Origin: an uncultured archaeon | Lineage (GTDB): Archaea > Iainarchaeota > Iainarchaeia > Iainarchaeales > CSSED10-239 | NCBI GenBank assembly: GCA_964463155.1 | Contig: CAYXAY010000025.1 | Span: 1-10,398, forward strand | DNA: 10,398 bases | Direction: 5' to 3' | Shown: positions 1 to 10,398 of the stretch, in pieces | Numbering within the stretch: position 1 is the first letter of the stretch | How the letters are laid out: the number at the start of each line of letters is the position of its first letter | Program-made: the position numbers and the translations under genes | Notes under the pieces: generated by a model | Told to the model about the DNA's origin: nothing | The model's database searches: none | What the model saw: only the letters and a program-made list of their open reading frames with translations

Positions 1-371
1 AAATCAAGAAAAAGGGTGACAAGCTAACAATAGTGACTTATGGTCGGATGGTTCACCTTGCATTGGAAATTGCGAATTCAACGAACTCTGACATAGAAGT
101 TTTAGACCTCAGAAGCTTACAGCCATTGGATATAGATTTGATAAAGAAATCTGTTAAAAAAACAGGCAAAGTTATTATTCTTGAAGAAGGTTATGGTTTT
201 ATAGGAGCCGAAATTGCTACTCGAATAAATGAAGAACTCTTTGATTATCTAAAAGCCCCCATCAAAAGAGTATTTTCGAAGAGGGTACCACTCCCTTATA
301 GTAAAAAATTAGAAGAAAGGATACTTCCTTCAAAAGAATTACTTATCAAGGAGATTAATTCTTTGCTTTAA
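1..371 (+). CDS. 2-oxoacid (pyruvate/acetoin/branched-chain type) dehydrogenase E1 component beta subunit, C-terminal transketolase-C domain; 5' end lies outside the window
   Basis: The ORF-track frame stays open back to position 3 (atc aag aaa aag ggt gac aag cta aca ata gtg = IKKKGDKLTIV), so the GTG at 33 is not the real start. IKKKGDKLTIVTYGRMVHLALEIA...IEVLDLRSLQPLDIDLIKKSVKKTGKVIILEEGYGFIGAEIATRINEELFDYLKAPIKRV is the typical C-terminal third of E1-beta subunits. Stop TAA at 369-371. Confidence 0.85.
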   Translation, partial: IKKKGDKLTIVTYGRMVHLALEIANSTNSDIEVLDLRSLQPLDIDLIKKSVKKTGKVIILEEGYGFIGAEIATRINEELFDYLKAPIKRVFSKRVPLPYSKKLEERILPSKELLIKEINSLL

Positions 372-378
372 TTTTATT

Positions 379-639
379 TGTGGAACAGAAACACAAGCAA
401 TTTATTTTCTAAACTATAAAAGCAAGCGATTACTCCAAAGGAATGATTGATGTCGCTAACGATAAGCTAAAGAAATTAAAAAGAAAAGTTTCTTGTAGGG
501 GATATGAGAAACATTAAGTTTGGAAAAGCTGATTGCATTATAACAATGTTTAATGATATTTAAGGAATTAAAGGAAACACTAGAAAGAAAAGGTTTTAAG
601 ATTCTAGAATATATGGTGGCCAAAGTTTCCCAAGTTTAA
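379..639 (+). pseudogene. Decayed class I SAM-dependent methyltransferase relic (at least 3 frame changes, internal deletion, no intact start)
   Basis: Four consecutive pieces in different frames read in methyltransferase order. 379-417 gives CGTETQAIYFLNY (degenerate GCGTG motif I). 416-485 gives IKASDYSKGMIDVANDKLKKLKRK (the 'v.GiD.S..Ml..A' segment). 486-560 gives KFLVGDMRNIKFGKADCIITMFNDI (the 'v.f..gDm.nl.f...fD.I....f' acidic-loop/motif II region), then TAA at 561. 562-636 gives KELKETLERKGFKILEYMVAKVSQV (a C-terminal '...GF.i.e' segment). The middle of the fold is missing. Confidence 0.45.
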
Positions 640-736
640 TGACAAGAAAAGCGAAAGCATCTATATAGTTTCTCAAAAAGAATAAATTTAGTTATTATTA
701 AAAAAAGAATGCATCTATAATATATCGGTAATAATT

Positions 737-1252
737 ATGAAGAATAAATTTGTTGGTTTTATTATACTTTTTATTGCATTGTTAATGTTTGCAATCATCT
801 TTCTATTTAATAGGGGCATGACAGACATTGTTAATACTTCTTGTGATCACGGACCGAGATGTCCAATGTGGGAAACTATTAATTTTCAAACAAATGTAAG
901 TATTGGCATAACCATTTTTGTAATATTGGTTGGCGTGTTTTTGATATTTTTTGGCAATGAAGAGAAAATAGTAACAATCGTAAAAACCAAAACAGTACAT
1001 CCTAAAAAAGTCGCAAATAAGATAACTAAAACAGAATATTCTAATATCCTCTCTACTCTTAATTCAGAAGAAAAGACAGTTTTTGAAAAGATTATTGAAG
1101 CAAAAGGAAGCATATATCAATCAGAGATTGTTCAAAAAACCAATTTTACAAAGGTTAGAGTCACAAGGATACTGGACAAACTAGAGGGAAAAGGCCTAAT
1201 TGATAGAAAAAGAAGAGGAATGACAAACATCGTTCTTTTAAAGAACAATTGA
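737..1252 (+). CDS. Membrane-anchored winged-helix (MarR/TrmB-like) transcriptional regulator: two TM helices, a Cys/His/Cys/Met loop and a cytoplasmic wHTH (resembles the archaeal COG2512-type architecture)
   Basis: TM1 is FVGFIILFIALLMFAIIFLF. The loop NRGMTDIVNTSCDHGPRCPMWETINFQTN has the motif at nt 842-871. TM2 is VSIGITIFVILVGVFLIFF, followed by a Lys-rich linker. The wHTH (nt ~1058-1243) reads LNSEEKTVFEKIIEAKGSIYQSEIVQKTNFTKVRVTRILDKLEGKGLIDRKRRGMTNIVLL. The positive-inside rule places the loop outside and the wHTH inside. Confidence 0.75.
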   Translation: MKNKFVGFIILFIALLMFAIIFLFNRGMTDIVNTSCDHGPRCPMWETINFQTNVSIGITIFVILVGVFLIFFGNEEKIVTIVKTKTVHPKKVANKITKTEYSNILSTLNSEEKTVFEKIIEAKGSIYQSEIVQKTNFTKVRVTRILDKLEGKGLIDRKRRGMTNIVLLKNN

Positions 1253-1263
1253 AACTAGTTTCA
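1250..1263. promoter_or_regulatory. Perfect 14-bp palindrome TGAAACTAGTTTCA, candidate operator of the copper-module promoter
   Basis: It is self-complementary when read directly. It overlaps the TGA stop of the regulator gene and sits just upstream of the TATA-like box. A third GTTTCA half-site lies at 1282-1287, inside an imperfect direct repeat (gtttcaagatataatat 1258-1274 and gtttcaatataatat 1282-1296). Confidence 0.4.
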
Positions 1264-1264
1264 A

Positions 1265-1280
1265 GATATAATATATAAAT
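1265..1280 (+). promoter_or_regulatory. TATA-like box for the 1301/copA transcription unit (archaeal-type, near-leaderless)
   Basis: gatataatatataaat is centred about 25-30 nt upstream of the ATG at 1301. There is no Shine-Dalgarno-like purine run before the ATG. Confidence 0.3.
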
Positions 1281-1300
1281 GGTTTCAATATAATATTTCT

Positions 1301-1906
1301 ATGGGTAAAGAAAACAAAAAAGGAATAGCCAAAGGTTTGTTGTTTGCAATTATCCCCCACATAGGGTGTATACTTTTTATAGTTTTAAGTGTACTTGGAG
1401 TTACTATTGCGGGCAGTTTCTTTAGAAATTTATTATTTAATAGATATATATTTTACATACTTATCGGATTGTCCTTTTTATTTGCGGGGCTTTCTACAAT
1501 AATTTACTTAAAGACAAACAAGATATTGTCAATAGCAGGCATAAAAAGAAAATACAAGTATATCCTTTTGATGTTTGGAACTACAATTGTTGTTAATCTT
1601 TTGCTTTTTTTTGTAATATTTCCTTTCATTGCTAATTTTTCTATAAATAACCAGCAAAACCTCACATCATCTGGGCTTTTAGATGTCACAAACCAGATAA
1701 CTAATACCATTGTTGTGGACATCCCCTGTTCAGGACATGCTCCATTAATAATAAATGAATTAAAAACAATACAGGGAATTATAACAGTAAAGTTTAAACT
1801 TCCAAATCGTTTTGTAATAACTTATGATAAAACAAAAACCTCAATAATTGAAATAATTAATCTTGAAATTTTTAACGAATTTCCTGCAAAACTGATAAAG
1901 AGATAA
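1301..1906 (+). CDS. Three-TM membrane protein with a C-terminal HMA-like (ferredoxin-fold) domain carrying CSGH instead of CxxC; MerT/MerP-like fusion architecture, putative membrane-tethered metal acceptor/chaperone
   Basis: TM1 LLFAIIPHIGCILFIVLSVLGV contains P-H-I-G-C (nt 1355-1369). TM2 is YIFYILIGLSFLFAGLSTIIYL, followed by the basic loop KTNKILSIAGIKRKYKY. TM3 is ILLMFGTTIVVNLLLFFVIFPFIANF. The C-terminal region TIVVDIPCSGHAPLIINELKTIQGIITVKFKLPNRFVITYDKTKTSIIEIIN has a beta-alpha-beta-beta-alpha pattern with the metal loop where GMxCxxC would sit (CSGH at nt 1727-1738). Its stop is 3 nt before the copA ATG. Confidence 0.7.
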   Translation: MGKENKKGIAKGLLFAIIPHIGCILFIVLSVLGVTIAGSFFRNLLFNRYIFYILIGLSFLFAGLSTIIYLKTNKILSIAGIKRKYKYILLMFGTTIVVNLLLFFVIFPFIANFSINNQQNLTSSGLLDVTNQITNTIVVDIPCSGHAPLIINELKTIQGIITVKFKLPNRFVITYDKTKTSIIEIINLEIFNEFPAKLIKR

Positions 1907-1909
1907 AAC

Positions 1910-4084
1910 ATGAAAAAAACATATAAAATTACTGGCATGCATTGCACTTCTTGTTCCAAAAACATAGAGACAGCTTTAAAGAACGAGAAAGGAATTACAA
2001 AAACTACTGTTAATTTTGCAACAGAGTTTGCTGAAATAGATTTTGATGAGAAAAAAACATCTGAAAATGAAATTTTTACAAAAGTAAAACAACTAGGCTA
2101 TAACATAGAAGAAAAAACAGAAGAAATTACTGAGAAAAAACCAAAGAACGAATGGAAAATAAGGTTTTTTATTTCTCTAATATTTACAACCCCCATTTTT
2201 GTTCTTTCAATGTTTGTTTCTGATTTTAGTTCAAAGAACTTAATTCTTCTTTTGCTTACAATTCCGGTTCAGTTTTTTATTGGGTTTGCATTTTATAAAA
2301 GTTCATATTATTCTGTTAAGGCAAAAGCAGCAAACATGGATGTATTGGTTATTGTTGGAACAACCGCTGCATTTATTTATAGTGTGCTTGTTATCTTGAT
2401 GCCTGAAAGTTTTGGACACATGGCGTATTTTGAGATTTCAGCAGTAATAATTACTTTTGTAGTTCTAGGAAAATGGTTAGAATCACACTGTAAGGGAAAA
2501 GCATCAGAAGCAATAAAGAAATTAATTGATCTTAAGCCAAAATTTGCAACAGTTTTAAGAAACAATAAAGAAATAAGAATTTCAGTAAAGGACATAGTAA
2601 TAGGAGACATAGTTATTGTCAAACCCGGAGAAAAAATAAGTGTTGATGGGGTAGTAATTTCTGGAGACTCTTATGTTGATGAGTCAATGGTGACCGGAGA
2701 AAGCAAACCTGTGCATAAGACTAAGGGAAATGAAGTAATCGGAGCCACTATAAACAAGAACGGTTCTTTTACCTACAAAGTAACAAAAATCGGAAAAGAC
2801 ATGTTTATTAGCCAAATAATTAAACTTGTTGAGGACACTCAAAACAGTAAGGCGCCTATTCAAAAACTCGCAGATAAGATTAGTGGTTATTTTGTGGTTA
2901 TTGTGATTGTCATTGCCTTAATTAGTTTTTGTGTGTGGTATCTTTTGCTTGCTAAAAGTTTTGTATTTGCATTAATTGTTTTTATTTCAATTTTAGTGAT
3001 TGCTTGTCCTTGTGTTCTGGGCCTTGCAACACCCACTGCAATTATAGTATCTACTGGCATGGCTGCAAATAATGGCATATTAATTAAGAACGCAGAAGTC
3101 ATTGAAAGACTATCAAAAACAAACACAATTGTATTTGACAAAACTGGAACCTTGACTTCTGGTTTTCCGGAAGTTACAAAAGTTATTTCTTTAGATGAAA
3201 GTATATCTGAAAAAGAAATATTAAAGATTTCAGCAATAGGCGAGAAAAAATCAAACCACCCTTTGGCTGAAGCAATAGTATCAAAGACAAAATCAGAAAA
3301 AATAAACTATGACTTTAATCCAGAAAAGTTTTTGGAAACAGACGGCAAAGGCATTTCTTTTATTTTAGAAAAATCAAAATATCTTGTTGGTAATAAAAAA
3401 TTATTAAATGAAAGCAAAATTGATTGCACGAAACAAGATAAGCAAATTATGGAGCTAGAAAGAAAGGCTCAAACAGTTGTTCTTGTTTCTAGAGACAATA
3501 AGTTAATTGGATTAATCTGTATATCTGACAAAATAAAAGAAAATGCAAATCTTGCAGTTTTAAGATTAAAAGGAAAAGGCAAGGAAGTTATACTTCTTAC
3601 AGGAGATAATTCTGAAACAGCAAAGGCCGTTGCAAAATCCGTTGGAATAGATAAAGTAATCTCTGAAGTTTTACCTAAAGATAAATCAGAAGTAATTAAA
3701 GAACTTCAAAAAGAAGGAAAAATTGTGACAATGGTTGGAGACGGTATAAATGATGCTCCTGCTCTTGTTCAAGCAGATATCGGCATAGCGATTGGTTCAG
3801 GAACAGATGTTTCTATAGAAGCAGGACAAGTTGTTTTAATTAAAAATAACATATTAGATGTTGTTAGAGCAATAGATATAGCAGAATTTACCTTTAAAAA
3901 AATAAAACAAAATCTTTTCTTTGCGTTCTTTTACAATTCAATAGGCATTGTTATAGCAACAGGTGCTTTTTATGGGATTTTAGGTTTTATATTAAACCCA
4001 ATGATTGCCGCGGGAGCCATGGCATTAAGTTCAGTATCTGTGGTGTCAAATTCTGTATTAATGAAACGCCACAAATTCAAATAA
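1910..4084 (+). CDS. copA: Copper-translocating P1B-type ATPase
   Basis: There is a single N-terminal HMA motif, GMHCTSC (1934-1954). Also present are actuator TGES (2693-2704), the TM6 CPC motif in [11 protein letters not shown] (3005-3013), the phosphorylation site DKTGTLT (3137-3157), the [11 protein letters not shown] motif, and the hinge [10 protein letters not shown] (3737-3766). Length is 724 aa. Confidence 0.97.
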
Positions 4085-4088
4085 ACTA

Positions 4089-4098
4089 TTTCTTTTTT
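4089..4098 (+). terminator. Oligo-T tract after copA, possible archaeal-type intrinsic terminator
   Basis: tttctttttt begins 5 nt after the TAA stop at 4082-4084. No convincing hairpin accompanies it. Confidence 0.3.
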
Positions 4099-4244
4099 AC
4101 AATTAGTTTCTGCGGATTTATCATAATATCCTTCAACATACTTAGAAACATTCTTTACTTTTGTAATTTTCGTAAGCAATCACAAACATTTGAGAAACAA
4201 TTATTTTATAATGTTATTTGCAATATATGGTATCAAGTGATAAC

Positions 4245-5267
4245 ATGTCAACAGTATACTTCAAAGCAATTGATGATTATTCTAAGACAGATGAGATTAA
4301 TATGGCAGTCTTAGAACTGTTTAAGAAAGTCAATAATGGCTTTGTGGGGGAAGTAGCAATTAAAGTTCATTTTGGAGAAGACGGAAACAAGACTTTTATT
4401 TCTCCAAGAAATTATGATCAATTGATTGATTATCTCCAAAAGAATAATTGTACTCCAGTCTACATAGAATCAAATGTTTTATACAAAAGCAAAAGAACAA
4501 CAAGAGAAAGCCACATAGCGTTGGCAAAAGAACATGGCTTTACTAATCTTCCAATAGTTATTGCTGACGGATATATTGGAGAAGAATATATTGAAGTTGA
4601 AATTTCTAAAAAGCATTTTAAAAGTTGTAAGATTGGAAAGGCCTACAAGAACTATTCTCAATTTATAGTTATTACTCATTTTAAAGGACATGGACTTTCG
4701 GGGTTTGGAGGAGCAATCAAAAACCTAGGAATGGGTTTTGCAGCAAGATCAGGAAAACTAGCAATGCATGCTAATTCTAAACCAATAATCAATCCATTTA
4801 AATGTAAGAAATGTCATCTTTGTGAACAGAATTGTCCAGTTAATGCTATAACTATTGGATTAATTCCACACATTGATACAAAGAAATGTATTGGTTGTGC
4901 AAAATGCATAGCCATTTGTCCACATCATGCATGTACTGTTAATTGGATATCAACTTTTCCAGGTACCTTTGAAGAAAAGCTTTGCGAGTACGCTCTTGCT
5001 GCAACTAAGGCAAATAAAGATAATCAAATAATCTATATTAACTTTTTATTAAATATTACAGACAACTGCGATTGTATGTCTCACACAAAAGTTGTTGCAA
5101 AAGATATTGGTATTCTTGGTGGAACAGACCCTGTTGCCATGGACAAAGCATGTTTTGATCTACTAAACAAAAAAGAAAACAAAAAAGTCTTTCCTGGAGA
5201 AAAAACTTTTGATTATGCTGAAAGTATTAGTCTTGGTAAGAAAGAATATATTTTAAAAGAAATCTAA
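4245..5267 (+). CDS. DUF362-type protein (COG2768-like uncharacterised Fe-S protein) with an inserted 2x[4Fe-4S] ferredoxin domain
   Basis: Two CxxCxxCxxxCP motifs are present: CKKCHLCEQNCP (4803-4838) and CIGCAKCIAICP (4887-4922). Flanking segments look typical of DUF362 (VAIKVHFGE, ITHFKGH, NITDNCDC). The ORF track starts at TTG 4218. ATGs occur at 4227 and 4245, and I prefer 4245 (MSTVYFK) because family members usually begin close to the VYF strand and a TATA-like attttataat lies at ~4203-4212. The start is uncertain within 4218-4245. Confidence 0.85.
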   Translation: MSTVYFKAIDDYSKTDEINMAVLELFKKVNNGFVGEVAIKVHFGEDGNKTFISPRNYDQLIDYLQKNNCTPVYIESNVLYKSKRTTRESHIALAKEHGFTNLPIVIADGYIGEEYIEVEISKKHFKSCKIGKAYKNYSQFIVITHFKGHGLSGFGGAIKNLGMGFAARSGKLAMHANSKPIINPFKCKKCHLCEQNCPVNAITIGLIPHIDTKKCIGCAKCIAICPHHACTVNWISTFPGTFEEKLCEYALAATKANKDNQIIYINFLLNITDNCDCMSHTKVVAKDIGILGGTDPVAMDKACFDLLNKKENKKVFPGEKTFDYAESISLGKKEYILKEI

Positions 5268-5280
5268 TATAAATATATTT

Positions 5281-6114
5281 ATGCGAATACTTCCAAAGAT
5301 ATTTAAAAGACCAAAACATAAGAAAGACATAGTAAAAAGAGTTTCTGAGGGAAAAAAAACAGATAGTTGGGCAAAGAATGGAACCAAAGACAGATATCGA
5401 ATAGTATTTGAATATAAATTAGAAAATCACCCGCTTGAATTCTTAGAAAGATTGAAAAATAAAAAACCAAAAGTACTGTTTATTGGTCCAGGAAAAGGAG
5501 AATATATTAAAATATTCAAAGAAAAACTAAATGAAAAAGGCATATCTCCGGAAATATCAGTAATTGGCATAAAAAAATCAATTAATCCAGATTTATTAGA
5601 AGAAAAAGTAATTAATAGAGACTATTCCATTGATAAAACAATGGAAGACATTTTTGATAATCCAAATAAATATGAAACATTAATTAAAATTCTAAGAGAC
5701 AATGCAGATTTAGTTATTGCTTCTAAAAGCTCAGGATTTCACACATATTACCCCGCATATAATGTTTTTATTTCTGCACTTTTGCTAAAACCAGGCGGAA
5801 GAACATATATTGAAATACCAACTAGAGAATTAATACTTGGAAGTGAATCAAGAAAATCAAAAAACCAACAACCTTATGGTATTTTTAATAAACTTAAAAA
5901 AATAATTTACGGAGAAGAAGATTATGAAAACCAAATACAATATCGCCATAAAAAAAGAATGATTAGAGAAGTTGAAAATATTTCTGAAGAAACAAGAACA
6001 TATTTAAACAAATACTTTAAAAGAGACGTGTCTAAAGAATTTGAGATAAATTTATTTAATAAATCTAAAAGCGCAGGCTCTGTATTTGTTATAGTTAATA
6101 GAAAATCCCTATGA
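5281..6114 (+). CDS. Lys-rich hypothetical protein with divergent class I (Rossmann) SAM-methyltransferase-like motifs
   Basis: The 277-aa ORF contains KVLFIGPGKGEY (motif I-like G-x-G-x-G), ADLVIAS (a beta4-like strand) and ALLLKPGGRTYIE (the 'LLKPGG' post-motif strand). The N- and C-terminal tails are very basic. The ATG lies 13 nt after the DUF362 stop. Confidence 0.55.
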   Translation: MRILPKIFKRPKHKKDIVKRVSEGKKTDSWAKNGTKDRYRIVFEYKLENHPLEFLERLKNKKPKVLFIGPGKGEYIKIFKEKLNEKGISPEISVIGIKKSINPDLLEEKVINRDYSIDKTMEDIFDNPNKYETLIKILRDNADLVIASKSSGFHTYYPAYNVFISALLLKPGGRTYIEIPTRELILGSESRKSKNQQPYGIFNKLKKIIYGEEDYENQIQYRHKKRMIREVENISEETRTYLNKYFKRDVSKEFEINLFNKSKSAGSVFVIVNRKSL

Positions 6115-6116
6115 TA

Positions 6117-6386
6117 TTATTTGTAGAAAAGCTTAAGATTGTGTTTTACAAACTTGTCAATTATTTTGTTTAGGAGTATTTGTTCTCCTTTCTTTAGATA
6201 AATATATCCGAAAATAGAAGCAAATACTGCTCTAAGAGTATTACGCAAAAAATCCTTCGTGGTATCAATTATTCCAATCCGAGAATCACAAGGTCCTGTT
6301 TCTAGGCAAAGATAATCTTGTTTTTTGCAGGTTTGCACCAATTGTATTGTCAACACAAAATTCAAAGATTTCTTATACCATTCCAA
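6117..6386 (-). CDS. Hypothetical 89-codon ORF, possibly a gene remnant with a faint RNase III/Mini-III-like C-terminal motif
   Basis: An open frame of 89 codons is unlikely by chance in DNA this stop-rich. However, it has no ATG at all (only TTG at 6386-6384), a TGA lies two codons upstream, and its stop is 2 nt from the convergent 5281 gene stop. ...LRAVFASIFGYIYLKKGEQILLNKII... resembles the 'EALIGAIYLDgG' end of RNase III domains, but the acidic catalytic positions are not conserved. Confidence 0.3.
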   Translation of the reverse strand: MEWYKKSLNFVLTIQLVQTCKKQDYLCLETGPCDSRIGIIDTTKDFLRNTLRAVFASIFGYIYLKKGEQILLNKIIDKFVKHNLKLFYK

Positions 6387-6582
6387 TTGTCAAAGTTATA
6401 CAAAAGATAATTGTTGCAATATACAAAACGCTTGTTTTAATTTTTAATTTCCTTATTTCTTAAGAGTTTGTTGTAGGTGATGGCAAAGCGATGGGCTTTT
6501 GTATTATATTTCTACTCAAAATTTTAAATAATAAAATAGTTACTTATTTAAAGAGTTTTAAGCTAAAATTTAATTGATAAAA

Positions 6583-6669
6583 ATGATTTCTGAAGAACAT
6601 ATTGAAGAGCTAGACTCTAATGGTAACATTATATTTGCCACTGTTCATTTTATTGATAAAATTAAATAA
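6583..6669 (+). other. 28-codon ORF (MISEEHIEELDSNGNIIFATVHFIDKIK) carrying copy 1 of the 19-bp repeat; probably the displaced 5' end of the gene that now starts at 8019
   Basis: ATG at 6583 and TAA at 6667-6669. Codons 5-10 (EHIEEL) are encoded by the same 19 nt as codons 5-10 of the 8019 ORF. Confidence 0.25.
6595..6613 (+). repeat. Direct repeat copy 1: GAACATATTGAAGAGCTAG
   Basis: Exact 19/19 identity with 8031-8049. The flanking bases differ on both sides (a/t before, a/g after). Confidence 0.9.
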
Positions 6670-6714
6670 GTAGGGAATTCTATTTCTATTAGAATCGCCA
6701 CAACCTGTAGATTA

Positions 6715-6732
6715 TGTCGATTATAATCGACA
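6715..6732. promoter_or_regulatory. Perfect 18-bp palindrome TGTCGATTATAATCGACA, candidate operator abutting the ATPase promoter
   Basis: It is self-complementary when read directly. It ends 2 nt before the TATA-like box at 6734-6743. Confidence 0.45.
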
Positions 6733-6733
6733 G

Positions 6734-6743
6734 ATATTTAAAT
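6734..6743 (+). promoter_or_regulatory. TATA-like box (atatttaaat) for the ATPase gene
   Basis: It is centred about 27 nt upstream of the ATG at 6765, which fits an archaeal leaderless transcript. Confidence 0.35.
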
Positions 6744-6764
6744 TTTTGGTAGTATATATAATAT

Positions 6765-8003
6765 ATGGATACAAACGCAATTAAGGAAGTTTTAAAATTT
6801 AGTGATAATAATCTTGATGACTTTACAGAGTCTCAAAGGTTTTTATTTTCTGAGATTGAAAGCAAAATATCTCATTTTTCAAAAAAACGTGGACTTAATA
6901 TTATATTAATAACTGGACTTAGAGGAACAGGTAAAACCACAATCTTGAAGACAATTGCTAAGAAACATAACGGTCTATATATCAGTGGAGATTTTCTAAA
7001 GACTAAGCAAATAGATATTCCAGACTTAACTGAAATTTCTAAAGCTTATGATAAAAAGATAATAATTATTGATGAGATACTTTATCTTTCAGATTGGCAA
7101 TTAAAGTTAAAGATTGAAGCAGACACTAATCAGAATATTCTTTATATCATTTCTGGTTCTTCAGCAATGCAGTTAAAGAAGATTTCTCCGGATTTATCTA
7201 GGAGATTAGATACTTATAGGCTTAATCCATTATCTTTTAGGGAATATCTAGTTTTAAAGAATAATCTTAAATTAGAGCAGAAAGTTGATTTTTCTAGTTT
7301 TTCAAATAAGGATCAAGAAAAGTTATTTTTAGAGTTATCTTCAATCAAGCAGAAACTACCAAAAAACATATATTCTTTGTTTAAAGAATATTATGAAGAT
7401 CAGTTACCTTATCTTCTAGAGGAAAAGAACAAAAGAGACAAGATAAGGCAGTTAGTTGATAAAGTCATATATAAAGACATGCCGCAGATTGATAATCTAT
7501 ATACTGAGCAATTAAGAAATGCAGAAATCATTATTATGTTTTTAAGTTCTGCAGAAAAGATAAACTATACAAGTATTTCTACAAATCTAGGTATTAAAAA
7601 AGACATGGTGATTAAGATTATTAATCTTTTAGAAAAATCTGATTTATTATATATAGTTCAAGACGTTATTCCGACTAGAGAACTTAGAAGTAACAAGAAA
7701 GTTCTATTTTCTTCTCCCGGAATAAGGATAGCACTAAACGAGATAAATGAAGAAATGGTTATTGGTTTTTCAAGAGAAGACATGTTTGGTTTAATTATTA
7801 AATCTGCTGGTTTAAAAATAGCATATAACTACAAGCAAAAAGGTTATGATTATTTAGTTAACAAAGTAAAATTTGAGATAGGCAAGAACAAGACCAAGAA
7901 CAGTACAAGCAAAGGCACCATTGTCGTAGGCGACTACTTAGATGTAGAATACAAAAAGCAAGTACTTTATGTTCCAATGTTTCTTTTAGCTTTAATTAAT
8001 TAA
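6765..8003 (+). CDS. AAA+ ATPase of the AAA_14 + DUF4143 (COG1373-like) family with a C-terminal PD-(D/E)xK-like motif
   Basis: Walker A is ITGLRGTGKTT (6915-6941) and Walker B is IIIIDEI (7059-7079). The DUF4143-like/wHTH segment is VIYKDMPQIDNLYTEQLRNAEIIIMFLSSAEKINYTSISTNLGIKKDMVIKIINLLEKSDLLYIV (~7458-7680). The C-terminal GYDYLVNKVKFEIGK (7842-7886) corresponds to the family's 'EvDFv....iEvK' region. Confidence 0.88.
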   Translation: MDTNAIKEVLKFSDNNLDDFTESQRFLFSEIESKISHFSKKRGLNIILITGLRGTGKTTILKTIAKKHNGLYISGDFLKTKQIDIPDLTEISKAYDKKIIIIDEILYLSDWQLKLKIEADTNQNILYIISGSSAMQLKKISPDLSRRLDTYRLNPLSFREYLVLKNNLKLEQKVDFSSFSNKDQEKLFLELSSIKQKLPKNIYSLFKEYYEDQLPYLLEEKNKRDKIRQLVDKVIYKDMPQIDNLYTEQLRNAEIIIMFLSSAEKINYTSISTNLGIKKDMVIKIINLLEKSDLLYIVQDVIPTRELRSNKKVLFSSPGIRIALNEINEEMVIGFSREDMFGLIIKSAGLKIAYNYKQKGYDYLVNKVKFEIGKNKTKNSTSKGTIVVGDYLDVEYKKQVLYVPMFLLALIN

Positions 8004-8018
8004 TTTAGGGGTAATGCA

Positions 8019-8267
8019 ATGTTTGATATTGAACATATTGAAGAGCTAGGTTGGTCAGTAAATAATCACCCTACAAGTAAATTAATTGTAACAAATCGGA
8101 GAAAGGTATCGTTAAAAAAACACAATTTTACTATATTATTTAATAAAAGTAATTGCTGTGTTCCATTCTATATGAAATCTAAAAATGGGGATGCATTTGG
8201 ATTAACAAGCGGGGCAGGATCGTCCGTAATTAGATTCGATAATAATTTTAGAAATTCGGGCCGATAG
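8019..8267 (+). CDS. Hypothetical 82-aa protein, no recognisable family
   Basis: The ATG at 8019 is preceded by an SD-like aggggt with 6-nt spacing. Stop TAG at 8265-8267. I recognise no motifs. Confidence 0.45.
   Translation: MFDIEHIEELGWSVNNHPTSKLIVTNRRKVSLKKHNFTILFNKSNCCVPFYMKSKNGDAFGLTSGAGSSVIRFDNNFRNSGR
8031..8049 (+). repeat. Direct repeat copy 2: GAACATATTGAAGAGCTAG
   Basis: Exact 19/19 identity with 6595-6613. It begins at codon 5 of the 8019 ORF, the same phase and offset as copy 1 in the 6583 ORF. Confidence 0.9.
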
Positions 8268-8359
8268 CAGATAAAGATGGTCAAATGCTTTTAGATTCTG
8301 TAATTGAAAAAAGGTTTAATTTTTAAATTTTATGGCATCACATAATATTTGGTGTAAAT

Positions 8360-10398
8360 ATGAATAAACTAGTTTCTTTTAAAGTAATAAATAAATCTGT
8401 AGCTAGAAAAATTTGTATTTTTTTAATAATTAGTTTTATGTTATTTTCTACAACATATATGTTTGCGAGGACAACTTTTATTCCCCAGAATTTTGATTTT
8501 AAAAAAGATATTGATATTTCAAATGCCTATATTAATTATGAATCAGAAGTTCTTAATAATATGCTTGAAGAACGCAAATATGATTTTTTTAAATTAAACA
8601 CGAATAGAGATTATGTTGATGGAGAAATATTAGTAAAATATAAGAAAAGCCAAATAGATTTAGATACTTCTTCGGGAAGAACAGATGCCAAAAGTTTTAG
8701 TATTAATAATTTATTGACAAAAGTTGAATATTTAAGAAAAGACAATATATCTATATTAAGAATAAATGATAATAAAAGTGTTGAAGAAAAAATAGAAGAA
8801 CTTGAAAATGACCCAAATGTAGAATATGCACAACCAAACTATATTTATTATCCGTTTGGTATAGACACAAATGACATTAATAAAAATGTTTTATGGGGAT
8901 TACATAATTTTGGACAAAATGTAAATGGAGTTTCTGGAACAAATGATGCAGATATTGATACTCCCGAAGCTTGGGGAATATCTGTTGGTTCTTCTAGTGT
9001 TATTGTCGCAGTTATAGACACCGGTGTTGCATATAATCATCCAGATTTAATTGGTAATATGTGGGATGGGGCAACTTGTAAAGATGAGAATGATAAAATA
9101 TTAAATAATTGTGTTCATGGTTATGATTATTCAGATAATGACAAAACACCATTACCAACACTAAGTGATCATGGGACTCATGTTGCTGGAACTATTGCTG
9201 CTTCTAAAAATAATGGTACTGGAATAATTGGCGTTGCACCAAATGCAAAGATAATGGCAATAAGAGCAGGAATAGATAGCTTTACTACTGCAAATTTAAT
9301 TAAATCAATAAACTTTGCAAGAAGAAATGGTGCACACATAATAAACGCAAGTTGGGGTGGCACAGCATCTGATACGACATTACGAAATGCAATTAATTCT
9401 TTTCCAGGATTATTTATTGCGGCTGCAGGTAATAGTGGAAGAGATCACAATAATACAGCAATTTATCCTTGTGATTATAATTCTACAAATATAATTTGTG
9501 TTGCTGCAACAGACCAAAACGATAACTTAGCTTTATTTTCTGATTATGGTACAATATCTGTAGATGTTGGAGCACCAGGAACAAACATTTATAGTACAAT
9601 TAATGGTTTTCTTAATGATGCTTTAGATGAAAACTTTGAAAGTGTAACTGCGCCACAGATCCCTAATAATTGGGAAGCTGCAGGAACTCATGTGAATTGG
9701 GGCACTGTTGATATTAACGGAAATTACGAAAATGTGTTATATGGCGACCAGGTAGTTCCTTATGCAAATAATGCAAATTCAACAATTACTTCTCCAACTG
9801 TTGATTTAAGTAATATTGGTGGGGCAACAATAACTTTCGTGACCGTTTGCGATACAGAATTAGATTTTACATATTGGAAAGATTATATGGCATTAGAATT
9901 TAGTAGTAACGGTAGTACATTCACTGAAATATTAAGATGGGACGAAGCATATTTTTCCCCAGGGAATGTTGTACCAATAATTAAAGAAGATATTTCTACA
10001 AAATATTTAACAAGTAATTTCAGATTTAGATATAGATGGGTTACGAATAGTTCAGATAATAATTATGGTGGTTGTTTTGTAGATAATATTTTGATAAAAA
10101 CTTACAGTAATGGCTTTGATGATGAATACGCTTATTATGACGGAACATCCATGGCAGCACCACATGTTACAGGATTAGCTGCATTAATACGGGGATACAA
10201 ATCTGATCTAAATTATTCACAAGTTAAGGATTTGATTTTAAATAACGGAGATTCATTAAATTCATTAAATAATAAAACAGTAACGGGTAAAAGAATAAAT
10301 GCACAAAAAACTCTTGAAGCAATGAATGTATATAAACCAACAATAGTAAATGTGTCTTCAACTAAACCGAATGGCAGATATAAAGCAGGAACCGATAT
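8360..10398 (+). CDS. Secreted subtilisin-like serine protease (peptidase S8) pre-pro-enzyme with a large inserted beta-sandwich-like domain; 3' end lies outside the window
   Basis: This ORF is absent from the ORF track because it has no stop in the window. I translated it codon by codon from ATG 8360 to 10398 (679 codons) and found no stop. The signal/anchor is KICIFLIISFMLFSTTYMFA (to ~8467). The I9-like propeptide is GEILVKYKK...NDPNVEYAQPNYIY (~8618-8851). Catalytic residues are Asp in VAVIDTGV (gac 9017-9019), His in SDHGTHVAGTIAA (cat 9170-9172), oxyanion Asn in AAAGNSG (aat 9431-9433) and Ser in GTSMAAPHVTGLAAL (tcc 10148-10150). An SD-like ggtg lies 5 nt upstream of the ATG. Confidence 0.93.
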   Translation, partial: MNKLVSFKVINKSVARKICIFLIISFMLFSTTYMFARTTFIPQNFDFKKDIDISNAYINYESEVLNNMLEERKYDFFKLNTNRDYVDGEILVKYKKSQIDLDTSSGRTDAKSFSINNLLTKVEYLRKDNISILRINDNKSVEEKIEELENDPNVEYAQPNYIYYPFGIDTNDINKNVLWGLHNFGQNVNGVSGTNDADIDTPEAWGISVGSSSVIVAVIDTGVAYNHPDLIGNMWDGATCKDENDKILNNCVHGYDYSDNDKTPLPTLSDHGTHVAGTIAASKNNGTGIIGVAPNAKIMAIRAGIDSFTTANLIKSINFARRNGAHIINASWGGTASDTTLRNAINSFPGLFIAAAGNSGRDHNNTAIYPCDYNSTNIICVAATDQNDNLALFSDYGTISVDVGAPGTNIYSTINGFLNDALDENFESVTAPQIPNNWEAAGTHVNWGTVDINGNYENVLYGDQVVPYANNANSTITSPTVDLSNIGGATITFVTVCDTELDFTYWKDYMALEFSSNGSTFTEILRWDEAYFSPGNVVPIIKEDISTKYLTSNFRFRYRWVTNSSDNNYGGCFVDNILIKTYSNGFDDEYAYYDGTSMAAPHVTGLAALIRGYKSDLNYSQVKDLILNNGDSLNSLNNKTVTGKRINAQKTLEAMNVYKPTIVNVSSTKPNGRYKAGTD

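Follow-up and report, generated by a model that had tools for sequence, protein, structure and literature searches.

Among membrane-bound regulators, ToxR and CadC have a wHTH of the OmpR type at the N-terminus, a single TM helix and a large domain in the periplasm, while ArnR has its HTH at the N-terminus and its TM helices at the C-terminus. None of ToxR, CadC, ArnR and ArnR1 is known to act as a metal sensor. These membrane-bound one-component regulators have been described in bacteria (ToxR/CadC) and in Sulfolobus (ArnR/ArnR1) (PMC6396743). As for copper export, the membrane-anchored CupA works with CopA and CopY (PMC7558416; PMC5646241), CusF receives Cu(I) from CopA (PMC7558416), and CopL is a surface lipoprotein whose gene lies beside that of a copper ATPase (PMC5947656). 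The palindromic site of CopR from Pyrococcus furiosus lies directly upstream of BRE in copper promoters (PMC7830388).

The window analysed here is a 10.4-kb stretch of archaeal DNA with three genes of interest, R, T and copA (Table 1). The ORF list agrees with the original prediction that they are co-directional and separated by only 48 bp (R–T, 1253-1300) and 3 bp (T–CopA, 1907-1909). The locus is best read as an efflux operon that responds to copper in an archaeon of the DPANN type and is controlled by an uncharacterised regulator class, a reading given slightly better than even odds (roughly 0.55). It draws on the observed gene order, motif invariance, genomic linkage to CopA and operator conservation, together with the folds predicted and the topology statistics computed for R and T. 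As had been predicted, no gene for CsoR, CopY, CueR, a TRASH-domain regulator or a soluble HMA protein is found among the ORFs of at least 50 aa, an absence that refers to the 10.4-kb window and not to the genome. Judging from its sequence, the oligo-T run past copA is likely the archaeal terminator of the T-copA transcript, and synteny with related loci stops after copA.

Table 1. Positions of the genes, promoter elements and protein motifs in the window
Feature	Positions	Strand	Description
R	737..1252	+	171 aa ORF, predicted membrane-bound one-component regulator
R metal-binding knuckle (predicted, extracytoplasmic)	842..871	+	C36-D-H38-G-P-R-C42-P-M44-W45, tip of TM hairpin
Operator palindrome TGAAACTAGTTTCA (6-2-6)	1250..1263	+	perfect 14 bp; opening TGA is the R stop
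TATA box TATATAAA of T-copA promoter	1272..1279	+	after BRE-position stretch
Third operator half-site GTTTCA	1282..1287	+	between TATA box and T start
T	1301..1906	+	201 aa ORF, 3-TM membrane protein with C-terminal HMA-fold domain
T intramembrane motif P19-H20-I-G-C23	1355..1369	+	in TM1; P19, H20 and C23 invariant in 120 homologues
T motif P142-C143-S-G145-H146	1724..1738	+	beta1-alpha1 loop of HMA-like domain
CopA	1910..4084	+	724 aa ORF, P1B-1 Cu(I)-exporting ATPase, single N-terminal HMA domain
Oligo-T run TTTCTTTTTT	4089..4098	+	5 nt past copA stop; read from sequence

CopA is the textbook enzyme that it had been taken for, with the full P1B-1 Cu(I) signature: GMHCTSC(9), TGE(262), CPC(366), DKTGT(410), HP(450), GDGIND(610), YN(675) and MALSS(704). 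It scores 607.8 bits against TIGR01511 (cutoff 397), stays far under the ZntA cutoff, and matches PF00122, PF00702 and PF00403; CPC is present in all 86 high-scoring ATPases neighbouring the R/T loci. The metal handled by the module could in principle be a thiophilic one other than copper (Ag, Cd, Zn or Hg), since CxxH and Cys/His sites are able to bind Zn or Cd and the T C-domain is structurally closest to MerP. However, the complete CPC, YN and MxxSS signature, the score on the copper side of both ATPase cutoffs, the occurrence of T with CsoR and that of CopZ in sibling operons make this most improbable, and the same chemistry would co-handle Ag(I).

Conserved linkage to CopA, which had been proposed as a check on the two accessory families, was found for both. 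Among GTDB species-representative loci anchored on R and with at least 4.5 kb downstream, a same-strand CopA-type ATPase follows in 40 of 54 and T in 29 of 54; no CopA lies within 4.5 kb in 14 of them, and 25 are without T, showing that T is dispensable for R. In T-anchored metagenome loci, CopA lies downstream in 39/46 and R upstream in 26/51. Of 79 distances from T to CopA, 36 are at most 100 nt and 12 are overlaps or at most 10 nt. In bacterial loci T is found together with CsoR, a Cu(I) sensor (PF02583, 80.9 bits), so the predicted lack of a canonical copper regulator holds for the window but not for T elsewhere. A Cupredoxin_1 membrane protein stands in place of, or beside, T in 32 related loci, and DsbA-like genes (8 loci) and small thioredoxin-like genes (6 loci) lie inside the same gene clusters. 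The membrane cupredoxins, DsbA-like thioredoxins and FtrD-like lipoproteins that the R regulon also includes point to extracytoplasmic copper handling.

The R–T gap contains the predicted palindrome and TATA box; the start of the palindrome overlaps the R stop, and a GTTTCA half-site, ending 14 nt ahead of the T ATG (1301), was added to the earlier description. The elements follow one another as TGAAACTAGTTTCA, a BRE-like stretch, the TATA box and GTTTCA. Within the 10.4 kb of the window itself, the palindrome does not significantly exceed chance (2 matches at no more than 1 mismatch, 0.47 expected). Related loci totalling 1.41 Mb contain 106 exact copies of the core GAAACNNGTTTC, compared with 1.1 in shuffles. 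An R stop is found no more than 150 nt from 71 of these copies, 19 are upstream of T and a single one is upstream of an R gene; those not adjoining an R stop precede T or other metal proteins. In the consensus built from 102 distinct sites, a T.ATA block is conserved at +22/+23 from the palindrome core (85/102) and a second GTTTC lies exactly at +31 (90/102). Orientation and layout are identical in all 36 sites listed (35 away from the R stop and that of the window). At 43 of 98 sites a start codon lies 50-52 nt past the core, consistent with a leaderless or short-leader mRNA.

An operator is located within 3 kb downstream in 62/76 R loci, and the first gene past it encodes T (55), a CopZ-type HMA protein (18), a YHS/TRASH-like protein (10) or, in other cases, an FtrD-like, a PCYCGC or a small Cys-rich secreted protein. 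The absence of CopZ claimed in the original prediction is therefore true of the window but not of the system, since in sibling loci this operator drives CopZ-type HMA and YHS/TRASH-like genes. The palindrome is kept by R-like proteins with the same wHTH but a different sensor loop and is missing in two R-like proteins with a different recognition helix. R is presumed to bind this operator, whose position fits repression, activation or both; any sign assigned to the regulation is provisional.

Both R and T are integral membrane proteins, as anticipated, with two and three TM helices, respectively. R runs from TM1 (5-24) through an outward hairpin tip, TM2 (54-72) and a linker of ~30 aa to a C-terminal wHTH of the MarR/DUF7343 type at residues about 107-168 (nt 1055-1240). 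The Pfam matches over residues 109-168 are DUF7343 (43.7 bits, 2.4e-11) and MarR (32.6 bits, 7.5e-8), and no match to the CopY, CsoR or CueR models was obtained with Pfam/NCBIfam profiles. The AF2 model of R (pLDDT 81.5) shows a helix (2-35), a turn (36-42), a second helix (43-71) and the wHTH (110-168), the tip being modelled as a tight turn that joins two long helices, and a Foldseek search with this model matched ArsR/MarR wHTH proteins. The arrangement of the domains is uncertain because the pTM of the model is 0.43. There are 509 R homologues at E<=1e-3 and 508 loci in GTDB species genomes, and the 83 representatives among 1.84 billion that carry the hairpin all share a single architecture, with at most 180 aa and the match at the N-terminus.

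Across 120 R homologues, four residues of the tip are invariant (C36, G39, C42 and M44) and three more reach at least 90% conservation (H38, P43 and W45). By positive-inside statistics, K+R is 0.97 across the 29-aa loop versus 7.8 past TM2. Access to DNA requires the R wHTH to face the cytoplasm, which puts both the R loop and the T C-domain on the outside, where R may bind and sense external Cu(I). Outward cysteines would be prone to oxidation in oxic habitats, a point that counts against the copper-efflux reading.

The outward Cys pair of R could instead act, with no direct copper binding, as a thiol/disulfide switch responding to envelope-thiol oxidation, whether catalysed by copper or general, as the position of two invariant cysteines six residues apart at a turn and the DsbA-like and thioredoxin-like genes sharing the clusters might suggest. 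However, the invariant Met44 and near-invariant His38/Trp45 are typical of Cu(I) sites and superfluous for a disulfide switch, and Cu(I) proteins dominate the regulon (CopA, HMA, YHS, cupredoxin). The R carriers, to judge from record titles, also appear to be mostly anaerobic sediment or groundwater lineages, and such a switch is considered quite unlikely. Another proposal treats the hairpin as a mere anchor or dimerisation knuckle (e.g., a structural metal site), copper being read via a working partner such as T, the membrane cupredoxin or CopA, similar to CadC-LysP trigger-transporter pairs. Membrane copper proteins do adjoin R almost always, and the R stop inside the operator keeps gene, protein and target promoter together at the membrane. 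Yet the partners vary (T, cupredoxin, soluble CopZ or none) while the loop motif is invariant throughout, and the conserved R residues are classical soft-metal ligands, which renders this proposal rather remote.

T has TM helices at 5-32, 50-72 and 85-113 and a C-domain at 132-199 (nt 1694-1897) with a beta-alpha-beta-beta-alpha-beta order (AF2 pLDDT 85.5, pTM 0.76), for which Foldseek returned MerP 1osd (TMt 0.77) as the best match, along with HMA7 and ATP7B MBDs. Around the helices, K+R is 3.6 in the N-flank and 5.0 in loop 2-3 versus 1.1 in loop 1-2 and 0.4 after TM3. The predicted outside location of the Cys/His/Met motifs is hence borne out by the positive-inside rule for the R loop and the T C-domain, but H20 and C23 of T lie within TM1. 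T has 256 homologues, and C143, G145 and H146 are invariant across 120 of them, so that the motif conservation on which the original prediction depended is found in both proteins. CxxH replaces the usual CxxC of the HMA-like domain; in a profile alignment with B. subtilis CopA MBDs, 'iPCsGH' of T falls on 'MTCaaC', and C143 and H146 occupy both CxxC positions of the HMA fold. The many invariant residues in the TM region of the 120 homologues suggest that this part is more than an anchor, and it matched no known transporter. A cytoplasmic N-terminal HMA or CC motif is found in 95/120 homologues. The T of the window lacks this module and also the Cys-rich tail, both present in most homologues, so a picture of T as a two-faced chaperone rests partly on its relatives. 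Cu(I) binding by T is presumed, as are its role and the direction of metal flow through it.

That direction could be inward, as in MerT/MerP: the outward CxxH would capture Cu(I) and pass it, by way of the His/Cys site in TM1, either to the N-terminal CC/HMA that T has in the cytoplasm or to the N-terminal HMA of CopA. Surface copper would then reach the pump directly or serve the cell, instead of T accepting copper from the pump. The architecture is that of MerTP fusions (3 TM helices and an outward HMA), 26 of 30 T members touch NCBIfam MerTP_fusion at E<=0.01, and ligands are found on both faces and inside TM1. However, full-length T matches NF033556 (MerTP) only weakly (25 bits vs the cutoff of 180). 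The TM part shows no detectable relationship to MerT: by itself it has no MerT/MerTP match, and its hhalign probability against verified MerT is 0.2. The likeness to MerT/MerP in the original prediction accordingly survives for architecture and HMA fold but not for the TM part. T has H-x-x-C where MerT has the TM1 Cys pair (CC), and it also lacks the cytoplasmic-loop Cys pair; neither merA nor merR lies nearby, and co-induction of an importer and an exporter would be futile for a metal not detoxified in the cytoplasm. An inward relay is thus regarded as unlikely.

In the favoured copper-efflux reading, R would be transcribed from its own promoter and inserted as a two-helix hairpin with its MarR-like wHTH in the cytoplasm, where a dimer would bind TGAAACTAGTTTCA, abutting BRE/TATA of the T-copA promoter, and also contact the GTTTCA half-site just past the TATA box. 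Its occupancy could gate the recruitment of TBP/TFB/RNAP to a leaderless T-copA transcript. Binding of Cu(I) by the hairpin tip (C36, H38, C42, M44) at the outer membrane face would re-pack the TM helices and re-orient the wHTH pair, which would turn the promoter on, de-repression being the most likely route; the site positions are equally compatible with a repressor-to-activator switch of the CopR kind. T, presumably co-translated with CopA, would work within the membrane as the Cu(I) partner of CopA, and Cu(I) leaving the CopA exit would be taken up or sequestered by the HMA-fold domain with its outward CxxH. In most T homologues the Cys-rich tail may assist this uptake and the cytoplasmic N-terminal CC/HMA module may provide CopZ-like feeding, while the TM1 His/Cys site may serve as an intramembrane relay.

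No description of a cop operon of the R-T-CopA kind was found in the literature; the unit and its conserved promoter-operator are a widely conserved, so far unstudied form of archaeal copper export. Like the Firmicute operons copY-copZ-copA of Enterococcus hirae and copY-cupA-copA of Streptococcus pneumoniae, it combines, in the same gene order, a regulator, a small copper accessory protein and a P1B-1 ATPase. However, R is integral to the membrane and has its ligands outside, unlike the soluble cytoplasmic repressor CopY. CopZ is soluble and the CupA domain cytoplasmic, whereas T combines three conserved TM helices with a CxxH HMA domain that faces outward. T shares with MerT-MerP and MerTP fusions the layout of three TM helices and then an HMA-fold domain on the outside, but carries CxxH instead of the CxxC of MerP and is linked to CopA/CsoR rather than MerA/MerR.

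As in ToxR/CadC and ArnR/ArnR1, sensor, membrane span and DNA-binding domain of R are in a single polypeptide, and the target promoter has to be brought to the membrane. The order is reversed in R, with an N-terminal 2-TM hairpin, a 29-residue sensor loop and a C-terminal MarR-type wHTH. Cu(I) is sensed or bound outside the cytoplasmic membrane by CusRS/CopRS, CusF and Staphylococcus aureus CopL, as proposed for R and T; however, the histidine kinases CusS/CopS signal to a separate response regulator while R is a single protein, and CusF and CopL have folds unrelated to that of T and no polytopic membrane domain. Archaeal cop clusters are also formed by CopR (HTH and TRASH) with CopM/CopZ and CopA in Sulfolobus and P. 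furiosus. CopR, a soluble protein, detects Cu in the cytoplasm by means of its TRASH domain, whereas R is membrane-embedded and without TRASH, and each has an operator sequence of its own (TTNNCAWWWTGNNAA for CopR, TGAAACTAGTTTCA for R). Nevertheless, the R palindrome (5-2-5/6-2-6) lies directly upstream of the BRE position, as does the P. furiosus CopR site (PMC7830388), and YHS/TRASH-like small proteins occur in sibling R regulons, TRASH being present in CopR as well.

The best-supported reading of the R-T-CopA unit is that R, the membrane-embedded winged helix-turn-helix (wHTH) protein, would be the regulator of a copper regulon acting on a composite operator in the R-T gap, and that T, the protein with three transmembrane (TM) helices, would be a Cu(I)-handling partner of CopA at the outer face of the membrane. 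In the species-representative genomes of GTDB, relatives of R stand at no fewer than 508 places. All of the 80 R loci inspected are archaeal and come from Woese-, Pace-, Nano-, Aenigmat-, Micr- and Parvarchaeota, Iainarchaeum and Methanofastidiosum. Counted over the 54 R-anchored loci with at least 4.5 kb of downstream sequence, a CopA-type ATPase lies downstream on the same strand in 40 and T lies downstream in 29; when the loci are anchored on T, CopA is downstream in 39 of 46 and R upstream in 26 of 51, each with enough flank. The original prediction had assumed that both accessory families are linked to metal ATPases, and these counts bear it out. Of 79 gaps from T to CopA, 36 are at most 100 nt, and in 12 the two genes overlap or lie within 10 nt of each other. 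The E1-beta fragment, the DUF362 gene, orf5281 and the subtilase gene of the window are absent from the 160 related loci, among which AAA_14 has one weak match; the conserved unit is R-T-CopA only, and the absence of the DUF362 gene from these loci places it outside the copper unit.

Features of the window and of related loci; positions are those of the sequence named in the second column
Feature	Sequence	Position	Strand	Remarks
Stretch upstream of R	window	372-736		365 bp, without convincing gene
55-aa ORF	window	456-623		antisense
TATA-like TCTATAATATAT	window	712-723		14-25 nt before R ATG
R	window	737-1252	+	171 aa; 48-bp gap to T
Palindrome TGAAACTAGTTTCA	window	1250-1263	+	perfect, 6-2-6; first three bases are the R TGA stop
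TATA box	window	1272-1279	+	in 48-bp gap
GTTTCA half-site	window	1282-1287	+	14 nt before T ATG
T	window	1301-1906	+	201 aa; 3-bp gap to CopA
CopA	window	1910-4084	+	724 aa
Oligo-T run	window	4089-4098	+	3' of copA stop
DUF362 protein	window	4218-5267	+	two 4Fe-4S ferredoxin motifs; 133 nt after copA, past oligo-T run
orf5281	window	5281-6114	+	277 aa; weak methyltransferase match, E=0.0046
AAA_14/DUF4143 ATPase	window	6765-8003	+	1.1e-25
S8 subtilase	window	8360-10396	+	PF00082, 3.4e-51; runs past window end, no stop inside
Near-match TAAACTAGTTTC	window	8365-8376	+	1 mismatch from operator core
Divergent regulator	L083	4343-4858		
Divergent regulator	L121	3325-3855		
Divergent regulator	L132	5326-5817		
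Divergent regulator	L152	2203-2688		
Divergent regulator	L096	3326-3820		
Membrane cupredoxin protein	L031	7756-9594		
Operator core, Cys-rich/PCYCGC locus	L053	6485		
Operator core, Cys-rich/PCYCGC locus	L070	6541		
Operator core, Cys-rich/PCYCGC locus	L075	6530		
Operator core, Cys-rich/PCYCGC locus	L023	8619		

The ATPase had been described as a textbook CopA, and this description holds: it scores above the curated cutoffs of TIGR01511 (607.8 vs. 397 bits) and TIGR01525 (633.7 vs. 346) and carries the full P1B-1 motif set. The P-type core motifs DKTGT, TGE, GDGIND and HP are found at residues 410, 262, 610 and 450, respectively (PF00122, 199 bits; PF00702, 116 bits), a single HMA domain with the motif GMHCTSC stands at the N-terminus, and the transmembrane metal-site signature is complete (CPC 366, YN 675, MALSS 704), of which YN and MALSS are ligands within the membrane in P1B-1 Cu(I)/Ag(I) pumps. 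The score against the E. coli CopA equivalog PRK10671 stays below the cutoff (632 vs. 1316), so that the window protein is a CopA-type ATPase, not an E. coli-type orthologue. Judged by its motifs, it is a Cu(I)-exporting ATPase of the P1B-1 CopA type; this ligand set speaks against the alternative, also considered, that the module serves another metal. Among the other window ORFs of at least 50 aa, neither a copper regulator nor a soluble chaperone was found, in line with the original prediction. The rest of the window (GC content about 29%) includes a C-terminal E1-beta/transketolase fragment and a large, secreted subtilase with a Fervidolysin-like N-terminal prodomain (PF22148, 2.5e-12), whose gene leaves the window and accounts for the seemingly ORF-free stretch 8268-10398. 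No RNA genes were detected in the window by Rfam at the gathering threshold or by ARAGORN.

The palindrome and the TATA box noted for the R-T gap are both present, and an additional GTTTCA half-site was also found. In the 1.41 Mb of loci fetched, 106 exact copies of the core GAAACNNGTTTC were counted, compared with 1.1 in shuffles, and the orientation and the composite layout are identical at all 36 sites with listed sequence. The consensus built from 102 distinct sites consists of TGAAACTAGTTTCA, wACAAT at the BRE position, T.ATA as the TATA box and a second GTTTC, which lies at exactly +31 in 90 of the 102 sites; at 43 of 98 sites, the start codon is found 50-52 nt past the core. Most core sites (71 of 106) are no more than 150 nt from an R stop and often span it, 19 are located before T, and the remaining ones precede other metal genes. 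Conversely, an operator is present within 3 kb downstream of R in 62 of 76 R loci. The first gene after the operator encodes T at 55 sites, a CopZ-type HMA protein at 18, and a YHS/TRASH-like protein at 10; FtrD-like proteins, PCYCGC proteins and small secreted proteins rich in Cys also occur in this place. At four loci (see the table), the operator stands before small secreted or membrane-anchored Cys-rich proteins, metallothionein-looking, or PCYCGC-motif proteins, in place of T/CopA.

The palindrome is kept with R-like proteins that share the same wHTH and differ in the sensor loop, and it is missing with two regulators of changed recognition helix (L083 and L121). It is genomically coupled to R, and binding of R to it is predicted; R would occupy the composite operator so as to bracket the BRE and the TATA box, whatever the sign of the presumed regulation. 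In its 6-2-6 geometry, the palindrome resembles MarR operators. In Pyrococcus furiosus, the CopR site lies directly upstream of the BRE, and the palindrome of the R system is in the matching position (PMC7830388). No sign of autoregulation of R was seen: no operator precedes R in the window, and only 1 of the 106 core sites is upstream of an R gene; the absence of an operator from the stretch upstream of R suggests that R expression is independent of copper. A further near-match, TAAACTAGTTTC, was judged to be a chance occurrence; it sits within codons 2-6 (MNKLVSF) of the gene for the subtilase, outside any TATA or +31 half-site context.

R carries its wHTH at the C-terminal end (residues 109-168 by Pfam, about 107-168). 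This domain scores above the gathering thresholds of the MarR-type models PF01047 (32.6 vs. 24.6) and PF12802 (28.3 vs. 27) and of DUF7343 (43.7 vs. 27.6 bits), and structurally it resembles MarR and ArsR regulators (Foldseek). In MarR-type regulators, N- and C-terminal helices flanking the wHTH build a soluble homodimer; in R, the wHTH ends the protein and the N-terminal half consists of a 2-TM hairpin. In an AlphaFold model based on an alignment of 120 homologues (pLDDT 81.5), helices 2-35 and 43-71, joined by a tight turn at 36-42, are followed by a disordered linker and the wHTH; the hydrophobic spans cover residues 5-24 and 54-72, and each helix thus extends about ten residues past the membrane. 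Turn and flanking residues have the sequence S-C36-x-H38-G39-x-x-C42-P43-M44-W45. Across the 120 homologues, C36, G39, C42 and M44 are invariant and conservation is at least 90% at H38, P43 and W45, as had to be expected if the Cys/His/Met positions matter. Because the wHTH must reach DNA in the cytoplasm and there are two spans, the loop should lie outside, and the positive-inside rule, on which the outward placement had been proposed, agrees: the 29-residue loop has 0.97 K+R, whereas 7.8 follow TM2. The conserved knuckle would bind Cu(I), and Cu(I) bound there would be the signal to which R answers. Two other readings of the same hairpin were considered, namely that its cysteines form a thiol-redox switch, and that R senses copper indirectly via a partner.

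When the hairpin alone was searched against 1.84 billion representatives, just 83 proteins were retrieved, all of at most 180 aa and always matched at the N-terminus, and no other architecture bearing this sensor hairpin was found among them; by this search, the hairpin is a single-architecture family. Pfam and NCBIfam models at E<=0.1 gave no CsoR, CopY, CueR or TRASH-type CopR match for R, and the same model search detects a genuine CsoR (PF02583, 80.9 bits) in related bacterial loci. By these models, R falls outside the copper-sensor families known so far.

The AlphaFold model of T (pLDDT 85.5, pTM 0.76) shows three TM helices and a C-terminal domain, in which residues 132-199 adopt a ferredoxin-like HMA fold, beta-alpha-beta-beta-alpha-beta (E132-139, H144-154, E160-166, E170-176, H182-193, E196-199), with a metal loop that connects beta1 to alpha1. 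Closest to this domain by Foldseek are MerP (1osd) and HMA domains from HMA7, ATP7B and CopA, with TMt values of 0.73-0.83 against MerP and the HMA7 and ATP7B metal-binding domains. The GMxCxxC motif is missing; D-I-P-C-S-G-H is found instead, with the invariant His146 in place of the second Cys. In the profile alignment the invariant I-P-C143-S-G-H146 falls on the M-T-C-x-x-C loop, which makes the domain a CxxH variant of HMA. Window T has no PF00403 match above the gathering score, and this model is matched solely by T homologues with an additional canonical N-terminal HMA. A second invariant site, P19-H20-x-G-C23, is located in TM1, so that both C143/H146 and H20/C23 are kept among homologues, as predicted. 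Further TM residues are invariant as well (G33, F51, L54, Y69, L70, G80, N99, F107, P108, N112), so that the membrane part is more than an anchor. The K+R counts of the N-flank (3.6) and the TM2-TM3 loop (5.0), compared with 1.1 and 0.4 on the opposite side, place the N-terminus inside and the C-domain outside, again in agreement with the proposed topology. Thus oriented, T would handle Cu(I) with CopA at the outer face, possibly with an intramembrane relay; the direction of flow is presumed here, and an inward metal relay was considered as the alternative. Of 120 T homologues, 31 have a canonical N-terminal HMA, 64 an N-terminal CC motif and 67 a Cys/Gly-rich C-terminal tail; window T, with none of the three, is the minimal form.

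T and MerTP have in common three TM helices and a C-terminal outward HMA-fold domain (AlphaFold and positive-inside rule). However, T scores 25.3 bits against the MerTP_fusion model NF033556 (cutoff 180), 14.9 of which come from the C-terminal domain by itself, and the Pfam MerT match has E=0.05. No MerT or MerTP match was obtained with the TM parts alone of five T members, and hhalign of the T family profile against MerT, represented by a sequence 100% identical to annotated plasmid genes, returned a probability of 0.2. MerT has a vicinal Cys pair in TM1 and another Cys pair in the cytoplasmic TM2-TM3 loop, whereas T has P-H-x-G-C in TM1 and a Cys-free loop, LSxxGIKRKWKY; MerT is associated with merR/merA, whereas T is seen next to CopA (39/46) with R or CsoR. 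Homology of the T membrane domain to MerT was rejected on the hhalign and fragment results, and by these comparisons the likeness is architectural only. T is best described as a predicted HMA-fold variant on a membrane domain matching no known family.

About ten R-less loci (L089, L109, L112, L116, L125, L130, L135, L136, L139 and L142) have the order csoR-T-copA, with CsoR (PF02583, 80.9 bits) directly upstream of T; in five of these (L109, L112, L116, L130, L089), T overlaps copA or is at most 10 nt away. They probably come from CPR/Patescibacteria-like bacteria, suggesting that T moved between domains and between regulators. At at least five other loci (divergent regulators in the table), 2-TM wHTH regulators with different Cys-rich outer loops adjoin T, the loops reading CSCTEMxxxGxCP[MH], HQDCPIPDPICP, HKDCNLPAESCP and CTHGPTCSMY; this variety indicates that the R-like family has several sensor variants. 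A membrane cupredoxin protein recurs in the R/T clusters (32 loci), in which an N-terminal CC and one TM helix are combined with an outward Cupredoxin_1 domain and, at the C-terminus, a Cys/Gly-rich tail resembling the tails of long T homologues; this protein may replace or accompany T in the manner of CupA. FtrD-like lipoproteins (18 loci), DsbA-like thioredoxins (8) and small thioredoxin-like proteins (6) are also found in the clusters.

Taken jointly, the proposal that R is a new class of metal sensor and T a new family of transmembrane Cu(I) relays or acceptors is one to which we give somewhat less than even odds (about 0.45). R would be an archaeal transcription factor of the one-component type, embedded in the membrane, that binds Cu(I) outside at a C-x-H-x3-C-x-M knuckle on the tip of its two-helix hairpin and passes the signal across the membrane directly to its MarR-like wHTH. 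With the operator starting at the R stop, gene, nascent protein and target promoter would be kept side by side at the membrane. The partnership of T with CopA would extend over DPANN archaea, Methanofastidiosa and, under CsoR, CPR-like bacteria. The DPANN lineages and Methanofastidiosa that carry R can hardly be cultured, and their regulation has scarcely been described; the R system may be their main copper system. The operator is conserved strongly enough for regulon prediction by sequence alone, which is rare for DPANN archaea. T, as a CxxH HMA-fold variant fused to a conserved three-helix membrane domain, would be a new kind of CopA partner and bears on the fate of Cu(I) at the CopA exit in cells without an outer membrane. 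The parts are small (R 171 aa, T 201 aa, promoter 50 bp) and suit direct biochemistry and synthetic reporters. A literature search covering mostly non-subscription papers found no description of the R or T family or of the R-T-CopA module.

The unit follows the same logic as copY-copZ/cupA-copA operons (PMC7558416, PMC5646241). Like ToxR/CadC, R combines a DNA-binding domain and a membrane span in a single chain, the sensor lying, as predicted for R, outside. However, in ToxR/CadC an N-terminal wHTH of the OmpR type is followed by a single TM helix and, at the C-terminus, a periplasmic domain, whereas R has the reversed domain order, two TM helices and a MarR-type wHTH, and it resembles ToxR/CadC or ArnR (PMC6396743) in principle only. 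Known copper sensors are either soluble cytoplasmic proteins, i.e., CueR, CsoR, CopY, ArsR-type regulators and archaeal TRASH-CopR, or two-component kinases watching the periplasm (PMC7558416). If the proposal for R is true, one membrane-spanning protein that reads copper outside and itself makes direct contact with DNA would be a third solution to copper sensing.

Follow-up and report, generated by a model that had tools for sequence, protein, structure and literature searches.

A predicted membrane-anchored winged-helix regulator of DPANN archaea with a conserved two-cysteine loop tip and a candidate operator: a possible sensor of external copper

Several bacterial regulators, such as ToxR, CadC and TcpP, combine a cytoplasmic winged helix and an extracytoplasmic sensor in one polypeptide. 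They work while tethered to the membrane, and their extracytoplasmic cysteines take part in signalling. Among the proteins that bind Cu(I), the bacterial sensor CsoR uses a Cys2His ligand set, and the periplasmic Cu(I)/Ag(I) chaperone CusF uses His/Met2 and a capping Trp. To our knowledge, gene regulation in DPANN archaea is very poorly understood, and these lineages are not known to include a characterised metal sensor. The only archaeal membrane-integrated one-component regulators described, as far as we know, are ArnR and ArnR1.

ArnR and ArnR1 of Sulfolobus acidocaldarius are membrane-bound winged helix-turn-helix (wHTH) regulators with two transmembrane (TM) helices that act on promoters (PMC12107092). 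In ArnR, the wHTH is N-terminal and is followed by a HAMP-like region and the C-terminal TM helices; the protein controls archaellum/pilus genes and is not concerned with metal sensing (PMC12107092). The archaeal copper regulator CopR (e.g., PF0739 of Pyrococcus furiosus) is encoded beside copA, has a semi-palindromic site in the cop promoter and responds to Cu and Ag (PMC7830388). CopR consists of an HTH and a cytoplasmic Cys-rich TRASH domain and forms octamers; a membrane anchor is not mentioned, and a dual regulatory role was proposed for this protein (PMC7830388).

Here, we analyse a regulator gene found in an archaeal DNA sequence of 10,398 nt (the window, i.e., the whole stretch that was analysed). 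A literature search revealed no description of the regulator family, including descriptions under DUF7343, COG2512 or the operator sequence, and no description of a membrane-anchored, outward-facing archaeal metal sensor was found. Comparison of the sequences points to a family of undescribed outside-sensing copper (or copper/thiol-stress) regulators. Its size and conserved operator make the family an unusually well-defined and testable candidate for what would be a new architectural variant among metal-responsive one-component regulators, in archaea that are poorly understood.

The regulator and its hairpin tip

The regulator and its parts are located in the window as follows:

737–1252, plus strand: regulator gene, an ORF of 171 aa with the predicted order N-terminus inside, TM1, extracytoplasmic hairpin tip, TM2, Lys-rich linker and wHTH
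749–808, plus strand: TM helix 1, aa 5–24 (hydropathy maximum 3.21; AF2 helix 3–35)
842–871, plus strand: hairpin tip C36-x-H38-G39-x-x-C42-P43-M44-W45, a candidate Cu(I)/Ag(I) or thiol-redox sensing site
896–952, plus strand: TM helix 2, aa 54–72 (hydropathy maximum 2.94; AF2 helix 43–72)
1052–1240, plus strand: wHTH domain, aa 106–168, assigned by Pfam and by PDB profile and fold matches, which are to MarR/ArsR wHTH domains only

The regulator contains only two cysteines, and both are in the loop between the TM helices. The sequence C-D-H-G-P-R-C-P-M-W, which a preliminary description of this DNA had read at nt 842–871, agrees with codons 36–45 in the translation of the ORF 737–1252, the codon of Cys36 being nt 842–844 and that of Trp45 nt 869–871. 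The same description regarded Cys36, His38, Cys42 and Met44 as the sole soft-metal ligands of the protein; this is wrong, since the regulator also contains His88, Met1, Met17, Met28 and Met162. In an alignment of 82 sequences, His88 lies outside the conserved columns, and Met162, located in the wing of the wHTH, is kept in at least 90% of the sequences.

A word-indexed search of 5.8 billion proteins revealed 509 homologues of the regulator at E ≤ 1e-3. The best 120 of the 509 are all about 165–175 aa in length and have an identity level of 55–73%. The pattern C.H...C.M is present in 117 of these 120 proteins, and the three others have C-S-M-G-x-x-C-P-M-W, where Met replaces His. When the 82 sequences, with identity down to 30%, were aligned (alignment A1), only C36, C42 and Q128 were invariant; the near-invariant columns of the tip were H38 (94%), G39 (96%) and M44 (98%). 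The mean column entropy of A1 is lowest in segment 36–45 (0.96 bits, compared with 1.21 bits in the wHTH and 1.87 bits in the linker), and the conservation of the tip exceeds that of both the TM helices and the wHTH. Judging by this alignment, the tip motif is far above the level of chance.

Several known signatures were compared with the regulator and rejected. A lipoprotein lipobox at Cys36 does not fit, given that the preceding residues are N-T-S, as opposed to [LVI][ASTVI][GAS], and the Cys is 11 residues past the hydrophobic core. The spacing of the cysteines also does not fit the haem-binding CxxCH motif, for which Pfam gave no match, and a TRASH domain is absent from the Pfam matches of the regulator at E ≤ 0.1.

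Hydrophobic segments were scored using the Kyte–Doolittle scale in a 19-mer window. The net charge (K + R minus D + E), determined across the alignment, is +1.7 in the five N-terminal residues, −0.5 in the 31-residue loop and +4.1 in the segment after TM2. According to the positive-inside rule, this distribution indicates the N-in, loop-out, C-in arrangement, which is needed anyway because the DNA-binding domain must be cytoplasmic. The hydropathy peaks and the charge bias both agree with the earlier suggestion that the loop between the two TM helices is extracytoplasmic. In the AF2 model constructed from the alignment (mean pLDDT 83.9), the two long helices are separated by a turn at residues 36–42, and a low-confidence linker (pLDDT 49–61) connects TM2 to the wHTH. 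The motif is thereby predicted to form the tip of a helical hairpin, with each helix extending about 11 residues past the hydrophobic core.

The tiny ectodomain (about 30 residues) and the flexible linker would suit a tip with a structural role only. In that case, a disulfide or a tight turn would staple the hairpin or support dimerisation, and sensing would proceed via a partner contacted in the membrane (the MerTP-like protein, CopA or HMA chaperones), via the state of the lipids or the membrane, or via proteolysis releasing the wHTH. Most loci encode a possible membrane partner, MerTP-like or HMA-DsbD_2, right beside the regulator gene. The conservation of the tip, which surpasses that of the TM helices and the wHTH, and its side chains, which are typical of soft-metal sites, are not what such a role would lead one to expect; furthermore, the loop class tracks the operon content, as it should if the loop sets specificity. 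As for the version with proteolysis, cleavage of the membrane-bound archaeal ArnR and ArnR1 has been documented (PMC12107092); however, no protease gene conserved across the loci was found. We regard a solely structural role of the tip as unlikely.

The assignment of a MarR-like wHTH behind the linker, made in the preliminary description, is supported by two Pfam models, both of which score above their cut-offs. The DUF7343 model (PF24034) matches aa 109–168 at model positions 2–61 of 62 with 43.7 bits (cut-off 27.6), and the MarR model (PF01047) matches aa 119–159 with 32.6 bits (cut-off 24.6), covering 41 of 59 model positions. The top PDB profile match of the regulator is the MarR protein 8xt8 (E 2e-5). 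Sequence-profile and fold searches in the PDB matched the wHTH alone and revealed no resemblance of the hairpin to any structure there. The regulator differs from a MarR-type soluble homodimer with helices flanking the wHTH: the TM hairpin makes up its N-terminal half, and in the AF2 model, the chain ends at the wing (strands 155–160 and 163–168) and a C-terminal helix is absent. It also falls outside the ArsR/SmtB family, with a score of 15.8 bits against a cut-off of 55 for HTH_metalloreg (NF033788). The Pfam scan of the regulator gave no match to an OmpR-type (Trans_reg_C) domain or to a HAMP region.

The palindrome and promoter behind the regulator gene

Three further elements lie between the end of the DNA-binding domain and the next gene:

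1249–1264, no strand assigned: perfect palindrome TTGAAACTAGTTTCAA with the core GAAACTAGTTTC at 1251–1262, a candidate operator
1265–1279, plus strand: A/T-rich, TATA-box-like element of a putative structural-gene promoter, assigned by its position and composition
1282–1288, plus strand: third half-site GTTTCAA, directly after the TATA-like element, with GTTTC at fixed spacing across sites

The palindrome was pointed out by k-mer enrichment downstream of regulator genes. Together with the promoter geometry, it is new here and lies outside the coordinates that the preliminary description had covered. In the window, the palindrome overlaps the TGA stop codon of the regulator gene (1250–1252), and the ATG of the gene for a MerTP-like protein, at 1301, follows behind the array of palindrome, TATA-like element and half-site.

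With C and G accepted at its two central positions, GAAACTAGTTTC was found at 50 sites in 48 of the 63 loci; the exact 12-mer accounts for 45 of the 50 sites, compared with 0.09 expected in 787 kb. The sites are nearly all intergenic, and usually there is one per locus, about 50 nt ahead of the first structural gene. The promoter consensus of the family is TGAAACTAGTTTCA-acaat-NN-tTtATAAG-N-tGTTTCA. In 42 of 49 sites, an exact GTTTC is located 30–42 nt past the start of the palindrome; in 38 of the 49, the offset is precisely 31 nt (background 2.4%). In many loci, the next start codon is 50–52 nt past the palindrome start, which, with a TATA box centred near offset 25, suggests that the transcripts would be leaderless.

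A reciprocal scan of metagenomes was performed using the pattern TGAAACTAGTTTCA-N(16-22)-GTTTC, and the 94 hits with at least 600 nt upstream were counted. A regulator homologue on the same strand ends within 1.2 kb upstream of 71 of these 94 sites, mostly at a distance of 0–70 nt. The 23 sites lacking one were re-checked, and an HMM search for hidden regulator genes near them found none. About 11 of the 23 have the full promoter architecture and are located ahead of genes encoding an HMA chaperone, the Cys-rich protein c4, DUF411 or a Met/His-rich membrane protein. It looks as if about half of the regulator-less sites are genuine extra promoters and about half are chance matches.

We infer from these sequence comparisons that the palindrome is a candidate operator, likely bound by the regulator. 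The preliminary description had placed the regulator at the head of a CopA operon; the regulator gene does adjoin this operon, but a separate conserved promoter with the candidate operator precedes the structural genes.

Two other elements were considered as regulatory sites and rejected. In the 150 nt upstream of 36 regulator genes, k-mer enrichment gave only TATA-like words and the coding start. Nothing comparable to the 19-nt direct repeat AAAAGCGAAAGCATCTATA / AAAAAAGAATGCATCTATA of the window (647–665 and 701–719) emerged when the other loci were analysed for enrichment. An Rfam scan of the window gave zero matches.

In archaeal promoters, a position upstream of the BRE, such as that of the palindrome, is typical of activators, and a position between the TATA box and the transcription start, such as that of the half-site, is typical of repressors. 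The sequence is compatible with repression as well as activation; a dual role has been proposed for CopR (PMC7830388).

Neighbouring genes and the wider superfamily

The same-strand gene order in the window is the regulator, a MerTP-like protein, CopA and a DUF362/2x[4Fe-4S] protein. The two genes that follow the candidate operator are:

1301–1906, plus strand: MerTP-like membrane protein of 201 aa whose C-terminal part is an HMA-like domain; its gene is the first one after the candidate operator
1910–4084, plus strand: CopA, a P1B-type ATPase that translocates copper, carrying an HMA domain (CxxC) at the N-terminus as well as a CPC motif, assigned by TIGR01511, Pfam and its translation

CopA scores 607.8 bits against TIGR01511 (ATPase-IB1_Cu; cut-off 397), has Pfam matches to E1-E2_ATPase, Hydrolase and HMA (50.9 bits) and carries the CPC motif in its translation; it has the features of a P1B-1 copper ATPase.

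A scan of one genome per species revealed 62 loci, nearly all of them in DPANN MAGs (Woese-, Pace-, Nano-, Aenigmat-, Micr- and Undinarchaeota). The core motif is present in 35 of the 62 loci, and 24 of the 35 have CopA downstream on the same strand. Among the other motif-bearing loci, six contain a MerTP-like gene but no CopA, three do not extend far enough for a judgement, and one (L040) lacks both, CopA being absent within 7.7 kb. When genome and metagenome loci were pooled, CopA was found on the same strand in 36 of the 45 core-motif loci having at least 3 kb downstream; both locus sets are biased, as the genome loci were collected via patterns derived from the regulator itself and the metagenome loci via the operator pattern. 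Thirty-six of 45 is in line with the earlier expectation that orthologues adjoining copA keep the motif. The preliminary description had named two outcomes that would speak against it, namely the absence or variability of the motif beside copA and a cytoplasmic loop without ligand conservation, and neither was found.

In all 79 core-motif loci, HMA-domain genes were found in 57, MerTP-like genes in 32 and DsbD_2 genes in 22. The genes between the regulator and CopA encode HMA chaperones, HMA-DsbD_2-cupredoxin fusions, FtrD-like, thioredoxin-like and DsbA-like proteins and an ArsP permease. Further neighbours of core-motif regulators are cupredoxin, a Met-rich protein, thioredoxin-like lipoproteins and DUF411 proteins, which we take to be the CopG family. 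The cupredoxin and DUF411 neighbours point to copper. The variant in which Met replaces His38 (P0117, L063) heads an operon encoding cupredoxin, HMA-cupredoxin and CopA; the exchange in a copy that still heads such an operon is a change that a Cu(I) ligand position could tolerate.

The first downstream gene raises the question of another thiophilic metal, Hg(II), Cd(II) or Zn(II). Its product resembles MerT/MerP fusions (NCBIfam MerTP_fusion, E 1e-5), and two Cys and a His are able to bind Hg, Cd or Zn. The MerTP_fusion match of 25 bits is, however, far below the cut-off of 180, and Pfam scans covering the window genes and representatives of recurrent neighbour clusters revealed no MerA or MerB homologue. 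The ATPase scores best as a Cu-type P1B enzyme, the neighbours include cupredoxin and DUF411, and Met, which is near-invariant in the tip, is a poor Zn ligand. We consider a sensor of one of these metals to be very improbable. The MerTP-like proteins themselves keep P-H-x-G-C and I-P-C-x-G-H-A-P in at least 90% of the sequences.

An exhaustive HMMER search revealed 1142 representative clusters at E ≤ 1e-3. The best 150 of the 1142 include 25 with the core motif, 83 with other two-Cys loops and 42 without a loop match; most of the last group, which are short and cysteine-free, are probably fragments. Examples of the other loops are C-x(n)-C-P-H-E, C-F-L-D-D-G-T-C-L-H-E, C-x-L-P-x-x-I-C-P-F/Y and C-x(n)-C-P-M, and a further clade has the loop C-x(12-15)-C-P-[AV]-H. 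A Met, His or aromatic residue recurs two positions after the second Cys in these other clades. Among the N-terminal columns, only G7, C36 (96%), C42 (97%) and G66 are at least 80% conserved in 156 non-core relatives, in which the DNA-reading residues Q128, K139, V140, K141, R144, D147, E150, R157, R159, R160, G161 and N164 are conserved at 85–100%. The retention of the DNA-reading residues across clades agrees with the palindrome, which is the same in loci of non-core clades (L035, L038, L047, L050 and L058).

Judging by the alignments, the Cys pair characterises the superfamily as a whole and is not specific to copA-linked copies. The tip residues beyond the pair vary with the operon content, as expected for a specificity determinant. 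In the Cx12-15CPxH clade, for instance, the neighbours are mostly the Cys-rich protein c4, the CxxC membrane protein c11 and DUF411, and CopA is rare. The preliminary description had proposed to check the conservation of the motif specifically in copies linked to metal transporters. The other loop classes mostly accompany other modules, but the Cys pair itself is kept at 96–97% in non-core relatives, and the preliminary interpretation is supported in part.

Given such a level of conservation in relatives with unrelated loops and operons, the two cysteines may form a structural or redox disulfide and not serve as metal ligands. Extracytoplasmic Cys pairs are often oxidised, and in CadC and ToxR, two membrane regulators of bacteria, periplasmic disulfides act in signalling. 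The regulator could accordingly be a thiol-disulfide switch, in which extracytoplasmic oxidants, including Cu(II)-catalysed oxidation, would join Cys36 and Cys42 and alter the hairpin and its output, and the DsbD_2, thioredoxin and DsbA-like products of the regulon would re-reduce the tip. This would explain why the two cysteines are the sole near-universal residues of the N-terminal half across clades, whatever the loop, and why the operons repeatedly include DsbD_2 fusions, thioredoxin-like lipoproteins and DsbA-like proteins. It would not account for His38 and Met44 being nearly invariant, for the replacement of His by Met in the variants, or for the Met, His or aromatic residue that is often seen two positions behind the second Cys in the other clades, and it does not fit well with a regulon dominated by the copper-specific functions of CopA, HMA, cupredoxin and DUF411. 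A switch of this kind seems to us rather unlikely.

The proposed copper sensor and known regulators

We propose that the regulator is a membrane-tethered one-component Cu(I)/Ag(I) sensor of a copper-resistance regulon, a reading to which, on the present sequence data, we give roughly even chances. Metal binding at the tip, the identity of the metal, and the direction and mechanism of signalling are inferred here from the conservation, neighbourhood and predicted fold. The seven-residue tip would present Cys36, His38, Cys42 and Met44, with Trp45 alongside, and would bind Cu(I) or Ag(I) derived from outside, with the ligands (an S2N(S) set) supplied by a single protomer or with the metal bridging two protomers. 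Metal binding might then alter the packing or pairing of the hairpins, and the changed hairpins would shift the occupancy of the operator by two cytoplasmic wHTH domains carried on Lys-rich linkers of about 30 residues. The operator would comprise TTGAAACTAGTTTCAA, directly upstream of the BRE/TATA, and the third half-site, GTTTCA, located past the TATA box but ahead of the operon start. The outcome would be induction of the genes of copper export and handling in a leaderless operon, with the MerTP-like gene first and CopA next.

Two further features count against this copper-sensor proposal. The linker that joins TM2 to the wHTH is variable and has a low pLDDT, which makes it hard to see a rigid allosteric route by which the tip could act on DNA. 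In addition, CopA exports cytoplasmic copper, and a cytoplasmic sensor would be a simpler design.

A broader version, which we put forward tentatively and with somewhat less than even expectation, concerns the whole DPANN-centred archaeal superfamily. Its members would carry two-Cys tips with clade-specific His, Met or aromatic residues; the core clade would respond to external Cu(I)/Ag(I), and the remaining clades to different thiophilic or redox signals. One invariant operator (TGAAACTAGTTTCA, TATA box and GTTTCA) would gate the leaderless metal-resistance promoters of all these clades. If this is true, the loop variants amount to a series of specificity swaps made by nature on one and the same DNA-binding module.

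The copper-sensor proposal, if true, would provide a membrane-anchored, outward-facing archaeal metal sensor and a regulator–operator pair precise enough for the prediction of copper regulons straight from metagenomes. The sensing module would be tiny, a tip of 7–10 residues carried by a helical hairpin, with potential use as a model of transmembrane signalling and possibly as a biosensor part.

When comparing the regulator with known systems, similarities and differences can be noted at several levels. The likeness of the tip to CsoR and CusF is in ligand chemistry only (Cys2, His, Met and Trp), with no relationship in sequence or fold. The wHTH core is shared with the MarR family, but the regulator lacks the helices that flank this core in MarR proteins and mediate their dimerisation. 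Like ToxR and CadC, the regulator is predicted by hydropathy, charge and AF2 to combine a DNA-binding domain, an anchor and an extracytoplasmic segment in one polypeptide. In ToxR, CadC and TcpP, however, an OmpR-type wHTH at the N-terminus is followed by a single TM helix and a folded periplasmic domain that exceeds 100 residues, whereas in the regulator the order is reversed: the two-TM hairpin comes first and the MarR/DUF7343 wHTH last, the loop has only about 30 residues, and there is no sequence relationship. With ArnR, the regulator shares an archaeal wHTH anchored by two TM helices; it differs in the opposite domain order, the absence of a HAMP region, the two-Cys tip and the copper regulon. 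Like CopR, it is archaeal and its gene adjoins copA; unlike CopR, it gives no TRASH match, is predicted to be anchored in the membrane and carries its candidate metal site facing outwards.

The promoter and candidate operator element

The regulator gene is followed by an element that combines a promoter with a candidate operator:

Window 1249-1288: promoter and candidate operator, strictly conserved in the related loci

The order of its parts is TGAAACTAGTTTCA, 9 nt, TTATAAG, 2 nt, GTTTCA, approximately 14 nt, and the ATG. In 48 of the 63 related loci, the element is located about 50 nt 5' of the first structural gene, and the palindrome overlaps the stop codon of the regulator in the window and in many other loci. 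Genes encoding HMA, DUF411, Cys-rich, and Met/His-rich proteins that have no neighbouring regulator are also preceded by this element, which suggests that the regulon is wider than the genes adjoining the regulator.

A 19-nt direct repeat, AAAAGCGAAAGCATCTATA (window 647-665) and AAAAAAGAATGCATCTATA (window 701-719), is present 5' of the regulator gene, with its copies 54 nt apart. The upstream-region enrichment analysis revealed no equivalent of it in other loci; the repeat might represent duplicated promoter elements.

Regulator paralogues and loop classes

Some genomes contain two or three regulator paralogues with differing loop classes (related loci L013, positions 1031-2097; L045; and L162). 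In L013, the paralogues are arranged in tandem, with the palindrome in between. Since the DNA-reading residues are identical in all the paralogues, crosstalk or the formation of heterodimers at one operator is conceivable.

One homologous locus, L029, carries a bacterial label (CPR; the record title is Patescibacteria group bacterium). In its regulator, the loop is C-S-V-A-G-H-G-D-E-C-P-M. MerTP-like and HMA genes are oriented divergently from the regulator gene, and the palindrome sits in the intervening region. The label could be explained either by a mis-binned contig or by lateral transfer.

A module of three protein clusters from the neighbour-gene clustering (c4, c11, and c15) is linked preferentially to the non-core loop clades, i.e., regulator relatives that keep both cysteines and lack the C.H...C.M motif:

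L040 8660-9400; L062 166-825; L180; and others: module sites (cluster c4, with c11 and c15)

The module comprises a membrane-anchored protein of 220 aa that has no Pfam match and carries S-C-E-Y-C-C-G...A-C-G-C-A-H-S, a membrane protein bearing H-C-P-L-C-T, and a small helical protein bearing W-C-C-S-K-H. DUF411 proteins often accompany these genes, and the module likely acts in metal handling.

Structural genes of the window and related loci

Window 1301-1906 (+): MerTP-like membrane protein, 201 aa
Window 4218-5267 (+): DUF362 protein carrying a pair of 4Fe-4S ferredoxin motifs, directly 3' of the CopA gene on the same strand
Window 6765-8003 (+): AAA_14/DUF4143 ATPase
Window 8360-10396 (+): subtilase (Peptidase_S8, fervidolysin-like prodomain), continuing past the window end
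L016 8772-10229: HMA-DsbD_2-cupredoxin fusion between the regulator and CopA

The DUF362 gene is outside the conserved neighbourhood of the other loci and remained a singleton in the clustering, and the ATPase and subtilase appear to have no relation to the regulator finding.

The MerTP-like membrane protein might take part in Cu(I) handling. Two motifs are kept in at least 90% of its 37 homologues, namely P-H-x-G-C in TM helix 1 and I-P-C-x-G-H-A-P in the C-terminal HMA-like domain, which is devoid of the usual CxxC. Some homologues (e.g., L053, 8531-9484) are extended by an additional HMA domain at the N-terminus and by a Cys-rich tail.

Fusions of 480 aa, similar to that of L016, recur in about 22 other loci, likewise encoded between the regulator and CopA. 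They combine an HMA domain, a DsbD_2 membrane domain, and a cupredoxin-like domain, and this combination ties copper handling to transmembrane thiol-reductant transfer.

What the first reader, a model, noticed from the sequence alone, without database searches (positions are those of the whole stretch)
6595..8049. Exact 19-bp direct repeat, in frame at codon 5 of two ORFs, brackets a single-gene ATPase cassette
GAACATATTGAAGAGCTAG occurs at 6595-6613 and 8031-8049, with non-identical flanks on both sides. In both copies it starts exactly 12 nt after an ATG and encodes EHIEEL (MISE-EHIEEL-D... and MFDI-EHIEEL-G...). The ~1.44-kb interval contains only the AAA_14/DUF4143 ATPase with its own TATA box and palindromic operator. 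The simplest reading is that a cassette inserted into the 5' end of the gene now starting at 8019. This duplicated a 19-bp core (att-like or a long target-site duplication) and left a 28-codon stub at 6583. I see no recombinase, transposase or terminal inverted repeats, so the mobilisation mechanism would be unknown or act in trans. COG1373-type ATPases are notoriously multi-copy in archaeal genomes, which fits selfish or defence-island behaviour.
Basis: partly seen in the sequence, partly recalled or inferred. Interest (0 to 1): 0.65.

Follow-up and report, generated by a model that had tools for sequence, protein, structure and literature searches.

The report
Repeated mini-gene start flanking defence ATPase
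The exact 19-base repeat is real, but it is the conserved start of a small lineage-specific mini-gene present in two old copies on either side of a candidate anti-virus ATPase gene, not the footprint left when a mobile cassette inserted, so it is a fairly ordinary scar of gene shuffling in a variable genome island.

Summary
Observation confirmed. GAACATATTGAAGAGCTAG occurs exactly twice (6595-6613, 8031-8049), each 12 nt after an ATG. It is the longest exact repeat in the window (0/300 shuffles reach 19) and is present in an independent 99.9 % identical assembly.

The target-site-duplication/att reading is not supported.
- The 19-mer is the core of a ~45-nt "X-box", the start of a micro-ORF (M-x-x-x-E-H/Y-I-E-E-L-D-L/S-N-G-N). 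I found it at five sites in three related genomes, behind three different upstream sequences.
- The two window copies belong to two old variants. Their 12-nt prefixes match 6/12, but the right prefix matches a copy in another genome 10/12.
- The left repeat lies inside, not at the edge of, a block (about 6521-7945) shared at 92 % with a relative.
- The "gene at 8019" is a chimera. From base 8049 it is a truncated pseudogene whose homologues have a different N-terminus.
- A uvrC remnant abuts the other side of the block.

The block is young compared with its neighbours (dS 0.29 against 1.3-1.7), and the ATPase is a mosaic of two copies seen in the relative. So recent recombinational exchange and defence-island behaviour (PADLOC PDC-S01) are supported. 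No empty site was found.

The parts
6443..6499 (-). 3' remnant of uvrC (last 19 codons, KAHRFAITYNKLLRNKEIKN*). It marks the left rearrangement junction of the block.
   Evidence: 61 nt are 88.5 % identical to the uvrC 3' end of L018. tblastn with L018 UvrC residues 506-524 gives 17/19 identities, E 6e-6. No other part of uvrC is in the window.
6546..6566 (+). Promoter-like element P (ATTTAAAGAGTTTTAAGCTAA), about 17 nt upstream of the left X micro-ORF. It is consistent with a leaderless X transcript (inferred).
   Evidence: It is identical (21/21) in L032 at 1728, upstream of a deaminase gene, and 20/21 in L017 at 9785, upstream of X_B.
6583..6669 (+).
   Evidence: It is collinear with L017 9822-9905, which is 92 % identical but frameshifted. 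The conserved X-box runs from the ATG to AATGG(A/T)AAC in four copies (alignment).
6595..6613 (+). Left 19-mer, the core of the X-box (codons 5-10, EHIEEL, plus G).
6684..6744 (+). ATPase control region. It holds a degenerate operator 1 (about 6686-6697), the perfect palindrome TGTCGATTATAATCGACA (6715-6732) and a TATA box (about 6735-6744). The ATG at 6765 is probably leaderless.
   Evidence: Two CGATTwwAATCG-type palindromes plus TTTAAA are conserved upstream of the ATPase in 8 loci. Homology to distant loci begins at 6682-6711.
6765..8003 (+). AAA_14 / DUF4143-type ATPase (412 aa), PADLOC PDC-S01 type. It is intact and a mosaic of two copies seen in L017.
   Evidence: Pfam AAA_14 90.5 bits against a cut-off of 27; DUF4143 24.4 bits, below its cut-off of 28.1. 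PDC-S01 E 5e-26. dN/dS 0.10 against L017. Informative sites switch from matching L017-B (7782-7909) to matching L017-A (7958-8003, 58/59 against 44/59).
8008..8049 (+). Shine-Dalgarno-like GGGGT (8008-8012) plus the 5' 31 nt of an X micro-ORF, variant 2 (ATGTTTGATATT + core). It is truncated right after the core.
   Evidence: The prefix is 10/12 identical to the L032 X-box and only 5-6/12 to variant 1. The position after the ATPase stop is the same as X_A in L017.
8031..8049 (+). Right 19-mer. Its right end is a rearrangement junction.
8049..8323 (+). Pseudogene remnant of a P0122/P0123-like gene of unknown function. It corresponds to residues ~19-108 of 264-360-aa homologues, lacks the first 16-18 codons, has a probable frameshift near 8262, and lacks the C-terminal two thirds.
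   Evidence: phmmer against 1.84 billion representatives gives P0122 E 8.7e-8 and P0123 E 2.9e-6, with homology starting at query residue 10-11. BLASTP and tblastn place the start at GW = base 8049. The word-based search found no other relative.
8360..10398 (+). Subtilisin-like S8 protease gene, running off the window end (flanking host gene).
   Evidence: Pfam Peptidase_S8 3e-51 and Fervidolysin N-pro 2.5e-12.

Best explanation
The two 19-mers are the conserved cores of two old paralogous copies of a lineage-specific micro-ORF start, the 'X-box'. An X-box is an ATG, three variable codons, then E-H/Y-I-E-E-L-D-L/S-N-G-N. X-boxes sit next to PDC-S01-type AAA_14 ATPase genes in a variable island of an AT-rich, probably DPANN-type, archaeon.

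The left copy (variant 1) has its own promoter element P. It is linked to the ATPase and its operators as one block, P-X-operators-ATPase. The right copy (variant 2) has a Shine-Dalgarno sequence 15 nt after the ATPase stop. It is the normal downstream partner of such an ATPase.

Inferred history:
1. In a donor array of the form ATPase-X ... P-X-ATPase, as still seen in relative L017, recombination between two ATPase copies produced the mosaic ATPase flanked by an X-box on each side.
2. This block was exchanged into the window lineage recently.
3. It was joined by illegitimate recombination or deletion to a truncated uvrC on the left (about 6500-6545).
4. On the right, exactly after the core (8049/8050), it was joined to a 5'-truncated P0122-like gene that has since decayed.

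On this reading the exact 19/19 identity reflects constraint on the peptide or DNA core, possibly helped by gene conversion. It was not created by an insertion event.

Shown: the anatomy, the copies in other genomes, the mosaic, the truncated flanks and the dS contrast. Inferred: the order of events, that X is translated, and the nature of the constraint.
For: X-box copies:
- Window 6583 and 8019; L017 8136 (after an ATPase 3' pseudogene fragment plus a GGAG Shine-Dalgarno) and 9822 (after P); L032 2271 (after a dCMP-deaminase gene).
- Core identity between any two copies is 16-19/19. Prefix identity is 10-12/12 within a variant and 5-6/12 between variants.
- If the window pair were one uniform-age duplicate, the chance that all 6 mismatches fall in the 12-nt prefix is 0.0013.

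Block and neighbours:
- The block 6521-7999 is 92 % identical to L017 9760-11235 and includes the stub. Neighbouring syntenic genes are 72-82 % identical.
- dS is 0.29 for the ATPase against 1.3-1.7 for MarR, the TM protein and the Cu-ATPase, and 0.65 for DUF362.
- The ATPase 3' end is a mosaic.

Flanks:
- The 82-aa ORF is homologous to P0122/P0123 only from residue 11. The conserved GFHSGW motif is cut.
- A uvrC remnant lies at 6443-6499.

Coding signal in X:
- Substitutions in X codons 5-15 are about half synonymous (CAT/CAC, CTA/TTA, GGT/GGA), read from the alignment.
- Each copy has a Shine-Dalgarno sequence or a promoter at the right distance.
Against: - Only five X-box copies in three genomes are available. 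X tails differ after about 15 codons and one copy (L017-B) is frameshifted, so translation of X is unproven.
- No protein in 5.8 billion matches the X profile.
- X-box pairs bracket exactly one AAA_14 gene twice: in the window and in L017 (52-nt repeat, 8133-8184 / 9819-9871, around a different paralogue on the opposite strand). Related loci also show long direct repeats around the ATPase module (370 nt in L018, 60 nt in L039, 44 nt in L033). A duplicative insertion process acting in this lineage is therefore not excluded.
- The donor arrangement is inferred from L017, which carries a variant-1 rather than a variant-2 prefix after its ATPase fragment.
Confidence: 0.6

Rival explanations
1. First reader's model. 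A single-gene ATPase cassette inserted into the 5' end of the gene at 8019, duplicating a 19-bp target or att core and leaving a 28-codon stub.
For: The repeat is an exact direct repeat that brackets one gene and is in frame in both ORFs. The right repeat edge coincides with a real junction to another gene. L017 8136-8184 looks like a 'cassette right end - core - cassette left end' junction.
Against: - The left repeat is internal to the block shared with L017, and the stub travels with the ATPase.
- Homologues of the target gene have a different N-terminus and the gene is a truncated pseudogene.
- The right prefix is an old X variant also found after a deaminase gene in L032.
- There is no recombinase, transposase, terminal inverted repeat or tRNA.
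- The 19-mer and X-box gave only chance hits in GTDB representative genomes, a JGI contig subset and IMG/VR.
Confidence: 0.06
2. The X-box is a dedicated cassette-boundary or recombination module. PDC-S01-type ATPase genes would be inserted, swapped or lost by recombination between X-boxes, giving an array in which X-boxes alternate with ATPase genes. This would resemble an integron without a recognisable integrase.
For: In L017 the order is ATPase fragment - X - AAA_14 no. 2 - X - ATPase. In the window it is X - ATPase - X'. Sequence diverges at different points right after each X-box. The core is far more conserved than its prefix.
Against: Only three genomes are available. L018, L024, L028, L031, L033 and L039 carry the same ATPase module without any X-box. 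In L032 the X-box follows a deaminase gene. There is no conserved secondary structure and no recombinase. The ATG, reading frame and Shine-Dalgarno/promoter features fit a coding start better than a DNA site.
Confidence: 0.12
3. Campbell-type integration. A circular DNA carrying ATPase plus one X-box integrated by homologous recombination within the X core of a resident P-X copy. This would create the direct repeat without any dedicated enzyme.
For: Direct repeats of local sequence flank the ATPase module or other single genes in related loci. The lengths vary: 370 nt of the YgjP 3' half in L018, about 123 nt around Fic in L028, 86 nt around a 295-aa gene, 60 nt in L039 and 44 nt in L033.
Against: The model needs a pre-existing fusion of P-X(31 nt) to the truncated P0122-like gene, plus a crossover within only 19 nt. 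The P-X-operator-ATPase linkage is already present in L017 without the right-hand partner. Similar low-scoring flank matches (scores 37-40) occur around other genes in these AT-rich loci.
Confidence: 0.15
4. Chance repeat or assembly artefact.
For: The genome is AT-rich, and the window is a single short metagenomic contig.
Against: 0/200 and 0/300 shuffles reach the observation. An independent assembly has the same arrangement. The same element is conserved in L017 and L032.
Confidence: 0.01

Closest known systems
PADLOC PDC-S01 / COG1373 (AAA_14 + DUF4143) single-gene defence candidates
   Same: The bracketed gene has an AAA_14 domain, matches PDC-S01 HMMs and sits in a variable region next to another AAA_14/DUF4143 gene in L017. 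PDC-S01 is described as an ATPase fused to a PD-(D/E)XK domain. It is abundant and frequently transferred in Archaea, and its experimental validation is pending (PMC12988326). DUF4143/COG1373 is listed in the PD-(D/E)XK superfamily (PMC3424549).
   Different: The DUF4143 match of the window protein is below Pfam's cut-off (24.4 against 28.1 bits). Nothing in those descriptions concerns flanking micro-ORFs or repeats.
Target-site duplications / att cores of integrative elements
   Same: A short exact direct repeat on both sides of a gene that is foreign to the locus.
   Different: The repeats are not at the borders of the shared block. There is no recombinase. The reconstituted 'target gene' is not coherent. 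The repeat unit is an older, independently occurring coding start.
Recombination scars in defence islands (partial gene duplicates, mosaic paralogues, truncated flanking genes)
   Same: The window shows a mosaic ATPase, truncated uvrC and P0122-like genes at the block edges, and a much lower dS than its neighbours. Related loci carry duplicated YgjP 3' halves.
   Different: Here the repeated piece is the start of a conserved micro-ORF with two old variants, which makes it look like a designed core.
Integron gene-cassette arrays
   Same: A short conserved element alternates with single genes (L017 and the window).
   Different: There is no integrase and no attC-like structured, imperfectly palindromic site. 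The element is an ORF start, and most related ATPase loci lack it.

Membership tests
Target-site duplication / att core of an inserted cassette | The repeats lie exactly at the borders of the inserted DNA, so homology to other copies of the element ends at the repeats. | tested here: not met
   Homology to L017 runs from about 6521 to about 7945, so the left repeat and stub are internal. Homology to six more distant loci runs from 6682-6711 to 7980-8006 and touches neither repeat.
Target-site duplication / att core of an inserted cassette | Joining the left flank, one repeat and the right flank restores a coherent target gene. | tested here: not met
   Homologues P0122 and P0123 begin with 16-18 unrelated residues, and their conserved GFHSGW motif is cut at 8049. 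The downstream gene is a frameshifted, C-terminally truncated remnant.
Target-site duplication / att core of an inserted cassette | An empty site exists in relatives. | tested here: inconclusive
   No X-box or 19-mer locus beyond chance was found in GTDB representative genomes, the JGI contig subset or IMG/VR. The 82-aa ORF has no close relative. The collections evidently lack this lineage: the L017 contig itself was not found.
Target-site duplication / att core of an inserted cassette | A recombinase or transposase, terminal inverted repeats, or a tRNA target is present. | tested here: not met
   Pfam scans of all window ORFs found none. There are no tRNAs and no terminal inverted repeats at the interval ends.
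AAA_14 / DUF4143 ATPase (COG1373; PADLOC PDC-S01) | AAA_14 P-loop domain above Pfam's gathering score. | tested here: met
   90.5 bits against a cut-off of 27, residues 45-162. The Walker A motif GLRGTGKT and Walker B motif IIIIDE are visible in the translation.
AAA_14 / DUF4143 ATPase (COG1373; PADLOC PDC-S01) | C-terminal DUF4143 (PD-(D/E)XK-like) domain. | tested here: inconclusive
   24.4 bits, below the cut-off of 28.1. Many close homologues carry a precomputed PF13635 hit.
AAA_14 / DUF4143 ATPase (COG1373; PADLOC PDC-S01) | Match to PDC-S01 profile HMMs. | tested here: met
   PDLC04789 E 5.4e-26; PDLC04787 E 4.8e-21.
AAA_14 / DUF4143 ATPase (COG1373; PADLOC PDC-S01) | Protects against virus infection. 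| not testable with these tools
   Validation of PDC-S01 is reported as pending (PMC12988326).
Integron-like cassette array | A site-specific integrase and structured attC-type sites between cassettes. | tested here: not met
   No integrase was found. The X-box alignment gives only a 5-bp invariant hairpin with no covariation. Single-sequence folding z-score is -0.24.

The most novel reading that the evidence does not exclude
The X-box would be a functional junction module of a defence-gene array in DPANN-type archaea. It is a ~45-nt conserved micro-ORF start that recurs between PDC-S01-type ATPase genes. Cassettes would be duplicated, swapped or deleted there by recombination without a dedicated recombinase. 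The micro-peptide might also act as a partner or regulator of the ATPase. The recurrent long direct repeats around single genes in related loci would be footprints of the same duplicative insertion process.
Probability: 0.12. Interest if true: 0.6.

Novelty: new member of a known kind. Interest (0 to 1): 0.25.

Why it matters
The main value is as a caution. An exact, in-frame direct repeat bracketing a single gene looks like a target-site duplication. Here comparative data show it is a conserved paralogous ORF start inside a recombining defence island.

It also documents three things:
- a previously unannotated micro-ORF family (X) associated with PDC-S01-type ATPases;
- a conserved double-palindrome operator in front of these ATPases;
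- evidence (mosaic gene, five-fold lower dS, truncated neighbours) that such candidate defence genes are exchanged by recombination among small-genome archaea.

If X-boxes or the long flanking duplications prove systematic, they would point to a recombinase-independent route of defence-gene turnover.

Tried and rejected
- Exact 19-mer scan of GTDB representative genomes: 15 hits, each in a single copy and all in other taxa. None comes from the source lineage.
- Degenerate 21-mer scan of JGI metagenome contigs: 5 hits. None has an ATG at -12 or the TTAATGG continuation.
- Degenerate 19-mer scan of IMG/VR: 26 hits, all unrelated E[HY]IEEL contexts.
- ATPase search in IMG/VR: no relative.
- Word-based protein search with the 82-aa ORF: only itself.
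- Profile of the X peptides against 5.8 billion proteins: nothing scored. Two earlier attempts failed on parameter limits.
- Test of whether the region upstream of the left repeat is a decayed ATPase 3' end: no similarity above shuffles.
- RNA structure of the X-box and of the X-to-ATPase leader: no signal.
- Rfam and tRNA scans: nothing relevant.
- PDB sequence search with the ATPase: no hit.
- A 9-nt match between the YgjP 3' end and the X core (AAGAGCTAG) was considered as a possible origin of X. It was dismissed as chance-level.
- Literature search for DUF4143/AAA_14 gave mostly noise. Useful context came from PMC3424549 and PMC12988326.
Full report
OBSERVATION

GAACATATTGAAGAGCTAG occurs at 6595-6613 and 8031-8049 on the + strand. 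No other copy exists at up to 3 mismatches, and 0 of 200 shuffles gave two matches. It is the longest exact direct repeat in the window. In 300 dinucleotide shuffles the longest repeat was 13-18 nt. Both copies start 12 nt after an ATG and are in frame: MISE-EHIEEL-D... at 6583 and MFDI-EHIEEL-G... at 8019. Within the window the flanks of the two copies are no more alike than shuffled sequence. A 2810-bp Logan contig from SRR11582140 (L001) is 99.9 % identical to 6557-9366 and spans both copies, so the arrangement is not an assembly artefact.

SETTING

The window is a whole 10.4-kb contig of about 29 % G+C. Its genes, in order:
- a transketolase-C fragment;
- a membrane MarR-like regulator;
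- a membrane protein;
- a Cu-type P-ATPase;
- a DUF362 Fe-S protein;
- a weak methyltransferase-like ORF;
- an unsupported 89-aa ORF on the minus strand;
- the interval in question;
- a subtilisin-like S8 protease running off the end.

The bracketed gene (6765-8003) is an intact AAA_14 ATPase: 90.5 bits for AAA_14, with a DUF4143 match below threshold. It matches PADLOC PDC-S01 profiles at E 5e-26. PDC-S01 is described as an ATPase fused to a PD-(D/E)XK domain. It is very common and often transferred in Archaea and is not yet validated experimentally (PMC12988326; DUF4143/COG1373 is listed in the PD-(D/E)XK superfamily in PMC3424549).

Upstream of the ATPase, two CGATTwwAATCG-type palindromes are conserved in eight loci. 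In the window these are a degenerate copy at about 6686-6697 and the perfect TGTCGATTATAATCGACA at 6715-6732. A TATA box and an apparently leaderless ATG follow.

WHAT THE REPEAT IS

ATPase homologues form a graded series, and I fetched their loci.

L017 (JGI 3300032103, ATPase 95 % aa) is syntenic with the window from the MarR-like gene to DUF362, at 72-82 % nt. Beyond that it differs:
- L017 7878-8165 holds a decayed 3' fragment of an ATPase, followed after a GGAG by ATGACTTCTGAA-GAACACATTGAAGAGCTAG-ACCTTAATGGAAAC.
- Next comes a different AAA_14/DUF4143 gene on the opposite strand.
- L017 9760-11235 is 92 % identical to window 6521-7999. This stretch includes the "stub", which there carries a 1-nt insertion that frameshifts it, and an exact 19-mer at 9833.
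- No right-hand repeat follows that ATPase.

L032 (ATPase 85 % aa) has ATGTCTGATACT-GAATATATTGAAGAGTTAG-ACCTTAATGGAAAC just after a dCMP-deaminase gene.

The 19-mer is therefore the core of a ~45-nt "X-box". An X-box is an ATG, three variable codons, then E-H/Y-I-E-E-L-D-L/S-N-G-N, after which each copy diverges. It occurs behind three kinds of upstream sequence:
- promoter element P, ATTTAAAGAGTTTTAAGCTAA, found at window 6546, L017 9785 and L032 1728;
- an ATPase 3' end plus a Shine-Dalgarno sequence;
- a deaminase gene plus a Shine-Dalgarno sequence.

There are two old variants of the prefix. The window's left copy and both L017 copies share one variant (11-12/12). The window's right copy and L032 share the other (10/12). 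Between variants identity is 5-6/12, while the core is 16-19/19 in every comparison. If the window pair were a single duplication of uniform age, the chance that all six mismatches fall in the prefix is about 0.001.

About half of the few substitutions in codons 5-15 are synonymous (read from the alignment). Each copy has a promoter or a Shine-Dalgarno sequence at the right distance. This fits a translated micro-ORF, but it does not prove one. A profile of the peptides finds nothing among 5.8 billion proteins. There is no RNA structure signal and no Rfam or tRNA hit.

THE FLANKS

The 82-aa ORF at 8019 has no word-sharing relatives. An exhaustive HMMER search finds two proteins of 360 and 264 aa, at E 9e-8 and 3e-6. 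Homology starts exactly at residue 11 (GW), which is base 8049. This corresponds to residue 19 of one homologue and residue 17 of the other, and it cuts their conserved GFHSGW motif. Homology probably continues past a frameshift near 8262 and stops at 8323, so the remaining two thirds of the gene is missing. The ORF is therefore a chimera of 31 nt of X-box and a pseudogene truncated at both ends. The stub at 6583 cannot be its lost 5' end.

On the other side, 6443-6499 (minus strand) encodes the last 19 codons of UvrC, with 17/19 identities to the L018 protein. The rest of uvrC is absent. The segment from about 6500-6545 to 8049 thus lies between two truncated genes.

AGE AND MOSAICISM

Between the window and L017, dS values are:
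- MarR-like gene 1.72;
- membrane protein 1.34;
- Cu-ATPase 1.57;
- DUF362 0.65;
- AAA_14 ATPase 0.29, with dN/dS 0.10.

The non-coding P-X-operator stretch is also about 90 % identical. Informative sites in the ATPase 3' region switch pattern. At 7782-7909 the window matches L017's full-length copy. At 7958-8003 it matches L017's fragment copy, 58/59 against 44/59. The P-X-operator-ATPase-X block is therefore a recently exchanged recombinant piece of an array in which ATPase genes and X-boxes alternate. The two X-boxes were already there. They were not produced by insertion into the window locus.

RESIDUAL DOUBT

X-box pairs bracket exactly one AAA_14 gene in two genomes: the window and L017, where the repeat is 52 nt. 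Direct repeats of local sequence also flank the ATPase module or other single genes in related loci:
- 370 nt of the YgjP 3' half around the ATPase in L018;
- about 123 nt of the same YgjP end on both sides of Fic in L028;
- a YgjP remnant after the ATPase in L017;
- 86 nt around a 295-aa gene in L018;
- 60 nt in L039;
- 44 nt in L033.

Weaker flank matches (scores 37-40) also occur around ordinary genes. A general duplicative insertion process in this lineage cannot be excluded. Candidates are Campbell-type or homology-facilitated illegitimate recombination, or the X-box acting as a preferred junction.

No empty site could be sought effectively. The GTDB representative genomes, the JGI subset and IMG/VR returned only chance hits and evidently lack this lineage.

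VERDICT

The TSD/att-cassette mechanism is not supported. The broader idea of a mobile, defence-island-type gene is supported.

The most likely account is two paralogous micro-ORF starts flanking a recombinant PDC-S01-type ATPase, with a deletion junction exactly at the end of the right copy. My confidence in this is about 0.6. Interest is modest at 0.25. The junction-module reading has a probability of about 0.12 and would be more interesting if true.

Noticed in passing
window 6443-6499 (-): An isolated 3' remnant of uvrC (last 19 codons) is present, with no other part of the gene in the window. In L018 a full uvrC lies in the same island neighbourhood. This lineage may have lost or relocated uvrC.
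   Followed up: partly
window 8049-8323 (+): Pseudogene remnant of an uncharacterised family (P0122, 360 aa; P0123, 264 aa). These have no Pfam or PADLOC match and carry the conserved motifs GFHSGW and GLSSGVGS. Only two representatives were found among 1.84 billion cluster representatives.
   Followed up: partly
window 6684-6744; same position in L017, L018, L024, L028, L031, L032, L033: Two CGATTwwAATCG palindromes spaced about 30 nt apart, followed by a TATA box and a leaderless start, are conserved upstream of this ATPase clade at 76-95 % gene identity. This is a likely (auto)repressor operator pair.
   Followed up: partly
window 6546-6566; L017 9785; L032 1728: The 21-nt promoter-like element ATTTAAAGAGTTTTAAGCTAA is conserved 20-21/21 across genomes whose ATPase genes are only 81-92 % identical. 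It drives X in two genomes and a deaminase-X pair in the third. The L001 contig starts inside it (6557), which hints that it is multi-copy.
   Followed up: partly
L018 9498-9864 and 11324-11730; L028 about 7197-7319 and 8367-8489; L017 11254-11302: Duplicated or relict copies of the 3' half of a YgjP-like gene accompany the ATPase module in three genomes. They flank the ATPase in L018, flank Fic in L028, and follow the ATPase in L017. This looks like an old duplicative insertion whose scar still travels with the ATPase.
   Followed up: partly
L017 7858-8120: The ATPase fragment next to DUF362 in L017 carries an internal ~94-nt deletion relative to the intact gene. At sites 7916-7940 (window numbering) it shares variants with L017's full copy rather than with the window, which suggests gene conversion between the two L017 copies.
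   Followed up: partly
window 4245-5267 versus 737-4084: dS against L017 falls from about 1.3-1.7 (MarR-like gene, TM protein, Cu-ATPase) to 0.65 in DUF362, the last syntenic gene before the island. This suggests a recombination tract extending from the island into the core.
   Followed up: no
window 5281-6386: The methyltransferase-like ORF (277 aa; only a sub-threshold Methyltransf_23 hit) and the 89-aa minus-strand ORF have no counterpart at this position in L017. The 89-aa ORF has no family match and may be spurious.
   Followed up: no
L032 1783-2229: A MafB19-like/dCMP-type deaminase gene sits between element P and an X-box in L032, next to the ATPase. Deaminases of this type are often toxin or defence components.
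   Followed up: no
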